A stretch of 4,051 nucleotides of DNA, from assembly GCF_024223415.1 (NCBI RefSeq), contig NZ_CP100507.1. One strand, 5' to 3'. The translations under genes were made by a program, and so were the position numbers. Positions 1-4,051 of this stretch are shown in pieces (positions within the stretch are counted from its first letter, which is position 1; each line of letters opens with the position of its first letter). The notes below the pieces were generated by a model. The model worked only from the letters and a program-made list of their open reading frames with translations. It made no database searches and had not been told where the DNA came from. This DNA comes from Escherichia coli. Lineage in GTDB: Bacteria; Pseudomonadota; Gammaproteobacteria; Enterobacterales; Enterobacteriaceae.

Positions 1-887
1 GGGCGTTAAGTGGTCGCGATTATATATCTAATGCCGCTGTTCATACTAGGAAAAGAACAGTTATATGTCTTGATATCACCAATTTTTATCCCAGCATTAG
101 TAAAAAAGATGTTTGTTCTATTTTTAAAAATTTAATGCGTTTTTCTCCTGATGTTTCTTTATGCTTAACGGAACTTGTGACGTTGAATAATAAGGTCCCT
201 CAGGGTGGGTGCTGTTCTAGTTATATTGCAAATCTTTTATTTTTTAATAGTGAGTATAATCTCTATAATAGATTGAAGTCTATGGGGCTTTCATATTCAA
301 GGCTTTTAGATGATATTACTATATCTTCTGATAAGGATCTTTCATCAGAGGAAAAAACAAAAGTAATAAAACTCGTTCACGGAATGGTGAATCAGTACAG
401 ACTTTCAATAAATGAAAGTAAGACAACGATAGAGCACTCAAAAGATTCGTCTTCTAAACTTAGTGTCACTGGGTTGTGGGTAAAGCATGGTGTTCCTAAG
501 TTAACAAAAGAAAATAGACGTTATATCAGGTACTTAGTTTATATATGTAAAAAACAAGGTGCTTATGAACGTCATACGAAAGAGTACCATGATTTATGGA
601 ATAGATGCTCTGGCAAGGTTGCTCAAATGTCGAGGCTTGGGCATGTCCAGGCGGTTGAATTGAGGGCGATTCTTTCTGAGATAATGCCAGTTTATGATGA
701 TTACAAGATATCTAAATTAAAGTTGATGGCTAAGCACTATCTAAATAAGTTTACGCCGCCTTTAACTGATGATCAGATTAGGAAAATAGATAGGATGCTC
801 TATGATTTTGATATAGTAGGGCGGACTAATAAGAATCTTGCAAAACTATATAGACGTAAGCTCGTGGCATTACTTCCAGATAGGTGA
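1..887 (+). CDS. Retron-type reverse transcriptase, C-terminal 294 codons plus stop (5' part at 3799..4051; the two join in frame if the molecule is circular, giving about 379 aa)
   Basis: The frame of the 135..887 ORF has no stop back to base 3. Translation from base 3: ALSGRDYISNAAVHTRKRTVICLDITNFYPSISKKDV... Contains NAAVH (NAxxH, nt 30-44), LDITNFYPSI (RT motif 1/2, nt 69-98), VPQGG (nt 195-209), an xxDD box reading LLDD (nt 303-314) and SVTGL with the retron-associated VTG triplet (nt 465-473). Stop TGA at 885-887. Confidence 0.9.
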   Translation, partial: ALSGRDYISNAAVHTRKRTVICLDITNFYPSISKKDVCSIFKNLMRFSPDVSLCLTELVTLNNKVPQGGCCSSYIANLLFFNSEYNLYNRLKSMGLSYSRLLDDITISSDKDLSSEEKTKVIKLVHGMVNQYRLSINESKTTIEHSKDSSSKLSVTGLWVKHGVPKLTKENRRYIRYLVYICKKQGAYERHTKEYHDLWNRCSGKVAQMSRLGHVQAVELRAILSEIMPVYDDYKISKLKLMAKHYLNKFTPPLTDDQIRKIDRMLYDFDIVGRTNKNLAKLYRRKLVALLPDR

Positions 888-891
888 TTAT

Positions 892-1095
892 ATGGAAAAT
901 GGATTTGTTAATTTTTATGACCATGTTAAAGGGTATGGCTTTATAAGGCGTGAGCGTGGACGTGATGTTTTCTTTCGGTATGATGATTTTTTGTTTTTAG
1001 GGCATGATGTCGATATATGTAAAGGTATTTTAGTTAGGTTTAAATTAGAAAAAACAGATAAAGGGTTTAAAGCTGTAGCGATTCAAAAGGTATAA
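892..1095 (+). CDS. Cold-shock-domain (CspA-like OB-fold) protein, 67 aa; probable retron accessory/effector protein
   Basis: ATG at 892, 4 nt after the RT stop, preceded by AGGTGA (882-887) as Shine-Dalgarno. Translation MENGFVNFYDHVKGYGFIRRERGRDVFFRYDDFLFLGHDVDICKGILVRFKLEKTDKGFKAVAIQKV carries the two cold-shock RNP motifs (KGYGFI like KGFGFI; VFFRY like VFVHF). The track ORF begins at a TTG at 838 overlapping the RT; the ATG at 892 with its SD is preferred. Confidence 0.85.
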   Translation: MENGFVNFYDHVKGYGFIRRERGRDVFFRYDDFLFLGHDVDICKGILVRFKLEKTDKGFKAVAIQKV

Positions 1096-1134
1096 CATCG
1101 TGGATGTGTCAGCTTGTTTTTATGATATGAGAAC

Positions 1135-1163
1135 TTGAGATCCTTTCTATCTCGTCGTAATCT
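1135..1163 (+). promoter_or_regulatory. RNA II (replication primer) promoter: -35 TTGAGA (1135-1140), 17-bp spacer, -10 TAATCT (1158-1163)
   Basis: Same hexamers and spacing as the pBR322 RNA II promoter as recalled (TTGAGA ... CGTAATCT); predicted start about 1171-1172. Confidence 0.7.
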
Positions 1164-1176
1164 CTTGCTGTGTAAA

Positions 1177-1201
1177 CGAAAAAACCGCCTTGCAGGGCGG
1201 T
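1177..1201 (-). terminator. RNA I rho-independent terminator (stem 1184-1189/1196-1201, loop ttgcag, T-run on the minus strand over 1177-1183)
   Basis: accgcc / ggcggt 6-bp GC-rich stem flanked by an A-run on plus (U-run in RNA I); equivalent to the pBR322 RNA I terminator hairpin. Confidence 0.6.
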
Positions 1202-1278
1202 TTTTCGAAGGTTCTCAGAGCTACCAACTCTTTGAGCCGAGGTAACTGGCTTGGAGGAGCGCAGTCACCAAAACTTGT
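1178..1278 (-). ncRNA. RNA I antisense copy-number control RNA (about 100 nt)
   Basis: Minus-strand start near 1278 (ACAAGTTTTGG, compare pBR322 ACAGTATTTGG) and end at the hairpin plus T-run at 1177-1201; fully complementary to the 5' end of RNA II as in ColE1. Confidence 0.7.
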
Positions 1279-1284
1279 TCTTTC

Positions 1285-1314
1285 AGTTTAGCCTTAACAG
1301 GCGCATGACTTCAA
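1285..1314 (-). promoter_or_regulatory. RNA I promoter (minus strand): -35 TTGAAG (1309-1314), 18-bp spacer, -10 TAAACT (1285-1290)
   Basis: Read on the minus strand: agccTTGAAGtcatgcgcctgttaaggcTAAACTgaaagaACAAG. Position matches the pBR322 RNA I promoter (TTGAAG ... TACACT). Confidence 0.6.
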
Positions 1315-1932
1315 GGCTAACTCCTCTAATTCGGTTACCAGTGGCTGCTGCCAGTGGCGATAAGTCGTGTCTTCTCGGTTTGGATTCAAGTCGATAGTTA
1401 CCGGATAAGGCGCAGCGGTCGGACTGAACGGGGGGTTCGTGCATACAGTCCAGCTTGGAGCGAACGACCTACACCGGGCCGAGATACCAACAGCGTGAGC
1501 TATGAGAAAGCGCCACGTTTCCCGAAGGGAGAAAGGCGGACAGGTATCCGGTAAGCGGCAGGGTCGGAACAGGAGAGCGCACGAGGGAGCTTCCAGGGGG
1601 AAACGCCTGGTATCTTTATAGTCCTGTCGGGTTTCGCCACCTCTGACTTGAGCGTCGGTTTTTGTGATGCTCGTCAGGGGGGCGGAGCCTATGGAAAAAC
1701 GCCATCGGCGCGGCCTTTGTCCCTGGCTTCGGCTTTTTGCTCACATGTTCTTTCCGGCGTTATCCCCTGATTCTGTGGATAACCGTATTACCGCCTTTGA
1801 GTGAGCTGACACCGCTCGCCGCAGTCGAACGACCGAGCGTAGCGAGTCAGTGAGCGAGGAAGCGGAAGAGCGCCTTATGTGACATTTTCTCCTTACGCTC
1901 CTCTATGCCGTTCTGCATCCTGTCCGGATGCG

Positions 1933-2127
1933 TTATATCCCGGTGCGATTTTCCGCTTCAAAGCGTGTCTGTATGCTGTTCTGAAGTTCTTCCGCGAGTT
2001 CGTGCAGCTTCTCACACATGGCGGCCTGTTCGTCAGCATCAAGTGCGTCCAGTTTTTCGAGCAGCGTCAGGCTCTGGCTTTTTATGAATCCTGCCATGTT
2101 GAGTACGGTTTGCTGCTGCTTGTTCAT
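1933..2127 (-). CDS. rop: Rop/Rom (RNA one modulator) copy-number control protein, 64 aa
   Basis: Translation MNKQQQTVLNMAGFIKSQSLTLLEKLDALDADEQAAMCEKLHELAEELQNSIQTRFEAENRTGI resembles ColE1/pBR322 Rop (MTKQEKTALNMARFIRSQTLTLLEKLNELDADEQADICESLHDHADELYRSCLARFGDDGENL, from memory). ATG at 2127-2125, stop TAA at 1935-1933, GGAG about 11 nt upstream, convergent with RNA II as in ColE1. The C-terminal third is divergent. Confidence 0.9.
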   Translation of the reverse strand: MNKQQQTVLNMAGFIKSQSLTLLEKLDALDADEQAAMCEKLHELAEELQNSIQTRFEAENRTGI

Positions 2128-2168
2128 CTTTCTGTTTTCTCCGTTCTTTCTGTCATCTGCGTTGTGTG

Positions 2169-2174
2169 ATTATA
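2169..2174 (-). promoter_or_regulatory. Candidate -10 element (TATAAT on the minus strand) for rop
   Basis: Perfect TATAAT on the minus strand about 40 nt upstream of the rop ATG; no convincing -35 hexamer at 16-18 bp spacing, so weak. Confidence 0.25.
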
Positions 2175-2339
2175 TCGCGTACCACTTTTCGACTGTTTTA
2201 CCGTCGGTATTCTGCTGTCTGACTCTTTGACGGGCATTTCTGTCAGACAACACTGTCACTGCCAAAAAACTGCCGTGCCTTTGTCGGTAATTTGAGCTTG
2301 CTGACAGGACAGGATGTGCAATTGTTATACCGCGCATAC

Positions 2340-2386
2340 ATGCACGCTATTACAATTACCCTGGTCAGGGCTTTGCCCCGACACCC
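2340..2386. other. bom/oriT-like remnant (ColE1 basis-of-mobility-like sequence) immediately upstream of mobC
   Basis: ccctggtcagggctttgccccgacaccc (2359-2386) resembles the pBR322 bom flank gactgggtcatggctgcgccccgacaccc as I recall it; the recalled ColE1 nick sequence (TATACTGG/CTTA) is not found intact. Confidence 0.35.
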
Positions 2387-2410
2387 ATGTCAGATACGGA
2401 GCCATGTTTT

Positions 2411-2734
2411 ATGACAAAACGAAGTGGAAGTAATACGCGCAGGCGGGCTATCAGTCGCCCTGTTCGTCTGACGGCAGAAGAAGACCAGGAAATCAGAAAA
2501 AGGGCTGCTGAATGCGGCAAGACCGTTTCCGGTTTTTTACGGGCGGCAGCTCTCGGTAAGAAAGTTAACTCACTGACTGATGATCGGGTACTGAAAGAAG
2601 TTATGAGACTGGGGGCGTTACAGAAAAAACTCTTTATCGACGGCAAGCGTGTCGGGGACAGGGAGTATGCGGAGGTGCTGATCGCTATTACGGAGTATCA
2701 CCGTGCCCTGTTATCCAGGCTTATGGCAGATTAG
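2411..2734 (+). CDS. mobC: MobC/MbeC-family relaxosome accessory protein (ribbon-helix-helix), 107 aa; alternative start ATG 2387 (115 aa)
   Basis: Translation MTKRSGSNTRRRAISRPVRLTAEEDQEIRKRAAECGKTVSGFLRAAALGKK... has the MobC/RHH signature (basic N-terminus, beta-strand RPVRLT, helices AEEDQEIRKRAAECG and TVSGFLRAAALG). GGAG at 2398-2401 lies 9 nt before the ATG at 2411; the upstream ATG at 2387 has no SD. Stop TAG at 2732-2734. Confidence 0.8.
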   Translation: MTKRSGSNTRRRAISRPVRLTAEEDQEIRKRAAECGKTVSGFLRAAALGKKVNSLTDDRVLKEVMRLGALQKKLFIDGKRVGDREYAEVLIAITEYHRALLSRLMAD

Positions 2735-2810
2735 CTTCCAGGGGAGAAAACTGTCGAAAACAGACGGTATGAACACTGTAAGCTCCCAAAGTGATCACCA
2801 CTCGCTTTCA

Positions 2811-2824
2811 TGCATAGCTATGCA
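2811..2824. promoter_or_regulatory. ARG-box-like 14-bp perfect palindrome within the cer accessory region (candidate ArgR site)
   Basis: tgcatagctatgca is its own reverse complement; position relative to the XerCD core matches the ArgR box of cer. Identity as an ArgR site is inference. Confidence 0.35.
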
Positions 2825-2898
2825 GCGAGCTGAAAACGATCCTGACGCATTTCCCCGGTTTTCTTAGGGTAAAACATCTCTTTTTGCAGTGTCTGTGT

Positions 2899-2923
2899 CA
2901 GAATCGCGCTGAGCGCGATTCTG
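2899..2923. repeat. 11-bp perfect inverted repeat / hairpin (cagaatcgcgc tga gcgcgattctg) abutting the XerC arm
   Basis: Seen directly; no downstream U-tract, so not a classical terminator. May belong to a cer-internal transcript (Rcd-like) or an accessory-factor site. Confidence 0.5.
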
Positions 2924-2958
2924 TGGTGCGTACAATTAAGGGATTATGGTAAATACAA

Positions 2959-3225
2959 TTGGTTAAATTACTATTGGTGAGAAATGAATATTTCAATAAA
3001 AACAATGACTTAAAAACCGTTGCTCGGTTTGACGGTAAAACCTTAAGAGATGCCTTTTCGAGAAAAATAGCGACTTTTGATGGCAAGGTTTTAAGGGATG
3101 CCTCTTTAAAAAAAGTAGCAACCTTTGACGGTCAGAATTTAAGAGATGCTAGTTCAAAAATTATCCTGAGTGCCGATGCTGAGGTTGGGATTGTTGTTAT
3201 GGCCTTTGTAGCTGAGTTGATTTGA
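2959..3225 (+). CDS. Hypothetical small protein with three tandem 16-aa repeats and a hydrophobic C-terminus; non-ATG start (TTG 2959, or TTG 2974 / GTG 2977)
   Basis: Translation ...TVARFDGKTLRDAFSRK IATFDGKVLRDASLKK VATFDGQNLRDASSKI ILSADAEVGIVVMAFVAELI. Differences between repeat copies fall largely on synonymous third positions (Ala gct/gcg/gca; Asp gac/gat; Gly ggt/ggc; Arg aga/agg; Lys aaa/aag; Thr act/acc), a coding-type pattern. No in-frame ATG and no clear SD; in-frame stop at 2950-2952 limits the 5' end. Confidence 0.5.
   Translation: MVKLLLVRNEYFNKNNDLKTVARFDGKTLRDAFSRKIATFDGKVLRDASLKKVATFDGQNLRDASSKIILSADAEVGIVVMAFVAELI
3019..3162 (+). repeat. Tandem direct repeat, 3 x 48 bp (units 3019-3066, 3067-3114, 3115-3162)
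   Basis: Conserved cores tttgacggtaaaaccttaagagatgcc / tttgatggcaaggttttaagggatgcc / tttgacggtcagaatttaagagatgct at exact 48-bp spacing. Confidence 0.85.
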
Positions 3226-3282
3226 ATCTCATGCTGCATACCTTTTAGCCTATCGCTGGCAGGATAAGGCGCTTTCTTGTTG

Positions 3283-3310
3283 GTGACAGAAAGATAAAAA
3301 ACTTTATAAT
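3283..3310 (+). promoter_or_regulatory. Sigma70-like promoter facing the retron: -35 GTGACA (3283-3288), 16-bp spacer, -10 TATAAT (3305-3310)
   Basis: Perfect -10 consensus and 5/6 -35 at canonical spacing; predicted start about 3317. Lies about 190 nt upstream of a1, so it may drive the retron ncRNA-RT-csp transcript, but no nearer promoter could be identified by eye. Confidence 0.4.
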
Positions 3311-3507
3311 AATCAGCGAAGCGGGCGAACCACGCCTGGCTCTCGCTCTTTAACAAATGGTTACGTGTATGTTGCGCAAGGAAACCGATGCCTTGTTTTT
3401 AAGGCGATCTCGCATGAGATCATGACCGGCCTGGCCGCTAATTAATGGTGAGAACGCCCCTGAGCGTGTATCAGCACTAAAAGAATAGCGACGATTGTCT
3501 GGCAATG

Positions 3508-3520
3508 TGAGTTAAAAGTC
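3508..3520. repeat. Retron a1 inverted repeat (left arm)
   Basis: 13-bp perfect inverted repeat partner of 3780-3792; does not extend on either side. Confidence 0.6.
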
Positions 3521-3594
3521 CCAAAGAGCCAATAGAGTTTTTCCTTGCTTTCCTACTGGTCTGGCAAAATTTCATAACCAATAGGAGTTGCATC

Positions 3595-3777
3595 ATGTTT
3601 ATTATCAACATCAACATTAACGTAACCAAGAGCTCTTCATCTTGTTCTGGAGACGGTCAGATGAAGAAAAAAAGAGAGGTTGGCTCTCTGGAGGCACTGA
3701 AAAAAACACAGTTTTTGTTTTCTATGTGCTTGATTATGTTTAAAGTAATAGATTACGTATCGAAACTTTTTAACTAA
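3595..3777 (+). CDS. Hypothetical 60-aa ORF lying entirely inside the a1-a2 (msr-msd) region; possibly not translated
   Basis: ATG at 3595 preceded by AGGAG (3583-3587) at 7-nt spacing; stop TAA at 3775-3777. Protein MFIINININV... is low-complexity and Lys-rich. Position inside the putative retron ncRNA argues that it may be fortuitous. Confidence 0.2.
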   Translation: MFIINININVTKSSSSCSGDGQMKKKREVGSLEALKKTQFLFSMCLIMFKVIDYVSKLFN

Positions 3778-3779
3778 TC

Positions 3780-3792
3780 GACTTTTAACTCA
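3780..3792. repeat. Retron a2 inverted repeat (right arm), 6 nt upstream of the RT ATG
   Basis: Exact reverse complement of 3508-3520. Flanked by a near-direct repeat actttttaact (3765-3775) / acttttaact (3781-3790). Confidence 0.6.
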
Positions 3793-3798
3793 AACATC

Positions 3799-4051
3799 AT
3801 GAATAAACCCAGGTTTAATGGAACTCCTGTTGCATCTTTGGATTCTTTATCTGCGATGTTAGGCATAGAAAGAAAAAGATTGGACTGGATAGTCAAGTCT
3901 GTATCGATGTCGTACAAGCAGTTTAAGGTTGAAACAGGGAAGAATAAAAAAGAAAGGCAAATTTTTGAACCCAAGAGATCTTTGAAAGGAATTCAAAAAA
4001 AAATAAATAAAGAGATTTTTGAGAAAATTGATTACCCTCATTATTTGCATG
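3799..4051 (+). CDS. Retron-type reverse transcriptase, N-terminal 84 codons (continues past the window end; see 1..887)
   Basis: ATG at 3799, open to the last base of the window. Translation MNKPRFNGTPVASLDSLSAMLGIERKRLDWIVKSVSMSYKQFKVETGKNKKERQIFEPKRSLKGIQKKINKEIFEKIDYPHYLH is colinear with the N-terminal region of retron RTs (RQIFEPKRSLKGIQ resembles the Ec86-type IYQPSRELKALQG segment as I recall it). No Shine-Dalgarno is evident, so the start is the first in-frame ATG after a2. Confidence 0.85.
   Translation, partial: MNKPRFNGTPVASLDSLSAMLGIERKRLDWIVKSVSMSYKQFKVETGKNKKERQIFEPKRSLKGIQKKINKEIFEKIDYPHYLH

Follow-up and report, generated by a model that had tools for sequence, protein, structure and literature searches.

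The stretch of Escherichia coli DNA analysed here (the window, 4051 bp in full) begins and ends within an open reading frame (ORF) for a retron reverse transcriptase (RT), which raises the question of whether it is a complete circular replicon opened inside that gene, a segment of a larger molecule, or a sequence in which the gene is really broken. The 5' part of the RT gene (3799..4051, + strand) comprises codons 1-84 and one base of codon 85, and the same sequence opens the RT CDS annotated in another record. The 3' part (1..887, + strand) runs from the rest of Gly85 to the TGA at 885-887 and bears the motifs NAAVH, LLDD (at the YADD position) and VTG.

Continuity of the replicon across the window ends

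Joining base 4051 to base 1 produces an uninterrupted ORF of 1140 nt (3799..4051 + 1..887) specifying 379 amino acids, just as expected from the original prediction that the N-terminal part of the RT reaches base 4051 and the C-terminal part sets out from base 1. This ORF starts at the ATG at 3799, downstream of an in-frame stop at 3775, and is open up to base 4051; its 5' piece of 253 nt amounts to 84 codons plus one base, and the frame then stays open until the TGA. It is the sole ORF of at least 30 codons to cross the junction on either strand. The codon at the junction, foreseen as G+GG for Gly, is indeed formed by base 4051 and bases 1-2 and corresponds to Gly85. The proposed gapless alignment with Ec86 was likewise recovered: phmmer places Gly on Gly (...phylhG... 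on ...spfsiG...) and NAavH on NAtpH with no gaps. At the profile level, PADLOC RT_V covers residues 1-373 in one stretch (profile positions 1-374 of 385; E = 2.6e-127), the second-best PADLOC profile being RT_VI (1.7e-72), and Pfam RVT_1 also matches the protein.

These observations bear on the possibility that the RT gene is truly split or truncated, with bases missing between 4051 and 1 and an in-frame fit arising by chance. Such a fit is a formal possibility only, in that a random pair of ends would be in frame one third of the time, but the joined protein matches the RT profiles in one ungapped stretch across residue 85 and does not differ from the 379-aa RT annotated in other records. Moreover, a 400-mer spanning the junction is contiguous and ungapped in seven independent records (E. 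coli, Salmonella and Shigella; 99-100% identity). Together with the full-length rotation match described below, this refutes the split-gene reading unless the source isolate is unlike every one of its relatives, and we consider that reading to have a negligible chance of being correct. The frameshift or extra bases that were looked for at the junction did not appear: the ORF is in frame and there are 0 indels relative to closed relatives. Hence, the RT gene is intact and not truncated. One contig of a metagenome-assembled genome (MAG) also reads directly through the junction. For contig L046, a reading as a simple 1.3x concatemer of the plasmid was rejected: the contig is longer, still crosses the junction and contains an embedded relative at 98%.

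When rotated, the window coincides over its full length with three circular records, each exactly 4051 bp long: pCol (NZ_CP066843.1), pPSS-15_3 (NZ_AP027712.1) and pPSJ-42_9 (NZ_AP027661.1). From each of them it differs by two substitutions and no indel. These independent complete records show that the whole plasmid is about 4.05 kb in size, as predicted. The suffix/prefix overlap at the window ends is 1 nt only, and the window is taken to be circular from its identity with other closed records. This analysis shows that the sequence is continuous around the circle, which genes it holds and to which families they belong. The window is thus almost certainly one complete monomer of a circular, high-copy ColE1-type plasmid of 4051 bp with an arbitrary start inside the retron RT gene, as had been proposed. 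The competing view, that it represents a repeat unit or segment of a larger molecule (a multimer, a cointegrate with another Col plasmid, a large plasmid or an integrated chromosomal copy), draws on records of 8002, 11848, 28652 and 133820 bp that hold 80-100% of the window sequence and on one chromosome record that holds 65% of it. However, a fragment of a larger molecule is not expected to start and stop at adjacent bases of the unit, and both window ends fit base-perfectly into a single gene. Its length is also that of three independent closed records, and most of the copies that are full-length occur as plasmids 4.0-4.2 kb in size. We accordingly regard an origin from a larger molecule as very improbable.

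Relatives and distribution

The complete monomer identified above is a well-known small plasmid of the ColE1 type, found in E. coli, Salmonella and Shigella and bearing Retron-Sen1 (Se72), an anti-phage retron, such that the recognition of a complete replicon, though correct, is ordinary and recovers what was already known. The three 4051-bp E. coli plasmids share with the window the gene order, the annotation and the circular form; since they are opened at other positions, their RT genes are annotated intact. The single-nucleotide differences from them fall at window positions 326 (synonymous), 2224 and 2293. Of 5426 complete genomes of E. coli, 18 contain a near full-length copy, almost always as a plasmid of 4.0-4.2 kb, and Salmonella relatives of 4050 and 4054 bp in PLSDB are 97.8-98.4% identical to the window. 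The plasmid is a natural high-copy and promiscuous vehicle of an anti-phage retron across the three genera.

Rychlik et al. in 2001 (J Bacteriol 183:2852) reportedly located Se72 on a 4053-bp plasmid of Salmonella Enteritidis; the Retron-Sen1 (Se72) plasmid is said, in that work and by Pilousova and Rychlik in 2011, to be a small ColE1-type replicon of about 4.05 kb, and the original study of it reportedly counted three essential ORFs. That plasmid and the window, which is the E. coli 4051-bp variant, are alike in size and replicon type; both encode a retron RT, have an ORF for a cold-shock domain and, upstream, contain an ORF without assigned function.

Recognizing the contig as a finished replicon matters for the annotation of the RT gene. 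A gene that runs over the start of its record is dropped by gene callers and from the gene table of PLSDB, as exemplified by NZ_CP130128.1.

The ColE1-type backbone

The original prediction of a self-sufficient ColE1 replicon with origin, RNA I/RNA II, rop and cer is upheld for every named element; what it had not recognized was the small mobA gene, the retron leader RNA and the membership of the window in the known Se72/Sen1 plasmid family. The replication region (1134..1898, + strand), comprising the RNA II primer and the origin, is 83.8% identical over 798 nt to positions 604-1395 of ColE1. Opposite to it lies RNA I, the antisense copy-number regulator (1276..1176, - strand), which gives a full-length match to Rfam RF00106 at 94.6 bits (E = 1.3e-17; gathering score 47). 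Within the ColE1-homologous block, a candidate promoter with the elements TTGAGA and TAATCT separated by 17 nt (1135..1163, + strand) was below the threshold of our consensus promoter scan of the window and not listed by it; going by pBR322 and ColE1, we take it to be the RNA II promoter, with RNA II starting near 1171. By the 555-nt distance rule for ColE1, the RNA-to-DNA transition would be located at about 1715-1730. No match to a Rep protein family was found among the tested ORFs of the window, and replication would proceed without a plasmid protein, with RNA II from about 1171 serving to form the primer at the origin (near 1715-1730). The copy number would be held down by antisense RNA I together with Rop. 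The rop gene (1933..2127, - strand; 64 aa) was identified by BLASTP (64% identity to ColE1 Rop, E = 1e-24) and is annotated as Rop in RefSeq; there was no match to an NCBIfam Rop model in the window.

Downstream of these elements is a gene for a small MobA/NikA-like mobilisation accessory protein (2411..2734, + strand; NCBIfam NF041264 MobA, 113 bits against a cut-off of 80). There is no relaxase-sized ORF in the ORF list of the window, and the small MobA is the remnant of a mobilisation module lacking its relaxase. It is followed by a cer-type multimer resolution site (2735..2954, + strand), whose XerC/XerD core 30-mer (2925-2954) is identical to ColE1 3909-3938. The accessory region is less conserved, with 161 of 270 alignment columns identical to ColE1 (~60%), and includes a TGCATAG-TAT-CA box; a candidate ArgR box may lie at about 2811-2826. 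Thus, a cer-type XerCD site with its accessory sequences is present, and its predicted function would be the resolution of multimers by the host XerCD. A full-text literature search with the cer core string returned unrelated primer matches only. Between cer and the retron is an 88-codon ORF (2959..3225, + strand; hypothetical protein WP_224471576.1) with three 48-nt tandem repeats at 3028-3171. It has no family matches in NCBIfam or PADLOC, is not conserved in relatives and is absent from the Klebsiella relative.

Taken against ColE1 (NC_001371), the window is 84% identical over RNA I, RNA II and the origin, 64% identical in Rop and identical in the cer core, but it differs in being without the colicin, immunity and lysis genes and the mbeA-D relaxase module, in having a retron in the cargo position, and in the arrangement of rop and mobA.

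The type V retron cargo

The cargo has a GC content of 35.7% as against 51% for the backbone, and belongs by sequence to the type V retrons, specifically Retron-Sen1/Se72, with a leader RNA, the RT and a cold-shock-domain protein. The last is encoded by a gene that begins 5 nt past the RT stop (892..1095, + strand; 67 aa, WP_000427298.1, annotated as 'retron Se72 family effector'). It matches NCBIfam NF038236 (retron_eff_Se72) at 85.2 bits against a cut-off of 82 and PADLOC CSD_V at E = 3.4e-25. Retron-Sen1/Se72 has been classed as a type V retron with a cold-shock protein (PMC7736814) and as plasmid-borne (PMC6868368), and Se72 acts as a guard of RecBCD with Gam as its trigger (bioRxiv 10.1101/2022.08.27.505566; 10.1101/2025.10.22.683967). 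From this literature, the present copy would make a 72-nt DNA and, when set off by lambda Gam, guard RecBCD by abortive infection; both its DNA product and its defence function are presumed from the published system.

The best promoter-like site in the window, GTGACA and TATAAT separated by 16 nt (3283..3310, + strand; 11 of 12 consensus positions), precedes the leader. Its -10 element is kept in 11 type V loci, and the similarity to the Klebsiella relative starts at this promoter. Like the RNA II promoter above, it is a putative assignment.

Architecture of the leader RNA

The leader is a structured RNA of about 475 nt (fold z = -4.6). Its 5' arm (3318..3507, + strand) was delineated from two alignments and from the folds of 11 homologues, and all elements described in the following lie on the same strand. 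The arm opens with SL1 (about 3322-3337), which has covarying pairs, followed by the CTCTTTAA motif (3346-3353) and by a GATCTC/GAGATC hairpin (3406-3421). A long variable hairpin (about 3431-3492) is the candidate msd. Next to it is the first of two direct repeats, GTCTGGCAA (3497-3505); the second (3559-3567) is invariant and sits at the top of a predicted hairpin (3546..3590) that would mask a ribosome-binding site (RBS), pairing the anti-Shine-Dalgarno segment UCCUAC-UGGU with ACCA-AUAGGAG (Shine-Dalgarno at 3583-3587). Each of the 11 type V retrons in the comparison has the two invariant GTCTGGCA repeats, and the masking design is predicted in each of the 11 loci with differing sequences.

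The masked RBS precedes a 60-codon ORF (3595..3777), which is not annotated in E. coli RefSeq records. In all 11 type V loci this ORF is open in one frame only, a state reached in 0.7-3.4% of trials per locus when the region is shuffled. An AF2 model predicts a C-terminal helix spanning residues 25-59, with pLDDT of 81-92 over residues 31-60. A protein search with the 60-aa translation retrieved only seven proteins, all near-identical, since annotation rarely includes this ORF, and the search reached no distant relatives.

The ORF is bracketed by a long-range inverted repeat, the arms of which are TGAGTTAAAAGTC (a1, 3508..3520) and GACTTTTAACTCA (a2, 3780..3792), a perfect 13-nt complement. 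The second arm starts 2 nt past the stop of the small ORF, and 6 nt separate its end from the RT ATG. RNAalifold on an 11-sequence MAFFT alignment gave short helices only, because the long-range arms are out of register; in its place, we folded the arms as duplexes locus by locus and compared them with shuffled sequences and with non-cognate partners. A cognate a1/a2 duplex was found at every one of the 11 loci with changed sequences, matched by at most 1% of shuffles, and the mean duplex energy was -18.5 kcal/mol for cognate arm pairs versus -8.9 for non-cognate ones. The type V arrangement is the same throughout (11/11): an inverted repeat encloses a small ORF that lies after the msr-msd arm and before the RT, with two direct repeats and an RBS predicted to be masked. 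This conserved combination of the leader ORF, the GTCTGGCA repeats and the RBS-masking hairpin may be new.

Comparison with type VI retrons and a tentative four-part model

A hybrid RNA together with a small toxic protein has been described in the type VI retrons Retron-Vpa2 (bioRxiv 10.1101/2025.10.22.683967) and Retron-Sen3 (10.64898/2026.04.27.721009), and by analogy the type V layout appears to mirror this 'hybrid RNA plus small toxin' organization. These type VI retrons and type V share RT clade 3, a leader of ~470 nt with a 5' hairpin and then a (C/T)TCTTT(A/G)A motif, and two short direct repeats, one adjoining the msd and the other 36-45 nt upstream of the small ORF. They further have in common an RBS held in a stem-loop, a small ORF with a hydrophobic C-terminal helix, and a long-range inverted repeat closing after the small ORF. 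They differ in the partner protein, which is a cold-shock domain after the RT in type V but a helix-turn-helix (HTH) protein before the RT in type VI. No Cro/C1-type HTH partner was found on the plasmid, and the order is ORF-RT-CSD as against SP-HTH-RT in two type VI loci. Between the predicted type V small proteins and two type VI small proteins homology is not demonstrable, with a weak C-terminal resemblance in a MAFFT alignment. Further, Se72 yields detectable DNA constitutively, unlike Retron-Vpa2 and Retron-Sen3.

On the strength of the analogy, it is conceivable, if on balance doubtful, that type V retrons including Se72 are four-part systems like those of type VI, with a leader 'hybrid RNA' doubling as the RT template and the masked gene for a ~60-aa protein. 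In such a system, the 3' arm of the inverted repeat past the small ORF would anneal beside repeat 1 and prime cDNA synthesis, and the cDNA's 5' end (TTGCCAGAC) would be complementary to repeat 2 in the hairpin hiding the Shine-Dalgarno of the small ORF. A build-up of the DNA, for example when Gam blocks RecBCD, could then open the hairpin and permit synthesis of the small helical protein, which might be the toxin, either alone or with the cold-shock protein now annotated as 'the effector'. Were the small ORF to encode a functional protein, the two-protein definition of type V (Mestre 2020, PADLOC, NCBIfam) would be incomplete and the label of the cold-shock protein as the Se72 effector would need re-testing; this side finding, if true, would matter more than the completeness of the replicon.

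Scanning genomes with a DNA pattern built on the two repeats gave 114 matches, seven of which are type V retrons and ~67 of which are estimated to arise by chance. A group of these matches from Enterobacter/Kosakonia was set aside as lying inside a conserved protein-coding gene.

Continuity of the RT gene across the ends of the linear sequence

The retron RT gene runs off one end of the linear sequence and resumes at the other. As the original prediction had it, the N-terminal part reaches the last base: it begins at ATG 3799, downstream of an in-frame TAA (3775), and stays open to 4051, a length of 253 nt or 84 codons and one base. Bases 1-2 complete the anticipated Gly codon as GGG, after which the same frame is free of stops until the TGA at 885-887. 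With both strands scanned, the joined ORF of 1140 nt (379 aa) is the sole one of at least 30 codons crossing the junction (...CATTATTTGCATG|GGGCGTTAAGTGG...). The window ends overlap by just 1 nt; hence, no assembler overlap is left in the window.

The joined RT behaves as a single protein. Its residues 1-373 match positions 1-374 of the 385 in the PADLOC type V retron RT profile in one stretch (E = 2.6e-127), the Pfam RVT_1 match covers residues 49-242, and a phmmer comparison with PDB chains aligns residues 8-270 to the Ec86 RT. The last alignment bears out the gapless fit to Ec86 proposed at the junction, with Gly85 on the Ec86 Gly, NAAVH on NATPH and no gap nearby. The catalytic box of this RT (window 316-330, RT residues about 190-194) is LLDD, not the usual retron YADD; LLDD is also seen in the Halomonas type V RT (record L012) and may be a signature of type V RTs.

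One full copy of a known plasmid

A megablast search for relatives in PLSDB and all complete RefSeq E. coli genomes recovered three complete records, circular and exactly 4051 bp long (NZ_CP066843.1, NZ_AP027712.1 and NZ_AP027661.1), each 100% covered, in two pieces because these records are linearised elsewhere. Once rotated, the three records are free of indels relative to the window and carry two substitutions each, in agreement with the claim that about 4.05 kb is the whole plasmid; the substitution at window 326 is synonymous in the RT, which all three annotate as one 1140-nt CDS. A 400-nt junction probe, built from 200 bases on either side of the join, aligns as one ungapped block, at 99-100% identity, to each of seven independent E. 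coli, Salmonella and Shigella records. The probe matches the Klebsiella relative at 83%, and a MAG contig is continuous through the 4051/1 junction. Near full-length copies occur in 18 of 5426 complete E. coli genomes, nearly all of them as plasmids of 4.0-4.2 kb.

Together, the closed 4051-bp records, the contiguous junction and the 4.0-4.2 kb plasmid copies show the window to be one full monomer of a plasmid already described. The 4051-bp sequence also occurs in a few larger records (8.0-134 kb), which would suit derivation of the window from a multimer or cointegrate; however, such an origin is unlikely because the window ends are adjacent bases of the 4051-bp plasmid unit. The junction is confirmed and the complete-replicon reading supported, for a plasmid that was already known.

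Linearisation inside the RT also affects the public records NZ_CP130128.1 (L006) and NZ_MZ098225.1 (L011) of this plasmid family, in whose gene tables the RT is missing or split into “hypothetical protein”, an artefact that the window shares. A 98% identical copy lies in a Firmicutes MAG contig (L046; CAUABB010000120.1, 5277 nt, “uncultured Oscillospiraceae”), where this enterobacterial plasmid is probably a binning contaminant.

The ColE1-type backbone

The components of the self-sufficient ColE1 replicon that had been claimed, namely RNA I, a ColE1-like origin, Rop and cer, are all present. Such replicons are self-sufficient in the usual sense, with host Pol I, RNase H and XerCD acting on them. 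RNA I is encoded on the minus strand at 1276..1176 (Rfam 94.6 bits; gathering score 47), and the region 1134-1898 shares 83.8% identity with the ColE1 origin region. A candidate site at 1135-1163 (TTGAGA-17-TAATCT), which we take to be a pBR322-like RNA II promoter, scores below the promoter-scan threshold. This promoter would place the RNA II start near 1171; as start and origin are 555 nt apart in ColE1, the origin would then lie at about 1715-1730. The minus-strand rop product (1933-2127) shares 64% identity with ColE1 Rop. The 30-nt XerC/XerD core of cer (2925-2954) matches ColE1 3909-3938 at every base; roughly 190 nt upstream of it align at about 60% to the cer accessory region of ColE1 and include a TGCATAG-TAT-CA box, a putative ArgR site.

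An ORF at 2411-2734 scores 113 bits with NCBIfam MobA, whose cut-off is 80. In PLSDB these plasmids are classed as “mobilizable, relaxase MOBF”, despite the absence of any relaxase-sized ORF from the ORF list of the window. Between rop and mobA (2128-2410) lies the motif GGCTTTGCCCCGACACCC (2367-2384), which resembles the pBR322 bom/oriT stretch GGCTGCGCCCCGACACCC. An 88-codon ORF at 2959-3225, annotated as hypothetical protein WP_224471576.1, contains three 48-nt (16-aa) tandem repeats (FDGK-LRDA..., 3028-3171) and a hydrophobic tail. It returned no match in a family search; the Klebsiella relative lacks it, and 4148-bp variants of the plasmid have a different ORF in its place.

The retron cargo

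The cold-shock-domain (CSD) ORF downstream of the RT (892-1095) reaches 85.2 with “retron Se72 family effector”, an NCBIfam equivalog with a curated cut-off of 82; RefSeq gives it that name too, and it also matches PADLOC CSD_V. Retron-Sen1 (Se72) serves as the reference for type V (PMC7736814); it resides on a plasmid and makes an unusual DNA in which no 2'-5' branch was detected (PMC6868368). The finding is thus correct but not new. Se72 defends against one phage of a tested panel (bioRxiv 10.1101/2020.06.21.156273) and is activated by lambda Gam or RecB loss (10.1101/2022.08.27.505566; confirmed in 10.1101/2025.10.22.683967). The low GC of the retron module (35.7%, against 51% for the backbone) is consistent with acquired cargo.

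Leader RNA and a small ORF shared by the type V retrons compared

Of the promoter-like sites in the window, GTGACA-16-TATAAT at 3283-3310 scores best (11/12 consensus); it is also where similarity to the Klebsiella relative starts. The RT of that relative shares 84% protein identity, and the leader from promoter to RT start is about 88% identical, against 81% for the RT DNA. Further type V retrons were collected by tblastn of the RT against plasmids (identities of 60% in Hafnia/Pectobacterium, 65% in Edwardsiella and 42% in Halomonas) and by scanning species-representative genomes for a two-repeat DNA pattern. The scan yielded six further distinct RT+CSD loci with 40-47% RT identity and a near-identical copy of the window plasmid. 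Six other matches (L026, L030, L064, L087, L090 and L077, from Enterobacter, Lelliottia, Kosakonia and Pragia) were rejected as retrons, being chance matches in a conserved protein-coding gene (...FGLAFKPNIDDLRE...).

All 11 type V loci have a -10 box. They also have a 5' hairpin with covarying pairs, after which comes a T-rich motif that reads CTCTTTAA in most loci and is degenerate in the Shewanella group. All have a long hairpin of variable sequence and kept structure, a candidate msd (about 3431-3492 in the window), and in all of them GTCTGGCA occurs twice without variation, 59-67 nt separating the copies, which in the window read GTCTGGCA(A) at 3497-3505 and 3559-3567. In the same place in every locus, down to about 40% RT identity, stands a small ORF with a Shine-Dalgarno sequence and ATG (listed beside the window are records L007, L010, L011, L012, L013, L043, L071, L092, L096, L106 and L110). 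That of the window, 60 codons long at 3595-3777, is absent from the E. coli RefSeq annotation. Across the 11 loci it forms a single open frame of 57-74 codons, with 2-11 stops in the other frames, and a comparable ORF arises in 0.7-3.4% of shuffles of the region per locus. In the encoded proteins the N-terminus has an alternating hydrophobic pattern, the C-terminus is hydrophobic and a single Asp is invariant; for that of the window, AlphaFold2 models residues 25-59 as a C-terminal helix (pLDDT 81-92 over residues 31-60). We regard it as probable that the small ORF is a real gene, and this side observation as a testable lead.

A perfect 13-nt inverted repeat (3508-3520 / 3780-3792) flanks the small ORF. 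Repeat 1 separates the candidate msd hairpin from arm a1; in all 11 loci, a1 begins 0-2 nt after this first GTCTGGCA and pairs with an arm at the small-ORF stop codon. The duplex is worth -13 to -24 kcal/mol across the loci, values matched by at most 1% of shuffles, and averages -18.5 for cognate against -8.9 kcal/mol for non-cognate arms. The inverted repeat encloses the small ORF, not the msr-msd alone, and a1 stands 3' of the candidate msd, departing from the canonical a1-msr-msd-a2 order; this agrees with the reported self-priming and missing branching G of Se72. A further hairpin predicted in all 11 loci (about 3546-3590) pairs a pyrimidine anti-SD stretch with the Shine-Dalgarno sequence of the small ORF and holds repeat 2 in its top.

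Likeness to type VI retrons

The leader layout of the type V loci is that reported for type VI retrons, with which they share an RT clade and whose recently reported “hybrid RNA” carries the msr-msd together with a translationally repressed small toxin. Two type VI loci have the 5' hairpin and a (G)TTCTTT(A/G)A motif, as well as direct repeats at type V-like distances from the small-protein start, and the type V repeat 2/anti-SD hairpin parallels the riboregulator proposed for the type VI Retron-Vpa2. Comparison of the small proteins of the two types did not demonstrate sequence homology. None of the papers in the library searched extends the small-protein idea to type V retrons. The full reading of the type V leader as a hybrid RNA with a riboregulator is tentative, and we lean somewhat against it. 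The 3' arm may act as primer, as the title of Pilousova and Rychlik 2011 suggests. If so, the cDNA would first copy repeat 1, and its 5' end would be complementary to repeat 2; the model predicts that the 5' end of Se72 DNA lies opposite 3507 and contains TTGCCAGAC.

Follow-up and report, generated by a model that had tools for sequence, protein, structure and literature searches.

The window, the whole 4,051-bp stretch of DNA analysed here, is a complete circular ColE1-type plasmid from E. coli. It carries the gene for a retron reverse transcriptase (RT) whose open reading frame, join(3799..4051, 1..887), spans the junction of the circle and comprises 1140 nt for 379 aa, followed by the gene for a cold-shock-domain (CSD) protein:

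3799-4051, plus strand: retron RT ORF, N-terminal part, aa 1-84 and the first base of codon 85
1-887, plus strand: retron RT ORF, C-terminal part, from the remainder of codon 85 to the stop codon at 885-887
892-1095, plus strand: CSD protein of 67 aa (PADLOC CSD_V, 3.4e-25), named Type V/Se72 effector

On plasmid NZ_CP066843.1, which is identical in sequence, the RT is annotated as a single CDS, and the annotation of the window-identical E. coli plasmids names an RT together with a 'retron Se72 family effector'. PADLOC assigned the RT to RT_V (2.6e-127, 423 bits, versus 242 bits for RT_VI and 219 bits for RT_IV), and the CSD gene scored 85.2 bits against the NCBIfam equivalog NF038236 (retron_eff_Se72, cut-off 82). 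Type V is the CSD type, represented by Retron-Sen1 (Se72) (PMC7736814), with a small CSD protein of 67-86 aa encoded beside the RT, and a CSD gene resides directly 3' of the RT gene in almost all Type V loci (about 40 loci with the same arrangement). The pattern used for scanning contigs contained LLDD itself, and the loci retrieved with it served for the analysis of architecture only, never for motif frequency. We conclude that the system is a Type V retron of the Retron-Sen1/Se72 family, consisting of the RT, the downstream CSD effector and an upstream structured RNA. Membership in Type IV (Ec48) was rejected, as the effector is a CSD and not a two-transmembrane protein and the RT_IV score lies below that for RT_V. 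An 88-aa tandem-repeat ORF was also dismissed as a retron component; no family matches it, and the other Type V loci lack it. Neither a Type IV nor a Type V structure was among the matches of our PDB searches (phmmer, Foldseek), and the experimental retron census preprint holds no text on Type V.

The RT carries the motifs expected for its class, and these are listed together with the unusual motif C box:

30-44, plus strand: retron-specific NAXXH (N95-A-A-V-H99); both end residues, N95 and H99, invariant in the 39 Type V RTs
60-95, plus strand: RT motif A (VICLDITNFYPS), aligned with IDLEDFFPS of the Ec86 RT
195-236, plus strand: RT motif B (VPQGGCCSSYIANL); Q152-G153 invariant
288-329, plus strand: RT motif C beta-hairpin (LSYSRLLDDITISS), model strands E181-186 and E189-194, overlying the YADD hairpin of Ec86
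303-314, plus strand: LLDD tetrad (L186 L187 D188 D189), from ORF translation, alignment with Ec86 and conservation in homologs
465-479, plus strand: VTG, extended to VTGLW; T241 and G242 invariant, W244 in 35/39

Pfam RVT_1 covers aa 49-242 (2.8e-15), and the palm and fingers so defined hold the Asp triad of a retron RT. Motif A provides the catalytic D109 (72-74) and the aromatic pair F113/Y114 (84-89), with D109 and F113 invariant. In the 39 Type V RTs, D109, Q152, G153, D188, D189, K225, T241 and G242 are all invariant, as is the VTG triplet (aa 240-242) in the family, so that both motifs defined for retron RTs, NAXXH and VTG (PMC7736814), are present. The identification as a retron RT put forward in the earlier note is borne out by phmmer searches against the PDB, which match retron RTs, and by Foldseek, where the top matches are all retron RTs (Ec86, 7v9u, target TM 0.78) and a telomerase appears first at rank 47.

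The same note had drawn attention to a stretch S-Y-S-R-L-L-D-D-I-T at the place of motif C, with its aspartates at 309-314. This stretch is indeed present as aa 182-191 of the ORF, and bases 300-317 (AGGCTTTTAGATGATATT) encode R-L-L-D-D-I. In phmmer alignments against the PDB, GLSYSRLLDDITIS pairs with GLIYTRYADDLTLS of the Ec86 RT and with IIYTRYADDLTFS of the Retron-Kva2 RT, and comparison with the YADD of Ec86 reveals that both catalytic aspartates are retained and that the aromatic residue is replaced by leucine. An AlphaFold2 model (mean pLDDT 94.4) places L186-L187-D188-D189 at the tip of a hairpin formed by strands 181-186 and 189-194. The protein contains two further DD dipeptides (aa 317-318 and 341-342), and in principle the true motif C might be VYDD (aa 315-318) or LTDD (aa 339-342), which would make LLDD a chance look-alike. 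We give this practically no credence: residue 318 is Glu in 16/39 sequences, positions 341 and 342 vary, with a D342E exchange in the Salmonella plasmid described below, both sites lie in the alpha-helical C-terminal extension outside the palm of the model, and it is LLDD, not the other DD pairs, that aligns on the YADD of two solved retron RTs. A motif C elsewhere, which the earlier note had named as grounds for withdrawing its claim, is excluded by alignment, conservation and model.

Its second ground, a sequencing error at 303-308, is likewise excluded. That the tetrad is an artefact of sequencing or assembly, or the mark of a decaying pseudogene, has next to no probability, since the sequence recurs in independent plasmid records, three with 100% and 13 with at least 99% identity, and the cluster comprises 440 member sequences. 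The RT gene shows a strong third-position bias and a pN/pS of 0.15. Among 121 homologs with identities down to 37%, motif C reads LLDD in 119 and LIDD in two, and all six leucine codons occur at position 186 across 56 loci. Salmonella plasmid CP066323.1 is 98.4% identical over the whole window, and its RT shares 377 of 379 residues with the window RT.

An alignment of retron RTs, which the earlier note had proposed as a check on clade specificity, and a tree gave a positive answer: LLDD is confined to a clade. L-[L/I/V]-DD is invariant across the Type V family. Leucine at the tyrosine position arose about 11 times on the tree, and the window RT lies inside a single Type V clade of 25 representatives that is purely Leu. 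All five representatives classified as RT_IV have Leu first (LVDD, LIDD or LTDD). The second leucine, at position X, is specific for Type V, with V, I or T in Type IV, and neighbouring retron RTs usually carry a bulky V or I at X. The claim that LLDD departs from the usual box stands, but the usual motif of the nearest relatives is Y/F-[V/I]-DD and not the YADD that the earlier note had assumed. The canonical aromatic-first YXDD of retron RTs (usually YADD) is replaced by LLDD here, and published work already regards the box as variable, naming an 'XXDD tetrad', YCDD in Ec107 and LVDD (sources including PMC6868368). PMC8989520 cites, for Eco6/Ec48, a 1996 paper by Mao, Inouye & Inouye with 'LVDD in the YXDD box' in its title. 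YXDD is a typical but not a strictly defining feature of retron RTs. A literature search combining LLDD with reverse transcriptase returned only papers on the lactate dehydrogenase LldD. LLDD is a known lineage trait of a described RT, neither an error nor a new type of enzyme, and the finding as such is already known.

Taken together, we consider it highly probable, judging from alignments, conservation and model, that LLDD constitutes the true motif C of this Type V retron RT and represents a tolerated, lineage-fixed remodelling of the pocket that leaves the chemistry unchanged. D188 and D189 together with D109 of motif A supply the three carboxylates customary in two-metal nucleotidyl transfer, and the remaining catalytic parts (Q152-G153, K225, F113/Y114, NAXXH and VTG) are intact. 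Because the catalytic apparatus is intact, the enzyme should be active as a polymerase and copy a portion of the structured RNA encoded upstream. What would differ is the floor beneath the primer terminus, with an aliphatic Leu for Tyr and a bulky Leu at X. In YXDD enzymes, the tyrosine stacks on and hydrogen-bonds to the primer strand, and roles have been described for both Y and X (PMC1851649, PMC12337344). The resulting box is of the 'hhDD' kind, as in telomerase, where leucine has a precedent (PMC1851649). Co-varying residues, W244 of VTGLW among them, probably accommodate the remodelled primer-terminus pocket, which would suit the synthesis of short DNA on a highly structured template; an effect on primer grip and processivity may follow. 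The earlier note had supposed that dNTP selection or processivity could be altered; the aromatic pair F113/Y114 of motif A and the other catalytic residues are unchanged. W244 does co-vary with Leu186, the same position being mostly N in the Y/F group, but shared ancestry alone may explain the co-varying positions. The reverse change in human telomerase, L866Y, had little effect (PMC1851649), so leucine may have almost no functional meaning.

The earlier note had also suggested a relation to an atypical msDNA product, and as an association at the family level this is correct: a review reports for Se72 an unbranched, double-stranded DNA (PMC6868368). This 72-nt product is described as having no detectable 2'-5' branch and as made by self-priming from a 3'-OH. 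It is a different matter whether Leu-Leu causes this product, or is an adaptation needed for it, by changing how the primer is handled, how processive the enzyme is or how strands anneal. In favour, the retron family with the atypical product is precisely the one marked by LLDD, and the second leucine of the box is found only there and not in Type IV. With a bulky Ile at X, the group II intron-like G2L4 RT prefers strand annealing and snap-back synthesis over primer extension (PMC12337344), and a Leu-to-Tyr exchange changed processivity in the telomerases of Tetrahymena and yeast (PMC1851649). Nevertheless, we regard causation as unlikely. It is weakened because the sampled Type IV-like RTs all share Leu at the tyrosine position, because Ec48, with LVDD, is reported to yield msDNA close to the expected 48 nt (PMC8989520), and because leucine originated repeatedly on the tree. 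The frequency of V or I at X in neighbouring retron RTs and the mild outcome of the hTERT exchange also speak against it.

A tolerated change in an active enzyme, as favoured above, must further be weighed against loss of polymerase activity, by which the RT would now be an RNA-binding scaffold and LLDD a relic. Sister retrons of Type VI neutralise their toxin without RT catalysis, and their msDNA is undetectable at baseline (10.1101/2025.10.22.683967). For the RT studied here such a loss is very improbable, given that the catalytic residues are all invariant under strong purifying selection and that RT-derived DNA has been reported for Se72/Sen1 (PMC6868368, 10.1101/2025.10.22.683967). Spacer-seq gave coverage of the Sen1 msd (10.1101/2025.10.22.683967), and for Se72, defence against phage lambda and sensing of Gam/RecBCD are reported (10.1101/2022.08.27.505566). 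Published data describe the Type V RT as active.

Upstream of the RT gene lies the region expected to provide the template, with the following elements:

3283-3310, plus strand: sigma-70 promoter-like site GTGACA-16 nt-TATAAT, 11/12 matches to the consensus, assigned by consensus only
3322-3503, plus strand: conserved 5' half of the retron RNA, from alignments and a consensus fold, with hairpins showing compensatory changes
3497-3503, plus strand: GTCTGGC, invariant 7-mer, copy 1, from alignment across Type V loci
3559-3565, plus strand: GTCTGGC, invariant 7-mer, copy 2, from alignment across Type V loci
3508-3520, plus strand: inverted-repeat arm a1, a 13-nt perfect complement of 3780-3792
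3780-3792, plus strand: inverted-repeat arm a2; 6 nt separate its end from the RT start codon
3521-3533, plus strand: helix P2, 5' strand, pairing with 3679-3691
3679-3691, plus strand: helix P2, 3' strand, pairing with 3521-3533
3583-3587, plus strand: Shine-Dalgarno (SD) sequence AGGAG, 7 nt before the ATG of the small ORF
3595-3777, plus strand: small ORF of 60 codons (MFIINININV...FLFSMCLIMFKVIDYVSKLFN) inside the a1/a2-bounded RNA, with hydrophobic C-terminus

The promoter-like site is the probable start of the retron transcript; homology with a Klebsiella retron plasmid begins at about 3270, and TTGACA/TATAAT-like boxes are also visible upstream at other loci. The upstream RNA is conserved and covarying across Type V loci. 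Its 5' half contains the invariant blocks GCTCTTTAA (3346-3354), ATGACCGG (3421-3428) and GAC.GTTGTCTGGC (3490-3503), and the GC-rich variable segment at 3429-3487 is a possible msd. The supplements searched for the Sen1 msd give no sequence for it, and we infer its location in the window. GTCTGGC pairs with a spacing of 61-67 nt occur in 25/28 Type V loci; no such pair was found in 19 non-Type V retron loci, one of which has a single copy. The a1/a2 helix shows compensatory double changes at 10/11 pairs (25 loci), with a covariation of 0.572 versus 0.259 for shuffles (0/500) and 0.09-0.17 for slid partners, and in the long-range helix P2 compensatory changes are seen at 11/12 pairs. As in retrons in general, a structured RNA bounded by a1 and a2 is thus found just upstream of the RT. 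Too little covariation led us to discard a pairing between an upstream GCUCUU and the 3' half of a1. An Rfam scan of the whole window (E up to 1) gave the plasmid RNAI as the sole match above threshold and none to a retron RNA family.

The small ORF attracts attention in its own right. An SD-like motif is present in 42/44 loci versus 12% in the background, the ATG is invariant in 25/25 aligned loci, the forward frame is open in 34/34 loci, and the encoded peptides are of similar design. Coding is supported by these three features, SD, ATG and open frame, as far as comparison of loci can tell. The dN/dS values are equivocal (0.3-1.1), and third-codon-position bias is absent, so constraint at the RNA level appears to dominate. 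At the level of sequence, the region displays the architecture of the hybrid RNA (hyRNA) of Type VI retrons, i.e., an SD and AUG-started ORF within an a1/a2-closed RNA and paired 7-nt repeats. A gene for an HTH protein between the small ORF and the RT gene does not occur in the window. By analogy with Type VI, it is conceivable, though we hold it only tentatively, that the RNA copied by the LLDD RT is a hybrid RNA of about 480 nt that encodes a small protein; it would combine a promoter-proximal msr/msd-like arm, the two GTCTGGC copies and the 60-codon ORF within the a1/a2 and P2 helices.

For practical purposes, L-[L/I/V]-DD is an invariant signature of Type V RTs, selected at the level of the amino acid, and is diagnostic for annotation. 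Caution is needed when catalytically dead controls are designed by searching for YADD. The box also offers a natural test case for the contribution of the motif C tyrosine in a prokaryotic RT; one setting would be retron editors, with LLDD swapped for YXDD. More interesting than the motif may be the upstream RNA, noticed in passing. If the hybrid RNA were real, Type V would have a fourth, overlooked component, the three-part picture of RT, ncRNA and CSD would be incomplete, and Type VI would no longer be the only retron type with the hybrid-RNA mechanism. The CSD protein might then be an RNA- or ssDNA-binding regulator and not the sole effector, or be more than an effector, and the primer pocket with LLDD and W244 could be an adaptation to a hybrid RNA template. 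A 2001 study of Se72 reportedly found an 'ORF of unknown function' to be needed for Se72 DNA synthesis, and the small ORF would in this case probably be identical with it.

Among known systems, the RTs of Ec86/Eco1 and Kva2 have the fold, NAXXH, VTG, the order of motifs and the Asp triad in common with the window RT. They differ in having Tyr-Ala instead of Leu-Leu, in lacking the helical C-terminal extension (about 110 aa) and in their effectors. In Type IV, Retron-Eco6 (Ec48) represents the sister RT lineage (clade 3), with an RT of about 385-400 aa and Leu at the tyrosine position; in contrast to Type V, residue X is V, I or T, the upstream GTCTGGC pair is absent, and the msDNA of Ec48, which is branched, has 48 nt. 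The effector of Type IV is a two-transmembrane protein, that of Type V a CSD protein (PMC7736814), and yet Ec48 and Se72 both guard RecBCD, with lambda Gam as the trigger (10.1101/2022.08.27.505566, 10.1101/2025.10.22.683967).

Telomerases likewise have Leu for the retroviral Tyr in motif C, which reads LVDD in hTERT, LTDD in ciliates and LADD in yeast (PMC1851649), and the template that they copy is also a short part of a structured RNA. Homology is however limited to the RT palm and fingers, and the likeness is one of analogy, not membership. An assignment to the telomerase RTs, which combine hhDD with TEN/TRBD domains and telomerase-specific motifs, was rejected, as only the hhDD-type box is common to both and the best fold matches are retron RTs.

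The hyRNA of the Type VI Retron-Vpa2 encodes a small toxic protein (10.1101/2025.10.22.683967). Type VI further has an HTH accessory protein, and its msDNA relieves the repression of the toxic effector's translation. The upstream region of the window resembles this hyRNA as a structured RNA with a length of about 470-480 nt, in its place before the RT gene, in a1/a2-like repeats that enclose a small ORF equipped with SD and AUG, in a hydrophobic helix at the C-terminus of the peptide that the ORF would encode, and in two conserved 7-nt direct repeats. The gene order differs, as the CSD gene of Type V follows the RT gene and the HTH gene of Type VI precedes it, and unlike in Type VI, DNA of Se72 has been reported at baseline. 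Closest of all is Retron-Sen1 (Se72) on a small plasmid of Salmonella Enteritidis, practically the same system on a ColE1-type replicon of about 4.05 kb, with the difference that the records identical to the window plasmid come from E. coli hosts.

The open reading frame of the RT crosses the window's 3' end and resumes at base 1; join(3799..4051, 1..887) encodes 379 aa, in agreement with the record of an identical plasmid, where one CDS of 1140 nt is annotated. Translation places S-Y-S-R-L-L-D-D-I-T at aa 182-191, R-L-L-D-D-I at 300-317 and the two aspartates at 309-314, just as the earlier note had read them. Its assignment of LLDD (L186-L187-D188-D189) to RT motif C is borne out by alignment to RTs in the PDB, domain match, modelled hairpin and fold matches alike. 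When all PDB chains were searched with phmmer, GLSYSRLLDDITIS aligned on GLIYTRYADDLTLS of the Ec86 RT (E = 1.7e-22), and the LLDD segment also aligned on YADD of the Retron-Kva2 RT. Pfam RVT_1 spans aa 49-242. An AlphaFold2 model computed from 39 family members (mean pLDDT 94.4) predicts strands 181-186 and 189-194, with LLDD at the tip of a classic motif C hairpin. The top structural matches of the model were all retron RTs, namely Ec86 (7v9u; target TM 0.78, rmsd 3.8 Å), followed by Eco2, Eco7/Ec78, Ec83 and Eco8. Two further DD dipeptides, at aa 317-318 (VYDD) and aa 341-342 (LTDD), are unconserved (D342 is Glu in the RT of the Salmonella plasmid) and lie in a helical C-terminal extension; motif C is therefore not located elsewhere in the protein. 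This extension (aa 270-379, window 607-884) is all-helical, modelled with high confidence and reaches about 110 aa past the Ec86-aligned region.

Homolog conservation, codon variety and the purifying pattern of the RT gene rule out that LLDD arose by chance or, as the earlier note had considered, by a sequencing error at 303-308. Among 120 database homologs plus the query, with identities down to 37%, 119 proteins carry LLDD and two LIDD. All six leucine codons are used at position 186 in 56 loci (TTA 9, CTT 13, TTG 10, CTG 8, CTA 9, CTC 7), and thus selection acts on the amino acid. Comparison with the RT gene of an 81%-identical Klebsiella plasmid yielded 42/24/147 differences by codon position and a pN/pS of 0.15. 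Both catalytic aspartates are indeed kept; D188-D189 belong to an invariant catalytic set that further comprises D109, the aromatic pair F113/Y114, Q152-G153, K225 and T241-G242.

The window is a complete circular plasmid of 4,051 bases. Three E. coli plasmids (NZ_AP027712.1, NZ_AP027661.1 and NZ_CP066843.1) match it with 100% identity from end to end; identity to CP066323.1, a plasmid of Salmonella enterica, is 98.4%. The window has a backbone of the ColE1 type and the remainder is the retron. Backbone features are:

1176-1276, minus strand, RNAI (94.6 bits)
1933-2127, minus strand, rop
2411-2734, MobA, 107 aa (NF041264, 113 bits)

The 107-aa MobA is the only mobility protein encoded and a relaxase gene is lacking; in PLSDB the plasmid is nevertheless typed as mobilizable, and its relaxase as 'MOBF'. 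The mobA remnant is followed at 2899-2923 by CAGAATCGCGCT A AGCGCGATTCTG, a perfect 12-bp palindrome that might be part of an oriT or a terminator. An 88-aa ORF at 2959-3225 contains three tandem 48-nt (16-aa) repeats of the ARFDGKTLRDAFSRKI type (3028-3171) and has no match in PADLOC or NCBIfam. It is present only in copies of the same plasmid and absent beside other Type V retrons, and is therefore plasmid cargo.

PADLOC assigned the RT over its full length to RT_V (2.6e-127), with RT_VI and RT_IV scoring lower, and the 67-aa ORF at 892-1095 to CSD_V (3.4e-25). In NCBIfam the latter is an equivalog, 'retron Se72 family effector protein', with 85.2 bits against a curated cut-off of 82 bits. 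The retron-specific motifs NAXXH (NAAVH, aa 95-99) and VTG (aa 240-242) are present in the RT and both are invariant. The plasmid described by Rychlik et al. in 2001 reportedly measures 4,053 bp and its DNA 72 nt, and this DNA is said to have needed three ORFs: an unknown ORF, the RT and a cold-shock homologue. A Type V retron combines, by definition, an RT of clade 3 with a cold-shock-domain (CSD) protein, and Retron-Sen1 (Se72) is the described member (Mestre et al., PMC7736814). Se72 resides on a small Salmonella plasmid; a 2'-5' branch was not observed, and a review describes its product as double-stranded DNA, synthesised once the RNA has been removed and primed by a free 3'-OH (PMC6868368). 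Se72 protects against lambda and becomes toxic upon inhibition of RecBCD by Gam or deletion of recB (10.1101/2022.08.27.505566; confirmed in 10.1101/2025.10.22.683967). Some 100,000 species genomes were scanned with a search pattern that itself contained the LLDD motif; RTs scoring at least ~190 bits to the query were almost all of the L[L/I]DD type with a CSD gene immediately downstream; a single such locus, L039, had no detectable CSD gene. For one copy of the region, whose RT is 100% identical (CAUABB010000120.1), the metagenome bin carries the label 'uncultured Oscillospiraceae'; an enterobacterial plasmid was probably mis-binned here. On a contig assigned to Candidatus Saccharibacteria (LCPR01000036.1), an LIDD RT and a CSD gene make up a complete Type V retron, which points either to an unexpected host range or to contamination.

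To place the motif among retron RTs, 1.84 billion representatives were searched exhaustively and the 150 closest clusters were taken. Here, L-[L/I/V]-DD is found in all Type V-like proteins (~390 aa, at least ~215 bits). Counts for the remoter RTs among these clusters, mostly of ~315 aa, are:

YVDD, 45
YIDD, 26
FVDD, 19
FIDD, 6
FADD, 4

These counts show that YADD, taken as the usual form in the earlier note, is not the norm in the Type V neighbourhood of the retron tree, where YVDD, YIDD and FVDD dominate. Five proteins of ~382-399 aa with LVDD, LIDD or LTDD had RT_IV (Ec48 type) as best PADLOC match. Matches of these RT_IV-classified proteins to the RT_V profile cover nearly the full length of the profile, and so the proteins appear to share the ~110-aa C-terminal extension. 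In a crude neighbour-joining tree calculated without the motif columns, Type V formed one pure-Leu clade of 25 representatives, bearing out that LLDD is clade-specific, and the remaining Leu cases were scattered. Parsimony required 11 changes from an aromatic root; crude as it is, the tree shows that the first position of motif C toggles among Y, F and L. LLDD thus belongs to an already described retron and is ordinary for its family. The variant is already visible in the literature, where the box is labelled 'the catalytic XXDD tetrad' in an alignment with Sen1 and Ec48, and Ec107 has YCDD (Simon et al., PMC6868368).

The Type V enzyme makes DNA (PMC6868368; 10.1101/2025.10.22.683967), and LLDD would be a catalytically competent hhDD-type variant fixed in Type V. 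In other RTs, the Tyr of motif C intercalates at, or hydrogen-bonds to, the primer terminus, residue X makes packing contacts with the incoming dNTP or with the sugar at the primer end, and both affect dNTP binding, processivity and fidelity (PMC1851649; PMC12337344). The Leu may instead provide an aliphatic floor beneath the primer end. Telomerases naturally have hhDD as LVDD, LTDD or LADD; L866Y in the human enzyme had barely any effect, whereas the equivalent change shifts processivity in the ciliate and yeast enzymes (PMC1851649). The bulky Ile at X of G2L4 RT, for which a co-varying Gly makes room, favours annealing and snap-back synthesis over primer extension (PMC12337344). Positions tracking Leu-186 are F42, P58, L108, F126, W244, K251, H281 and H299. 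The clearest is W244 (window 477-479) of VTGLW; most relatives of the Y/F type have Asn there (VHGLN). Located in the primer-grip region, W244 may compensate for the lost aromatic residue; the co-variation may equally be a phylogenetic correlation.

It had been proposed that LLDD may relate to an atypical msDNA. The association stands at the family level through the Se72 product, but causation is unsupported, and we regard a causal role of the motif as improbable. The second Leu alone is Type V-specific and could therefore contribute. Leu occupies the first position in every Type IV-like RT sampled, and Ec48 yields an msDNA of approximately the expected 48 nt, which is reportedly branched. Moreover, bulky X residues are general among neighbouring RTs and Leu arose repeatedly on the tree. 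A simple causal link from LLDD to the atypical product is unlikely.

A more promising lead than LLDD is the organisation of the template RNA. The two arms of a perfect 13-nt inverted repeat lie at 3508-3520 and 3780-3792, the second of them stopping 6 nt short of the RT start codon, and folding of 3500-3800 gave z = -4.6. The consensus fold of 25 aligned Type V loci has 39 pairs, with 87.2% paired cells versus 70.4% in shuffles and a covariation score of 0.572 versus 0.259 in shuffles (reached by 0 of 500) and 0.09-0.17 with slid partners. Features of this RNA are:

3283-3310, near-consensus promoter, GTGACA-16 nt-TATAAT
3346-3354, invariant block GCTCTTTAA
3421-3428, invariant block ATGACCGG
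3509-3520 with 3780-3791, helix a1/a2
3521-3533 with 3679-3691, helix P2
3646-3649 with 3654-3657, small hairpin
3732-3738 with 3773-3779, helix P3
3595-3777, small ORF of 60 codons, inside the covarying a1/a2 and P2 helices

Conservation reaches ~190 nt upstream of a1 (3283-3507), with covarying hairpins, and since it continues to the promoter the RNA would measure ~480 nt. A GC-rich hypervariable segment at 3429-3487 could be the msd. RNAalifold also paired 3346-3351 with 3514-3519, which would compete with a1/a2, with weak covariation. An invariant pair of GTCTGGC heptamers (3497-3503 and 3559-3565), spaced 61-67 nt, occurs in 25 of 28 Type V loci; among 19 Type IV-like and other retron loci no pair was found and one locus had a single copy. 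Relative to the Klebsiella plasmid, the a1-a2 region has hardly changed over its 5' two-thirds and differences gather in 3692-3775, the region coding for the hydrophobic C-terminus of the small ORF. A hairpin in the stretch 3692-3731 shows apparent compensatory changes between the two plasmids (AAAAAAACACAGTTTTTGTTTT to AAAACCCCGCAGTTTTGGGGTT).

The small ORF has a Shine-Dalgarno sequence (AGGAG, from 3583) 7 nt ahead of an ATG that is invariant in 25/25 loci. A similar motif precedes an in-frame ATG opening an ORF of 59-85 codons in 42 of 44 loci, against a background of 12%. The forward frame is without stops for at least 63 of 81 codons in 34/34 loci (median shuffle P = 0.05), while the reverse strand attains 55 codons in only 18 of the 34. 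The peptides have a common alternating-hydrophobic N-terminus and, in most cases, a hydrophobic C-terminal segment. Synonymous sites are more conserved than those of the RT (pS 0.24 vs 0.58) and differences by codon position (10/7/10) reveal no third-position bias; RNA-level constraint therefore dominates, and coding and RNA constraints are seen, as far as sequence comparison tells, to overlap.

Extension of the hybrid-RNA idea to Type V was not found in the literature searched. In the sister Type VI, a hybrid RNA of ~470 nt is closed by a1/a2-like repeats and carries, beside an msr-msd arm, a second arm in which the AUG and the ribosome binding site of a small toxic protein are sequestered; the C-terminal helix of this protein is hydrophobic. 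The RNA also contains 7-nt direct repeats as a conserved pair (10.1101/2025.10.22.683967). The architecture predicted from sequence for the ~480-nt Type V RNA closely parallels this organisation, with a 7-nt pair of its own (GTCTGGC) and a small ORF that resembles the Type VI toxic protein.

Follow-up and report, generated by a model that had tools for sequence, protein, structure and literature searches.

The partnership of a reverse transcriptase (RT) with a cold-shock-domain (CSD) protein defines the type V retrons, of which Retron-Sen1 (Se72) is the example (Mestre et al. 2020, PMC7736814). Its plasmid location, its cold-shock open reading frame (ORF), its unusual DNA product and its lack of the canonical priming G have all been described (Simon et al. 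2019, PMC6868368). Se72 protects E. coli against one phage of the panel tested. Mutants of lambda-vir that escape it fall in the gam-bet-exo operon, Gam alone sets off its toxicity, and a recB mutant cannot be transformed with the system (10.1101/2022.08.27.505566), as a second source confirms. The published toxicity and defence data were obtained with the whole cloned operon. Work on this retron includes that of Pilousova & Rychlik 2011 and Stokar-Avihail 2022, and in a 2026 survey the CSD architecture counts as canonical. The pairing of the cold-shock protein (Csp) with the RT is thus already known: its description for Se72 dates from 2001 and its classification from 2020. The abstract of the 2001 work by Rychlik et al. 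reportedly states that the 72-nt retron DNA depends on csp, on the RT and on an ORF whose function is not given, a requirement that fits a cofactor role of Csp.

Two sister types offer the closest comparisons. Type VI retrons, such as Retron-Vpa2, belong to the same RT clade 3 as type V. Their small protein is the toxin and their HTH protein a regulator; the small protein has its RBS and its start codon sequestered, phage-induced msDNA derepresses it, and a conserved pair of 7-nt direct repeats has been proposed to open the RBS (10.1101/2025.10.22.683967). The HTH protein had first been catalogued as an associated protein (PMC7736814). Type IV, represented by Retron-Eco6 (Ec48), resembles type V in its closely related RT, its Gam/RecBCD trigger and a partner gene lying just downstream of, or overlapping, the RT, but this partner is a two-TM protein of 220-230 aa (PF28197), unlike the CSD of type V. 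Because types IV and V share a trigger while their partners are unrelated, sensing has been placed in the RT/ncRNA rather than in the partner (authors of 10.1101/2022.08.27.505566).

A type V retron on a ColE1-type plasmid

The window, by which we mean the whole stretch of DNA analysed here (4,051 bp), is an entire ColE1-type plasmid in circular form. Along its whole length it is 100% identical to plasmids of E. coli, NZ_CP066843.1 among them. It carries the following genes of the backbone and the retron.

1176-1276, minus strand: RNAI (Rfam match)
1933-2127, minus strand: rop
2387-2734: MobA-like gene
3799..4051, plus strand: N-terminal part of the retron RT, whose gene spans the plasmid numbering origin (PADLOC RT_V)
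1..887, plus strand: C-terminal part of the retron RT, in frame with 3799-4051, with the stop TGA at 885-887
892..1095, plus strand: csp, a 67-aa cold-shock-domain protein identical to WP_000427298 (Pfam, NCBIfam, PADLOC, AF2, Foldseek)

The RT is not truncated, as the plasmid is circular and the RT frame passes its right end and resumes in frame at base 1. The complete RT has 379 aa and matches the protein annotated in public records. In PADLOC it scores 423 bits against RT_V, above RT_VI (242) and RT_IV (219). Salmonella and E. coli records that bear the Se72 effector annotation share 97.8-100% identity with the plasmid backbone, the RT, csp and the upstream region. PGAP names the identical protein WP_000427298 'retron Se72 family effector protein', and Csp itself matches the NCBIfam model NF038236 ('retron Se72 family effector') with 85.2 bits (cutoff 82) and the PADLOC model CSD_V at 3.4e-25. 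We are therefore nearly certain that csp encodes the CSD partner in Retron-Sen1 (Se72), which is a type V retron on a 4,051-bp ColE1-type plasmid. The window carries the same element with no material difference, in a 4,051-bp E. coli variant, and because this is a textbook type V retron the pairing of Csp with the RT in itself brings nothing new. An Rfam search of the whole window matched the ColE1 RNAI only, with no match to a retron RNA family.

A cold-shock protein of its own kind

The earlier note, made from the letters alone, had read the csp product as a CspA-like cold-shock protein and had proposed predicting its structure alone. The translation of 67 codons, MENGFVNFYDHVKGYGFIRRERGRDVFFRYDDFLFLGHDVDICKGILVRFKLEKTDKGFKAVAIQKV (ATG 892-894, TAA 1093-1095), bears this reading out: Pfam PF00313 (CSD; E=6e-8), NF038236, CSD_V, the AF2 model and Foldseek all agree. 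AF2 predicts a five-stranded OB-fold (pLDDT 92; strands at residues 2-10, 15-20, 26-29, 47-55 and 58-66), which Foldseek superposes on CspA, CspB and CspE (1mjc, 1csp, 3i2z) with TM scores of 0.83-0.91. In an alignment with three E. coli reference Csp sequences, its RNP1 KGYGFI falls opposite KGFGFI of CspA, and its RNP2 VFFRY opposite VFVHF.

Among the housekeeping proteins, CspA and CspE are RNA chaperones and antiterminators, and CspD is a replication inhibitor that is toxic when overproduced in E. coli. The type V Csp has the same five-stranded OB-fold as CspA, CspE and CspD, with RNP1 KG[FY]GFI and most of the RNP2 aromatics. Against the NCBIfam housekeeping equivalogs (CspA/C/D/E/G), however, it scores only 16-34 bits where the cutoffs that mark orthology lie at 115-152 (CspD, 33.8 vs 115.4; CspE, 30.2 vs 120; CspA, 16.5 vs 130). 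All type V Csps reach 64-100 bits on the Se72 model vs 22-54 on CspA/C/D/E, and the pattern seen here is the same in 10 other type V Csps. No special similarity to CspD was consistent across the type V family; CspE is as good a match or better, and all fall far below their cutoffs. The type V proteins keep RNP1, Phe28 and the aromatics at positions 9 and 30, while the equivalent of Trp11 is not conserved across them. At the site where CspA has the acidic beta2-beta3 loop ITPDDGSKD, they share a basic loop, IRRExGRD, which is one residue shorter and in which R20 is invariant. Their genes, unlike those of housekeeping Csps, are always in an operon with an RT. Judged by these profile scores and motifs, the type V Csps are a distinct subfamily. 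Csp is under purifying selection (dN/dS 0.28, against 0.08 for the RT, window vs Klebsiella) and changes at about 3.5 times the rate of the RT. A word-indexed protein search with Csp returned near-identical copies only.

Csp follows the RT at a tight junction

The start of csp is set directly into the end of the RT gene.

882..888, plus strand: csp Shine-Dalgarno (SD) AGGTGAT, formed by the final codon of the RT (AGG), its stop (TGA) and a T

The RT frame ends in AGG (882-884) and TGA (885-887), and the spacer TTAT (888-891) leads to the csp ATG. It had been claimed that csp starts 4 nt past the RT stop with an SD made from the last RT codon and the stop, and reading and translating the sequence shows these coordinates to be exact. 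AGGTGAT is perfectly complementary, over 7 nt, to the 3' tail of 16S rRNA, with about 7 nt between the SD core G and the AUG. The junction AGGTGATTATATG is identical in a Klebsiella locus. The proposed translational coupling of csp to the RT is likewise probable given so tight a junction, and Csp is the recognised partner of this RT (type V / Se72).

For comparison, type V loci were taken at graded distances, from plasmids of Klebsiella, Hafnia/Pectobacterium, Edwardsiella and Halomonas and from one betaproteobacterial chromosome; further loci were gathered by searching exhaustively with an RT profile and then looking up the contigs. (An RT-alignment scan of contigs gave 4 loci, and the exhaustive search took its place.) The RT is followed by the CSD gene at a distance of -8 to +14 nt in 12/12 type V loci in which both genes are intact, a count made up of 11 tabulated loci and L032. 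Three independent type V lineages have an 8-nt overlap of RT and csp. The recurrence of this arrangement is far beyond chance. Several type V csp genes have no recognisable SD while the junction is always tight, so what is conserved is the coupling of csp to translation of the RT rather than the SD.

A small ORF within a structured RNA upstream of the RT

Upstream of the RT start, the window contains a further ORF embedded in a region of repeats and helices.

3497..3505, plus strand: direct repeat copy 1, GTCTGGCAA
3508..3520, plus strand: 5' arm of an inverted repeat, TGAGTTAAAAGTC, 13 nt, perfect and a1-like, closing the RNA around the small ORF
3546..3592, plus strand: riboregulator hairpin, in which the anti-SD TTTCCTA pairs with the small-ORF SD TAGGAG (helix 5) and whose loop holds repeat copy 2
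3559..3567, plus strand: direct repeat copy 2, GTCTGGCAA, within the SD-sequestering hairpin
3595..3777, plus strand: small ORF of 60 aa with a strong SD, ending 21 nt before the RT; candidate riboregulated toxin
3634..3667, plus strand: strongly covarying hairpin within the small ORF (helices 7 and 8; 6 compensatory pairs), with the conserved loop CUGGAGACGG
3780..3792, plus strand: 3' arm of the inverted repeat, GACTTTTAACTCA, a2-like, located after the small-ORF stop and before the RT start

In 13/13 type V loci there is an ATG-initiated ORF with an SD that encodes 57-85 aa and stops 5-41 nt short of the RT, for which shuffling gives a chance of 1-3% per locus. These ORFs, each with an SD and no shorter than 55 codons, have been kept across type V lineages that share no nucleotide similarity, for which the joint chance lies far below 1e-10, and the ORF has thus been maintained as an ORF across type V loci. 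By comparison, a similar upstream ATG-initiated ORF was found in 1/4 type IV loci; the other 3/4 have none, unlike type V.

The RNA around the small ORF is structured. RNAalifold, applied to the four alignable loci, yields 77 pairs, 15 of them with compensatory changes. In the consensus RNA, 94.5% of cells are paired vs about 40% when the partners are slid, and 0/500 shuffles reach the observed value; these figures rest on 4 sequences, with the structure taken from the same alignment. The small-ORF SD is paired both in the consensus and in local folds, and the AUG lies within helix 6 of the consensus (3595-3599 with 3607-3611). The inverted repeat bracketing the small ORF recurs in distant lineages (9-11 nt, P<=0.014). 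A direct repeat of 8-9 nt accompanies it in two copies whose positions are fixed: the first stands about 96-119 nt ahead of the ATG and the second about 33-53 nt ahead of it, with 59-72 nt separating them and the second copy just inside the SD-sequestering hairpin. Its sequence varies by lineage (GTCTGGCAA, GTCTGGCGC, GTTGAACG, GTCAAGCTT), with both copies changing together; when positions are shuffled as a test, 9/12 loci reach P<=0.015. This inverted repeat and covarying multi-helix RNA, a candidate msr/msd region, lie beside the RT with no match to an Rfam family.

The coding signal of the small ORF is masked to a degree by this structure. The ORF has almost no third-position bias and a dN/dS of 0.35-1.0, so its translation is not proven. 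Its synonymous divergence is 0.24, vs 0.5-0.6 in neighbouring genes, and we attribute both the flat third positions and the low synonymous divergence to RNA-structure constraint. Because this overlapping constraint lowers synonymous change, dN/dS cannot reveal a coding signature here. The predicted small proteins of type V loci are mostly strongly cationic, and their C-terminal segment is hydrophobic in all; AF2 models the 60-aa protein of the window with a basic disordered N-terminal half and one long hydrophobic C-terminal helix (residues 29-59). Searches of the type V small proteins against NCBIfam and PADLOC gave no match. In PADLOC none matched SP_VI, to which type VI controls match at 1e-30 to 1e-38, and BLASTP of the type V small proteins against the type VI small protein found no link.

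In its layout the region resembles type VI closely. Both types have a small ORF between a structured ncRNA and the RT, with its SD and AUG in helices; in both the transcript is closed by inverted repeats and carries a conserved pair of short direct repeats, one copy of which lies in the riboregulator hairpin; and in both a small protein with a hydrophobic C-terminal helix is accompanied by a small partner protein predicted to bind nucleic acid. They differ in that the partner is an HTH protein encoded upstream in type VI and a CSD protein encoded downstream of the RT in type V, and that Gam alone is the trigger in type V, unlike type VI. Se72 DNA, for which csp is reportedly needed, is detectable at baseline, whereas the HTH protein of type VI represses DNA synthesis. 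The small proteins of the two types have no sequence homology, so the link between them is one of analogy only.

Which component kills

The earlier note had proposed Csp as the candidate effector of the retron. The proposal holds in so far as Csp is a recognised RT partner (RT_V, CSD_V, NF038236), but it is not the sole candidate, with the small ORF present in every type V locus. The 'effector' label of Csp, a 67-residue OB-fold, is an annotation. The doubt already voiced there, that a bare OB-fold would act as a classical toxin, was well placed: our literature search found no test of the toxicity of Csp alone, or one separating Csp from the small protein, and the published system data concern the whole operon. 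Analogy with type VI retrons makes the small protein a stronger toxin candidate than Csp.

Drawing on that analogy, we put at about an even chance the explanation that Csp serves the RT, to which it is coupled, as a nucleic-acid chaperone or regulator, and that the small protein is the likelier toxin. Csp would be produced along with the RT through translational coupling and would bind single-stranded parts of the structured RNA of the retron, of its reverse-transcribed DNA, or of both, by means of the retained RNP1/RNP2 aromatic surface and the family-specific basic loop IRRExGRD. It would thereby serve as a nucleic-acid chaperone or regulator of the RT and not as the killer, a part that would more probably fall to the 60-aa small protein encoded within the retron RNA (3595-3777). 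The SD and AUG of this protein, locked in helices, may be freed when Gam inhibits RecBCD and the retron DNA/RNA states change, with Csp either enabling DNA synthesis, by which the riboswitch-like hairpin would be opened, or binding the repeated GUCUGGCAA-type motifs directly. Stated in full, that type V is a hybrid-RNA system like type VI, in which a small protein would be the toxin and the CSD an RNA/DNA chaperone or regulator that would govern reverse transcription, the opening of the SD-sequestering hairpin or both, possibly by binding the co-varying GUCUGGCAA-type repeats, the analogy is one we hold tentatively, at somewhat less than an even chance. The explanation also fits the usual biochemistry of CSDs. 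Against it count the missing third-position bias of the small ORF, the absence of homology between its product and the type VI small protein, and a covariation that rests on 4 sequences. Against it also stand the databases and papers that call Csp the effector, and the effector of type IV (RT clade 3), which sits downstream of the RT and overlaps it, like Csp.

Those last two points favour the alternative in which Csp itself is the toxic effector, freed by Gam inhibition of RecBCD to coat cellular ssDNA or RNA and to block replication or translation in the manner of CspD. Such a role would follow from the tripartite paradigm for retrons and from how type V is classified, and it accords with the names given by curators ('retron Se72 family effector', CSD_V) and with a gene position like that of the type IV Ec48 effector. 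The toxicity of the whole system upon Gam expression or recB loss is consistent with it, as are the retained nucleic-acid-binding motifs and the extra basic loop, and because overproduced E. coli CspD is toxic, a bare CSD could in principle kill. Yet the family has no consistent special likeness to CspD, the literature yielded no direct toxicity test, a toxic Csp leaves the riboregulated small ORF in 13/13 loci unexplained, and the equivalent assignment of the type VI DNA-binding protein as effector proved wrong. Natural variants bear on this too. In pSCU-105-2, IS26 took out the RNA together with the small ORF and residues 1 to 142 of the RT and left csp identical; in pB27_1, an ISEcp1-blaCMY-2 insertion took out csp and the RT C-terminus and left the RNA and small ORF identical. 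Judged from their sequences, neither remnant appears evidently lethal, and the persistence of an intact csp in pSCU-105-2 with neither the ncRNA nor an intact RT would be weak evidence against a strong intrinsic toxicity of Csp. Altogether we consider a toxic Csp unlikely, though a serious contender.

Two further roles for Csp are less probable. It could be a processivity or priming cofactor only, for a self-primed double-stranded 72-nt product, with the small ORF an untranslated by-product of an msr-like RNA and defence exerted by the RT-DNA or a host factor. The flat codon positions and suppressed synonymous divergence of the small ORF, the covarying helices inside it and the reported need of csp for DNA synthesis (from the 2001 work of Rychlik) all speak for this. 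An untranslated by-product is nonetheless hard to reconcile with an SD-bearing ATG ORF of at least 55 codons kept without nucleotide similarity, at a joint chance far below 1e-10, with a conserved anti-SD/SD hairpin that is meaningful only if translation matters, with a hydrophobic C-terminal helix in all the small proteins, or with a Gam-triggered toxicity that requires some toxin, and we regard a cofactor-only role as improbable. Csp might instead sense free ssDNA ends or phage transcripts when RecBCD is blocked and relay the signal to the RT or the small protein. The CSD fold binds ssDNA and ssRNA generically, RecBCD inhibition is the trigger, and evolving some 3.5-fold faster than the RT is what sensors often do; but types IV and V, with closely related RTs and unrelated partners, have the Gam/RecBCD trigger in common, and the variable part of Csp is the beta3-beta4 loop and not the binding face, which makes a sensor role very doubtful.

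Implications for retron annotation

The comparative evidence points to a component missing from the NCBIfam and PADLOC models, namely a conserved, translationally locked small ORF within the retron RNA. Should this ORF encode the toxin, thousands of type V Csps would be wrongly annotated as 'effector', the inverted translation-derepression mechanism of type VI would reach a second retron type, and CSD proteins would be newly cast as regulators of a riboswitch-like RNA in immunity. Killing by small hydrophobic proteins would then be common to the three retron types of clade 3 (IV, V and VI).

Transcription of the operon

An ORF of the upstream region, orf88 (2959-3225), was considered as a retron component and rejected; it is not conserved beyond close relatives, and it lies upstream of the best promoter-like site.

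3283..3310, plus strand: promoter-like site GTGACA-16-TATAAT (11/12), a consensus match only

By its match to the consensus, this site is probably the promoter of the retron operon.

Alternative pairings of the riboregulator with the RT start

The RNA upstream of the retron RT gene can adopt alternative long-range pairings (15 nt at 87%; helix 2 of the consensus fold) that reach into the first ~45 nt of RT coding sequence. One joins the Shine-Dalgarno region of the small upstream ORF to early RT codons (3579-3593 with 3818-3832), while the other engages the first copy of the direct repeat with the adjoining RT sequence (3497-3508 with 3832-3843). These pairings may couple translation of the RT to the state of the riboregulator. 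Among four type IV (Ec48-like) loci used for comparison, a single one (L024, 1250-1470) also shows an ORF that opens with ATG, spans at least 55 codons and stops 30 nt short of the RT.

Operon end and plasmid replication

At its other end, the RT-csp operon stops ~80 nt upstream of the ColE1 RNAII start and the RNAI terminator hairpin, and runs in the same direction (window 1096-1280).

1176-1276, minus strand: RNAI

Because no clear terminator was found downstream of csp within 1096-1280, read-through from the retron could enter replication-primer transcription and thereby alter plasmid copy number.

Variant and broken type V loci

In the Edwardsiella piscicida plasmid p2 (L006, NZ_MZ098225.1), the RT is apparently frameshifted or a pseudogene, as tblastn recovers it in three pieces that lie in different frames. 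The small ORF and csp of this locus are still open, and csp begins with GTG, overlapping the preceding ORF by 4 nt. Insertions of IS26 and ISEcp1-blaCMY-2 have truncated the Se72 retron differently in NZ_CP051740.1 (L027) and NZ_AP027425.1 (L029), leaving reciprocal partial retrons, one with csp only and the other with only the RNA and small ORF. Along with these insertions, the small plasmid has become part of plasmids with resistance genes (mph(A), blaTEM-1, blaCMY-2).

Neighbouring plasmid genes

Upstream of the retron, the window carries the following features:

2387-2734: small MobA/MbeC-like accessory protein (NF041264)
2959-3225, plus strand: orf88, an 88-aa ORF annotated as hypothetical (WP_224471576)
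3028-3171, plus strand: three tandem 48-nt (16-aa) repeats within orf88, xATFDGKxLRDAxxxK

The orf88 product, which also has a hydrophobic tail, is probably not a retron component. The best retron promoter-like site lies downstream of orf88; the match in Klebsiella is weak and partial, Hafnia and Edwardsiella have none, and pB27_1, a plasmid with an ISEcp1-blaCMY-2-cut Se72 retron, carries a variant of different length.

Despite its typing as 'mobilizable', the window plasmid encodes no relaxase, and the MobA/MbeC-like accessory protein is its sole mobilisation protein. Its mobilisation module appears reduced relative to the type V plasmids of Hafnia and Pectobacterium, which retain MbeB, MbeD and MobC. 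Between mobA and orf88 lies a perfect 11-nt palindrome (AGAATCGCGCT/AGCGCGATTCT, 1-nt spacer, 2900-2922), which may bind a protein, act as a terminator or represent an oriT-related element.

Follow-up and report, generated by a model that had tools for sequence, protein, structure and literature searches.

The retron operon of this plasmid ends immediately upstream of a ColE1-type primer promoter, and read-through from its last gene, csp, into the primer region probably occurs. We lean towards reading this as leaky read-through past the RNA II promoter that the plasmid tolerates, of a kind often found in compact ColE1-type plasmids, with no dedicated copy-number device involved; its effect would be small. 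The segment in question, positions 1096-1134, is a short, poorly conserved junction of a retron Se72 operon and a ColE1 primer promoter. A preliminary description of the same DNA had proposed, with fitting caution as a speculation, that read-through from the retron could perturb RNA II folding or RNA I pairing and thereby couple retron expression to copy number. One part of that interpretation stands, in that the retron operon, the RNA II promoter and RNA I follow one another with no canonical terminator between them and read-through is physically plausible. The coupling to copy number is unsupported and is not favoured here, as some evidence speaks against a designed feature.

The window, meaning the whole stretch of 4,051 nucleotides that was analysed, is a complete circular plasmid of 4051 bp. 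Three deposited records, each exactly 4051 bp long, are 100% identical to it, namely pCol of the chicken isolate Ec-RL2-1X and two E. coli plasmids of Japanese origin (NZ_CP066843.1 is among the identical plasmids), and a further ~20 records from E. coli, Salmonella and Shigella are 97-99.8% identical to it. The PGAP annotation of the identical record comprises a reverse transcriptase, a “retron Se72 family effector protein”, Rop, MobA and one hypothetical protein. Family searches concurred with this annotation, matching the reverse transcriptase, the effector and Rop and identifying the mobilisation protein as NikA-like/MobA. Small ColE1-like plasmids of Shigella and E. albertii that carry no retron align to the window at 1134-2954 only, with ~95% identity, which places the boundary between cargo and backbone at 1133/1134, where the right edge of the retron cargo touches the -35 hexamer of the primer promoter. 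The retron cargo runs from 2955 through the end of the window to 1133 and has a GC content of 36%, compared with 51% for the backbone. The plasmid, the retron, the replicon and the principle of read-through are all already known.

The retron reverse transcriptase (RT) gene lies on the plus strand and, as the plasmid is circular, spans the ends of the window, with its 5' part at 3799..4051 and its 3' part at 1..887 (stop codon TGA at 885-887). It is annotated by PGAP as a “reverse transcriptase family protein” (442-1581 in record L001) and matches Pfam RVT_1 with 57.7 bits. The last gene of the operon, csp (892..1095, plus strand), starts 4 nt past the RT stop and encodes the 67-aa cold-shock-domain effector of retron Se72, as indicated by the annotation and by matches to NCBIfam NF038236 (retron_eff_Se72; 85.2 bits, cutoff 82) and Pfam CSD (33.4 bits). 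With an RT and a small cold-shock-domain effector directly downstream, the system is a type V retron (Se72 / Retron-Sen1). Retron-Sen1 was found on a small Salmonella Enteritidis plasmid together with a cold-shock-like ORF (Rychlik et al. 2001, as cited in PMC6868368) and is classed as type V (PMC7736814), and Se72 has been described as an anti-phage system that senses RecBCD inhibition and whose cold-shock-domain effector is toxic (bioRxiv 10.1101/2022.08.27.505566). The best sigma-70 promoter-like site of the plasmid, at 3283..3310 on the plus strand (GTGACA, 16 nt, TATAAT), matches 11/12 consensus positions and is, from its position, the presumed promoter of the retron operon. It sits upstream of the retron non-coding RNA region; inverted repeats are listed in 3297-3792, upstream of the RT, and no Rfam family matched a retron non-coding RNA (msr/msd) in the plasmid.

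Downstream of csp, the RNA II (primer) promoter occupies 1135..1163 on the plus strand, with a -35 hexamer TTGAGA at 1135-1140, a 17-nt spacer and a -10 hexamer TAATCT at 1158-1163. Its hexamers and 17-nt spacing are those of pMB1-type vector sequences, and the hexamers read as 8/12 matches to the consensus. Aligning the window to pMB1-type sequence would place the RNA II start at ~1172, just upstream of the 3' end of RNA I at 1176, so positioned that the 5' end of the primer covers all of RNA I. The antisense regulator RNA I (1176..1276, minus strand) was matched full-length by Rfam RF00106 (94.6 bits against a gathering score of 47, E 1.3e-17, model positions 1-102). Its promoter is presumably at 1285..1314 on the minus strand (-35 TTGAAG, 1314 to 1309; -10 TAAACT, 1290 to 1285), by comparison with the RNA I promoter of pMB1. 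The 5' part of RNA II (1172..1290, plus strand) has a predicted fold of -42.1 kcal/mol with three stem-loops complementary to RNA I, at ~1177-1207, ~1210-1238 and ~1241-1269. Rop is encoded convergently with RNA II by rop (rom) at 1933..2127 on the minus strand (Pfam Rop, PF01815, 111.6 bits, and annotation). RNA I, the placement of the primer promoter, Rop and the homologous origin region together identify a ColE1-type replicon. Rfam matches to a second RNAI on the plus strand, to BsrG and to IRES_Bip were rejected, all being far under their gathering scores.

Terminators were sought across the whole plasmid with a hairpin-plus-T-tract scan that combined a d'Aubenton-Carafa-type d score with ViennaRNA energies. 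A consensus terminator scan was not relied on alone, because on neither strand did it pick up the real RNA I terminator, probably an effect of the stem continuing into the A and T runs; the d-score scan was written for this reason and replaced an earlier, more permissive scan in which long structures predominated. The RNA I terminator hairpin (CCGCC...GGCGG, with an A-run on one side and a T-run on the other; 1185..1205, both strands; -11.8 kcal/mol, z -3.2) reached a d of +16.5 on the minus strand, where it serves as a positive control, and of +6.1 on the plus strand. The d scale is conservative, as shown by the Tn3 bla terminator, which works, if leakily, and yet reaches only -10.4.

Between the csp stop codon (TAA, 1093-1095) and the -35 hexamer lies an AT-rich spacer of 39 nt (1096..1134, plus strand, 62% A+T), in agreement with the gap of about 40 bp given in the preliminary description, which had also placed the stop codon, a hairpin at 1095-1107, a TTTTT run at 1117-1121 and the -35 at 1135 correctly. 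Its assertion that no strong terminator follows csp was borne out by both scans of 1040-1175: the consensus scan found no terminator site there on the plus strand, and the best d score was ~ -27, with nothing within 25 units of zero. A compact G+C-rich stem (~5-14 bp, loop of 3-8 nt) directly before a U-tract does not occur in 1096-1171. The 5-bp hairpin ACAUC-GUG-GAUGU (1095..1107, plus strand), which had been called weak, is indeed so, at -1.9 kcal/mol with 2 G-C pairs and a distance of 9 nt from the T-run; it is not above chance, as 15/200 shuffles fold at least as well, and was not found in the homologous spacer of the Klebsiella retron plasmid (L003). The T5 run itself (1117..1121, plus strand) precedes the inferred RNA II start by 51-55 nt, and an equally good reading of it would be as part of an AT-rich region in front of the RNA II promoter. 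A candidate antisense promoter directed into csp (1149-1122, minus strand, 9/12) was rejected, since 9 such matches were found where 7.1 +/- 2.5 are expected.

Because the junction holds no functional-looking intrinsic terminator, a share of the RNA polymerases finishing csp would run on over the RNA II promoter and yield 5'-extended, RNA II-sense transcripts. The d-score scan found no terminator-like sites on the plus strand between the presumed retron promoter and 1185, and the RNA I terminator hairpin in its sense reading, 1185-1200 followed by T5, is the sole positive-scoring plus-strand site of the whole plasmid. As the only such site on this strand, it is the first that read-through from the retron would meet, and the extended transcripts would either stop at this hairpin (1185-1205) or proceed toward the origin.

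One alternative, which we consider unlikely although it fares better than the others, is that transcription is adequately terminated before the primer promoter by a longer structure, so that little of it reaches the promoter. The structure in question is a long imperfect hairpin at 1070..1115 on the plus strand, in which AAGCUG (1070-1075) pairs with CAGCUU (1110-1115), and together with the following G and U5 (1117-1121) it would act as a non-canonical intrinsic terminator. It is this hairpin, and not the 5-bp one, that adjoins the T-run, ending 1 nt before it; its energy of -13.1 kcal/mol and its z of -2.0 in a 59-nt frame speak for the idea, but in a 76-nt frame the fold is unremarkable (z -0.7). 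In the Klebsiella plasmid, too, the homologous region forms a long hairpin, one in which the T-run takes part (-16.6 kcal/mol, z -3.3), and the base stem is mostly kept in that lineage, with one A-U pair changed to G-C and one pair lost as judged by eye, in a comparison of only two lineages that is too small to establish covariation. Against termination at this site stand a d score of ~ -27, far under the controls, an apical loop of ~15 nt, several internal loops and an A-U-rich stem base. In addition, the 5' arm lies within csp, and a ribosome terminating at 1093-1095 would be expected to hinder folding. At best, the hairpin is a leaky terminator or a 3'-end stabiliser, and leaky read-through into the primer region remains the reading that we prefer.

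How ordinary this layout is was assessed in a survey that took one genome per species and searched for the promoter pattern CTTGAGATCC, 8-14 nt, CGTAATCT. After exclusion of cloning vectors, duplicates, loci with short upstream sequence and loci without RNA II homology, 37 natural contexts were left. In 12 of these 37 (32%), the -35 is preceded at a distance of 5-35 nt by the end of a co-directional ORF of 94-275 aa, and by our estimate far fewer than one ORF that long would be expected to end within 40 nt by chance; the ORFs include members of the LprI, TsiV3, DUF943 and DUF2931 families. In none of the 12 does a terminator separate the stop codon from the -35, and 6 of the 12 lack a terminator-like hairpin anywhere before the RNA II start. 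A gene abutting the primer promoter is thus a common state in ColE1-type plasmids and the layout of the window is ordinary: for many natural plasmids of this type it is normal that a gene runs up to the RNA II promoter unterminated, and the presence of such a gene here is therefore no evidence of regulation.

Most of the surveyed promoters contain an inverted repeat, GGATCTTCTTGAGATCC, with the -35 in its 3' arm and two GATC sites. After the repeat, the promoter spacer holds a run of five to eight T, so that the plus strand resembles an intrinsic terminator inside the promoter. GATC sites in the ColE1 primer promoter have reportedly been described before (Patnaik et al. 1990).

The d scores of this embedded hairpin and T-run are +11.5 in pMB1-type sequence and +18.5 and +14.6 in two of the surveyed loci (L090 and L103, respectively), and the element could be a built-in insulator against upstream transcription. 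In two loci without the T-run the stem of the palindrome is two pairs longer, a hint that the palindrome may instead act at the level of the DNA. The promoter of the Klebsiella lineage keeps a 5-bp stem and has no T-run. Common “ori” parts starting at TTGAGATCC would remove the embedded hairpin and T-run. Enrichment of the motif where genes abut the promoter was considered and found unconvincing: at d >= -3 it is present in 6 and absent from 6 of the 12 gene-abutting contexts, and in a looser first survey set, counted by hand, it was present in 7/14 gene-abutting contexts and ~8/27 others. In the window, GAGAAC occupies the position of the GGATCT arm and TTTCTATCTCG that of the T-run, so no embedded hairpin forms. 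The retron plasmid would thus belong to the unprotected half, and because the embedded hairpin and T-run are missing, read-through appears more plausible here than in many relatives and still not unusual; the plasmid may have less shelter from upstream transcription than most of them.

The functional coupling raised in the preliminary description has to be weighed against this background. Extended RNA II-sense RNAs would titrate RNA I, prime replication or occlude the primer promoter, and the retron promoter would in this way set the copy number and hence the dosage of the retron. In engineered ColE1 vectors, read-through into the origin is reported to disturb the balance of RNA II and RNA I and to raise plasmid content, T7 read-through in pET being an example (PMC12853824, describing Mairhofer et al. 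2015), so the coupling idea is mechanistically sound. It gains further from the lack of any terminator separating csp from the RNA II promoter, from a presumed retron promoter that is near consensus (11/12) next to RNA II hexamers at 8/12, and from the absence of the hairpin and T-run typical of the family. We nevertheless hold it to be quite improbable, beginning with the fact that the same layout occurs in a third of unrelated ColE1-like contexts.

The second retron-plasmid lineage bears on coupling in both directions. A Klebsiella/Serratia plasmid of 4261 bp carries a diverged copy of the retron of the window, with an effector that is 64% identical, and its junction is alike: a csp stop, ~40 nt, TTGAGA and then RNA I downstream. 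A junction common to two lineages with effectors this diverged counts in favour of coupling and could reflect selection rather than shared ancestry. Compared segment by segment, however, the spacer is poorly conserved; its identity between the lineages is 60% (gapped), against 80-86% for RT, 74% for csp and 86% for the promoter, and is the lowest of any segment except the RNA I promoter region. The spacer thus appears to bear no sign of selection.

Specific disruption of the RNA II stem-loops by the native 5' extension was also rejected. With the native 76-nt extension in place, stem-loops I-III drop from 0.87 to 0.57 in predicted pairing probability, and shuffled extensions give 0.556 +/- 0.135, in an equilibrium prediction that is weak evidence in either case as RNA folds while it is being made. 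To that extent, no effect on RNA II folding that is particular to the native extension is predicted, which again argues against coupling.

Natural derivatives provide additional evidence that the replicon does not depend on the retron. Two Tn3-related junctions coincide at TATAACAT (1091..1098), which overlaps the csp stop. In a K. oxytoca plasmid (L002) that is 99.7% identical to the window over 1091-2970, a Tn3 fragment replaces the whole retron; the deletion is exact, from 2971 to 1090, and a Tn3 res core is fused at the 1091-1098 site. In another (L006), a Tn3 end is inserted exactly between csp and the spacer, abutting 1091 and 43 nt before the -35, and a third plasmid (L008) has a replicon 95% identical to that of the window without any retron. 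Because relatives exist without the retron or with Tn3 between it and the promoter, the replicon is autonomous and has no need of the retron. Retron plasmids with other replicons share no common logic with the coupling either. In a Rep-type plasmid of Hafnia/Pectobacterium, a related retron operon extends 12 bp into the 3' end of rep, which converges on it, and in an Edwardsiella plasmid a csp homologue, for which no RT annotation is present, overlaps rep by 4 bp; read-through in these plasmids would be antisense to rep. Related retron operons generally seem to lack terminators and to be packed against the replication module of a small plasmid, and consequences that run in opposite directions from one plasmid to another fit compaction better than design.

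A further possibility, that Rho-dependent termination or RNase cleavage past csp spares the primer region without any hairpin terminator, we regard as very unlikely. The plus strand is untranslated everywhere after 1095, and the segment 1255-1332 has a C/G ratio of 1.5, both of which would suit Rho or an RNase. Against it, 1095-1172 is rich in A and U and poor in C (C 18%, G 22%), a tight structure is predicted for 1172-1290, and RNA II, an untranslated transcript of ~550 nt, covers the same region yet must escape Rho to prime replication. Least probable of all, and close to conjecture, is that loss of the embedded hairpin and T-run lets retron transcription feed the RNA II/RNA I circuit, with the RecBCD-guarding defence and the dosage of the replicon regulating each other, and with the csp effector perhaps also acting on RNA I/RNA II folding because its next-best family matches, CspD, CspE and CspA, all well under their cut-offs, include two (CspE and CspA) whose NCBI models are named antiterminator/RNA chaperone.

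If read-through did tune copy number, a natural defence system would be controlling its own gene dosage through the replication primer, which would be relevant to moving retrons onto ColE1 vectors. As it stands, with tolerated leakage the preferred reading, the result is mainly a caution on reading regulation from layout.

A functional parallel is read-through in expression vectors, where upstream transcription likewise enters the RNA II/RNA I region through incomplete termination. There, the polymerase is a very strong phage enzyme, the construct is engineered and the effect has been measured, whereas the window holds an operon that would be transcribed by host polymerase, at whatever strength, on a natural plasmid. 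Vectors of the pBR322/pUC type also resemble the window in having a co-directional gene, Tn3 bla, upstream of the RNA II promoter, with the Tn3 end ~30 nt before the -35, but they carry a hairpin and T5 after bla (d -10.4) as well as the embedded hairpin with T7 (d +11.5), and the window has neither. Relative to the ColE1/pMB1 primer promoter, the window shares the hexamers, the 17-nt spacing, a full-length RNA I, three predicted 5' stem-loops and Rop; it differs from that family in that the upstream half of the inverted repeat is missing, including the second GATC site (the one remaining is at 1139-1142), and in that TTTCTATCTCG stands where the T5-T8 run of the promoter spacer would be. The Retron-Sen1 (Se72) plasmid, finally, is likewise a small plasmid with a retron RT followed by a cold-shock-domain ORF, and a Salmonella plasmid of 4050 bp is 98.4% identical across the entire window. 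There is no substantive difference from the Retron-Sen1 plasmid, and the window is an E. coli copy of the same plasmid family.

Two natural Tn3-related junctions map to the 8-nt sequence TATAACAT (window 1091-1098), which overlaps the stop codon of the cold-shock-domain effector gene csp, as seen by comparison of L006 (about 260-310), L002 (3660-3690) and L118 (580-610). In the retron plasmid variant carrying a Tn3 insertion (L006), the transposon end adjoins window position 1091, with tnpA directed toward the RNA II promoter. In the Klebsiella oxytoca replicon L002, a Tn3 res core (..CCGATAATTTATAACAT..) is joined to window sequence within the 8-nt identity TATAACAT, and with a second Tn3 end at 2970/2971 the entire retron is missing, a deletion.

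The retron-promoter junction itself is kept in both retron-plasmid lineages despite a rearranged region past the origin. The rop gene points the same way as RNA II on the Klebsiella retron plasmid (L003 3680-3871) but is convergent with it in the window (1933-2127), and this difference in orientation indicates a rearrangement past the origin between the two lineages. A csp-spacer-promoter junction identical to that of the retron plasmid was also found in L050, a contig from a metagenome-assembled genome that bears the label uncultured Oscillospiraceae. Mis-binning of an enterobacterial plasmid into this Firmicutes genome is the most likely explanation. In small Rep-type plasmids, genes for related cold-shock-domain retron effectors run at their end into the 3' end of a convergent replication initiator gene, by 12 bp in Hafnia paralvei (L010 3670-4752) and by 4 bp in Edwardsiella piscicida (L011 319-1397), which leaves a terminator no space between the two genes.

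Between the plasmid backbone and the presumed retron promoter lies an 88-aa open reading frame (window 2959-3225) made up of three tandem 48-nt (16-aa) repeats, FDGKxLRDA..., in place of which the 4148-bp plasmid variants (L005) carry another open reading frame. A family search with this 88-aa sequence returned nothing above threshold, the sole match being a weak one to Pfam Bflower_2 (21.5 bits versus a cutoff of 38). Downstream of a small mobA/nikA-like gene, the near-perfect palindrome CAGAATCGCGCTGAGCGCGATTCTG (2899-2923) folds as a hairpin in the terminator/hairpin scan; the plasmid as a whole lacks a relaxase gene. The stretch from the presumed promoter to the reverse transcriptase start is flanked by a perfect 13-nt inverted repeat (3508-3520/3780-3792) and a 17-nt inverted repeat with 88% complementarity (3358-3374/3612-3628), which overlap a 60-aa open reading frame (3595-3777) and are candidate stems of the retron non-coding RNA.

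RNA II promoter and RNA I-like segments also occur on 147-539 kb contigs of Pantoea, Erwinia and Salmonella arizonae (L027 at 8532 and 11393, L028, L034, L071 and L063), with replicon homology over 160-505 nt. Directly adjoining each segment upstream is a small gene of secreted or immunity-like type, from the LprI, TsiV3 or DUF943 family or from a conserved family of ~275 aa. These segments could be ColE1-like modules that became integrated, or else remnants.

Finally, most ColE1-family RNA II promoters (surveyed loci L013-L115) contain the inverted repeat GGATCTTCTTGAGATCC, which includes two GATC sites and the -35 element in its 3' arm, and which is followed in most by a run of T5-T8 in the -35/-10 spacer. 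The motif is absent from the window (1124-1163 compared) and from the Klebsiella retron plasmids. Together, repeat and T-run resemble an intrinsic terminator on the plus strand, inside the promoter, with a d'Aubenton-Carafa-type score (d) of at most +18.5 among ColE1-like loci, and could serve as an insulator of the primer promoter against upstream genes.

Follow-up and report, generated by a model that had tools for sequence, protein, structure and literature searches.

An IncI1 (R64)-type oriT and a nikA-like gene beside rop in a small ColE1-type plasmid of Escherichia coli

The stretch of Escherichia coli DNA analysed here, referred to as the window, is a complete circular plasmid of 4051 bp. 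It carries a bom-like motif on the 5' side of rop, and on the basis of sequence comparison this motif is the nikA-proximal hairpin of an origin of transfer of the IncI1 (R64) type, not a relocated ColE1 bom. We read the plasmid as a ColE1-type member of the NTP16 group in which bom and the mbe genes are absent, an IncI1 (R64)-type oriT and nikA are present, and transfer depends on a helper; we put the probability of this joint reading at roughly 0.9. A preliminary description of the same DNA had seen a ColE1 backbone rearranged relative to pBR322, with its bom-like motif brought to the 5' side of rop. This interpretation did not hold, as a ColE1-type bom is absent from the window and the motif forms part of an IncI1/R64-type oriT.

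Sequences of exactly 4051 bp that agree with the window at 100% occur in several E. coli records, such as NZ_CP066843.1 (“pCol”) and NZ_AP027712.1, and Shigella and Salmonella have near-identical copies. The RefSeq annotation of an identical record lists five genes, namely a reverse transcriptase spanning the window ends (3799-4051 joined to 1-887), a cold-shock-domain (CSD) effector annotated as “retron Se72 family effector” (892-1095), Rop, a NikA-like protein, and one small ORF encoding a hypothetical protein (2959-3225, plus strand). Neither this annotation nor the ORF list contains a relaxase gene, NikB or other, in the window. The replicon is of the ColE1-type, RNA-primed kind with RNA I/RNA II and rop, as evidenced by Rfam, Pfam and an identity of 84-86% to the ColE1 and pBR322-type ori; its replication region (RNA II, ori and downstream flank) occupies 1134-1898 on the plus strand, and Rfam places RNAI at 1176-1276 on the minus strand with 94.6 bits. 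The backbone forms a cassette of about 1134-2955, running from RNA II/RNA I/ori through rop, the IncI1 (R64)-type oriT and the nikA-like gene to cer.

Pairwise BLAST aligned window 1134-1898 with positions 604-1395 of ColE1 (NC_001371) at 83.8% identity and with positions 529-1329 of the pBR322-type record NZ_CP011006.1 at 85.8%. In all three sequences, the homology of the ori flank ends right after TTTTCTCCTTACGC (window 1885-1898), in agreement with the earlier placement of this end at about 1900. Past this point, the alignment with the pBR322-type record continues only within rop, and the matches to ColE1 are limited to a part of the rop coding sequence (1984-2111 against ColE1 1660-1787, 72.7%), the 24-nt motif, and the cer core. 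The distance from the breakpoint to the rop stop codon is 34 bp in the window versus 216 bp in both ColE1 (1396-1611) and NZ_CP011006.1 (1330-1545), and it is this 216-bp segment that contains bom; from the ori flank to the 3' end of rop, the window has nothing but the 34 bp. Within the segment, ColE1 shows its nick region TTAAGCCAGTATACAC at 1461-1476 and the motif at 1498-1521, followed by the rop stop at 1612, while in NZ_CP011006.1 the ori flank runs to 1329, nic occupies 1395-1410 and the motif 1431-1455, and the minus-strand rop follows at 1546-1737.

For the pBR322 comparison, the BLAST query was an ori-flank-to-rop sequence taken to be that of pBR322, which had 100% matches in records from unrelated hosts. 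NZ_CP011006.1 displays the gene layout of pBR322 (TEM bla, ori, rop, tet(C)). It is filed as pAG001, a native 3716-bp plasmid of the actinobacterium Psychromicrobium lacuslunae with a pMB1 ori, and is most likely a cloning-vector contaminant, matching pBR322 at 100% over the stretch tested. Since ColE1 and the pBR322-type record both have the order ori flank, nic, motif, rop, the reference arrangement given in the preliminary description (ori, bom, 3' end of rop) was right, and the pairwise alignment proposed there as a check revealed an order in the window that differs from it. The order oriV, oriT, rom (complement), mobC, likewise of the ColE type, is listed in the published feature table of pSNC3-Kan (PMC9282650).

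The rop (rom) gene, encoding 64 aa, lies at 1933-2127 on the minus strand (Pfam Rop, E = 1.5e-32; WP_001041640.1) and points to ori as in ColE1, so the earlier statement that rop follows the ori flank immediately, with its 3' end at 1933, was accurate. Rop is 64% identical to ColE1 Rop over residues 1-56, after which the tails diverge; the C-terminal tail is lineage-specific and, as had been noticed before, differs from the reference. Compared with the Escherichia albertii plasmid pEA5_4, the 3' end of rop carries 38-48 additional nucleotides (window 1919-1957), the length being variable within the NTP16 group, and this insertion leads to a new stop codon and a different Rop tail (..FEAENRTGI versus ..FEAQYGIGTES in pEA5_4). 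The 34-bp spacer between ori flank and rop stop (1899-1932), which stands where ColE1 and the pBR322-type record have their 216-bp bom segment, is variable across NTP16-group plasmids save for an invariant GCATCCTG. At the other end of rop, a lineage-specific spacer (2128-2306) extends to the oriT; it has no ColE1 match, is conserved in the NTP16 group, and presumably contains the rop promoter and 5' UTR. ColE1 has no counterpart of this spacer, as its divergent rop (1612-1803, minus) and mbeC (1867-2190, plus) are separated by just 63 bp. A consensus promoter scan of 1850-2450 returned no sigma-70 promoter for rop or nikA, and a terminator scan of the same interval returned a single terminator-like site, located inside rop. 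A 55-aa ORF at 2170-2337 on the minus strand was rejected as a gene because relatives show a 1-nt indel and have lost 12 nt within it.

The bom-like motif GGTCAGGGCTTTGCCCCGACACCC (24 nt, 2363-2386) agrees with ColE1 1498-1521 at 22 of 24 positions (BLAST E = 5e-4). It is found past the 5' end of rop, 236 bp from the start codon, with the ATG of the next gene (2411) 25 bp further on. Its position beyond the 5' end of rop had been given correctly, but the neighbouring gene, labelled mobC at that time, is NikA-like. The motif includes an 8-bp inverted repeat (2364-2371/2375-2382), which folds into a hairpin on the nicked strand. A sensitive search revealed that 83 bp of the window (2304-2386) are 86-88% identical to the stretch upstream of IncI1 nikA-nikB, defining an oriT of about 2300-2392; matches in the oriT search include 1576 records typed as conjugative, and most of the large plasmids among the matches listed align at that stretch. 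The elements found upstream of nikA follow the order of R64, that is, nick core, adjacent repeat, partner repeat, and 8-bp distal inverted repeat. The nick core CATCCTG|TCC, located by the IncI1 oriT alignment, is on the minus (transferred) strand at 2307-2316, and a long inverted repeat spans 2320-2357 with arms of 18 nt (2320-2337 and 2340-2357) that are 83% complementary. MOBP nick sites have the form YATCCTG|Y, and from R64 and RP4 we infer a nick at about 2309/2310 in the window core. By analogy, the nick-proximal arm corresponds to “repeat A”, the NikA-binding site of R64, and binding is predicted here as well. For R64, Furuya and Komano reportedly described in 2000 the 17-bp repeats A and B and an 8-bp repeat involved in termination. 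Folding of the minus (nicked) strand gave two hairpins (z = -5.65), and in six aligned NTP16-group members the oriT is near-invariant over about 2296-2410.

A three-way alignment revealed that the window and IncI1 share the nick core GGACAGGATG, the long inverted repeat, and the motif, whereas ColE1 has essentially only GGTCAGGGCTnnGCCCCGACACCC in common with them. The motif is common to the IncI1 oriT, the NTP16-type oriT and the bom of ColE1 and pBR322, and its side of the nick and its polarity relative to ori are the same in ColE1, the pBR322-type record, and the window. As the ColE1 bom carries the same element at the same place relative to its own nick, the motif resembled a displaced bom. 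These alignments suggest that the shared 24 nt represent an exchangeable “distal hairpin” module common to MOB-HEN and IncI1 MOBP origins, possibly a termination signal; we found no prior description of a distal hairpin shared across these three kinds of oriT.

The gene following the oriT (2411-2734, plus strand; WP_000166966.1) encodes a NikA-like relaxosome accessory protein of 107 aa with a ribbon-helix-helix (RHH) fold, named “MobA” by NCBI. This protein shows 53% identity to IncI1 NikA (E = 4e-38) and matches the Pfam family NikA-like (PF21983, E = 2.8e-18, above the cut-off) and the NCBIfam model “MobA” (NF041264, 113 bits versus a cut-off of 80). It does not match Pfam MobC, whereas ColE1 MbeC does, and BLASTP displayed no similarity between the two proteins. 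Besides its MobC domain, MbeC also shows a weak match to the NikA-like RHH domain; with both proteins matching this domain, the accessory proteins are distant relatives. The ColE1 combination of a cognate MbeC/MobC accessory protein and an MbeA relaxase was not found in the window. Having neither nikB nor transfer genes on a multicopy ColE1 replicon of 4 kb, the plasmid is not self-mobilisable and depends on a helper. The labels “MobA” and “relaxase MOBF” can, therefore, wrongly suggest the presence of a relaxase; the latter is assigned by MOB-suite (PLSDB typing) to six such relaxase-less plasmid records, including Shigella sonnei 53G plasmid B.

This lineage has been named the NTP16 group (NTP16, pCERC7, pU302S) by Moran and Hall in 2017, as cited in PMC9282650 and PMC6807383. 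According to the parts of their work relayed by these two papers, members of the group are ColE1-like, possess an identical NikA with 53% identity to that of R64 as well as an R64-like oriT that is extremely conserved and whose inverted repeats are longer, have no NikB in the account given there, and carry diverse segments beside a multimer resolution site. The window displays the same set of features, namely a ColE1-type replicon with rop, an R64-like oriT, the NikA-like protein WP_000166966.1, no relaxase, and a cer site abutting variable cargo. WP_000166966.1 is encoded by the identical record, pU302S, and most of the members fetched, while NTP16 and one S. sonnei record have other accessions. 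The identity of the window to pU302S is 93.9% over 1171-2954 and 98% over 1870-2420. Only the cargo differs, a type V (Se72-family) retron and a small repeat ORF being found in the window, whereas other members of the group carry aph(3')-Ia, colicin, LsoAB and so on. A search with the segment 1870-2420 matched 393 plasmid records, of which 313 had a coverage of at least 80%; for comparison, the ColE1-type bom occurs in 2157. The arrangement rop-oriT-nikA is already known and common, and the significance of our findings lies mostly in annotation, leaving current understanding unchanged. The proposal in the preliminary description of a distinct lineage or recombination history was borne out by this NTP16-group backbone and its module swap relative to ColE1.

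Mobilisation by IncI1 helpers has been demonstrated in the literature for close relatives and would apply to this plasmid by extension. pU302S was mobilised by IncI1 helpers and not by IncX (PMC8623487); IncP did not mobilise it and F did so only at about 1e-6, while NTP16 was mobilised by R64 (PMC9282650). On the ColE1-type plasmid pEC156, an R64-type oriT was functional with R64drd11, and mobilisation was gone once both oriT loci, F-type and R64-type, had been removed together (PMC4743918). With R64 (IncI1), the window shares the nick core, the long inverted repeat, and the 8-bp distal hairpin in this order just upstream of nikA, but differs from it in having neither the nikB relaxase nor transfer genes and in being a multicopy ColE1 replicon of 4 kb. 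The NikA-like protein of the plasmid would bind the long inverted repeat at its nick-proximal arm, and a NikB relaxase provided in trans by a co-resident conjugative plasmid of the IncI1 complex would nick the minus strand at CATCCTG|T. This strand would then be exported 5' to 3' via the transfer apparatus of the helper, rop and ori leading and nikA entering last, and the distal 8-bp hairpin may act at termination, as it reportedly does in R64. The identity to the IncI1 system is moderate (53% for NikA, about 78-88% for the oriT), and a helper family better matched than IncI1 may exist, according to the authors of PMC9282650. Once the R64-type oriT and nikA are recognised, the plasmid and the anti-phage retron that it carries as cargo would be expected to rely on co-resident plasmids of the IncI1 complex for their spread.

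The oriT and nikA could also be a decayed remnant, that is, a non-functional relic of a nikA-nikB pair or a larger mob operon kept on a multicopy replicon, a possibility we regard as improbable. It would fit a nikA with no relaxase gene after it and the occurrence of related small plasmids with oriT copies but no accessory gene. Such plasmids are pEC156, pKPN2, pSe-Kan, and pEA5_4, which resemble the window in carrying R64-like oriT copies on small ColE1-type replicons, a kind of oriT that IncI1 helpers use in trans (PMC4743918), and differ from it in the absence of nikA; in pEA5_4, which also retains a ColE1 bom, the R64-like oriT is reversed, though it lies in a rop-proximal neighbourhood like that of the window. 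Against decay, WP_000166966.1 recurs in most members fetched and the oriT is nearly invariant although the DNA has otherwise diverged to about 90% identity, which indicates purifying selection, and the transfer of pU302S (PMC8623487) and NTP16 (PMC9282650) by IncI1 helpers likewise speaks for a working origin.

A still smaller chance is left for a true internal rearrangement, in which a single ColE1-type bom would have been transposed or inverted across rop, so that 2300-2390 would be a diverged bom served by an MbeA-type relaxase. The agreement of the motif with the ColE1 bom at 22 of 24 positions, in the same orientation relative to ori, speaks for such an event, but this likeness does not extend to the nick core and the long inverted repeat, which match the IncI1 oriT and not ColE1. 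Moreover, the ColE1 nick sequence (GTGTATACTGG|CTTAAC on the nicked strand) was not found anywhere in the window at up to three mismatches, and the accessory protein is of the NikA type with no BLASTP match to MbeC. Plasmids that have a ColE-type oriT and a mob operon are mobilised by IncP, but pU302S was not (PMC9282650). In E. albertii pEA5_4, the stretch of ori, bom and rop aligns collinearly with that of ColE1 (85.4% over about 1190 bp), and on the far side of rop there is an R64-like oriT, oriented the opposite way, plus a third, oriT-like copy of the motif. As this plasmid carries a complete ColE1-type bom together with an R64-like oriT, the two are separate elements able to coexist. Overall, an internal rearrangement is already largely refuted. 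As an aside, pEA5_4 (3.9 kb) has no mob gene or nikA and appears as a multi-oriT “hitcher” (reverse-complement 830-895, 1294-1372 and 1640-1720).

On sequence grounds, the backbone of the window is instead a module swap, and its counterpart can be followed in S. sonnei 53G plasmid B. This colicin E1-type plasmid is collinear with ColE1 at 87-94% identity through colicin, lysis, ori, exc2 and exc1, but in place of ColE1 1402-3886, which covers bom, rop and the mbe operon as well as most of cer, it has a cassette of about 1 kb consisting of rop', R64-type oriT, nikA, and cer in a layout identical to that of the window. Its left seam is the ori-flank breakpoint and its right seam the cer crossover core. 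The comparison of the window with ColE1 and pMB1 replicons reveals likeness in the replicon (84-86% up to TTTTCTCCTTACGC), the orientation of rop, and the 24-nt hairpin motif, and differences in the oriT, which in ColE1 and pBR322 separates ori from the 3' end of rop and has another nick sequence, and in the mobilisation proteins, ColE1 having MbeA-D with a MobC-domain MbeC. At the right end of the conserved cassette, the window has a cer-like multimer resolution site (2745-2955), of which 2745-2930 match pEA5_4 and 2903-2960 correspond to ColE1 3887-3944. The ColE1 cer crossover core GGTGCGTACAATTAAGGGATTATGGTAAAT is present as an exact copy at 2926-2955, which we take to be the XerC/XerD site of ColE1 cer. 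Similarity to other NTP16-group plasmids stops at 2954-2970, in or next to this core. The core thus marks where similarity to these plasmids and to ColE1 stops or resumes, consistent with a Xer-mediated exchange of cargo. The ori-flank breakpoint and the cer core thus represent two seams of mobilisation-module exchange among backbones of the ColE1 family.

That the motif is no more than a coincidental GC-rich match unrelated to conjugative transfer has next to no probability, for in spite of its 24 nt and a modest pairwise E-value of 5e-4, 200 shuffles of the window gave 0 occurrences at up to three mismatches, its 8-bp hairpin forms on the transferred strand, and its exact pattern, with the same position and polarity relative to the nick, is conserved across three oriT classes (IncI1 oriT, ColE1 bom, NTP16 group), which refutes chance.

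One element is not accounted for by the main oriT model. Inside the 34-bp spacer, an exact second copy of the nick core, CATCCTGTCC, lies inverted at 1916-1925 (plus strand), giving two matches in the window versus 0.18 expected, a number reached in 3 of 200 shuffles. GCATCCTG (1915-1922) is invariant in 12 NTP16-group plasmids representing nine distinct spacer sequences, whose flanks show substitutions and indels; we found no prior description of an invariant inverted nick core in the ori-rop spacer. The copy is located on the non-transferred strand and has no NikA-binding repeat beside it. It may be one arm of a rop terminator stem, although the opposite arm is not the same in all subgroups; alternatively, it may be a relic. 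We consider it quite unlikely that this second site has a function of its own, such as that of a secondary relaxase target, or that it is a scar left when a relaxase removed bom and thereby founded the lineage. A deletion of bom or an indel at the 3' end of rop caused by relaxase strand transfer at a nick-like site was considered and found unsupported: the indel boundary relative to pEA5_4 (...CTGC|ATCCTG...) is 6 nt away from the would-be nick, the site is on the non-transferred strand, and its flanks have no similarity to the real oriT.

The cargo beyond cer is a type V (Se72-family) retron, whose reverse transcriptase matches PADLOC RT_V (E = 2.6e-127) and whose cold-shock-domain effector (892-1095) matches CSD_V and the NCBIfam model retron_eff_Se72. 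A permissive Rfam search of 2740-3850 for the retron ncRNA returned noise only. A candidate ncRNA lies at 3508-3792, bounded by a perfect 13-nt inverted repeat (3508-3520/3780-3792) that ends 6 nt before the start of the reverse transcriptase; this repeat could represent the a1/a2 boundaries of msr-msd. The ORF right after the cer core (2959-3225, plus strand, 88 aa) had no match in NCBIfam or PADLOC and a sub-threshold match to the Pfam family “5-fold beta-flower” (21.5 bits versus a cut-off of 38), and its product consists in part of three tandem units of about 15 aa (FDGKxLRDAxxxKxAT).

Follow-up and report, generated by a model that had tools for sequence, protein, structure and literature searches.

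A probable minimal relaxase-in-trans mobilisation module, an R64-type oriT with its own nikA, on a ColE1-type plasmid of Escherichia coli

MOBP-type origins of transfer (oriTs), as in IncP and IncI plasmids, carry an ATCCTG-type nick region at a fixed short distance from an inverted repeat. In R64, the nick site reportedly lies 8 nt from the repeat named repeat A. The minimal oriT of R64 is found immediately upstream of nikA and contains 17-bp and 8-bp inverted repeats, its core consisting of the nick region and repeat A (PMC3817090, PMC4743918). The 17-bp repeats contribute to the site bound by NikA, and they vary between plasmids whose NikA proteins differ (PMC3817090). R64-like oriTs can work without a nikA on the plasmid, as in pEC156, or fail with R64, as in pKPN2 (PMC4743918).

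The closest described plasmids are those of the NTP16/pCERC7 group. According to PMC9282650, which relays Moran & Hall (2017, Plasmid 89:42), pCERC7, pU302S, NTP16 and their relatives share one and the same NikA, which has 53% identity to that of R64, as well as an oriT that is extremely conserved, and are described as having no NikB; in the same account, NikA of the NTP16 group is expected to bind the inverted repeats and to act with the relaxase of an I-complex plasmid, and R64 is stated to mobilise NTP16. pU302S has only nikA and oriT; IncI1 plasmids mobilised it, whereas IncX1 and IncX4 plasmids did not (PMC8623487). It showed no transfer with IncP tra genes and transfer at ~1e-6 with F tra genes (PMC9282650). 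pCERC7 has been cited as a plasmid with an oriT region acquired from R64 (PMC11389934), and the group is listed elsewhere as 'MOBRNA type 5 ... NTP16 group' (PMC6807383). The arrangement of nikA and oriT without a relaxase is already described in this group and is common, and the module reported here represents no new biology.

We analysed a 4,051-nt stretch of E. coli DNA, hereafter the window. NZ_CP066843.1 (plasmid pCol of E. coli Ec-RL2-1X, 4051 bp, circular) is a rotated copy of these 4051 bases with two mismatches. The window is a whole circular ColE1-type plasmid of 4051 bp, so that anything elsewhere on the same replicon is fully covered. RNAI (1176-1276, minus strand; Rfam, 94.6 bits) marks the ColE1 replicon, while rop (1933-2127, minus strand; a Rop family protein in the RefSeq annotation of the near-identical plasmid) bounds the module on the replication-origin side. 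We conclude that 2303-2734 is very probably a minimal mobilisation module of the NTP16/pCERC7 group, which depends on a relaxase in trans and comprises an R64 (IncI1)-type oriT and the plasmid's own nikA. This reading rests on the homology of oriT and NikA, on the lack of a relaxase, on identity to plasmids that were mobilised in experiments and on the purifying selection acting on nikA.

The initial annotation had described the gene in this module as an intact ribbon-helix-helix (RHH) gene of the MobC family. The open reading frame is indeed intact, of RHH type and ends at 2734, but the family assignment did not hold. The longest reading starts at 2387 (115 aa); in the near-identical plasmid, RefSeq begins the protein (107 aa) at the ATG that corresponds to 2411, and a GGAG lies 9 nt 5' of this ATG. 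The gene thus occupies 2411-2734 on the plus strand, where it is annotated 'mobA'. A Pfam search matched residues 18-83 of the 115-aa reading to the NikA-like family PF21983 (E = 5.4e-18), and the structure of the N-terminal RHH domain of R64 NikA (2BA3) was matched over residues 4-48 (E = 2.4e-5). Among NCBIfam models, the protein scored 112.7 bits with MobA NF041264, a small RHH model with a cutoff of 80, and weakly matched TraJ and MbpA. Using tblastn against PLSDB, we found that NikA of IncI1, IncIgamma/K and related plasmids shares 52.9-55.3% identity with the protein over ~96% of its length. In those loci nikB always lies 3' of nikA, the place taken by cer in the window. The 12-kDa protein of NTP16 (Q03449) is 99% identical to the window NikA, which is RefSeq WP_000166966.1, the same record as in pU302S and other relatives. 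Conversely, Pfam MobC (PF05713) did not match the reading frame at E up to 10, and comparison with a ColE1-like MobC-family protein gave zero BLASTP alignments at E up to 100 and only tblastn matches with E above 1. We rejected the MobC/MbeC label on these two grounds, the missing Pfam MobC match and the missing BLASTP alignment. As judged by homology, the product is a NikA-family RHH relaxosome accessory protein, not MobC/MbeC. A simple scan for a sigma-70 promoter upstream of nikA gave no match.

Alignment of window positions 2230-2420 with the regions 5' of nikA in I-complex plasmids delimited an R64-type oriT core at 2303-2386 on the minus strand, which is the strand predicted to be nicked and transferred. 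In global alignments with the sequence directly 5' of nikA, this core was 84.9% identical in the IncI1 plasmid pESBL-12 and 81.6% identical in the IncIgamma/K plasmid PDM02, and BLAST gave 88% identity to another IncIgamma/K plasmid. Read along the minus strand, its elements are first an 8-bp inverted repeat, GTCGGGGC-AAA-GCCCTGAC (2364-2382; GTCAGGGC-TTT-GCCCCGAC in window orientation), followed by a long imperfect inverted repeat (2318-2359; proximal arm ~2318-2337, distal arm ~2340-2359) and then, 8 nt beyond the long repeat, by the nick region GCACATCCTG/TCC (2307-2319; the slash marks the predicted nick). A repeat search resolved the arms of the long repeat as 2320-2337 and 2340-2357, 18 nt each and 83% complementary. 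Folded as single-stranded DNA, the minus strand forms two hairpins and no others, one from the 8-bp and one from the long repeat (-22.7 kcal/mol; z = -4.3 against shuffles).

These elements are strongly conserved. GGACAGGATGTG is unchanged in all 6 aligned oriTs, which came from small plasmids, two diverged lineages among them, and from the I-complex; the arms of the 8-bp repeat are likewise identical in 6/6, window and I-complex included. CATCCTGTCC (2307-2316, minus strand), separated by 8 nt from the repeat arm, does not vary among I-complex oriTs, and this stretch provides the conserved nick region near an inverted repeat that characterises a MOBP-type oriT. By analogy with the R64 nick site, we presume that the nick falls between 2310 and 2309 on the minus strand. 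We take the nick-proximal arm (~2318-2337) to be the counterpart of R64 repeat A, the NikA binding site; on our by-eye reading against the IncI1 sequence, the two presumably agree at 14 of 17 positions. Taken by homology, 2303-2386 is predicted to be a complete and intact R64-type oriT, with its nic site placed on the same grounds. The initial annotation had found no nick sequence within 2200-2390, yet the nick region at 2307-2319 (minus strand), recognised through homology to I-complex oriTs, lies inside that interval; it was missed because a ColE1-type nick on the plus strand was sought.

A bom-like motif, gccccgacaccc (2375-2386), had also been noted and considered degenerate. The motif is present, with most of it inside the 8-bp inverted repeat, whose hairpin contains gccccgac, and it occurs in ColE1 bom too; what we dismiss is the degeneracy, since the surrounding oriT is a complete one of R64 type. 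Using blastn-short, we found that the likeness to ColE1 bom amounts to one 24-nt hairpin element (22/24 nt at 2363-2386), beyond which the ColE1 bom segment gives only 9-11-nt chance matches in the window. The 221-bp segment that holds bom in ColE1, from rop to ori, is replaced by ~70 bp. We therefore rejected a degenerate ColE1 bom, the hairpin alone being in common while nick region and long repeat follow the R64 pattern; the assignment to MOBP5/HEN bom is wrong. The same data address the idea that the locus is a ColE1-type (MOBP5/HEN) remnant, in which an MbeC-like gene and a degenerate bom await an MbeA-type relaxase in trans. Both the shared gccccgacaccc with its adjacent hairpin and the location, the rop-cer interval being the site of the mobC-mbeA genes in ColE1, would suit such a remnant; against this, the gene has neither a Pfam MobC match nor a BLASTP alignment to the ColE1 MobC-family protein, bom similarity outside the 24-nt hairpin is at chance level, and the nick region and long repeat are of the other type. 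We reject a ColE1 remnant at the level of sequence and regard it as having next to no probability.

The earlier observation that no relaxase follows the stop codon, the sequence running straight into cer, proved correct: the next feature is a cer-type multimer resolution site at 2770-2954 (plus strand). Searching the whole plasmid by tblastn with IncI1 NikB (899 aa) and ColE1-like MbeA returned only noise, with E above 3, and there was no NikB or MbeA pseudogene remnant in any frame of the plasmid. When the plasmid was extended circularly and scanned in six frames with NCBIfam, no relaxase family was detected at E up to 1, which extends the observation to the complete replicon; the scan returned only the retron reverse transcriptase (RT), a retron effector and the MobA/NikA-type protein. 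Only two stop-free stretches exceed 148 codons; at 386 and 294 codons, they lie in the pair of frames occupied by the RT gene.

A plasmid without a relaxase might be a decaying relic, in which the relaxase was lost from an ancestral oriT-nikA-nikB (or mbe) region, leaving non-functional leftovers on a non-mobilisable plasmid, and PLSDB types 71 of 805 plasmids matching the 831-bp segment 2130-2960 as non-mobilisable. Of these 805 plasmids, 329 cover at least 80% of the query, and NikA at least 95% identical to that of the window occurs in 380 PLSDB records, after which the next full-length matches fall to at most 55%. By these similarity searches, the module is common to about 330-380 PLSDB plasmids, including pU302S, pEDL933-2 (pOSAK1-type), p9705, 3.17-kb plasmids of the pMUT1 type and a 3172-bp plasmid of Citrobacter rodentium.

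We compared six of these relatives (pU302S, pEDL933-2, pRHB34, pMTY9754, p9705 and pKC25) with the window. The NikA protein showed 0 amino-acid differences in all six, and the oriT core 0-3 differences in 85 alignment columns (none in pU302S and 1-3 in the others), against up to 32/173 in the rop-oriT spacer; the pre-cer region differed at up to 35/190. The nikA gene itself had up to 11 nucleotide differences, and all 13 distinct substitutions were synonymous. With synonymous changes making up 24.5% of the possible single nikA substitutions, 13/13 has a probability of ~1e-8 if sites are independent, indicating that nikA is maintained under purifying selection and is not decaying. Beyond this family, a 4.5-kb contig of a diverged lineage (NikA 67% identical) likewise arranges rop, oriT and nikA in this order and has no relaxase. 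The conserved core beside a variable spacer, the exclusively synonymous changes in nikA, the lack of any NikB or MbeA pseudogene remnant and the experimental mobilisation of an identical module in pU302S (PMC8623487) all count against a relic, which we consider highly improbable. Because NikA and the oriT core are identical, the pU302S results transfer directly to the window plasmid. The initial annotation had left the choice between lost mobilisation and a relaxase in trans; loss is disfavoured by the hundreds of plasmids that keep the module and by the purely synonymous change in nikA, and the identity of oriT and NikA with those of IncI1-mobilised pU302S favours the relaxase in trans.

On the preferred reading of a module served in trans, NikA, as an RHH protein, would bind repeat A, the arm of the long inverted repeat that lies nearer the nick. 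It would bend the DNA and recruit NikB from a co-resident I-complex conjugative plasmid (IncI1, Igamma, B/O, K or Z). NikB would then nick the minus strand at CATCCTG/TCC, 8 nt from the repeat, an exact position that we infer, and the helper's coupling protein and type IV secretion system would export the plasmid strand. Contact between this NikA and NikB is an assumption, because the relaxase-linked NikA proteins of PLSDB come no closer to that of the window than 53-55% identity. Given that pEC156 works without nikA and that pKPN2 fails with R64, the plasmid's own NikA may not be required.

The helper's NikA and NikB might instead both act on the plasmid oriT, the plasmid's own NikA being dispensable or mainly an RHH repressor (in autoregulation, or in control of rop or copy number). 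Read by eye, the proximal arm departs at 3 of 17 positions from R64 repeat A. Such repeats vary where NikA varies (PMC3817090), and the combination fits a cognate pair of NikA and repeat. Nevertheless, pEC156, with an R64-like oriT and no nikA on its published map, was mobilised by R64drd11 at a relative frequency of 0.24-0.52 (PMC4743918), and the segregational stability of pMUT1 went from 6.5 to 9 days when NikA was absent (PMC10859263). A regulatory role would also be in line with the RefSeq GO term 'regulation of DNA-templated transcription' on NikA and with the location of the oriT between nikA and the divergent rop. Strict conservation of NikA across the family, however, fits transfer specificity at least as well as regulation, and the title of Moran & Hall (2017) credits NikA with mobilisation. 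Overall, we judge it improbable that the plasmid relies on its oriT alone, with a NikA that is dispensable or mainly regulatory.

A different qualification of the module served in trans concerns the identity of the helper. Neither PLSDB (tblastn) nor a collection of 5.8 billion proteins yielded a relaxase-linked NikA closer than ~55%, and NikA intermediates at 64-67% identity were found on small contigs only, again without a relaxase. The natural helper may be an unsampled conjugative lineage rather than IncI1/R64, or NikA may be an adaptor through which a diverged oriT recruits several relaxases, including that of F at low frequency. This reading stays in play because no relaxase-linked NikA above ~55% is present in PLSDB, because the 64-67% intermediates sit on small relaxase-less contigs and because the reported mobilisation is qualitative or of low frequency; we consider it unlikely.

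The significance of the module lies chiefly in annotation, since plasmids like this one often bear a 'MobA' label. In PLSDB, MOB-suite assigns the type 'mobilizable; relaxase MOBF' to NZ_CP066843.1, NC_006815.1 and five further relatives, whose RHH gene goes by the name 'mobA'. The MOBF typing appears to be a database artefact, because the six-frame search shows no relaxase. Together, the 'MobA' label and the MOBF typing hide the absent relaxase and the dependence on an I-complex helper, and they could mislead surveys of plasmid mobility.

Two further repeats in the vicinity were considered and excluded from the module. The 8-bp inverted repeat tgtctgac/gtcagaca that had been flagged upstream of the oriT is present at 2216-2223/2242-2249, with extended arms of 11 nt (2213-2252; 91% complementary), outside the functional module. 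Its left arm is lost through a 12-bp deletion in 4/6 relatives, and p9705 has lost the pairing at three positions, leaving 5/6 relatives with a deleted or broken repeat. By chance, a shuffled window should hold ~2.3 perfect inverted-repeat seeds of 8 bp with loops of 3-40 nt. Given its loss in relatives and its chance-level frequency, we rejected it as a functional element and treated it as incidental. Separately, a second exact copy of CATCCTGTCC occurs at 1916-1925 on the plus strand, opposite to the copy at 2307-2316 (minus strand), inside a GCATCC/GGATGC hairpin just past the rop stop codon, where ColE1 has bom. None of 200 shuffles yielded even one copy of CATCCTGTCC. The 74 nt around this second copy belong to the backbone of ~384 plasmids and are absent from ColE1. 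We considered it as a second nic site and set this idea aside, as it lies on the other strand, has no adjacent NikA-type repeat and sits in the hairpin after rop; it may be a rop terminator hairpin or a coincidence.

On the other side of nikA, window positions 2770-2960 match the cer regions of other Col plasmids at 81-84%, and the 30-bp XerC/XerD core at 2925-2954 is identical to that of the ColE1 plasmid. Homology among family members stops right past this core, with different cargo in each. Two variants of the XerCD core exist within the NikA-oriT backbone: the ColE1-identical one in the window, p9705 and pKC25, and another, with 8-10 differences in 30 columns, in pU302S, pEDL933-2, pRHB34 and pMTY9754. 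The two variants are consistent with cargo exchange through recombination at cer.

In the window, an 88-aa reading frame (2959-3225; hypothetical in RefSeq) starts 5 nt past the cer core; it contains 2.8 copies of a 48-bp (16-aa) repeat (ATFDGKxLRDAS...) and then a hydrophobic tail, and has no NCBIfam match. BLAST matches to 4148-bp relatives begin only at ~3043, inside this frame, the first part of which differs there. It is followed by a retron-type RT (3799-4051 joined to 1-887, spanning the window ends), for which the best NCBIfam matches, to retron St85, TIR and Ec67-type RT models, all stay under the respective cutoff. The next gene (893-1095) encodes a protein with a cold-shock domain, whose 85.2 bits exceed the cutoff of 82 set for the 'retron Se72 family effector' model. 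At 3508-3520/3780-3792, the arms of a perfect inverted repeat (13 nt each), which stops 6 nt short of the RT, resemble the a1/a2 stems of an msr-msd RNA; Rfam gave no family in this region. The retron cargo is found in only 26 PLSDB plasmids. As putative anti-phage cargo, the retron could spread horizontally wherever an IncI-type plasmid is present.

Compared with ColE1, the window has the same RNAI/RNAII, rop and cer backbone, an RHH accessory gene between rop and cer, and the GGGTGTCGGGGC..GCCCTGAC hairpin found in bom. ColE1 differs in having its own MbeA relaxase, a bom placed between rop and ori with another nick region, and an accessory protein of a different family with no detectable sequence similarity to the window NikA. 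pEC156 and pKPN2 are, like the window, ColE1-type plasmids with an R64-like oriT that use a helper relaxase; unlike it, they have no nikA (on the published pEC156 map) and also carry an F-type oriT, of which none was seen in the window on comparison by eye with the F nic sequence. The oriT-nikA-nikB loci of R64 and the I-complex resemble the window in the position of the oriT directly 5' of nikA, the invariant nick region, the same 8-bp repeat arms, a long inverted repeat by the nick region and a NikA-family RHH protein. The window departs from them in having no nikB, a NikA only 53-55% identical and an oriT 82-85% identical, and its long repeat is longer and differs in sequence.

The nearest counterpart is the NTP16 group (NTP16, pCERC7, pU302S, pMUT1, pOSAK1/pEDL933-2 and p9705), with which the window shares the identical NikA WP_000166966.1. 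In that group, too, the order is ori, rop, oriT, nikA and cer, there is no relaxase and variable cargo starts right past the cer core. The window accordingly shows the group NikA, an R64-like oriT 5' of nikA, the absence of a relaxase and a ColE1-type replicon with rop and cer. The window has the ColE1 variant of the cer core in common with p9705 and pKC25, whereas pU302S has the other variant. Cargo alone sets the window apart: other members of the NTP16 group carry resistance genes, toxin-antitoxin genes or other segments, and the window carries a retron and the repeat-containing 88-aa reading frame.

Follow-up and report, generated by a model that had tools for sequence, protein, structure and literature searches.

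Positions 2745-2954 of the 4,051-nt stretch of DNA analyzed here (the window) in all likelihood constitute a cer-type XerCD multimer-resolution site of a 4-kb multicopy ColE1-type plasmid. This reading draws on an exact recombination core, an ARG box at the fixed distance seen in related sites, a homologous accessory arm, and the same orientation relative to replication as in ColE1. The site is genuine, well formed and ordinary, a known kind of element that is unannotated in the record.

The 226 bases around the site match the 4051-bp circular plasmid pCol (NZ_CP066843.1) at 100%; pCol is carried by Escherichia coli Ec-RL2-1X from a broiler caecum, and the window comprises this entire plasmid, with the start point shifted by 694 bases. 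The molecule is a ColE1-type replicon carrying a retron. RNAI (1176-1276, 94.6 bits in the Rfam scan) lies on the minus strand, so that RNAII and replication run on the plus strand, and Rop is encoded at 1933-2127, also on the minus strand. The gene for the NikA/MobA relaxase-accessory protein (nikA, 2411-2734) is transcribed towards the cer-type site, which follows right after it on the plus strand. Past the site comes a small hypothetical ORF of 88 aa (2959-3225), called in the public record with a TTG start 5 nt after the XerD arm, while the site itself carries no label there. The retron reverse transcriptase spans the window ends (3799-4051 joined to 1-887), and after its gene lies a 67-aa cold-shock-like effector (892-1095), a cold-shock-domain protein that passes the cut-off of the NCBIfam model "retron Se72 family effector" (85.2 bits vs 82). 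Besides replication functions, only nikA, the reverse transcriptase, the effector and the small ORF are annotated, which leaves a multicopy replicon without a resolvase of its own; as no recombinase gene is annotated on the 4051-bp plasmid, it would rely on host Xer.

Several other features of the plasmid were recorded. Upstream of the reverse transcriptase gene, a 17-nt inverted repeat (3358-3374 and 3612-3628, 88% complementary, 237 nt apart) sits where the repeats flanking a retron msr-msd would be expected, and the Rfam scan gave no match at this repeat. Between rop and nikA, an 11-nt inverted repeat (2213-2223 and 2242-2252, 91% complementary) occupies the expected place of the R64-like oriT of nikA plasmids, a group treated in PMC9282650. 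The ORF at 2959-3225 repeats a motif of about 17 aa (ATFDGKxLRDAS...) three times and has a sub-threshold Pfam match to a 5-fold beta-flower family (21.5 bits vs 38). In sister plasmid L014, the A run near 3000 is longer by two residues and the annotated ORF is shorter, so that the 5′ part of the ORF in the window may not be coding.

The recombination core GGTGCGTACAATTAAGGGATTATGGTAAAT (2925-2954, plus strand) occurs once in the window and is identical at 30 of 30 positions to the cer core of ColE1 as defined by experiment (NC_001371.1, 3909-3938); no match to it was found in shuffled sequence. All three of its parts agree with ColE1 cer: the XerC-binding arm GGTGCGTACAA (2925-2935), assigned by homology, the 8-bp central (crossover) region TTAAGGGA (2936-2943), and the XerD-binding arm TTATGGTAAAT (2944-2954). 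For comparison, we used 94 distinct cer-like sites obtained from a pattern scan of species-representative genomes and from the plasmids already in the comparison, with the distance between TGCATA and the XerC arm allowed to vary over 101-128 bp. The XerC arm of the window is the commonest one in this set (24/94), central regions of 8 bp are found in 20 of the 94 sites, and the XerD arm of the window in 70. The central region also holds the hexamer TTAAGG (2936-2941), which the EcoRI operon promoter PR uses as its -35 box in the central region of pMB1 cer (PMC7315355). As the source of a promoter for the cargo ORF, this hexamer was rejected: by eye, no acceptable -10 was seen at 16-18 bp downstream.

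The accessory sequences occupy 2745-2924 on the XerC side of the core (plus strand) and by homology would form the arm wrapped by ArgR and PepA. When aligned with ColE1, CloDF13 and eight other plasmids, their homology begins directly past the nikA stop codon and stops at the core, and identity over the roughly 180 bp is 90.6% with pMB9635_5, 90.0% with pCRP3, 85.6% with NTP16 nmr and 47.5% with ColE1 cer. Inside the arm, an ARG-box-like element at 2810-2827, the putative ArgR site, aligns with the ColE1 ARG box TTGCATAGGTATTCATA; it contains a 14-bp palindrome, TGCATAGCTATGCA (2811-2824), that corresponds column for column to TTGCATAGGTATTCA in ColE1. Spacerless palindromes of at least 14 bp arose in 58 of 200 shuffles, so the length alone is not rare, and it is the position and the homology of this palindrome that count. 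The exact 14-mer is the second commonest form of the box (15 of the 94 distinct sites), and its 114-bp distance from the XerC arm is the modal distance of the family. The interval falls within 113-115 bp in 94 of the 95 cer-like sites that have a second ARG half-site; pattern matches lacking that half-site, attributable to chance, scatter over 103-128 bp. Counted by hand against the E. coli ARG-box consensus, the window agrees at 10 of 16 specified positions vs 13 of 16 for ColE1, the poorer fit being a point against the cer-type reading; for PepA, we know of no usable binding consensus. Lastly, the window agrees with ColE1 in having RNAI on the minus strand and the core on the plus strand. 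All ColE1-like plasmids examined in PMC2831885 reportedly share this orientation relative to RNAII and oriV, in which the replication fork reaches the accessory arm first.

The first-pass annotation of this DNA had proposed a cer-type XerCD site with an exact ColE1-like core and a 14-bp palindrome placed like the ArgR box. The identity of the core and the placement of the box are both borne out, and the arm and the orientation are likewise as expected of a cer-type site; the likeness to ColE1 is limited to the core, because the accessory arm is closer to that of nmr than to that of ColE1.

From the anatomy, homology, spacing and orientation described here, together with mosaic plasmids that break at the core (see below), we infer that proteins bind the site and that it is active in resolution. 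On the model of the homologous ColE1 cer and NTP16 nmr, the 11-bp arms (2925-2935 and 2944-2954) would be bound by host XerC and XerD and the single ARG box (2810-2827) by host ArgR, while PepA would wrap the remainder of the accessory arm. The two copies of the site, which stand as direct repeats in a plasmid dimer, would interwrap around PepA and ArgR, and only this interwrapped topology would activate XerC, leading to one strand-pair exchange beside the 8-bp central region. Host functions would then resolve the Holliday junction into two monomers, with copy number and stable inheritance preserved. The mechanism of cer-type resolution has been reviewed (PMC5357621, PMC2655662, PMC2699498).

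Among known systems, ColE1 cer agrees with the window in its 30-bp core, in having one ARG box some 113-114 bp upstream, in its orientation relative to RNAII and in overall length, but differs in its accessory arm and in having only a weak inverted repeat beside the XerC arm, where the window has a perfect palindrome. NTP16 nmr and pCRP3, whose arms are much like that of the window, also share its layout, with the site directly after nikA/mobA and variable cargo right after the XerD arm. The nmr core reads GGTGCGCGTAA-TGAGACG-TTATGGTAAAT and thus has a 7-bp center, whereas the center in the window is 8 bp. CloDF13 parB and other cer-like sites have the same architecture and the same distance from ARG box to core (115 bp). 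CloDF13 parB resembles the window in carrying a hairpin directly before its XerC arm, with a length of 8 bp in CloDF13, and differs in that arm itself, in a 6-bp central region, and in a strong Rcd-like fold. A XerC/XerD core with two 11-bp arms is likewise found in pSC101 psi and in chromosomal dif, which has no accessory arm and is FtsK-dependent; the window is distinguished from both by its ARG box and cer core. At psi, ArcA acts instead of ArgR, and XerC and XerD both cleave (PMC5357621). The cer homologue mwr of pJHCMW1 needs ArgR and PepA, and its resolution is inefficient and dependent on osmolarity and supercoiling owing to its core and ArgR site (PMC2699498).

The search for related sites recovered 2305 plasmid records and, among 5426 complete E. 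coli genomes, 465. The allele itself, taken as identity of at least 99%, is represented by 12 plasmid records and 16 E. coli genome records. By sequence, the plasmid can be placed among the nikA-bearing small ColE1-like plasmids, with an accessory arm assignable to the NTP16 nmr lineage. This group was defined around pCERC7, NTP16 and pU302S, and its members have varied segments beside the resolution site (PMC9282650, citing Moran & Hall 2017, a paper also cited in PMC10859263). Similarity between plasmids of the group ends immediately after the XerD arm, and the site marks the backbone/cargo junction at which they swap modules. Within the allele family, we rejected cargo swapping at the XerD arm, as the right flank is still common to the sister plasmids for 16 bp. 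After these 16 bp, the sister plasmids continue with GGGGTCTGACGCTCAGTGG... (L013 1810-1860, L015 2721-2770), which we take to be a Tn3-family terminal inverted repeat; in both, a blaTEM-1 transposon follows. In the 3731-bp Klebsiella oxytoca plasmid among them, no retron is annotated.

Two comparisons bear on exchange at the site. Plasmid B of Shigella sonnei 53G combines a nikA-type accessory arm with a ColE1 right flank, the junction lying in the shared core. A twin 4051-bp retron plasmid, pMB9635_5, has 21 differences from the window, 17 of which are packed into 2777-2924, the last of them at the base before the XerC arm. This clustering points to allelic replacement of the accessory arm. 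An exchange of arms through two crossovers, at the core and in the conserved nikA region, would be expected to leave such a pattern, and gene conversion would look no different; the 17 differences between these two retron-plasmid alleles show that the accessory arm tolerates, or undergoes, considerable change. Separately, we noted cer-bearing contigs, mostly short, in assemblies labelled Cutibacterium, Varibaculum, Streptococcus, Corynebacterium, Microbacterium and similar (loci L018, L019, L025, L039, L040, L058, L062 and others). These look like contamination by enterobacterial small plasmids or vectors, not native sites.

Alongside its part in resolution, the site might also encode a functional Rcd-type checkpoint RNA, that is, a dimer-induced plus-strand transcript that starts at a Pcer-like promoter overlapping the ARG box, reaches to about the XerC arm and delays cell division. 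We regard this as doubtful; an Rcd equivalent in this allele is more likely absent or altered than present, given weak hexamers at the Pcer position, a weak predicted fold, and a hairpin that competes with the conserved helix. In the known case, rcd runs in the same direction as RNAII (PMC2831885), which would put it on the plus strand of the window, as the proposal has it, and which led us to reject a minus-strand Rcd running leftwards from the core. Rcd is 70-95 nt long (PMC5935869; PMC5357621), its expression is induced in dimers, and it binds tryptophanase and raises indole (PMC4393325).

The spacer of Pcer is 15 bp (PMC5935869), so that an empty result is expected from the standard promoter and terminator scans with 16-18-bp spacers, which found nothing in the site of the window or in ColE1 cer. 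A promoter rescan was therefore made with spacers of 14-18 bp. On the plus strand of ColE1, only two hexamer pairs with a 15-bp spacer reach at least 8 of 12 matches: TTGCAT-15-TAAAAT, which overlaps the ARG box, and TGAACG-15-TACAAT, which overlaps the XerC arm. We presume the former columns to be Pcer because an RNA starting just downstream of them, inside cer, folds very strongly. In the window, the same columns (2810-2836, plus strand) read ATGCAT (2810-2815), a 15-bp spacer, and TGAAAA (2831-2836), with 2 of 6 and 3 of 6 matches to the consensus and with neither the -11 A nor the -7 T. These poor hexamers argue against transcription from a Pcer-like promoter here, as does the empty standard scan, with the qualification that the assignment of Pcer to these columns is itself presumptive. 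Among the 94 cer-like sites, TAxxxT lies exactly 15 bp from NTGCAT in 17. The Rfam scan of the window and ColE1 found RNAI and nothing in the cer region, and it is uninformative on Rcd either way.

Some support for an Rcd-type RNA comes from the family at large, which appears to carry a conserved plus-strand RNA-like structure. RNAalifold gave no consensus structure on a plain MAFFT alignment of all 94 sites, and a structure emerged only after restriction to the ColE1-type class and covariance-model alignment. For 14 ColE1-type sequences, the consensus has a 14-bp closing helix, with nine predicted pairs in which both partners change and pairing is kept. From these sequences we built a covariance model and used it to align 30 distinct sites; in this alignment, which is fitted to the model and leans towards the structure, 89.7% of closing-helix cells are paired, 10 of the 14 pairs change on both sides, and the covariation score is 0.313, with shuffles reaching 0.158 and slid controls no more than 0.094. 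G-U pairs are also frequent in this structure. The fitting of the alignment is to be counted against the proposal. The same is true of the loss of strand asymmetry: by raw minimum free energy (MFE), 90 of the 94 sites have the more stable fold on the plus strand, but after z-scoring against dinucleotide shuffles the asymmetry is not significant (p = 0.13), and we do not use it as evidence. Fold energy goes with promoter class, again to the disadvantage of the window: the sites with a good -10 (TAxxxT) have the best-folding RNAs, averaging -39.7 kcal/mol, and those of the TGAAAN class, to which the window belongs, average only -24.4 kcal/mol.

Within the window, the covariance model matches 2833-2926 on the plus strand at 26.5 bits, compared with 37 bits for NTP16 and 73-96 bits for ColE1-type sites. 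The model alignment places the two arms of the long-range, Rcd-like closing helix at 2836-2849 and 2894-2907 on the plus strand, with 12 of 14 pairs standard. This match and these pairs favor an Rcd-type RNA, as does the good fold of the closely related NTP16 nmr RNA (-37.9 kcal/mol, z -3.9), which retains a long stem-loop that the allele in the window largely loses. The plus-strand RNA of the window is weakly folded (-25.3 kcal/mol, z -1.3 to -1.9), its minus strand folding better (z -4.5), in contrast to the strong plus-strand RNAs of ColE1 (-39.8 kcal/mol, z -4.9) and CloDF13 (-47.5 kcal/mol, z -5.5). In addition, the helix begins inside the hexamer equivalent to the -10, so that a transcript starting at the ColE1-equivalent position, about 2843, would lose the outer 6-7 pairs. 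The MFE fold of the window selects a local hairpin over the long-range helix. As the 3′ arm of that helix overlaps 2899-2909, the two are mutually exclusive, and the perfected hairpin occupies the very bases that an Rcd-type stem would need. In this allele, the palindrome that forms the hairpin probably replaces the Rcd-type long stem-loop and does not serve it.

This palindrome is the strongest local structure in the window. Its 25 bp comprise 12-bp arms, CAGAATCGCGCT (2899-2910) and AGCGCGATTCTG (2912-2923), that are fully complementary around a single central base, G2911; as a hairpin, it has an 11-bp stem and a 3-nt loop, and it ends 1 nt before the XerC arm. A perfect 11-bp inverted repeat abutting the XerC arm, as in the first-pass annotation, is thus present in full. 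No arm of 11 bp or more arose in 200 dinucleotide shuffles of the window, and at this position the window, with 11 bp, has the longest perfect stem of the 94 distinct cer-like sites, none of the others exceeding 8 bp. The hairpin has a predicted energy of -13.6 kcal/mol as DNA (z -6.9), vs -5.5 to -6.2 kcal/mol in pCRP3, pMB9635_5 and ColE1, and of -18.1 kcal/mol as RNA within 2895-2935. Across the family, the best stem before the XerC arm averages 4.5 bp, a mild enrichment over 3.55 bp in shuffles. The sister plasmids all keep the palindrome apart from its central base, G in the window and C in L013-L015, while close relatives such as nmr and pCRP3 have an imperfect 9/12 repeat in its place (CAGAATCGCGTTCAGCGCGTTTCAG in pCRP3). 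In our view, the palindrome is a weak inverted repeat, common in the family at this place, that has been sharpened in one lineage.

Whether the palindrome is a functional element in its own right was weighed in two versions, an RNA hairpin that stops or stabilizes nikA read-through transcripts ahead of the XerCD core, or a DNA cruciform that tunes XerC access. Even jointly, we consider these unlikely. The strength of the structure, an arm length that no shuffle reached, its preservation in the sister plasmids, the transcription of nikA towards it, and the weak enrichment of inverted repeats here across the family all speak for a role. For the reading as a resolution site, a perfect palindrome so close to the XerC arm, unique to this allele family, is a point against, since it could in principle extrude or otherwise disturb synapsis. 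Against a role of its own, no U or T run follows the hairpin on either strand (tails UGUGGUGCG on the plus and ACACAGACA on the minus strand), and a terminator scan of 2650-3100 found no terminator-like sites; accordingly, the palindrome is not a canonical, Rho-independent terminator. Relatives that have only the imperfect repeat, the twin retron plasmid among them, evidently survive without the perfect one. Across the family, the corresponding short helix (helix 3) shows no covariation, being 72% paired with no pair changed on both sides, and the changes that perfected the repeat could be neutral, for instance template-switch mutations of a quasi-palindrome. A related and similarly improbable reading is that the allele family exchanged the Rcd-type helix for the palindrome, giving either a natural cer site that resolves dimers with no Rcd checkpoint or a hairpin or cruciform that has acquired another function, for example protection of the XerCD core against nikA read-through or control of XerC access.

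Least probable of all is that the site is an inactive relic or scar of Xer-mediated cargo exchange that no longer resolves dimers: its place exactly at the backbone/cargo junction, the 17 positions at which its accessory arm differs from that of the twin plasmid, and its degraded Rcd-like fold would suit a relic, but core, ARG box, spacing and orientation are all intact, the same allele (at least 99% identity) recurs in 12 plasmid records from several hosts and countries, and it is established that a multicopy plasmid of 4 kb with neither partition nor a resolvase of its own depends on a site of this kind (PMC2831885).

Read as a cer-type multimer-resolution site, the element accounts for how a multicopy, retron-bearing plasmid of 4 kb can remain monomeric and be passed on stably while encoding no recombinase itself. 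The practical value of the finding lies in annotation, as the public record labels nothing at the site. Only one point goes beyond the textbook: the allele in the window keeps every recombination feature and loses the Rcd-like fold, which, if confirmed, would make it a naturally occurring test of the need for the Rcd checkpoint.

What the first reader, a model, noticed from the sequence alone, without database searches (positions are those of the whole stretch)
2959..3225. Small protein of three 16-aa tandem repeats with a coding-type substitution pattern and non-ATG start, abutting the cer core
Three 48-bp repeats encode (V/I)A(R/T)FDG(K/Q)xLRDAxx(K/R)x. Copies differ mostly at synonymous third positions (Ala uses gct, gcg and gca in the three copies), arguing for selection on the protein rather than a DNA iteron. 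The ORF has no ATG (TTG 2959 / GTG 2977), begins 5 nt after the XerD arm, and ends in a hydrophobic tail (IILSADAEVGIVVMAFVAELI). I do not recognise the repeat family; it could be a membrane-anchored accessory factor, conceivably linked to the adjacent retron.
Basis: partly seen in the sequence, partly recalled or inferred. Interest (0 to 1): 0.6.

Follow-up and report, generated by a model that had tools for sequence, protein, structure and literature searches.

The report
Frameshifted beta-flower repeat protein gene
The three 48-bp repeats are a real gene for a small "beta-flower" barrel protein (a known fold family of unknown function) carried beside, but independent of, the plasmid's retron. 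In this plasmid a one-base deletion in a run of A's has put its original ATG start out of frame.

Summary
Window 2959-3225 is an 88-codon ORF with three 48-bp repeats (3019-3162), 4 nt after the cer XerD arm, and with no in-frame ATG.

It is protein-coding. The copies keep 31/48 residue identities against about 19 expected (P<=1.5e-4). Orthologues show pS 0.81 against pN 0.10.

The family is identifiable: beta-flower (Pfam PF21785, Tubby clan; Durairaj 2023). AlphaFold gives short beta-hairpins plus a C-terminal helix. The "hydrophobic tail" matches the helix this family typically buries inside the barrel, so it is probably not a membrane anchor.

The missing ATG has an explanation. Relatives with A6 instead of A5 at 2998-3002 start at ATG 2984 (MNISIKNNDLKT...), and this aligns without gaps with Klebsiella, chromosomal and metagenomic homologues. 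The window therefore carries a start-proximal -1 nt frameshift. A5 and A6 are both common and arise recurrently.

Repeat number varies from 1 to 7 in near-identical plasmids.

Linkage to the retron is not supported. Type V retron plasmids exist without the gene, and the gene exists without retrons.

This is a new member of a known, uncharacterised family. Its function remains unknown.

The parts
2925..2954 (+). cer core: XerC arm 2925-2935, central region 2936-2943, XerD arm 2944-2954
   Evidence: Sequence GGTGCGTACAA-TTAAGGGA-TTATGGTAAAT read directly. Identification as the ColE1 cer core is from my own knowledge. The region matches hundreds of ColE1-type plasmids.
2976..2980 (+). GGTGA, a Shine-Dalgarno-like element 3 nt upstream of ATG 2984
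   Evidence: Read from the sequence; complementarity to the 16S 3' end is inferred. Intact homologues carry AGGAG 7 nt before their ATG (L021, L022).
2984..3013 (+). Ancestral start codon ATG 2984. In this allele it is out of frame and gives only MNISIKTMT*
   Evidence: In A6 alleles the same ATG opens MNISIKNNDLKT...ELI, and PGAP annotates the CDS from it. It aligns without gaps to MSVTIKDDRLRT (Klebsiella plasmid, chromosome) and MPTTIKDDHF (metagenome).
2998..3002 (+). A5 tract, the site of the frameshift polymorphism (A5, A6 or A7 in relatives)
   Evidence: A5 in 9 distinct plasmids sampled, A6 in 10, A7 in 1. Both A5 and A6 occur with either allele of a SNP pair ~17 nt away, and on 3-, 4- and 5-repeat backgrounds.
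2959..3225 (+). ORF as annotated (88 codons from TTG 2959; 82 from GTG 2977); the beta-flower reading frame
   Evidence: PF21785, E 2.5e-4. The exact 88-aa product is seen on 446 contigs and the 82-aa call on 465.
3019..3162 (+). Three 48-bp / 16-aa repeats (3019-3066, 3067-3114, 3115-3162). Each is predicted to form one beta-hairpin with FDG(K/Q) at the turn
   Evidence: AlphaFold strands at residues 19-24/28-31, 36-40/44-47 and 52-56/60-63, with pLDDT 84-87.
3163..3225 (+). Degenerate half-repeat (IILSADAE), then the C-terminal hydrophobic helix (residues 76-87 = 3184-3219) and the stop codon
   Evidence: The alignment places it against the '...IDGPGGISLVALWVLLVR' tail of ~94-aa beta-flower proteins.
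3283..3310 (+). Promoter-like site GTGACA-16-TATAAT (11 of 12 matches), downstream of the ORF and upstream of the retron non-coding RNA and RT. Not part of the gene; it marks the boundary with the retron unit
   Evidence: the only + strand site in 2700-3850. The region from 3270 on is conserved at 87% with the Klebsiella retron plasmid, whereas the ORF region is not alignable at the DNA level.

Best explanation
**What it is.** Window 2959-3225 is a genuine protein-coding gene for a small cytoplasmic beta-flower protein (Pfam PF21785-like, Tubby clan CL0395).

**Predicted architecture.**
- Each 16-residue repeat forms one beta-hairpin 'petal', with FDG(K/Q) at the turn and a Lys/Arg-rich connecting loop.
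- An N-terminal half-repeat (SIKNNDLKT), three full repeats and a C-terminal half-repeat (KIILSAD) give eight strands, that is a four-fold barrel.
- The terminal VGIVVMAFVAELI forms the helix that this family packs inside the barrel. It is probably not a membrane anchor.

**Context.** The gene is a stand-alone cargo gene of ColE1-type plasmids and genomic islands. It sits in the cargo slot next to cer and lies outside the retron transcription unit. It is not a retron component.

**State of this allele.**
- The native start is ATG 2984, preceded by GGTGA.
- A 1-nt contraction of an A-run (A6 to A5, 2998-3002) five codons into the gene puts that ATG out of frame. Only weak non-ATG starts remain (GTG 2977, TTG 2974/2959), or a rare -1 slip on A-AAA-A.
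- This allele is therefore an attenuated or OFF state of a recurrently switching site.

**Other variation.** Repeat number changes by whole 48-bp units (1 to 7 copies). This is predicted to change the barrel from 4-fold to 5-, 6- or higher-fold.

**Shown:** coding constraint, family membership by sequence and predicted fold, the frameshift, both polymorphisms, independence from the retron.

**Inferred:** helix-in-barrel packing, cytoplasmic location, and expression level.

**Speculative (about 0.3):** the protein acts through Lys/Arg/Phe-tipped petals docking on anionic membrane or lipid, as its Tubby/scramblase relatives do.
For: **Coding constraint**
- Between repeat copies, pS is 0.62-0.83 and pN 0.21-0.23.
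- Residue identity between copies is 31/48 against ~19 expected, P<=1.5e-4.
- Orthologues L005 and L022 are 72% identical in DNA and 87% in protein, with pS 0.81 and pN 0.10.

**Family**
- PF21785: E 2.5e-4 (window protein) and 2.2e-5 (5-repeat allele); 23 of 26 aligned homologues match.
- phmmer finds 71 representatives, including ~94-100-aa proteins with the same 16-aa period and a hydrophobic C-terminus. Several carry precomputed PF21785 hits.

**Predicted fold**
- AF2 of the window protein: pLDDT 75, pTM 0.60, nine short strands plus helix 76-87.
- Foldseek: TM 0.7-0.8 to AFDB proteins labelled 4-fold beta flower, MORN variant or cell-wall-binding, the same labels Durairaj et al. report.

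**Start codon and frameshift:**; PGAP calls the CDS from that ATG in A6 plasmids.

**Both states are common:** 446 and 465 contigs for the two A5 gene calls against 346 for A6. All four combinations occur with a SNP ~17 nt away.

**Repeat body kept intact:** it is open and in frame in all 19 sampled alleles despite A7-A8 runs, while indels cluster at the start.

**Independence from the retron:**
Against: - No expression data of any kind exist here.
- No sigma-70-like promoter was found upstream of the ORF. Neither GTG 2977 nor TTG 2959 has a Shine-Dalgarno sequence.
- The Pfam scores (21-25 bits) are below the ~27-bit inclusion level quoted by the family's authors.
- The semiconserved [DNEQ]xxG loop motif is absent from these repeats (RDASLKK).
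- The models have only moderate confidence, and the helix region has pLDDT 51-67. I could not inspect coordinates to confirm that the helix sits inside the barrel.
- A 19-residue Kyte-Doolittle window over the tail scores 1.8, which is compatible with membrane insertion.
- Several plasmid alleles are clearly null (L006, L007, L012, L035), so the gene is dispensable and may be decaying on plasmids.
- The fold family has no known function.
Confidence: 0.75

Rival explanations
1. In this window the gene is simply a dead allele: a frameshifted pseudogene. The 88-codon ORF stays open only because the eight codons upstream of the old start happen to lack stops. The gene is decaying on small plasmids.
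For: - ATG 2984 is out of frame and gives only a 9-codon ORF; the alternative starts have no SD.
- A5 lineages carry further start-region lesions: L007 has ATG>ATT, which also creates TAA in the window's frame, and L006 has a second 1-nt deletion.
- L012 is A7, and the Klebsiella 4773-bp plasmids are frameshifted after codon 20.
- Plasmid copies have weaker start signals than the chromosomal and metagenomic copies, which have AGGAG + ATG.
Against: - The repeat body is in frame and open in all 19 alleles, including 9 A5 alleles. It contains A7-A8 runs that should be more slippage-prone than the A5/A6 run.
- The A5 product is as common as A6 (446 and 465 contigs against 346).
- A5 and A6 interconvert recurrently, so an OFF state need not be permanent.
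- The lineages are very young, so the test has limited power.
Confidence: 0.35
2. One reading: a tail-anchored membrane protein. The C-terminal hydrophobic segment spans the inner membrane and displays the repeat domain in the cytoplasm.
For: - The Kyte-Doolittle 19-residue maximum is 1.8 over IILSADAEVGIVVMAFVAE.
- The segment sits at the extreme C-terminus.
- Tubby/scramblase relatives are membrane-associated, and some beta-flowers carry lipoprotein signals (PMC10584680).
- The helix is the least confident part of both models.
Against: - The uninterrupted apolar run is only 10 residues, with D, E and E inside the 19-residue window.
- Homologous tails (GGISLVALWVLLVR) are equally short.
- The family description says the helix is enclosed by the barrel.
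- The best structural matches are barrels with a central helix: At5g01750 and Tubby.
Confidence: 0.15
3. The protein is a third, unrecognised component of the Se72 (type V) retron defence system, for example a modulator or sensor working with the RT and the cold-shock effector.
For: - It is adjacent to the retron on the same strand in the E. coli/Salmonella 4-kb plasmids and in the Klebsiella 4261-bp plasmids.
- An IS26-bounded chromosomal copy carries the ORF, RT and effector together.
Against: - A promoter-like site lies between the ORF and the retron.
- Type V retron plasmids of Hafnia and Edwardsiella (RT 60-65% identical) have no such ORF.
- The ORF occurs without a retron in Klebsiella 4773-bp plasmids, in pKLP00187_2 and next to a type I R-M system on a chromosome.
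- Mestre et al. found only the cold-shock protein associated with type V RTs (PMC7736814).
- About half of the alleles lack an in-frame ATG.
Confidence: 0.06
4. The protein is an immunity- or antitoxin-like small protein, or an accessory of defence systems. It binds and restrains a partner nuclease or toxin, as MORN-variant YwqK-type antitoxins do.
For: - A close homologue (P0031) lies 4 nt upstream of a DUF8426 + Mrr_cat nuclease-domain gene in five independent contigs.
- Other homologues lie next to hsdMSR, next to an MmeI-type R-M, and near a large AAA ATPase plus an integrase fragment.
- Foldseek neighbours include 'YwqK family antitoxin' and small Rhs-associated proteins.
- There is a weak PADLOC REase_II hit, E 0.0018.
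Against: - The sample of contexts is small and uncontrolled. Others are uninformative: FUR/AhpC, a pentapeptide protein, unknowns.
- No conserved partner gene lies next to the window's subfamily: cer, a 137-aa hypothetical protein, or hsdR are upstream in different loci.
- The database labels of the structural neighbours are unverified.
Confidence: 0.15
5. The repeats are a non-coding DNA or RNA element (iteron-like protein-binding sites, a cer accessory sequence, or part of the retron RNA), and the ORF is fortuitous.
For: - Position directly after the XerD arm.
- Copy number varies by whole units.
- There is no ATG and no SD.
Against: - The substitution pattern is coding-type, both between copies and between orthologues.
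- Homologous proteins exist across many lineages with a proper SD + ATG.
- There is no Rfam match in the region.
- A ColE1 replicon has no Rep/iteron system.
- The retron promoter and RNA lie downstream.
- At the DNA level the region is the least conserved part between the E. coli and Klebsiella plasmids, yet the protein is retained.
Confidence: 0.03

Closest known systems
Beta-flower proteins (Pfam PF21785 Bflower_2, PF21784 Bflower, PF21786 Bflower_3; Durairaj et al., Nature 2023, PMC10584680)
   Same: - Tandem short beta-hairpin repeats with the same 16-residue period as the ~94-aa homologues (KIAEFDGKxIRDxxGxK against KVATFDGKVLRDASLKK).
- A D-G turn, Lys/Arg/Phe-rich loops and a C-terminal hydrophobic helix.
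- Small size, bacterial, no known function.
- Significant HMM and phmmer matches and matching predicted fold.
   Different: - The linker between the last strand and the helix is shorter.
- The semiconserved [DNEQ]xxG loop motif is replaced by D-A-S/F-L/S.
- Pfam bit scores are below the authors' 27-bit level.
- Repeat number is polymorphic (1-7) within one plasmid lineage.
- This allele has lost its in-frame ATG.
Tubby C-terminal domain / LURP-one-related (At5g01750, DUF567) / phospholipid scramblase fold (Pfam clan CL0395)
   Different: - No detectable sequence similarity (4-10% identity).
- Strands and loops are much shorter.
- The window's 3-repeat allele has only eight core strands.
- Circular permutation relative to Tubby is reported for the family but was not examined here.
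- Lipid binding is untested.
MORN-variant / YwqK-type repeat proteins
   Same: Hairpin repeats with a G-containing turn, and small proteins. They appear among the Foldseek neighbours.
   Different: No Pfam MORN hit was found. The resemblance rests on database labels of AFDB entries only.
Accessory ORFs of retrons (type V, Retron-Sen1/Se72: RT + cold-shock effector)
   Same: A small ORF next to a retron on the same strand. The plasmid is the Se72-type plasmid family.
   Different: The ORF lies upstream of the retron promoter. It is absent from other type V retrons and present without retrons.
Contingency (phase-variable) loci with homopolymer and in-frame tandem-repeat tracts
   Same: A start-proximal homopolymer changes length recurrently and moves the start codon in or out of frame. 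There is also in-frame unit-number variation.
   Different: The tract is only 5-7 A, shorter than classical switching tracts (my own knowledge). The switching rate is unknown. It lies on a multicopy plasmid.

Membership tests
Beta-flower (PF21785/PF21784/PF21786) | Significant match to the family HMM | tested here: inconclusive
   Window protein 21.3 bits, i-E 2.5e-4. The 5-repeat allele scores 24.7 bits, i-E 2.2e-5. Both are significant by E-value but below the ~27-bit inclusion level the authors quote.
Beta-flower (PF21785/PF21784/PF21786) | Sequence homology to recognised members | tested here: met
   phmmer finds 71 representatives at E<=1e-3. 23 of 26 aligned homologues hit PF21785 at E<=1e-3. 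Neighbouring-gene tables list PF21785 for P0029, P0031, P0033, P0039-P0041 and P0043-P0044 (weak for P0029, P0040 and P0041).
Beta-flower (PF21785/PF21784/PF21786) | Barrel of 8, 10 or 12 short antiparallel strands built from repeated hairpins | tested here: met
   By prediction only. The window protein has 9 strands, of which the 2 formed by the frameshift-specific N-terminus have low pLDDT and the other 7 belong to the repeats and the C-terminal half-repeat. The 5-repeat ATG allele has 12 strands. Foldseek TM is 0.7-0.88 to AFDB beta-flower-like proteins.
Beta-flower (PF21785/PF21784/PF21786) | C-terminal hydrophobic helix enclosed in the barrel (in 'many' members) | tested here: inconclusive
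Beta-flower (PF21785/PF21784/PF21786) | Semiconserved [DNEQ]xxG motif at the hairpin tip | tested here: not met
   The repeats read RDAFSRK / RDASLKK / RDASSKI where homologues have RDxxGxK. The motif is only semiconserved. The other turn keeps F-D-G.
Tubby C-terminal domain / LOR / scramblase | 12-stranded barrel with a central helix, with detectable sequence or HMM similarity | tested here: not met
Retron type V (Se72) system component | Co-occurrence with type V RTs across lineages, within the retron transcription unit | tested here: not met
   Absent from the Hafnia and Edwardsiella type V plasmids. Present without a retron in L022, L035 and L038. A promoter-like site separates it from the retron.
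Tail-anchored / transmembrane protein | Apolar segment long enough to span the bilayer (~18-20 residues) | tested here: inconclusive
   The longest uncharged apolar run is 10 residues. The KD 19-residue window scores 1.8 but includes D, E and E. No dedicated TM predictor was available.
Plasmid iterons / cis-acting DNA repeats | Conservation at the DNA level independent of reading frame, with a cognate Rep protein | tested here: not met
   The substitution pattern is coding-type. The replicon is ColE1-type, with RNAI and Rop and no Rep.
Pentapeptide-repeat protein (label on UniProt relatives A0A5H6M5V2, 'YjbI') | Tandem 5-residue repeats; Pfam Pentapeptide hit | tested here: not met
   The period is 16 residues. 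There is no Pentapeptide hit in Pfam. The labels were seen.
Phase-variable contingency locus | Recurrent, reversible length change of a simple tract that switches expression | tested here: inconclusive
   Recurrent A5/A6/A7 changes are shown on different haplotypes and repeat numbers. Both states are abundant. The effect on expression and the switching rate cannot be tested here.

The most novel reading that the evidence does not exclude
The locus may be a naturally tunable beta-flower. Within one near-identical plasmid lineage, whole-petal gains and losses (1 to 7 repeats) would reset the barrel from 4-fold to 5-, 6- and 8-fold symmetry. A start-proximal A-tract would toggle the ATG in and out of frame. 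Both changes would be maintained by selection, because the protein is a target or sensor in phage or plasmid conflict; family members repeatedly sit beside restriction, retron and nuclease genes. If transcription comes from read-through of the dimer-activated Pcer/rcd promoter, which points into the ORF, its expression would also be tied to plasmid multimer state.
Probability: 0.15. Interest if true: 0.7.

Novelty: new member of a known kind. Interest (0 to 1): 0.4.

Why it matters
**Annotation.** A 'hypothetical protein' carried by hundreds of sequenced E. coli, Salmonella and Shigella plasmids, mislabelled 'pentapeptide repeat/YjbI' in some databases, can now be placed in the beta-flower fold family. 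Its start codon can be corrected to ATG 2984 in A6 alleles.

**Retron Se72.** The ORF next to the retron should not be counted as a system component.

**Protein evolution.** The plasmid family offers a rare natural series: an otherwise identical protein with 1, 2, 3, 4, 5 or 7 hairpin units. This is a ready-made test of how repeat number sets the symmetry and stability of a closed barrel.

**Function of the family.** The repeated proximity of family members to restriction-modification, retron and Mrr-type nuclease genes gives a first testable lead for a fold with no known function.

Tried and rejected
- **Rfam** on the whole window at E<=1: only RNAI at 1176-1276, nothing in 2900-3300.
- **NCBIfam, PADLOC and PHROGs:** no meaningful family. 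There are weak hits to an alpha-amylase model, to a PADLOC REase_II model (E 0.0018), and to PHROGs of unknown function such as phrog_8039 (E 3.4e-5 for the 5-repeat allele).
- **PDB sequence search** with the family profile: no match at E<=1.
- **Promoter scan** of 2700-3850: no site upstream of the ORF. Manual inspection found only a lone TACAAT at 2954-2959 with no -35 element.
- **blastn of the window against the Klebsiella retron plasmid:** the ORF region does not align at the DNA level, so the orthologue had to be found by translation.
- **A reading of my own that I withdrew.** I first took GTG 2977 as the conserved start, equated it with the Klebsiella GTG, and treated the N-terminal 'NEYFNK' as a degenerate first repeat (from the MAFFT alignment). 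I rejected this for three reasons:
  - MNISIKNNDLKT aligns without gaps to MSVTIKDDRLRT and MPTTIKDDHF.
  - Intact homologues have AGGAG + ATG at that position.
  - PGAP uses that ATG in A6 plasmids.
- **Sequencing error as the cause of A5/A6.** Rejected. Plasmid sizes track the state (4051/4052, 4147/4148), and each exact product is seen on hundreds of contigs.
- **Original plasmid and retron papers** (Rychlik 2001, PMC99502; Pilousova & Rychlik 2011, PMC11114809) are not held. I could not check whether the ORF was described there, or whether it was included in the constructs used for defence assays.
- **Literature search for the Pfam accessions:** only the two Durairaj et al. texts were found, so there is no functional study in the held library.
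Full report
**1. What the window is.**
The 4051 bases are a complete circular ColE1-type plasmid, 100% identical to E. coli pPSS-15_3, NZ_AP027712.1. Its contents are:
- a retron reverse transcriptase that runs across the window ends (3799-4051 plus 1-887);
- a 'retron Se72 family effector' with a cold-shock domain (892-1095);
- RNAI (1176-1276, minus strand);
- rop (1933-2127, minus strand);
- a mobA/nikA gene (2411-2734);
- the cer core GGTGCGTACAA-TTAAGGGA-TTATGGTAAAT at 2925-2954;
- the ORF of the finding at 2959-3225, annotated as a hypothetical protein.

Se72 (Retron-Sen1) is the type V retron, first found on a Salmonella Enteritidis plasmid. It guards RecBCD.

**2. The observation.**
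- Tandem Repeats Finder reports a 48-bp period over 3028-3160 (2.8 copies, 71% matches, no indels).
- In codon register the three units are 3019-3066, 3067-3114 and 3115-3162. A degenerate fourth unit leads into the hydrophobic C-terminus.
- Only this frame is open through the array.
- The copies are 65-69% identical in DNA. Synonymous differences are near saturation (pS 0.62-0.83) and non-synonymous ones are three to four times rarer (pN 0.21-0.23).
- The 31 of 48 pairwise residue identities exceed two null models (about 19 +/- 2.5-2.9; P<=1.5e-4).
- 'Mostly third positions' is an overstatement, since 11 of 22 variable columns are third positions. The inference of selection on the protein is still sound.

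**3. Evidence from relatives that it is a real gene.**
- A Klebsiella 4261-bp plasmid carries the same retron (78-87% DNA identity across retron and origin). At the same place after its own cer core it has a 48-codon ORF, MSVTIKDDRLRTIATFDGKPLKDDRLRT...VVVAFAARLF. Its DNA no longer aligns with the window.
- A 64-residue version sits on a 404-kb chromosomal scaffold. It is preceded by AGGAG and an ATG.
- Between those two, DNA identity is 72% and protein identity 87% (pS 0.81, pN 0.10).

This is clear purifying selection on the protein.

**4. The family.**
- *HMM match.* Pfam matches the window protein to PF21785 (5-fold beta-flower) at E 2.5e-4 and the natural 5-repeat allele at E 2.2e-5. Of the 26 aligned homologues, 23 match.
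- *Homologues.* An exhaustive phmmer search finds 71 representatives. Many are ~94-100-residue proteins with the same 16-residue period (for example KIAEFDGKxIRDxxGxK) and a short hydrophobic C-terminus.
- *Published description.* Durairaj et al. (Nature 2023) describe the fold as shallow barrels of 8, 10 or 12 short strands built from hairpin petals. Lys/Arg/Phe sit at the loop tips. [quoted passage not shown]
- *Predicted structures.*
  - The window protein gives short strands plus helix 76-87 (pLDDT 75, pTM 0.60).
  - Its Foldseek matches (TM 0.7-0.8) are AFDB entries labelled 4-fold beta flower, MORN variant or cell-wall-binding.
  - The 5-repeat allele gives 12 strands plus a helix.
- *The hydrophobic tail.* It is best read as the core helix of the barrel. 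This rests on predictions. The helix is the least confident region, and simple hydropathy does not exclude membrane insertion.
- *Function.* No functional study of the family is in the held literature.

**5. Why there is no ATG.**
- In many relatives PGAP starts the CDS at the equivalent of window ATG 2984.
- Those plasmids have six A's where the window has five (2998-3002). With A6 the ATG, preceded by GGTGA, opens MNISIKNNDLKTVARFDG....
- That N-terminus aligns residue for residue with MSVTIKDDRLRT (Klebsiella plasmid and chromosome) and MPTTIKDDHF (metagenome). The last two have AGGAG + ATG.
- In the window, the ATG frame stops after nine codons (2984-3013). The annotated ORF is open back to TTG 2959 only because the few upstream codons lack stops.
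- The window allele is therefore a start-proximal -1 nt frameshift. It is not a gene with a native non-ATG start.

**6. Polymorphism.**
- *A-tract.* The tract is A5 in 9 distinct plasmids sampled, A6 in 10 and A7 in 1.
  - Both A5 and A6 occur on 3-, 4- and 5-repeat backgrounds and with either allele of a SNP pair ~17 nt away, so the change is recurrent.
  - It is not a sequencing artefact. The exact A5 products are recorded on 446 and 465 contigs (two gene calls of the same allele) and the A6 product on 346. Plasmid sizes also track the state (4051/4052, 4147/4148).
- *Repeat number.* It is 1, 2, 3, 4, 5 or 7, through gain or loss of one 48-bp unit (FDGKVLRDASLKKVAT).
- *Body against start.* The repeat body is in frame and open in all 19 alleles, although it contains A7-A8 runs. 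Every indel and start-destroying change lies in the first ~35 nt. This suggests the body stays under constraint even where the ATG is displaced. The lineages are young and not independent, so the point is suggestive only.
- *Null alleles.* Clear nulls exist: L007 (ATG>ATT, which also creates a stop), L006, L012, and the frameshifted Klebsiella 4773-bp plasmids.

**7. Relation to the retron and to cer.**
- The only strong promoter-like site in 2700-3850 (GTGACA-16-TATAAT, 3283-3310) lies after the ORF and before the retron RNA.
- Type V retron plasmids of Hafnia and Edwardsiella have no such ORF.
- The ORF occurs without a retron in several places:
  - on Klebsiella 4773-bp plasmids, alongside a radical-SAM gene;
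  - on pKLP00187_2, where it is truncated by Tn5403;
  - downstream of hsdMSR, next to a tRNA-Leu fragment on a chromosome.
- Linkage is therefore not supported in either direction.
- The ORF has no recognisable promoter of its own. rcd/Pcer in cer is transcribed in the same direction as RNAII (PMC2831885). That is the + strand here, pointing into the ORF. Read-through from Pcer, or from mobA, is the most plausible source of transcripts. This is inference only.

**8. Function.**
The function is unknown for the whole fold family. The working model has three parts.
- The protein is a soluble or peripherally membrane-associated barrel whose basic, Phe-tipped petals contact anionic lipid, by analogy with its Tubby/scramblase clan relatives. 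I give this about 0.3.
- A second lead comes from gene neighbourhoods.
  - A close homologue lies 4 nt upstream of a DUF8426 + Mrr_cat nuclease gene in five contigs.
  - Others lie beside type I and MmeI-type restriction systems or a large AAA ATPase.
  - Other contexts are uninformative, and the sample is small and uncontrolled.
- The window allele itself is probably expressed weakly or not at all.

**9. Verdict.**
- The coding interpretation is right, and the family can be named.
- The membrane-anchor and retron ideas are not supported.
- The 'non-ATG start' is a frameshift polymorphism.
- This is a new member of a known but functionally dark family. Its most interesting aspect is the natural series of repeat-number variants combined with a recurrently toggling start.

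Noticed in passing
window 3283-3800: Upstream of the RT (which starts at 3799) lie a strong promoter-like site (3283-3310) and two long-range inverted repeats: 3358-3374/3612-3628 (17 nt, 88%) and 3508-3520/3780-3792 (13 nt, 100%). These are candidates for the a1/a2 stems of the Se72 non-coding RNA. A 60-codon ATG ORF (3595-3777) overlaps them, perhaps the 'hairpin-containing ORF' mentioned by Simon et al.. Rfam has no model that matches.
   Followed up: partly
window 2950-2978: A 15-nt direct repeat (TAAATACAATTGGT / TAAATTACTATTGGT; TRF score 42) overlaps the end of the XerD arm and the first codons of the annotated ORF. It might be a degenerate second XerD half-site or simply chance.
   Followed up: no
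window 2885-3300 and loci L002-L020: Across 18 related plasmids, the 125 bp spanning the cer core and the ORF start has 18 variable columns. The 414 bp from the ORF's last 75 nt into the retron promoter and RNA has only 2. This fits mosaicism created by recombination at cer, with a nearly invariant retron module to its right.
   Followed up: partly
L024-L028 (metagenome/Logan contigs): A 100-aa PF21785 beta-flower gene sits 4 nt upstream of a 335-aa DUF8426 + Mrr_cat (restriction-endonuclease-like) gene in five independent contigs. This looks like a two-gene operon, possibly a defence or toxin-immunity pair.
   Followed up: no
L013 (E. coli PEC240 chromosome, NZ_CM168014.1 727-732 kb): A segment holding the 5-repeat beta-flower ORF, the Se72-type RT, the effector and a fragment of the plasmid replication region is bracketed by IS26 copies in a chromosome. 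This is a plasmid piece captured by IS26.
   Followed up: no
L035 (Klebsiella 4773-bp ColRNAI plasmids, e.g. NZ_CP103569.1): The cargo region after cer holds a 137-aa hypothetical gene, a frameshifted 5-repeat beta-flower gene and a radical-SAM protein gene, with no retron. The same 137-aa-type gene precedes the beta-flower ORF on pKLP00187_2.
   Followed up: partly
window 2127-2163: An 18-bp tandem repeat (2.1 copies, 84% matches) lies immediately upstream of the rop start on the minus strand.
   Followed up: no
L022 5400-5560 (chromosomal scaffold): The 3' part of a tRNA-Leu-like sequence lies ~300 bp downstream of the chromosomal beta-flower gene. The gene itself follows a type I R-M system, and a TacA/acetyltransferase toxin-antitoxin pair is nearby. 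The gene therefore sits at the edge of a tRNA-associated island.
   Followed up: no

Follow-up and report, generated by a model that had tools for sequence, protein, structure and literature searches.

A very probable native promoter and a putative 5' domain of the retron RNA in a type V (Se72/Sen1-family) retron of an Escherichia coli plasmid

Introduction

Retron-Sen1, also termed Se72, is reportedly carried by a 4,053-bp plasmid of Salmonella Enteritidis, the descriptions being ascribed to Rychlik in 2001 and to Pilousova and Rychlik in 2011. Se72 guards RecBCD, with lambda Gam as the trigger, and its DNA has a length of 72 nt. A 2019 review described this small DNA as RT-dependent and constitutive and mentioned a "hairpin-containing ORF" in Se72, which was left out of that survey for want of an apparent priming guanosine; a 2'-5' linkage had not been observed either. 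In the Mestre 2020 classification, the cold-shock-domain (CSD) protein is the defining feature of type V, and the ncRNA alignments of Mestre et al. were trimmed at the a1/a2 repeats. The retron census of Khan et al. gave no RT-DNA verdict for Sen1, and its type V retron from Haliea, whose ncRNA was limited to the a1/a2-type repeat, without a 5' domain or the CSD gene, produced no RT-DNA (bioRxiv 10.1101/2024.01.25.577267).

Two retrons of the sister type VI offer the closest parallels. In Retron-Sen3 (type VI, cl2075), an 18-nt stem-loop just upstream of the inverted repeat on the 5' side is essential for defence, the ribosome-binding site (RBS) of a small protein (SP) is sequestered within the ncRNA, and a further inverted repeat flanks the SP gene (bioRxiv 10.64898/2026.04.27.721009). 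Retron-Vpa2 produces a hybrid RNA (hyRNA), a single structured transcript that carries the template along with a small-protein gene kept under translational repression and that has conserved direct repeats in its loops (bioRxiv 10.1101/2025.10.22.683967). The features treated below, namely a promoter, a domain running from a 5'-terminal hairpin (SL-A) to a direct repeat (DR1), and two crossing sets of co-varying helices in a type V RNA, have not been described in the accessible literature.

The plasmid and its retron genes

The window, which is the whole stretch of DNA analysed here (4,051 bp), represents an entire circular plasmid of the ColE1 type, with a type V (Se72/Sen1-family) retron on it. 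It shows 100% identity to complete 4,051-bp E. coli plasmids, e.g. NZ_CP066843.1 and NZ_AP027712.1, whose annotation names a reverse transcriptase, a "retron Se72 family effector", Rop, MobA, and a hypothetical protein. When other ColE1 plasmids are compared, the backbone falls at about 1134-2970 and the cargo from about 2970 round to 1134. The possibility of captured chromosomal DNA was rejected, as blastn against 5,426 E. coli genomes returned the same plasmid family only. The genes and the origin RNA are as follows.

1176-1276, minus strand: RNAI of the ColE1-type origin, from the Rfam E-value scan
3799-4051, plus strand: N-terminal part of the retron RT, the ORF running on across the circular junction
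1-887, plus strand: C-terminal part of the RT, the same ORF past the junction
892-1095, plus strand: CSD effector, matching NCBIfam retron_eff_Se72 and PADLOC CSD_V

The RT was matched by the PADLOC model RT_V with 423 bits (E = 2.6e-127, residues 1-373), compared with 242 bits for RT_VI and 219 bits for RT_IV. The CSD effector, whose gene starts 5 nt past the RT stop, scored 85.2 bits against NCBIfam NF038236 retron_eff_Se72 (cut-off 82) and 85.7 bits against PADLOC CSD_V. The matches to RT_V, CSD_V, and retron_eff_Se72 place the system in type V, within the Se72/Sen1 family, and the locus combines an RT of the type V clade, a CSD gene directly 3' of the RT, and a structured RNA with inverted-repeat helices (LR2, and a1/a2 with S2, see below).

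Comparative loci

Twelve further type V loci were gathered via RT homologues with 44-78% identity, and a scan of genome contigs with the RT alignment delivered at least two loci. A motif scan of metagenomes returned 11 loci: L021 and L029 were new members and were put into the alignment, L020 and L027 were chance matches in GC-rich coding DNA, and the remaining seven were close duplicates of lineages already in the collection, or incomplete copies of them. The leader motifs were not found in the viral contigs scanned. The promoter and leader were compared in an alignment of 16 type V loci (RT identity 44-100%), and the covariation of helices was judged among 18 related sequences, with slid partners and shuffles as the controls. 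The collected loci share the RT, a CSD gene, and an ORF of about 61 aa, which was not called in the Vibrio locus, in contexts that are otherwise unrelated, including ColE1, Col(Ye4449), and Rep3 plasmids as well as positions beside MFS-transporter genes on large contigs.

The promoter

The original prediction regarded 3283-3310 as the strongest promoter-like element facing the retron. Its coordinates, including those of an inverted repeat (3406-3421) and of the proposed a1 (3508-3520) and a2 (3780-3792), were found to be right, and the site itself is the best and most probable promoter of the retron.

3283-3288, plus strand: -35 hexamer GTGACA, from the promoter scan and conservation
3305-3310, plus strand: -10 hexamer TATAAT after a 16-nt spacer, from the promoter scan and conservation
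3316-3319, plus strand: predicted transcription start at purines 6-9 nt past the -10 hexamer, from sigma-70 geometry

GTGACA-16-TATAAT matches the sigma-70 consensus at 11 of 12 positions, and it is the sole site reaching at least 10/12 on either strand of the window. Matches of at least 11/12 are expected 0.087 times per window in Markov simulations, both strands together, and one located on the plus strand at most 300 nt upstream of a1 appeared in 0.6% of AT-rich simulations (chance P about 0.006). As a promoter, 3283-3310 is ordinary. On the plus strand between 3000 and 3800, no further site of at least 9/12 exists, so that an alternative promoter just upstream of 3508 was rejected; the weak candidate near that position, GCGACG-18-TTAAAA, would place the start inside a1.

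Comparative conservation is stronger evidence for the promoter than the score in a single window. Across the 16 loci, the -35 core TGA at 3284-3286 (xTGAxx) is invariant or at least 90% conserved, and T3305, A3306, and T3307 of the -10 hexamer (TATxxx) are invariant or nearly so, whereas the spacer and the upstream flank have diverged. In this alignment the homology begins at the -35 hexamer, upstream of which nothing aligns. For individual lineages, homology to the window starts at about 3270 in the Klebsiella and Serratia plasmids (87.6% identity), at about 3294 in Pectobacterium and Hafnia (68%), and at about 3318 in Edwardsiella (72%). A promoter occupies the equivalent position in at least 15 of the 16 loci, and in 12 of the 16 the aligned site ranks first among the sigma-70 matches in the 650 nt preceding the RT. 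L021 has TTGACA-17-TAGGAT, and the matches in the Vibrio locus L019 and in L029 are weak. The distance from the -10 hexamer to the first hairpin, SL-A, is 10 nt in 11/16. The conservation of the hexamers, the rank of the site, and its fixed spacing to SL-A imply that 3283-3310 is very probably the native sigma-70 promoter of the retron module itself, and transcription would start at about 3316-3319.

Between the promoter and the 88-aa ORF that precedes it, the window shows no convincing terminator, so read-through could also feed the retron and may add to its transcription; in the Klebsiella plasmid, an upstream terminator insulating the module is plausible.

The first 190 nucleotides

The stretch of 3317-3507, which precedes the proposed a1, consists of near-invariant blocks interleaved with variable stretches across the loci. 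RNAalifold disclosed three local hairpins (SL-A, SL-B, and SL-C) in it, which are listed here together with the conserved motifs.

3322-3338, plus strand: SL-A, a 6-bp 5'-terminal hairpin CGGGCG-AACCA-CGCCTG, 4 of 6 pairs compensated
3345-3357, plus strand: conserved motif GCTCTTTAACAAA, near-invariant in type V and common to the type VI loci L031 and L032
3390-3405, plus strand: SL-B, hairpin GCCTT-GTTTTT-AAGGC, 3 of 4 tested pairs compensated
3406-3421, plus strand: SL-C, hairpin GATCTC-GCAT-GAGATC with two GATC sites, 100% paired
3422-3430, plus strand: motif ATGACCGGC, invariant in the alignment
3431-3488, plus strand: variable region with predicted lineage-specific hairpins, from alignments and the minimum free energy (MFE) fold, here ACGC-CCCTGA-GCGT at 3454-3467

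In the 16-sequence alignment, SL-A, SL-B, and SL-C together are 98% paired, compared with 33-44% for slid partners, and contain nine compensated pairs as opposed to 0-1 in the slid controls, a value equalled by none of 500 shuffles. SL-C is the inverted repeat remarked upon in the original prediction, and it turned out to be a real conserved hairpin, which is preserved in Vibrio as the compensated version GAACTT/AAGTTC. The 3' end of SL-A sits 19 nt before the 5' arm of the long-range helix LR2. For the two motifs at 3345-3357 and 3422-3430, no co-varying partner was found. The single-sequence folding energy of the leader is ordinary (z = -0.56) and not distinctive on either strand; the case for its structure therefore rests on covariation. 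A protein-coding role was rejected, since the short ORFs on both strands are unconserved and the indels are not multiples of three. No intrinsic terminator was detected on the plus strand in 3317-3507, and the Rfam scan of the whole window returned only RNAI of the plasmid origin plus noise, with no match in 3283-3800.

Long-range helices

Two helices connect this region with sequences located further downstream, past the proposed a1 and in the start of the small ORF.

3358-3365, plus strand: 5' arm of LR2, TGGTTACG, pairing with 3619-3626; start of the census Retron-Sen1 ncRNA
3377-3383, plus strand: 5' arm of LR1, CAAGGAA, pairing with 3541-3547
3541-3547, plus strand: 3' arm of LR1, TTCCTTG, located past the proposed a1
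3619-3626, plus strand: 3' arm of LR2, CGTAACCA, in codons 9-11 of the small ORF; the census ncRNA ends here

LR2 is present in all 18 sequences as a helix of 6-12 bp in many different compensated versions; 92.1% of its cells are paired, compared with 20-42% on sliding, and 21 cells are compensated, compared with 0-2. The last base of its 5' arm is G in 12/18 and A in 6/18, without an invariant G. LR1 is 96.8% paired, compared with 43-64% on sliding, with independent compensations in three lineages (L011, L014, and Edwardsiella) and a fully compensated version in Vibrio (GTAGAAA/TTTCTAC). LR1 is A/U-rich, and its covariation score of 0.109 is little above the 0.091 of the -1 slid control, which makes the evidence for this predicted helix good but not conclusive.

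The Retron-Sen1 (Se72) ncRNA predicted in the census of Khan et al. corresponds to 3358-3626 of the window and is identical to it except for two homopolymer lengths. These limits indicate that the census took LR2 as the a1/a2 of Retron-Sen1. Counted from its -10 hexamer, the promoter is accordingly about 48 nt, rather than 190 nt, from the outermost helix arm of the RNA. The suggestion of a possible true msr start upstream of the proposed a1 fits these observations, as the conserved structure starts about 5 nt past the predicted transcription start and the outermost arm is found at 3358-3365. If the retron RNA starts at the promoter, the seeming anomaly of a promoter situated 190 nt from a1 disappears.

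The small ORF and its helices

Downstream of the leader, the proposed a1 and a2 enclose a small ORF, whose surroundings harbor further helices.

3508-3520, plus strand: proposed a1, TGAGTTAAAAGTC, complementary to 3780-3792; 5' arm of the helix flanking the small ORF
3521-3533, plus strand: 5' arm of S2, the inward continuation of a1/a2, pairing with 3679-3691; 8 of 11 pairs compensated
3595-3777, plus strand: conserved 60-aa small ORF between a1 and a2, conserved with its RBS in all loci compared
3679-3691, plus strand: 3' arm of S2, partner of 3521-3533
3692-3731, plus strand: co-varying hairpin inside the small ORF, 6/6 tested pairs compensated
3780-3792, plus strand: proposed a2, starting 2 nt after the stop codon of the small ORF (3775-3777)

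The coding nature of the small ORF is supported by its differing codons, 79 synonymous and 155 non-synonymous in frame (34% synonymous), compared with 26/196 and 18/195 in the other frames (12% and 8%). Searched against NCBIfam, PADLOC, and Pfam, its protein matched no family. The ORF enclosed by a1 and a2 answers to the "hairpin-containing ORF" described in the 2019 review.

The a1/a2 pairing is a real co-varying helix, 6 of its 13 pairs being compensated, and it flanks the small ORF in the manner of IR1/IR2 of Sen3, which upholds that part of the original prediction; it probably does not form the outer boundary of the ncRNA. From 5' to 3', the arms are arranged as LR2 (3358), LR1 (3377), a1 (3508), S2 (3521), LR1 (3541), LR2 (3619), S2 (3679), and a2 (3780). 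LR1 and LR2 cross a1/a2 and S2 with no nucleotide shared, and the RNA would thus be either pseudoknotted or switching between two folds. Over all helices, the strand-specific excess of G.U over A.C cells is clear, at 40 to 13; for the leader helices alone it is weak (12 to 7).

The Shine-Dalgarno hairpin and the direct repeats

The segment between the 3' arms of LR1 and LR2 (3548-3618) measures 71 nt, and MFE folding gives two hairpins in it in every lineage, one pairing the Shine-Dalgarno (SD) sequence and the other holding the AUG.

3551-3586, plus strand: hairpin pairing a pyrimidine tract with the SD of the small ORF (AGGAG, 3583-3587), with DR2 near its apex, from MFE folds
3497-3505, plus strand: DR1, direct repeat GTCTGGCAA, immediately 5' of a1, changing in step with DR2
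3559-3567, plus strand: DR2, second copy of GTCTGGCAA, near the apex of the SD hairpin

In each of the 17 sequences where an SD could be recognised, the MFE fold pairs 60-100% of it; for Vibrio the script called none, and AAGGAGG was read by eye. In a MAFFT alignment, the SD hairpin is 75.9% paired, compared with 52-64% on sliding, and 19-23 of 500 shuffles reach that level. The 71 nt of the segment come near the 72 nt of Se72 DNA in length, which is taken as a lead rather than a result.

DR1 and DR2 change identically by lineage (T to A, G to A, A to G), and no complementary partner of either repeat was found in the operon RNA. The joint changes and the missing partner suggest that DR1 and DR2 may share a protein ligand.

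Architecture of the RNA and alternative readings

Taken together, a native promoter, a 5' domain of about 190 nt in the retron RNA, and an ncRNA bounded by LR2 constitute the reading that we regard as probable. Transcription from about 3316-3319 would give rise to one RNA that spans the non-coding part as well as the small ORF, the RT, and the CSD effector. Its first 190 nt or so would be a 5' domain of the retron RNA rather than a leader, ordered as SL-A, the GCTCTTTAAAA motif, the LR2 5' arm, the LR1 5' arm, SL-B, SL-C, the variable region, and DR1. LR2 would act as the terminal inverted repeat of the ncRNA, the helix presumably positioning the priming site; 3366-3547 would be msr-like, and 3548-3618, with the SD-occluding hairpin and the start-codon hairpin, would be the likeliest template. 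The a1/a2 pairing and S2 form a second real helix that brackets the small ORF and crosses LR1/LR2, in a pseudoknot or a fold switch, and sequestration of the SD is predicted to repress translation of the small ORF.

A bolder elaboration of this architecture, which we consider doubtful, envisages a two-state or pseudoknotted hybrid RNA. Here, the promoter-proximal 5' domain would use LR1 and LR2 to clamp the 71-nt hairpin segment that contains the SD and the start codon, and this segment would supply the template for the 72-nt DNA; translation of the small protein would be gated directly, either by reverse transcription or by a change to the fold of a1/a2 and S2, RecBCD/Gam sensing would be linked to a hidden third protein, and the co-varying GTCTGGCA repeats might be docking sites for the RT or the CSD protein.

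Alternatively, a1/a2 (3508-3520/3780-3792) might be the true priming helix and the msr-msd boundary, the promoter being real and the 190 nt not the msr proper but an accessory 5' extension docked onto it through a pseudoknot (LR1, LR2), in the service of RT recognition or of the stability of the RNA. This arrangement would accord with the covariation of a1/a2 and S2, the strongest in the RNA (24 tested pairs), with the invariant G3518 at the 3' end of a1, which follows GTTAAAA, with the location of a2, which lies shortly before the RT in the manner of classical retrons, and with the choice of an a1/a2-type repeat as the ncRNA boundary of the Haliea type V retron in the census. However, it was the Haliea construct bounded by this very repeat that gave no RT-DNA, and the census chose LR2 for Sen1; moreover, the SP-flanking repeat of Retron-Sen3 is separate from the terminal repeat of its ncRNA, and the segment bounded by the 3' arms of LR1 and LR2, at 71 nt, has nearly the length of the Se72 DNA (72 nt), whereas at 72 nt upstream of a2 there is no structural boundary. 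We deem it unlikely that a1/a2 fulfils this function. The original prediction had also raised the idea of a regulatory leader of about 190 nt before the retron RNA, and 3317-3507 might accordingly be a conventional 5' UTR (an attenuator, riboswitch, thermosensor, or cspA-like CSD autoregulatory site) that governs expression further downstream and is separable from the retron ncRNA. Cold-shock genes are known for long structured 5' UTRs, the pyrimidine-rich GCTCTTT is the sort of sequence bound by cold-shock domains, and the promoter is far from the proposed a1. Nevertheless, neither a terminator or attenuator, an Rfam match, nor a conserved ORF was found there, the co-varying helices LR1 and LR2 connect the leader with the msr and with the beginning of the small ORF, and a start of SL-A and GTTCTTTRAA is shared by type VI loci (L031 and L032), type VI having no CSD protein. 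A separable regulatory leader therefore appears very improbable, and the corresponding suggestion was not sustained.

It has also to be considered whether the promoter match is fortuitous, transcription of the retron coming either as read-through out of mobA and the 88-aa ORF or from a promoter that escaped recognition, with 3283-3507 kept for a function at the DNA level such as plasmid maintenance or recombination. The number of promoter-like sites in the window would allow this, since the nine sites of at least 9/12 are no enrichment over the shuffles (7.1 +/- 2.5), and a strong terminator before the site is absent in the plasmid. Yet the hexamers are conserved and their spacer and upstream flank are not, the module always starts at the -35 hexamer in many unrelated plasmid and chromosomal contexts, the compensatory changes and G.U pairs point to an RNA, and 3000-3800 offers no other plus-strand site of that quality; we regard a chance match as exceedingly improbable.

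If the probable reading, with its native promoter, 5' domain, and LR2-bounded ncRNA, holds, the functional RNA of the Se72 family would start at the promoter and not at the inverted repeat beside the small ORF. A need for the 5' domain would offer a testable explanation for the failure of the repeat-bounded type V construct of the census to yield RT-DNA. In the cloning or engineering of Se72-type retrons, or in explaining their unusual DNA product and RecBCD guarding, 3283-3507 should be included.

Comparison with known systems

The locus resembles Retron-Sen1 (Se72) in the type and size of the plasmid and in the gene order of small ORF, RT, and CSD effector; the host records differ, being E. 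coli for the plasmid of the window. With classical msr-msd elements such as Ec86/Eco1, it has in common a promoter before the ncRNA, closing terminal inverted repeats, 5' hairpins, and an RT downstream. In contrast to them, it has no evident invariant priming G at the end of the outer repeat, an unusually long msr-like part of about 180 nt, an embedded ORF, and a second helix set that crosses the first.

Retron-Vpa2 likewise combines a template and a small-protein coding sequence in one RNA, as would be the case here, together with direct repeats in loops and an RT of clade 3. The two are distinguished by the location of the small-protein gene, which follows the msr-msd in Vpa2, whereas the ORF overlaps the folded region in the present locus.

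The parallels to Retron-Sen3, which was compared by its description, comprise a hairpin before the 5' inverted repeat of the ncRNA (17 nt here and 18 nt in Sen3), a predicted buried RBS of the small protein, and a second, ORF-flanking repeat (a1/a2), while RecBCD/Gam sensing is shared at the level of the family. In the alignment, the type VI loci L031 and L032 display a promoter, a GC hairpin, and a GTTCTTTRAA start as in type V, where SL-A is followed by GYTCTTTRAA; the Sen3 stem-loop is known by description. Unlike Retron-Sen3, the type V locus has a CSD effector and the 3' arm of its outer repeat lies inside the small ORF. The type VI gene set of an SP homologue plus a Cro/C1-type HTH antitoxin was looked for at the locus, and no HTH gene is present; by hhalign, the small protein of type V showed no similarity to an SP of type VI (probability 0.1). 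By analogy, the locus may work like the extended RNA of type VI, but it does not belong to that type. The type VI design, which combines a 5' stem-loop, a small protein embedded in the RNA with its RBS buried, and two long-range pairings that compete, would thereby be extended to type V.

Possible shared start module and SL-C hairpin

Two type VI retron loci, L031 and L032, open with a promoter resembling the sigma-70 type, which is followed after about 8 nt by a GC-rich hairpin and then by the motif GTTCTTT(A/G)AA.

L031:600-700 and L032:524-622, in type VI retron loci carried by plasmids of Alteromonas and Pseudomonas

Because these beginnings align with the type V promoter (3283-3310), the following hairpin SL-A (3322-3338) and GCTCTTTAAAA, the comparison suggests that one start module may be common to the clade-3 retrons.

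The stem of the hairpin SL-C (3406-3421) was found to be identical in 17 of the 18 loci, a conservation that exceeds what base pairing by itself would demand. Each arm contains a GATC (Dam) site, at 3406-3409 and 3418-3421. When a 22-base SL-C pattern was utilized as the search motif in metagenomes, matches were also observed in L020 and L027, both GC-rich coding contigs, which harbor no RT near the match and show no further similarity. These two matches, slightly above the hand estimate of about 0.3, probably arose by chance.

Open reading frames

2959-3225, + strand, 88-aa ORF directly 5' of the promoter
3595-3777, + strand, 60-aa ORF between a1 and a2, with an RBS and protein conservation

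Substitutions in the 60-aa ORF display a coding pattern, and its protein follows MFxxNINxxVTKS...SGD...KK.EIG..EV, after which a hydrophobic tail is located. No match was returned for it from NCBIfam, PADLOC or Pfam, and the RefSeq records for this plasmid carry no annotation of it.

The sole family match of the 88-aa ORF was a sub-threshold one to Pfam Bflower_2, and in other lineages the retron module occurs without this ORF. A tandem repeat at 3028-3160 (48-nt unit, 2.8 copies) encodes the peptide repeat FDGKxLRDA. In the 4,148-bp sister plasmids the same interval is about 97 nt longer, which is probably due to two additional 48-nt units.

Plasmid form and census variant

The window is a circular permutation of the plasmid whose ends split the RT gene (3799-4051 and 1-887), so that the full-length RT is missing from ORF listings of the linear form. 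Between the window and the Retron-Sen1 ncRNA of the census, which was taken from a Salmonella Heidelberg record, the sole differences are two homopolymer lengths.

~3457-3460, CCC in the census against CCCC in the window
~3569-3571, TT in the census against TTT in the window

Direct repeats and comparison with known retrons

3497-3505 and 3559-3567, direct repeats GTCTGGCAA, two copies changing in step across lineages
3548-3618, segment of 71 nt between the LR1 and LR2 3' arms

Both GTCTGGCAA copies carry identical lineage-specific changes (T to A, G to A and A to G). Since no complement of the repeats was found in the operon RNA, a shared trans-acting ligand is suggested for them. The segment 3548-3618 includes the second repeat together with the small ORF's Shine-Dalgarno sequence and start codon, and its 71 nt are nearly equal in length to the 72 nt of Se72 DNA. 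Conserved direct repeats, comparable to the GTCTGGCAA pair in this type V retron, have also been reported in the loops of the type VI hyRNA, the hybrid RNA of Retron-Vpa2.

Follow-up and report, generated by a model that had tools for sequence, protein, structure and literature searches.

Retron-Sen1 (Se72) on an Escherichia coli plasmid: a conserved, structured RNA of about 480 nt with an embedded small open reading frame upstream of the reverse transcriptase

Introduction

A perfect 13-bp inverted repeat directly upstream of a reverse transcriptase (RT) gene on a stretch of E. coli DNA (4051 nt, hereafter the window; all features described lie on its plus strand) raises the question of what kind of RNA the repeat encloses, and where in this RNA the template for reverse transcription lies. 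The original prediction, made without database searches, read the region 3508-3792 as the textbook a1-msr-msd-a2-RT arrangement of a retron, pointed to a cold-shock-domain gene downstream of the RT and suspected that the locus might be the known Se72 (Retron-Sen1) of a ~4-kb plasmid.

Retron-Sen1 has been treated in Rychlik 2001, Pilousova and Rychlik 2011, Millman 2020 and Mestre 2020, and the type V retrons to which it belongs are defined by the cold-shock domain (Mestre 2020, PMC7736814). The Se72 sequence of Millman et al. conferred defence against one phage of the panel, and Se72 was later found to defend against lambda-vir, with escapers mapping to gam, and to be toxic in recB-deficient cells (bioRxiv 10.1101/2022.08.27.505566). 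Inhibition of RecBCD by Gam, or loss of recB, turns the system toxic (bioRxiv 10.1101/2022.08.27.505566; 10.1101/2025.10.22.683967). Published work gives the effector role to the cold-shock protein. Se72 makes a 72-nt DNA for which a review describes no apparent priming G in the msr and no observed 2'-5' branch (Simon et al. 2019, PMC6868368), and Spacer-seq coverage of the Sen1 msd has been reported (bioRxiv 10.1101/2025.10.22.683967).

Results

The window is a complete 4051-bp ColE1-type plasmid. Several E. coli plasmids that are 100% identical over 4051 bp carry the RefSeq annotation 'retron Se72 family effector protein', and Salmonella copies are 97.8-98.4% identical to the window. Comparison with published Se72 DNA gave an exact match of the first 399 nt of the insert of Millman et al. 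to 3227-3625, placing the start of the insert at 3227, while the Retron-Sen1 ncRNA listed by Khan et al. corresponds to 3358-3628 except for two homopolymer gaps. Annotation and sequence matches together bear out the suspected identity: the retron on the plasmid is Retron-Sen1 (Se72), founding member of the type V group, and the locus is a re-discovery of a system known since 2001 whose phage defence had already been tested. The published retron and the one described here are the same element, both on plasmids of ~4 kb and both with an RT and a cold-shock effector that fit the type V models; the host is Salmonella in one case and E. coli in the other, and nothing functional differs. Searching genome contigs with the RT returned one locus only, on a plasmid identical to the window that had been assigned to an Oscillospiraceae MAG in binning.

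The RT (379 aa) is read from 3799-4051 (N-terminal part) across the plasmid junction into 1-887 (C-terminal part, stop codon 885-887). It matches PADLOC RT_V over its full length (423 bits, residues 1-373), the next matches all being retron RT models, with RT_IV at 219 bits (full length), and it matches Pfam RVT_1 at 2.8e-15. Both hallmark motifs named in the original prediction are encoded, NAxxH as NAAVH at residue 95 (30-44) and VTG at residue 240 (465-473). The catalytic motif reads RLLDD, not YADD, as in 15/15 type V RTs examined. The RT_V match and the two motifs support the assignment of the locus as a retron. Among solved structures the closest to this RT is the Ec86 RT (E = 1.7e-22), and for RTs of types IV, V and VI our search found none that had been solved. 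The expected cold-shock-domain gene is present at 892-1095 and begins 4 nt past the RT stop codon; its 67-aa product carries RNP1-like KGYGFI and RNP2-like VFFRY motifs and scores 85.7 bits against PADLOC CSD_V and 85.2 bits against the NCBIfam equivalog NF038236 (retron_eff_Se72), above the cut-off of 82, which supports its assignment as the Se72-type cold-shock effector. The order of RT followed by cold-shock protein was seen in 12/12 loci that extend past the RT (11 contigs and a Hafnia plasmid).

An Rfam scan of the whole window (E ≤ 1) recognised RNAI of the ColE1 replicon only and, within 3300-3800, gave no match except a spurious minus-strand IRES. Covariance models assigned no family to 3500-3800, where such a search had been proposed. 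An alignment of 16 type V loci (RT identity 41-100%), in which we tested four long-range helices and five local hairpins, did support conserved helices. In these loci the conserved RNA takes up the ~480 nt between the promoter and the start of the RT, and 80% of aligned cells are paired as opposed to 37-44% in slid controls, with 59 pairs changing on both sides (22-34 in controls) and a covariation score of 0.308 that was reached by 0/500 shuffles (controls at most 0.122). The first ~480 nt of the transcript (~3317-3792) are a conserved, highly structured RNA. Upstream of it lies a promoter-like site at 3283-3310 (-35 GTGACA at 3283-3288, a 16-nt spacer and -10 TATAAT at 3305-3310) that agrees with 11/12 consensus positions. 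The insert that Millman et al. cloned for Se72 contains this site, and its TATAAT block can be aligned across most of the 16 loci; transcription probably starts from it near 3317.

The repeat that drew attention to the locus proved to be perfect, its arms TGAGTTAAAAGTC (3508-3520) and GACTTTTAACTCA (3780-3792) being complementary at 13/13 positions across 259 nt, or 285 nt overall, and the 3' arm, which begins 3 nt past the stop codon of a small ORF (see below), does end 6 nt before the RT ATG at 3799. The window has no other perfect inverted repeat of at least 13 bp within a 400-nt span; comparable repeats arose in 19/1000 dinucleotide-preserving shuffles of the window and in 12/1000 shuffles of 3300-4051. 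By itself the repeat is modestly beyond chance, and it is its conservation that secures it. The same helix (P1; helix 8 of the alignment) came out of the repeat search, out of independent folding of the other loci despite their differing sequences and out of covariation analysis, in which 83.9% of cells are paired and 7/13 pairs change on both sides. The pairing that had been proposed as a1/a2 is a genuine conserved helix with compensatory changes in homologues. The textbook reading of what this helix encloses was not supported: the structured RNA starts ~190 nt upstream of it, the msr- and msd-like elements (two hairpins followed by a variable segment) sit 5' of the P1 5' arm, the repeat brackets a conserved ORF, and the published Retron-Sen1 ncRNA (3358-3628) is bounded by another repeat.

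This other repeat, P0, pairs 3358-3374 with 3612-3628 (15/17 complementary), the latter arm lying inside codons 6-12 of the small ORF. Its outer 7-8 bp covary and its inner half is unconserved; the outer pairs read GGTTACG/CGTAACC, GGTCACG/CGTGACC, AATTACA/TGTAATT or CGTCATG/CATGACG. With 5/30 shuffles giving repeats as good, P0 had been considered a chance repeat, a view that was dropped on the compensatory changes in these outer pairs in the wider alignment. Next to P0 lies Px, in which GCAAGGAAA (3376-3384) pairs with TTTCCTTGC (3540-3548) at 9/9 positions (helix 5; 87.7% paired); all 9/9 pairs change on both sides, for example to CAAAGAA/TTCTTTG in Halomonas and CAAGGGA/TCCCTTG in Morganella. 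The RNA opens with a 5'-terminal hairpin, SL0 (CGGGCG/CGCCTG, 3322-3338; helix 1), with 94.7% of cells paired and 4/6 pairs changing on both sides.

The 5' domain closed by P0 and Px holds an msr-like module at 3390-3430, conserved in 16/16 loci, and a variable segment. The module consists of hairpins SLa (3390-3405) and SLb (3406-3421), which are 95.5% and 94.8% paired with compensatory changes (helices 6 and 7), and the near-invariant ATGACCGGC (3422-3430). Segment G (3431-3486), which follows, is conserved in length (55-57 nt in 12/16 loci) and variable in sequence, with a mean pairwise identity of 0.34 versus 0.62 and 0.80 in its flanks, and the 'bacterial donor location 83;129' that Khan et al. 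give for Retron-Sen1 falls on this stretch. The flank with the mean identity of 0.80 is the block GGCGAC-nn-TTGTCTGGCAA (3487-3507), present in 16/16 loci, which abuts P1 and contains the first copy (3497-3505) of a direct repeat, GTCTGGCAA. The second copy (3559-3567) lies in hairpin H1. The repeat core GTC(T/A)GGC occurs twice in 16/16 loci, and both copies change together, to GTCAGGCAA in Morganella and Leclercia and to GTCTGGCG in Vibrio and Shewanella; a conserved RNA partner for the GTCTGGC repeat was looked for within the transcript and none exists.

The 3' domain is closed by P1 and the adjoining P2 and holds the small ORF, with its Shine-Dalgarno (SD) site in the 3' strand of H1. P2 (helix 9) pairs CCAAAGAGCCAAT (3521-3533), directly 3' of the P1 arm, with GTTGGCTCTCTGG (3679-3691), which encodes V-G-S-L-E of the small ORF; 81.7% of cells are paired and 10/12 pairs change on both sides. 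H1 (3551-3586) is present in both predicted folds and carries the second GTCTGGCAA copy in its loop and 5' strand and most of the SD sequence AGGAG in its 3' strand. Its motif TGGTCTGGCA was invariant in the first 7 loci; used as a DNA pattern on metagenome contigs, this motif picked out 120 loci, in none of which tblastn found a type V RT or cold-shock protein, and these were set aside as chance matches. A further local element, H3 (3634-3667; helix 13), is a 9-bp perfect stem inside the polar linker of the ORF that is 72% paired, 9/9 pairs changing on both sides. Minimum-energy folding of the full-length RNA gave P1 and P2 in 15/16 loci, and P0 and Px form in the E. coli full-length fold. 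Since the Px loop contains the 5' arms of P1 and P2, the two sets of helices must either form a pseudoknot or alternate.

The small ORF (3595-3777; 60 aa, MFIINININV...KLFN) lies within the P1 arms and gives the operon three ORFs, followed as it is by the RT and the cold-shock protein genes, with a gap of 21 nt and no other ORF before the RT. We consider its product a candidate small protein that type V retrons have in common. In 16/16 loci there is an ORF of 57-74 aa that ends 21-42 nt before the RT, and gene callers called it in 10/11 contigs. Its SD sequence AGGAG occupies 3583-3587, and in both predicted folds the AUG sits in a small hairpin; over the 16 loci the SD window and the AUG each have a mean predicted pairing probability of 0.75 compared to 0.61 for the whole RNA, a moderate excess. 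A purine-rich SD-like stretch lies 4-10 nt 5' of the ATG in the loci inspected, and predicted folds pair most of it. The C-terminus is hydrophobic in all copies (KD(17) maxima of 1.3-2.4) and predicted to be helical in them, with a helix at residues 29-59 (block pLDDT 73-90).

Whether this frame is translated decides between two views of the 3' domain. It could be that the region acts as RNA only, as an 'alternative msr', the open frame being a by-product of the RNA and the cold-shock protein the sole effector. Selection at the RNA level is certain, with several helices inside the ORF and a synonymous divergence that is low relative to that of the RT (dS 0.2-0.9 versus >1); dN/dS ranges from 0.26 to 1.0, reaching 1.0 in one pair, such that protein-level constraint is only moderate, the N-terminal half of the protein model is of low confidence, and Mestre 2020 (PMC7736814), PADLOC and NCBIfam give type V only an RT and a cold-shock domain. 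However, the frame contains 0 stops in 1013 codons across 16 lineages (DNA of 30-48% G+C), as opposed to 30-111 in the other five frames, and ATG, stop position and SD-like stretch are retained down to 41% RT identity. The hydrophobic C-terminal segment is kept even where the small proteins have diverged to 7-18% identity, and the stretch that codes for the C-terminal part (3692-3779) stays open although its RNA-level conservation is the lowest. Sister type VI retrons, moreover, encode a proven small hydrophobic toxin in a similar RNA. On this evidence we judge the RNA-only view to be rather unlikely. In the literature searched, nothing was found on a type V small protein as toxin or on msDNA-dependent translation.

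The DNA template probably lies in the 5' domain, segment G being most likely the msd stem-loop region. The DNA would be copied from the segment just 5' of P1, roughly 3436-3507, and P1 would bring downstream RNA beside this template, an arrangement that fits the published 'self-priming' idea. Against this, segment G is only weakly structured (RNA z-scores of +1.4 to -3.5), and the 72-nt candidate cDNA folds at -7.6 kcal/mol (z = -1.2). The Se72 DNA reportedly contains a duplex of 38 nt, its overhangs measuring 19 and 15 nt. We re-read this DNA as a hairpin with a stem of 19 bp, a loop of 15 nt and a tail of 19 nt, a reading that was not supported, as the candidate cDNA folds weakly and gives only short stems, and mapping of the msd by homology to Retron-Eco6 (Ec48) was given up, its listed ncRNA sharing no conserved type V motif by eye. 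There is no unpaired conserved G directly after the P1 5' arm; candidate Gs follow P2 (G3535) and Px (G3387 and G3390). Alternative placements of the template are the gap between Px and P0 and the hairpin H3, which lies by P2 and has the variable look of an msd.

The latter placement belongs to the textbook arrangement, in which P1, alone or with P2, would be a1/a2, H1 and H2 the msr and H3 the msd between the arms, with priming from G3535 (AUAG) just after the 5' arm and copying leftwards from 3678, so that 72 nt end at 3607. Covariation of P1 and P2 and their dominance in full-length folds speak for it, as do the normal retron ncRNA size of the P2-bounded unit (171 nt), the variability of H3 next to the P2 3' arm, the conservation of G3535 in enterobacterial loci and the use by Khan et al. 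of a P1-bounded ncRNA for a type V retron from Haliea. That Haliea construct, however, yielded no RT-DNA on PAGE, the repeat encloses a conserved ORF that has an SD site of its own, the Retron-Sen1 ncRNA published is the one at 3358-3628, and the review cited above leaves Se72 without an apparent priming G or a 2'-5' link. It would also leave a conserved upstream domain of 190 nt with msr-like hairpins without a role, and we regard this arrangement as distinctly unlikely.

The placement between Px and P0 would follow if P0 (with Px) were the canonical a1/a2, as the ncRNA of Khan et al. implies, with an msd at 3540-3611 that includes H1. From the Px 3' arm to the P0 3' arm this interval measures exactly 72 nt, both helices covary and form in the E. 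coli fold, and the H1 loop contains what Khan et al. give as 'human donor location 203;220'. Against it, H1 carries the most conserved sequence of the RNA, TGGTCTGGCA, which would be unusual for an msd, and it also contains the SD site of the small ORF. The second donor site in the table of Khan et al., 83;129, lies in segment G, so that no single msd was settled on there, and their Retron-Sen1 construct comes without RT-DNA data. Taken together, we find this placement distinctly unlikely as well. A Retron-Sen1 whose ~480-nt RNA has a P0/Px and a P1/P2 domain, an embedded small ORF and a template at about 3436-3507 is the joint explanation that we hold to be probably correct. In this explanation the cold-shock protein would be a partner that binds single-stranded nucleic acid, and, by analogy with type VI, GTCTGGCAA in its cDNA form could base-pair with the repeat copy that lies in the H1 loop.

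Discussion

Compared with canonical retrons such as Ec86 (Retron-Eco1), Se72 shares the NAxxH and VTG motifs of the RT, an ncRNA 5' of the RT with terminal inverted repeats, and an anti-phage function by abortive infection. It differs by the catalytic motif RLLDD in place of the canonical YADD, by the lack of an apparent priming G and of an observed 2'-5' branch (PMC6868368), and by an RNA that is 2-3 times longer than a canonical one, with two crossing sets of long-range helices and a protein-coding ORF embedded in it. Type IV Retron-Eco6 (Ec48), whose RT belongs to a sister clade, guards RecBCD as Se72 does (10.1101/2022.08.27.505566). Its msDNA is conventional, and a separate gene downstream of the RT encodes its effector, which is hydrophobic and has two transmembrane helices; the product of the small ORF of Se72 is likewise hydrophobic.

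The architecture of the RNA resembles that of the type VI hybrid RNAs (Retron-Vpa2, bioRxiv 10.1101/2025.10.22.683967; Retron-Sen3, bioRxiv 10.64898/2026.04.27.721009), whose RTs fall in clade 3 as those of type V do, and which have type V, alongside type IV, as closest relative. Both types have a structured transcript of ~470-480 nt with an msr-msd-like domain and a small ORF encoding a hydrophobic C-terminal helix, an inverted repeat linking the region past the ORF stop to the upstream domain, and a conserved pair of short direct repeats, of which type VI has one copy in the msd and the other in the hairpin that controls translation. The ribosome-binding site and start codon sit in stem-loops in type VI and are predicted to do so in type V. 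In both, the trigger involves lambda Red/Gam and RecBCD. The gene order sets them apart: type VI has the small ORF, an HTH partner upstream of the RT, and then the RT, whereas type V has the small ORF, the RT and, downstream of it, the cold-shock-domain protein, and since there is no Cro/C1-type HTH ORF between small ORF and RT, the locus described here is not a type VI retron. Unlike type VI, Se72 reportedly accumulates DNA constitutively. Gam alone fully triggers Se72, unlike Vpa2 (10.1101/2025.10.22.683967). While the small hydrophobic toxin of type VI is proven, the type V small protein is a candidate that resembles it by architecture.

By analogy with type VI, we tentatively raise the possibility, which we consider doubtful as it stands, that type V retrons including Se72 are hybrid-RNA systems as well. 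The ~480-nt RNA would then serve as template for the msDNA and at the same time code for a hydrophobic protein of ~60 aa whose translation is masked, the actual growth-arresting effector or an essential third protein. The annotated cold-shock 'effector' would instead be a regulator that binds single-stranded nucleic acid. Pairing of the GTCTGGCAA cDNA with the repeat copy in H1 would unmask the ribosome-binding site. An ORF of unknown function is said to have been needed for DNA synthesis in the work of Rychlik et al. in 2001, and the hybrid-RNA reading might bear on that result.

New here are the family-wide conservation of the 480-nt RNA, its four long-range helices and the small ORF. The ncRNA boundaries usually given are too narrow, be it 3358-3628 or the P1-bounded unit, as compared to an RNA of ~480 nt with two interlocked helix sets, and in each of the type V loci examined this RNA contains a small ORF, the third of the operon, that is unannotated. 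The published Se72 constructs that we checked all include the small ORF, and the toxicity ascribed to the cold-shock protein may therefore not be separated from it. Should the small protein prove functional, types V and VI would both be retrons in which reverse transcription controls the translation of a toxin, and the type V definitions in PADLOC and NCBIfam would need to be redrawn.

Identity of the plasmid and of its retron

In megablast searches against plasmids, several E. coli plasmids that are each exactly 4051 bp long match the window over its full length (identity and coverage both 100%; NZ_AP027712.1 and NZ_CP066843.1 are examples), and Salmonella plasmids of 4050-4054 bp are 97.8-98.4% identical to it. 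From the identical full-length plasmids we conclude that the window is a whole circular plasmid cut within the reverse transcriptase (RT) gene. The RT frame indeed runs off the window end, resumes at position 1 and reaches its stop codon at 885-887, yielding one frame of 379 aa across the junction as originally proposed, and the retron motifs NAAVH (30-44) and VTG (465-473) and the downstream cold-shock-domain gene (892-1095, 67 aa) lie where the original prediction had placed them. RefSeq annotates five genes on the plasmid (RT, "retron Se72 family effector protein", Rop, MobA and a hypothetical protein). A ColE1-type replicon occupies 1130-2130, with RNAI at 1176-1276 (Rfam, 94.6 bits) and Rop at 1933-2127, both on the minus strand; the retron is thus carried on a small plasmid, which PLSDB types as mobilizable. 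Elsewhere on the plasmid, an ORF for a hypothetical protein of 88 aa (2959-3225) harbours 2.8 copies of a 48-nt (16-aa) repeat, FDGKxLRDA... (tandem repeat 3028-3160), and has no match in NCBIfam or PADLOC, while a perfect 11-bp hairpin (2899-2923, AGAATCGCGC-TGA-GCGCGATTCT) situated some 170 nt 3' of the mobA/nikA-like gene may act as a terminator or belong to a transfer origin. A near-identical plasmid contig (CAUABB010000120.1, RT 99.7-100%) is binned in an "uncultured Oscillospiraceae" MAG, an assignment that most likely reflects a binning artefact rather than the true host.

The first 399 nt shown of the Se72 insert pAA17, tested for phage defence by Millman et al., match window 3227-3625 exactly, and the Retron-Sen1 (Se72) ncRNA listed by Khan et al. 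corresponds to 3358-3628 bar two single-base homopolymer gaps, confirming the earlier guess that this might be the known Se72 system. The RT scores best over its full length with the PADLOC model RT_V (423 bits), followed by RT_VI (242 bits) and RT_IV (219 bits), and matches RVT_1 in Pfam; the cold-shock protein scores 85.2 against the NCBIfam model NF038236 ("retron Se72 family effector", curated cut-off 82). Judged by sequence, the system is Retron-Sen1 (Se72), a type V retron that is already known. The abstract of the 2001 Se72 paper reportedly describes a 72-nt DNA in which a duplex of 38 nt is joined to overhangs of 19 and 15 nt, and is said to name three ORFs as required for its synthesis, one of them of unknown function.

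Retron-Sen1 is described as plasmid-borne with a cold-shock-like accessory ORF, its priming guanosine is not apparent, a 2'-5' linkage was not observed and its DNA product is double-stranded (Simon et al. 2019, PMC6868368), and the cold-shock domain defines type V, with Retron-Sen1 as the example (Mestre et al. 2020, PMC7736814). Lambda-vir escapers of Se72 are mutated in the gam operon and Se72 is toxic upon Gam expression or recB loss (Stokar-Avihail et al., bioRxiv 10.1101/2022.08.27.505566), the Gam trigger having since been confirmed (Zhang et al. 2025, bioRxiv 10.1101/2025.10.22.683967).

Type V loci share a small ORF upstream of the RT gene

We assembled 16 type V loci with RT identities from 100% down to 41%, by tblastn against plasmids (Klebsiella, 84%; Edwardsiella, 65%; Hafnia, 60%; Halomonas, 42%) and by an RT protein search with contig look-ups that yielded three metagenome contigs (78%, 72% and 67%) along with loci from Providencia, Morganella, Leclercia, Pseudomonas, Vibrio cholerae, Shewanella, Mixta and Massilia. 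The cold-shock gene lies directly 3' of the RT gene in all 12 loci that reach beyond it (11 looked-up contigs and the Hafnia plasmid). On the Mixta calida chromosome (CP026378.1) the retron is flanked by P2-like phage tail genes (gpR/gpS; baseplate gpV/gpW/gpJ), which places the type V family on prophages as well as on small plasmids. The catalytic motif reads RLLDD in 15/15 type V RTs examined (here residues 186-190, window 556-570), at the site where most retron RTs have YADD; a structure search returned no solved structure for any type IV, V or VI RT.

A counterpart of the 60-aa ORF at 3595-3777 is found in 16/16 loci, where it encodes 57-74 aa and ends 21-42 nt before the RT ATG, and independent gene callers call it in 10 of 11 contigs. 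Stop codons are absent from the 1013 codons of this frame, compared to 30-111 in the other five frames, in DNA of 30-48% G+C, and the loci inspected have a purine-rich, Shine-Dalgarno-like run of bases ahead of the ATG. The proteins, down to 7-18% identical, have a common layout of an N-terminal alternating pattern (MFIINININV, SFKLCYAK, KLTFSFEK), a polar and charged central part and, at the C terminus, a hydrophobic stretch (Kyte-Doolittle maxima over 17 residues, 1.3-2.4), and AlphaFold2, run with the 16-sequence alignment, predicts a single helix at residues 29-59 (block pLDDT 73-90) with an N-terminal half of low confidence. These features argue for a maintained coding frame, a case that is weakened by dN/dS values of 0.26-1.0 (median ~0.44) among close relatives and by a dS clearly lower than in the RT gene; a depressed dS is expected where RNA helices overlap the coding frame. 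Database relatives are all annotated as "hypothetical protein" and carry no Pfam domain, and neither NCBIfam nor PADLOC holds a model for the protein.

A recognisable Shine-Dalgarno sequence is absent before the RT gene in 15/15 RT genes examined (window 3778-3798 and equivalents), and the RT ATG follows the small-ORF stop codon by 21-42 nt, shortly after the 3' arm of the inverted repeat discussed below, an arrangement that suggests translational coupling or structure-controlled initiation.

Interlocking conserved helices in the retron RNA

A repeat search recovered the predicted perfect 13-bp inverted repeat, here termed P1, with arms at 3508-3520 (TGAGTTAAAAGTC) and 3780-3792 (GACTTTTAACTCA) that lie 259 nt apart and bracket the small ORF, the 3' arm ending, as claimed, 6 nt before the RT ATG at 3799. 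P1 is the sole perfect inverted repeat of at least 13 bp within a 400-nt span in the whole window, and dinucleotide-preserving shuffling yields such a repeat in 19/1000 cases for the window and in 12/1000 for 3300-4051. When each locus was folded separately P1 was recovered, as was a second helix, P2 (3521-3533/3679-3691), that begins on the base right after P1, and the arms of both vary by lineage with complementarity kept (P1: Edwardsiella, GTGAGTTAGGGTC/GACCTTAACTCAT; Pseudomonas, TAAGTTGAGAGTC/GACTCTAGACTTA; Massilia, AGTACTAAGGGGTC/GACCCCTAGTACT; P2: Hafnia, CCTAAAGCCAATT/GATTGGCTTTATGG; Massilia, TGTCCATTCTGAT/GTTGGAATGGACA).

Sequence conservation extends some 190 nt 5' of P1, up to a promoter-like site at 3283-3310 (GTGACA, 16 nt, TATAAT; 11/12 consensus positions). 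From there the 16-locus alignment reveals a 5' hairpin (SL0, 3322-3338), a block GCTCTTTAA, the 5' arms of two further helices, P0 (3358-3374) and Px (3376-3384), two small hairpins (SLa and SLb, 3390-3421), a near-invariant ATGACCGGC (3422-3430), a segment G of conserved length and variable sequence (3431-3486), a block GGCGAC-nn-TTGTCTGGCAA (3487-3505), the 5' arms of P1 and P2, the Px 3' arm (3540-3548) and a hairpin H1 (3551-3586). The P0 3' arm (3612-3628), a hairpin H3 (3634-3667) and the P2 3' arm follow within the small ORF, and the P1 3' arm comes after its stop codon.

The alignment was built by MAFFT, blind to structure, and the pairs of all helices were counted, with P1 and P2 as pseudoknot brackets. 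Standard pairs fill 80.0% of cells (37-44% in slid controls), 59 of 86 pairs are altered on both sides (22-34 in slid controls) and the covariation score is 0.308 (at most 0.122 in slid controls; shuffle mean 0.174), each value being reached by 0/500 shuffles. Paired cells and pairs changed on both sides amount to 95% and 4/6 for SL0, 88% and 9/9 for Px, 96% and 4/5 for SLa, 95% and 3/6 for SLb, and 72% and 9/9 for H3, along with 84% and 7/13 for P1, 82% and 10/12 for P2, and 61% and 8/14 for the main 14-pair block of P0, the last three being conservative since register is partly lost for the most distant sequences. Covariation in homologues supports the pairing, and P1, conserved and functional in appearance, is one of four such helices in the retron RNA and probably not the textbook bracket of msr and msd that the original prediction had made of it.

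Px closes a loop that contains the 5' arms of P1 and P2, the 3' arms of which fall beyond P0, so that the two sets of helices cross without common nucleotides, implying a pseudoknot or alternation. Nested prediction on the full transcript chose P1 and P2 in 15/16 loci, and P0 and Px for the E. coli sequence (z = -3.6). Copies of TGGCTCTC near the RNA 5' end (3337-3344) and in the P2 3' arm (3681-3688), a duplication not conserved in Hafnia, and a CCAAGAGC inside the small ORF (3626-3633), resembling the P2 5' arm (3521-3530), could form alternative pairings.

A direct repeat, GTCTGGCAA, is present just 5' of P1 (3497-3505) and again in H1 (3559-3567). Its core, GTC(T/A)GGC, occurs twice in 16/16 loci at a spacing of 59-69 nt, and the copies co-vary (both GTCAGGCAA in Morganella and Leclercia, both GTCTGGCG in Vibrio and Shewanella); the transcript contains no conserved RNA site complementary to the repeat.

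Candidate templates for the DNA product

We favour, if loosely, segment G and the next block (~3436-3507) as the DNA template. G is 55-57 nt long in 12/16 loci and has the lowest identity of any block (0.34, where its flanks reach 0.62 and 0.80), a pattern typical of an msd; it comes after the msr-like hairpins SLa and SLb and coincides with one donor site given by Khan et al. for Sen1. Another candidate is 3540-3611, a stretch of exactly 72 nt that lies between the 3' arms of Px and P0 and includes their second donor site. The arrangement of the original prediction would instead make H3, adjoining P2, the template, and it is weakly disfavoured by a Haliea type V retron whose P1-bounded ncRNA gave no RT-DNA in the census of Khan et al. 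Simon et al. 2019 do not locate the msd with respect to the repeat-flanked ORF, so their wording is neutral toward a template at ~3436-3507. With that favoured template, P1 would set the RNA after its 3' arm beside template base 3507, which could explain "self-priming" without a branch, and the first copy of the direct repeat would come to lie at the cDNA 5' end, as in the type VI Retron-Vpa2.

Parallels with type VI retrons

Retron-Vpa2, of the sister type VI, produces a hybrid RNA of ~470 nt that joins an msr-msd to a translationally repressed ORF for a small hydrophobic toxin, its 3' end pairing to the first arm via a1/a2-like repeats and its stem-loops holding the RBS and AUG; the msd and the riboregulator loop each carry one copy of a conserved 7-nt direct repeat, the proposed means for msDNA to unmask the RBS (bioRxiv 10.1101/2025.10.22.683967). 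The small-protein gene of Retron-Sen3 lies between paired repeats, IR1 and IR2, and its coding region is subject to selection for RNA structure (bioRxiv 10.64898/2026.04.27.721009). By predicted folds and sequence the type V RNA appears to resemble both: both predicted folds place the Shine-Dalgarno AGGAG of the small ORF (3583-3587) in the H1 3' strand and its AUG in a small hairpin, and across loci each of these two elements has a predicted pairing probability of 0.75 versus 0.61 for the whole RNA. Type V loci encode a cold-shock protein downstream of the RT, whereas type VI loci encode an HTH protein upstream of it, so the locus is not a type VI retron. By analogy, type V may nonetheless work similarly to type VI, and in the literature searched we found no paper extending the hybrid-RNA idea to type V. 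The definition of type V currently omits the small ORF, and current tools describe the type as an RT and a cold-shock protein only; the conserved small ORF and the interlocked RNA of 480 nt are worth flagging to those who study clade-3 retrons.

Follow-up and report, generated by a model that had tools for sequence, protein, structure and literature searches.

The stretch of DNA analysed here (the window, 4,051 nt) is a complete ColE1-type plasmid, 100% identical to deposited E. coli plasmids of 4,051 bp, and the retron it carries is Retron-Sen1 (Se72, type V), the same element, with no sequence difference, as that described previously (Rychlik 2001; Pilousova and Rychlik 2011; Mestre 2020). 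Its RT gene is split over the window ends because the plasmid is circular. Among the PADLOC models RT_V matches the RT best (E = 2.6e-127), with RT_VI (1.7e-72) and RT_IV (2.8e-65) behind, and the gene that follows matches the NCBIfam model NF038236, retron_eff_Se72 (85.2 bits, cut-off 82), as well as Pfam CSD and PADLOC CSD_V (3.4e-25). The Sen1 ncRNA of the retron census (TGGTTACG...CGTAACCA) corresponds to window 3358–3628, the only exceptions being two 1-nt gaps in the text as extracted. An Rfam search at a permissive E-value returned nothing for the retron region, its sole match being RNAI of the plasmid origin. The promoter and genes of the element are:

3283..3310, plus strand: sigma-70 promoter of the retron transcript, GTGACA-16 nt-TATAAT, agreeing with 11 of 12 consensus positions
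3595..3777, plus strand: small-protein ORF, 60 aa, equal to UniProt Q9L7Z7_SALEN, with AGGAG 7 nt upstream
3799..4051, plus strand, the rest at 1–887: retron RT gene (the first segment being its 5' part), PADLOC RT_V
892–1095, directly after the RT stop at 887: cold-shock-domain effector gene, recognised by NCBIfam, Pfam, and PADLOC models

Of the 13 aligned loci extending that far, most keep both promoter hexamers, and transcription would start at about 3317. The accepted effector of type V retrons is the cold-shock-domain protein. In the searchable Se72 literature it figures as the sole effector, and the small ORF as an unknown ORF or an 'alternative msr'.

We compared this region with 46 related loci whose RT identities range from 34 to 99%. 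In the 230 nt directly upstream of the RT gene an open plus-strand frame of at least 59 stop-free codons is found in 46/46 loci, the remaining plus-strand frames having 13–60 stop-free codons, and an SD-like motif lies 4–9 nt upstream of the small ORF in 43/44. The frame stays open at ~60 codons even in lineages with unalignable nucleotides, and a profile of the small protein matches 21 cluster representatives, nearly all of them 49–72 aa long. Protein architecture is conserved as well, running from an alternating hydrophobic/polar N-terminus through a basic middle to a hydrophobic C-terminal helix; AlphaFold models the C-terminal helix confidently (residues 31–59) and the N-terminal half with low confidence. 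The ORF has been called independently in NCBI, JGI, and ENA records, and its UniProt entry dates from the original Salmonella plasmid. All database names of the protein are 'hypothetical' or 'uncharacterized', and searches against Pfam, NCBIfam, and PADLOC gave no match at E ≤ 1. Estimates of dN/dS for the ORF are 0.21–0.49, values that draw on few substitutions and are confounded by RNA constraints. In the C-terminal half, where fewer mapped helices lie, dN/dS is 0.10–0.57 in three comparable pairs. The comparison across loci argues that 3595–3777 is a conserved small-protein gene under purifying selection.

The same region is rich in conserved helices, several of which have an arm within the ORF:

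3358..3366, plus strand: P0 5' arm TGGTTACGT, pairing with 3620–3628, where the published Sen1 ncRNA begins
3508..3520, plus strand: a1, the P1 5' arm TGAGTTAAAAGTC, complementary to a2 at 13/13 positions
3521..3532, plus strand: P2 5' arm CCAAAGAGCCAA, pairing with 3680–3691
3620..3628, plus strand: P0 3' arm ACGTAACCA, ORF codons 9–11, where the published Sen1 ncRNA ends; missed by the sequence-only reading
3634..3667, plus strand: 9-bp hairpin, ORF codons 14–25, with stem 3634–3642/3659–3667, apical stem 3647–3649/3654–3656, and GAGA tetraloop 3650–3653
3680..3691, plus strand: P2 3' arm TTGGCTCTCTGG, ORF codons 29–33, pairing with 3521–3532
3692..3731, plus strand: P3a helix, AGGCAC 3692–3697 / GTGCTT 3726–3731, enclosing a small variable hairpin
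3780..3792, plus strand: a2, the P1 3' arm GACTTTTAACTCA, starting 2 nt past the ORF stop and ending 6 nt before the RT start

The a1/a2 pairing, on which the sequence-only reading relied, also covaries, with compensatory changes in 6/13 pairs of P1 and 96% of cells paired. A perfect 13-nt inverted repeat in 501 nt has a chance of 0.0016 under a first-order Markov model, and a1/a2 alone is clearly above chance when judged from the sequence only. Distant loci have P1 arms of unrelated sequence in the equivalent place, and a2 usually begins 1–7 nt past the small-ORF stop in loci with an identifiable P1-type repeat. P0, for which 93% of cells are paired and five of the seven tested pairs change on both sides, is likewise found in distant loci with unrelated sequences. 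Both-sided changes affect 7/12 pairs of P2. P3a has 96% of cells paired and 3/6 pairs covarying, and in a Serratia plasmid it shows a compensatory change from AAAAC/GTTTT to CCCC/GGGG. RNAalifold recovers P1, P2, the 9-bp hairpin, and P3a. The pair counts observed for P0, P1, P2, and the hairpin were reached in none of 500 shuffles, and slid controls collapse. P0 crosses P1 and P2, implying therefore a pseudoknot or alternative folds.

Three further pairings, judged by eye, lacked covariation or complementarity and were rejected: a1 with the conserved GCTCTTTAA motif (~3345–3355), the P2 5' arm with GGCTCTC (3342–3348), and the palindrome region at 3628–3637 with the P2 3' arm. Two minus-strand ORFs (3350–3505 and 3132–3356) were set aside as spurious: their apparent conservation tracks RNA motifs, and the Serratia alignment has three 1-nt indels.

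The 9-bp stem had been noticed from the letters alone, and it is both present and conserved. Its arms, TCTTCATCT and AGATGAAGA, are 100% complementary around a 16-nt loop, an arrangement (perfect 9-bp stem, loop of 3–30 nt) with a first-order Markov chance of 0.045. Compensatory changes occur in all nine basal pairs across 13 loci, with 87% of cells paired at the base and 100% in the apical stem. An equivalent hairpin is found at z < -1 in 41/44 loci (mean z -2.7 over the 44), and a GAGA loop caps it in ~28/44. In some loci the pairing is kept via G-U pairs, which points to selection on RNA and not on a DNA hairpin. Covariation of this extent supports the hairpin as a genuine conserved RNA element, and it could be a recognition or tertiary-contact element.

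The overlap of helices and codons raises the question of whether the frame is a functional protein gene at all. It might be held open by RNA-helix constraint, or act as a leader ORF, its translation melting a1/a2 and delivering ribosomes to the RT gene, whose start codon stands 6 nt past a2 with no purine-rich SD before it. Several conserved residues do fall on the GAGA loop or the P2 arm of the RNA, and the protein's [G/R][D/E] motif is accounted for by the GAGA tetraloop itself. The absence of a protein-family match and the low-confidence N-terminal half of the model point the same way. However, RNA constraint and a leader role sit poorly with ~60 codons kept open in unalignable lineages, with a conserved protein architecture, with dN/dS below 1 in the C-terminal half, and with the type VI small protein, an experimentally shown toxin encoded at the equivalent position. 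We regard an ORF without a functional product as quite unlikely.

Four features within 3594–3792 had been flagged as possible msd hairpin arms, RT recognition elements, or template ends. Besides the hairpin they are:

3604..3615, plus strand: tandem hexamer ATCAAC ATCAAC, codons 4–7, encoding I-N-I-N, chance 0.048
3628..3637, plus strand: palindrome AAGAGCTCTT at the junction of a conserved AAGAGC and the hairpin 5' arm, chance 0.22
3765..3775, plus strand: upstream copy of a near-direct repeat, spanning codons K-L-F-N and reaching into the stop codon, chance 0.13 (8-nt exact repeat within 30 nt)

Chance levels come from 20,000 first-order Markov simulations of this 199-nt interval. The hexamer exists, one base off the position first assigned to it (3605–3616); as a nucleotide repeat it is confined to close relatives, and the alternating N-terminus is conserved as protein. 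The palindrome is exact where it was reported but is not a conserved element, homologues reading GAGCGC, GAGCGA, or GACCTA. The near-direct repeat, ACTTTTTAACT followed by ACTTTTAACT at 3781–3790, is also exact; its second copy falls inside a2 and is conserved, whereas the upstream copy is not conserved beyond close relatives, as in the Hafnia group (GTATTCTTC). We regard the three as by-products, respectively of an I-N codon pair that is repeated, of an accidental junction, and of a chance likeness of the last codons to a2. Folding and covariation uphold the hairpin and a2 as conserved and covarying, but the hexamer, palindrome, and near-direct repeat are not conserved nucleotide features.

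It would be tempting to dismiss all four features as functionless chance products of AT-rich sequence, given individual probabilities of 0.05–0.22 and the lack of conservation in three of the four. Taken as a whole this is extremely improbable, since 13 close and ~30 distant loci keep the hairpin and a2, with compensatory changes. For these two chance is refuted; for the palindrome and the upstream copy of the repeat it still stands.

The suggestion that the flagged repeats are msd hairpin arms is not supported: the interval is filled by a conserved, SD-preceded 60-codon ORF, and the census ncRNA and donor site lie upstream. The broader arrangement behind it would have a canonical msr-msd between a1 and a2, with the 9-bp hairpin as msd stem and the remaining repeats as marks of RT recognition or template ends. 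It would account for the perfect 13-nt inverted a1/a2 repeat immediately before the RT gene, for an a1–a2 interval that folds well (z = -4.6), and for the conserved and covarying hairpin. Against it, the interval is a conserved translatable ORF, and the hairpin, with its G-U pairs and its frequent GAGA loop, is RNA-like and not msd-like. We found no unpaired conserved priming G right after a1, which runs without a gap into P2 (3520 to 3521) in 13/13 aligned loci, and no long variable hairpin abutting a2, where the alignment has the last ORF codons and a 3–4 bp hairpin only. Published data also argue against this arrangement. The retron census places the bacterial donor (msd-loop) of the Sen1 ncRNA at 83;129, about window 3440–3487 and upstream of a1, and gives 'RTDNA: None' for a Haliea type V construct bounded by equivalent a1/a2-type repeats; Simon 2019 describes the small ORF as flanked by repeats and separate from the msd, and remarks that Se72 lacks an apparent priming G. 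The a1–a2 interval is not a canonical msr-msd, and we consider the arrangement as a whole highly improbable.

A better candidate for the template lies 5' of a1:

3436..3507, plus strand: most likely msd template, 72 nt, comprising a long imperfect hairpin (3436–3490) and a 17-nt 3' tail

Over this segment the distance from CCGG to CAATG is constant at 77–79 nt in 13 loci, with a variable sequence and a long hairpin that is always there. The literature reports a 72-nt DNA for Se72, and 'self-priming'. Supplementary data of Simon 2019, Mestre 2020, and Zhang 2025 yielded no msd coordinates. When the ncRNA of the type IV retron Ec48, for which RT-DNA has been sequenced, was aligned locally to the Se72 region, it scored below shuffles and so gave no means of carrying its template coordinates over. 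DNA production is said, in the 2001 Se72 abstract, to require three ORFs. Our reading of the conserved spacing and hairpin is that the msd most likely lies upstream at 3436–3507, outside the a1–a2 interval.

Short direct repeats connect this candidate template with the start of the small ORF:

3497..3505, plus strand: direct repeat copy 1 GTCTGGCAA, separated from a1 by two bases
3559..3567, plus strand: direct repeat copy 2 GTCTGGCAA, inside the SD-hairpin loop
3551..3586, plus strand: SD hairpin, TCCTA 3551–3555/TAGGA 3582–3586 plus TGGT 3557–3560/ACCA 3577–3580, with AGGAG at 3583–3587

The 9-nt repeat has exactly two copies in the plasmid. In other lineages both copies change together, to GTCAGGCAA, GTCTGACA, GTCAGGAGT, and GTCTGGAG; a GTC(T/A)G-type repeat is present at both sites in 37/44 loci, and the copies co-vary in several lineages. 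Covariation affects 4/5 pairs in the outer stem of the SD hairpin, where 86% of cells are paired, and in 34 of 38 loci the anti-SD and SD can form a helix of 5 bp or more (mean 5.87 versus 4.29 in controls, p = 5e-8). In minimum-free-energy folding the SD is paired 50–80% of the time also with shuffled upstream sequence, the native sequence not exceeding the shuffled. Conservation of the hairpin indicates that the small-ORF RBS is sequestered in a stem-loop.

This hairpin takes on a different role if P0, and not P1, is the a1/a2 of the retron. The template would then be the 72 nt 5' of the P0 3' arm (3549–3620). The msDNA would include the SD hairpin, the start codon, and the hexamer, and the hexamer region would form the template end, as the sequence-only reading proposed. 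Canonical retrons have a template that borders the 3' repeat, as it would here; P0 has strong support and delimits the published ncRNA, and distant loci have a long variable hairpin after the second direct-repeat copy. The 'human donor location' of the retron census (203;220) is the SD-hairpin loop, and the census gives editing at 1.7 times Eco1. Nevertheless, no G consistently placed past the P0 5' arm was found (it is at +1 in 8/32 loci), and Simon 2019 reports no 2'-5' branch for Se72. The census bacterial donor is the upstream hairpin, and in type VI the msd repeat copy is the one in the first arm, the RBS-near copy being a riboregulator. Priming by fold-back of the RNA 3' end works with P1 and fails with P0, because only ~40 nt of transcript lie 5' of P0. 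A template at 3549–3620 is, in our judgement, unlikely.

We consider it probable that 3594–3792 is the coding two-thirds of a ~475-nt structured Se72 transcript with overlapping helices, and not an msr-msd. This explanation stands on the observed conservation of the ORF, on the helices and their covariation, and on the identity of the retron. Such a transcript would run from the promoter at 3283–3310 to a2 at 3780–3792, and the same nucleotides would both code for protein and form helices. Codons 9–11 would pair with the 5' leader in P0, codons 14–25 would make up the hairpin, and codons 29–33 would pair with 3521–3532 in P2; a2, just past the stop, would pair with a1 in P1, and the SD would lie in the 3' strand of its hairpin.

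How this transcript might work can be outlined from the positions of its elements. The 72-nt DNA would be copied from 3436–3507, immediately 5' of a1, with a1/a2 as the priming helix, consistent with the 'self-priming' described for Se72; a2 is probably involved in the priming reaction. At its 5' end the DNA would carry the complement of GTCTGGCAA from 3497–3505. By annealing to the second copy at 3559–3567, the DNA could open the SD hairpin and let the small protein be translated. Se72 is known to be triggered by RecBCD inhibition or Gam (bioRxiv 10.1101/2022.08.27.505566), and RecBCD inhibition would lead to DNA accumulation and then to production of a small, probably toxic protein. That the protein is made, and is toxic, we infer by analogy with type VI.

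Only tentatively do we extend this to the family. Type V retrons, Se72 among them, may be hybrid-RNA systems in which a ~60-aa protein is a toxic effector or co-effector silenced by P0/P1/P2 and the SD hairpin. A self-primed 72-nt DNA, normally cleared by RecBCD, might accumulate when a phage inhibits RecBCD and anneal via its GTCTGGCAA complement to the SD loop, giving translation, with the cold-shock protein as a chaperone or regulator and not the sole toxin. We found no earlier report of a hybrid-RNA layout for type V in the literature, and no family-wide account, in the literature searched, of the small ORF, P0/P1/P2, the GAGA hairpin, or the co-varying repeats.

The closest parallel is the type VI hybrid RNA, known from Retron-Vpa2 (Zhang 2025, bioRxiv 10.1101/2025.10.22.683967) and Retron-Sen3 (Garcia-Rodriguez 2026, 10.64898/2026.04.27.721009), for which derepression of a small toxin linked to reverse transcription has been proposed (bioRxiv 10.1101/2025.10.22.683967). 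The type VI RT clade is sister to that of type V, and in both a single long transcript carries the RT template and a small-protein ORF, three arms leave a central node, and the RBS sits in a stem-loop. In both the 3' end pairs back via an a1/a2-like repeat right after the ORF, covarying pairs fall within coding sequence, and one short direct repeat lies in the msd arm with its partner in the RBS hairpin loop. The type VI locus we examined has the same element order as Se72, and both systems are triggered via RecBCD or phage recombination functions. Nonetheless, the Se72 RT is matched best by RT_V and not RT_VI, and Se72 has a cold-shock-domain gene after the RT in place of an HTH gene; Se72 is therefore not a type VI retron, though the RNA layout is alike. 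Unlike type VI, its ORF lies directly upstream of the RT gene, and its protein belongs to an unrelated family with a beta-prone N-terminus and one helix, the type VI protein being all-helical. The repeat motif is GTCTGGC in Se72 versus TCGACTGG in type VI, Se72 has the extra long-range helix P0 crossing P1 and P2, and published work describes its DNA as detectable in the absence of phage.

Canonical retrons such as Retron-Eco1 (Ec86) share with Se72 an inverted repeat beside the RT gene, conserved small hairpins, one long variable hairpin, and a short DNA. Se72 differs from them in having no conserved branching G after either candidate a1, a likely template 5' of the a1/a2 5' arm and not 5' of the 3' arm, an a1–a2 interval occupied by a coding ORF, and no Rfam match for the region. 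Type I toxin–antitoxin mRNAs (hok, tisB) also combine a short ORF encoding a hydrophobic C-terminus with an RBS buried in a long-range mRNA fold. By comparison with these systems, no antisense RNA is evident in Se72, and the proposed activator would be reverse-transcribed DNA.

The Se72 retron has been known since 2001, and the locus itself is not new. Both sets of ncRNA boundaries used for type V editing tools, 3358–3628 or a1 to a2, cut at least one conserved helix. Se72 has stood out for its absent branching G, its reported 'self-priming', the three ORFs reportedly needed for its DNA, and an unexplained link to RecBCD, and a small-protein gene inside covarying helices offers one testable framework for these oddities. 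The likeness to type VI suggests that the hybrid-RNA design predates the split between types V and VI.

The window is a complete circular ColE1-type plasmid of 4,051 bases, with 100% identity to E. coli plasmids such as NZ_AP027712.1. The top match of its reverse transcriptase (RT) is PADLOC RT_V (E = 2.6e-127), and its cold-shock protein scores above the NCBIfam 'retron Se72 family effector' cut-off (85.2 bits, cut-off 82). The window retron is Retron-Sen1 (Se72), a type V retron of Mestre et al. 2020 (PMC7736814), who give the cold-shock protein as the sole accessory module.

Features of the window plasmid
3283-3310: retron promoter (GTGACA, 16 nt, TATAAT)
3799, wrapping round to 1-887: reverse transcriptase gene
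892-1095: cold-shock-domain gene
1176-1276, minus strand: RNAI (Rfam)
also on the plasmid: rop and a mobA-like gene

Just 5' of the retron promoter lies an 88-aa ORF (2959-3225, plus strand) with three tandem 15-residue repeats (ATFDGKxLRDA...), a hydrophobic tail and a weak, sub-threshold Pfam match to a 5-fold beta-flower protein (E = 2e-4). This ORF and its match length vary among near-identical plasmids, where repeat number possibly differs (unaligned comparison); the Serratia plasmid counterpart has 48 aa and two repeats. Further upstream, GGTGCGTACAATTAAGGGATTATGGTAAAT at 2924-2955 appears similar to the XerCD core found in the cer site of ColE1.

The sequence-only reading had singled out four short features as possible msd hairpin arms, RT recognition elements or template ends, msd being the stretch reverse-transcribed into 72-nt DNA. 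A palindrome (3628-3637), a 9-bp stem (3634-3642/3659-3667) and a near-direct repeat (3765-3775/3781-3790) are present as described; a tandem hexamer is present too, at 3604-3615, one base from the position first given. Markov-1 chance probabilities in the 199-nt interval are 0.048 for the hexamer, 0.22 for the palindrome, 0.045 for the stem and 0.13 for the near-direct repeat; that of a1/a2, a perfect 13-nt inverted repeat (3508-3520/3780-3792), is 0.0016. Sequence alone being indecisive on the four features, comparison was made across 46 related loci with RT identities of 34%-99%, drawn from plasmids of Serratia/Klebsiella, Hafnia, Pectobacterium, Edwardsiella and Halomonas, 34 genome loci, and 8 metagenomic or genomic contigs.

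Judged by this comparison, the flagged interval is a gene, a conserved small ORF (3595-3777, 60 codons in the window). Every locus carries it on the RT strand, mostly with 57-75 codons and ending 15-60 nt 5' of the RT start. Within the 230 nt just 5' of the RT gene, every locus has one plus-strand frame free of stops for 59 codons or more, against 13-60 in the remaining plus-strand frames. A Shine-Dalgarno (SD)-like motif precedes the AUG by 4-9 nt (43/44 loci), dN/dS is 0.21-0.49 in comparable pairs, and independent annotations also call the ORF. The 60-aa window product is UniProt Q9L7Z7_SALEN, labelled 'uncharacterized', and searches of Pfam, NCBIfam and PADLOC families returned no match to it. 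The small proteins share an N-terminus of alternating hydrophobic and polar residues, a basic middle and a hydrophobic C-terminal segment; AlphaFold predicts the latter (residues 31-59) as a confident helix (pLDDT 81-93), with low confidence in the N-terminal half. A 26-member profile, run against 1.84 billion cluster representatives, found just 21, nearly all of them 49-72 aa long.

The RT start codon at 3799 lies 6 nt 3' of a2 and 21 nt 3' of the small-ORF stop, with no purine-rich Shine-Dalgarno preceding it (3793-3801). Translation of the RT may rely on coupling with the small ORF, or on the a1/a2 helix becoming open. In one K. pneumoniae locus (NZ_CP068315.1), an IS1 element lies directly upstream of the start of homology (locus 16-771; window ~3538). 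This copy has lost the promoter, the msd-like hairpin, a1 and the 5' arm of helix P2, and keeps the small ORF, RT and cold-shock gene; possibly it is a natural knock-out, or else rewired with IS1-driven expression.

Conservation extends ~480 nt upstream of the RT, up to the promoter. RNAalifold on 13 loci recovered P1 (the a1/a2 helix), P2, the hairpin built on the 9-bp stem, and P3a (3692-3697/3726-3731; 96% paired).

Covariation of the main helices (changes on both sides; alignment cells paired)
P0, 3359-3365/3621-3627: 5/7 pairs; 93%
P1, 3508-3520/3780-3792: 6/13 pairs; 96%
P2, 3521-3532/3680-3691: 7/12 pairs; 89%
9-bp stem hairpin, 3634-3642/3659-3667: 9/9 pairs; 87%

Across 500 shuffles no observed measure was ever matched, and pairing fell by half when the partners were shifted by 1-3 columns. 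A hairpin that pairs the Shine-Dalgarno (SD hairpin; TCCTA 3551-3555, TAGGA 3582-3586) covaries at 4/5 pairs, and in distant loci too an anti-SD helix of 5 bp or more can form (34/38 loci, p = 5e-8). Distant loci place the same helices at the same sites in unrelated sequences: P1 usually starts 1-7 nt past the ORF stop, the P2 3' arm usually falls near ORF codons 29-33, and the P0 3' arm mostly falls in codons 7-12, with a mean of 8.9 Watson-Crick pairs versus 6.6 in controls. P0 crosses both P1 and P2, which implies either a pseudoknot or a pair of alternative folds.

Smaller elements accompany these helices. A local hairpin at 3673-3689 (AGAGAG/CTCTCT, GTTGG loop) overlaps the P2 3' arm and would be a competitor of P2; it reads as terminator-like on the minus strand, and is found in close relatives and absent from the Hafnia group. 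Another, in the last third of the ORF (3751-3761; GAT/ATC in the window, GCT/AGC or AGCT/AGCT in relatives), appears to covary when the alignment is judged by eye. On the 5' arm, a conserved covarying hairpin (3323-3337, GGGCG/CGCCT) and an invariant one (3406-3429, GATCTC/GAGATC) followed by an invariant ATGACCGG are candidates for RT recognition.

Comparison across loci divides the four features. The 9-bp stem and a2 are conserved and paired; the palindrome and the upstream copy of the near-direct repeat are unconserved, and the hexamer repeat is restricted to close relatives. The stem is a real element. It is the basal part of a hairpin whose apical stem has 3 bp (3647-3649/3654-3656) and whose loop is a GAGA tetraloop (3650-3653). 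A hairpin is predicted at ORF codons 12-29 in 44/44 loci (mean z -2.7; z < -1 in 41/44). By-eye reading of the folds finds the GAGA loop in ~28 of the 44, with varying closing pairs (CUG/CAG, CUA/UAG, GUG/CAC), so that the corresponding peptide motif [G/R][D/E] is dual-coded. Some stems contain G-U pairs, an argument for selection acting on RNA and not on a DNA hairpin. The hexamer (ATC AAC ATC AAC) is codons 4-7 (I-N-I-N), whose alternating pattern is conserved at the protein level. The palindrome arises where a conserved AAGAGC meets the 5' arm of the hairpin, and its GAGCTC becomes GAGCGC, GAGCGA or GACCTA in homologues. In the near-direct repeat only a2 and the preceding TAATC are conserved, the upstream copy being the last codons (K-L-F-N, stop), which differ in the Hafnia group.

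In the retron census of Khan et al. (PMC10849725) the Sen1 ncRNA reads TGGTTACG...CGTAACCA, which corresponds to window 3358-3628, with P0 at its bounds. As printed (supplement, entry Terminal 553), it is one C short (window 3457-3460, CCCC) and one T short (window 3569-3571, TTT), through either strain difference or text-extraction loss. Its 'bacterial donor location' (83;129) maps to about window 3440-3487, inside a long imperfect hairpin (3436-3490) that sits between invariant motifs at a constant spacing of 77-79 nt in 13 loci. The sequence of this hairpin varies strongly, in keeping with an msd stem. A 72-nt stretch ending at 3507, the base before a1, would begin at 3436, the hairpin's first base. 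Simon et al. described Se72 without a priming G and observed no 2'-5' branch, the title of Pilousova and Rychlik 2011 speaks of self-priming, and, with a2 paired to a1, a 3' end there would lead to priming exactly at 3507 and upstream. These points fit a probable msd in the upstream stretch, 3436-3507. In the census, a type V construct from Haliea with the a1/a2 equivalent at its bounds gave zero RT-DNA. P0 itself, together with the census 'human donor location' (203;220), which is the SD-hairpin loop, suggests a canonical template 5' of the P0 3' arm, at 3549-3620; however, a G consistently placed after the P0 5' arm is missing (+1 G in only 8/32 loci), and we consider this placement unlikely. 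Two such different donor sites indicate that the msd position was uncertain to the census authors too.

The plasmid holds exactly two copies of the direct repeat GTCTGGCAA, one close to the proposed template's 3' end (3497-3505) and the other within the SD-hairpin loop (3559-3567). A GTC(T/A)G-type repeat occupies both sites in 37/44 loci, and the two copies vary in concert: GTCAGGCAA in Morganella and Leclercia, and GTCTGACA, GTCAGGAGT and GTCTGGAG in loci L045, L019 and L011. Se72 is triggered by lambda Gam and by RecB loss (bioRxiv 10.1101/2022.08.27.505566). By the simplest extrapolation, RecBCD inhibition would let the 72-nt DNA accumulate, this DNA would open the SD hairpin, and the small protein would then be made.

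The 'hybrid RNA' described by Zhang et al. 2025 (bioRxiv 10.1101/2025.10.22.683967) for the sister type VI retrons has ~470 nt and three arms. It contains an ORF for a small toxic protein, the RBS of which lies within a stem-loop, and is closed 3' of the ORF by an a1/a2-like repeat; of its 7-nt direct repeats, one is located in the msd and another in the loop of the RBS riboregulator. In these authors' proposal, annealing of the repeat, once reverse-transcribed, to the riboregulator relieves the repression of translation, and Garcia-Rodriguez et al. 2026 report covarying pairs within the type VI small-protein coding sequence. A type VI locus that we examined has the element order of the window: repeat 1, IR1, repeat 2, SD, ORF, IR2. 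The window retron is nevertheless not a type VI member, since its RT clade is different, the HTH gene is absent, the small protein is unrelated and P0 is an extra helix.

The Se72 hairpin and its flanking repeats have been mentioned before (Simon et al.). Our literature search, which covered papers outside subscription, found no account in which type V retrons have a conserved small-protein gene within a fold of the hybrid-RNA kind. The ORF itself was reportedly noted in 2001, among three ORFs needed for DNA production. The retron at this locus is already known.
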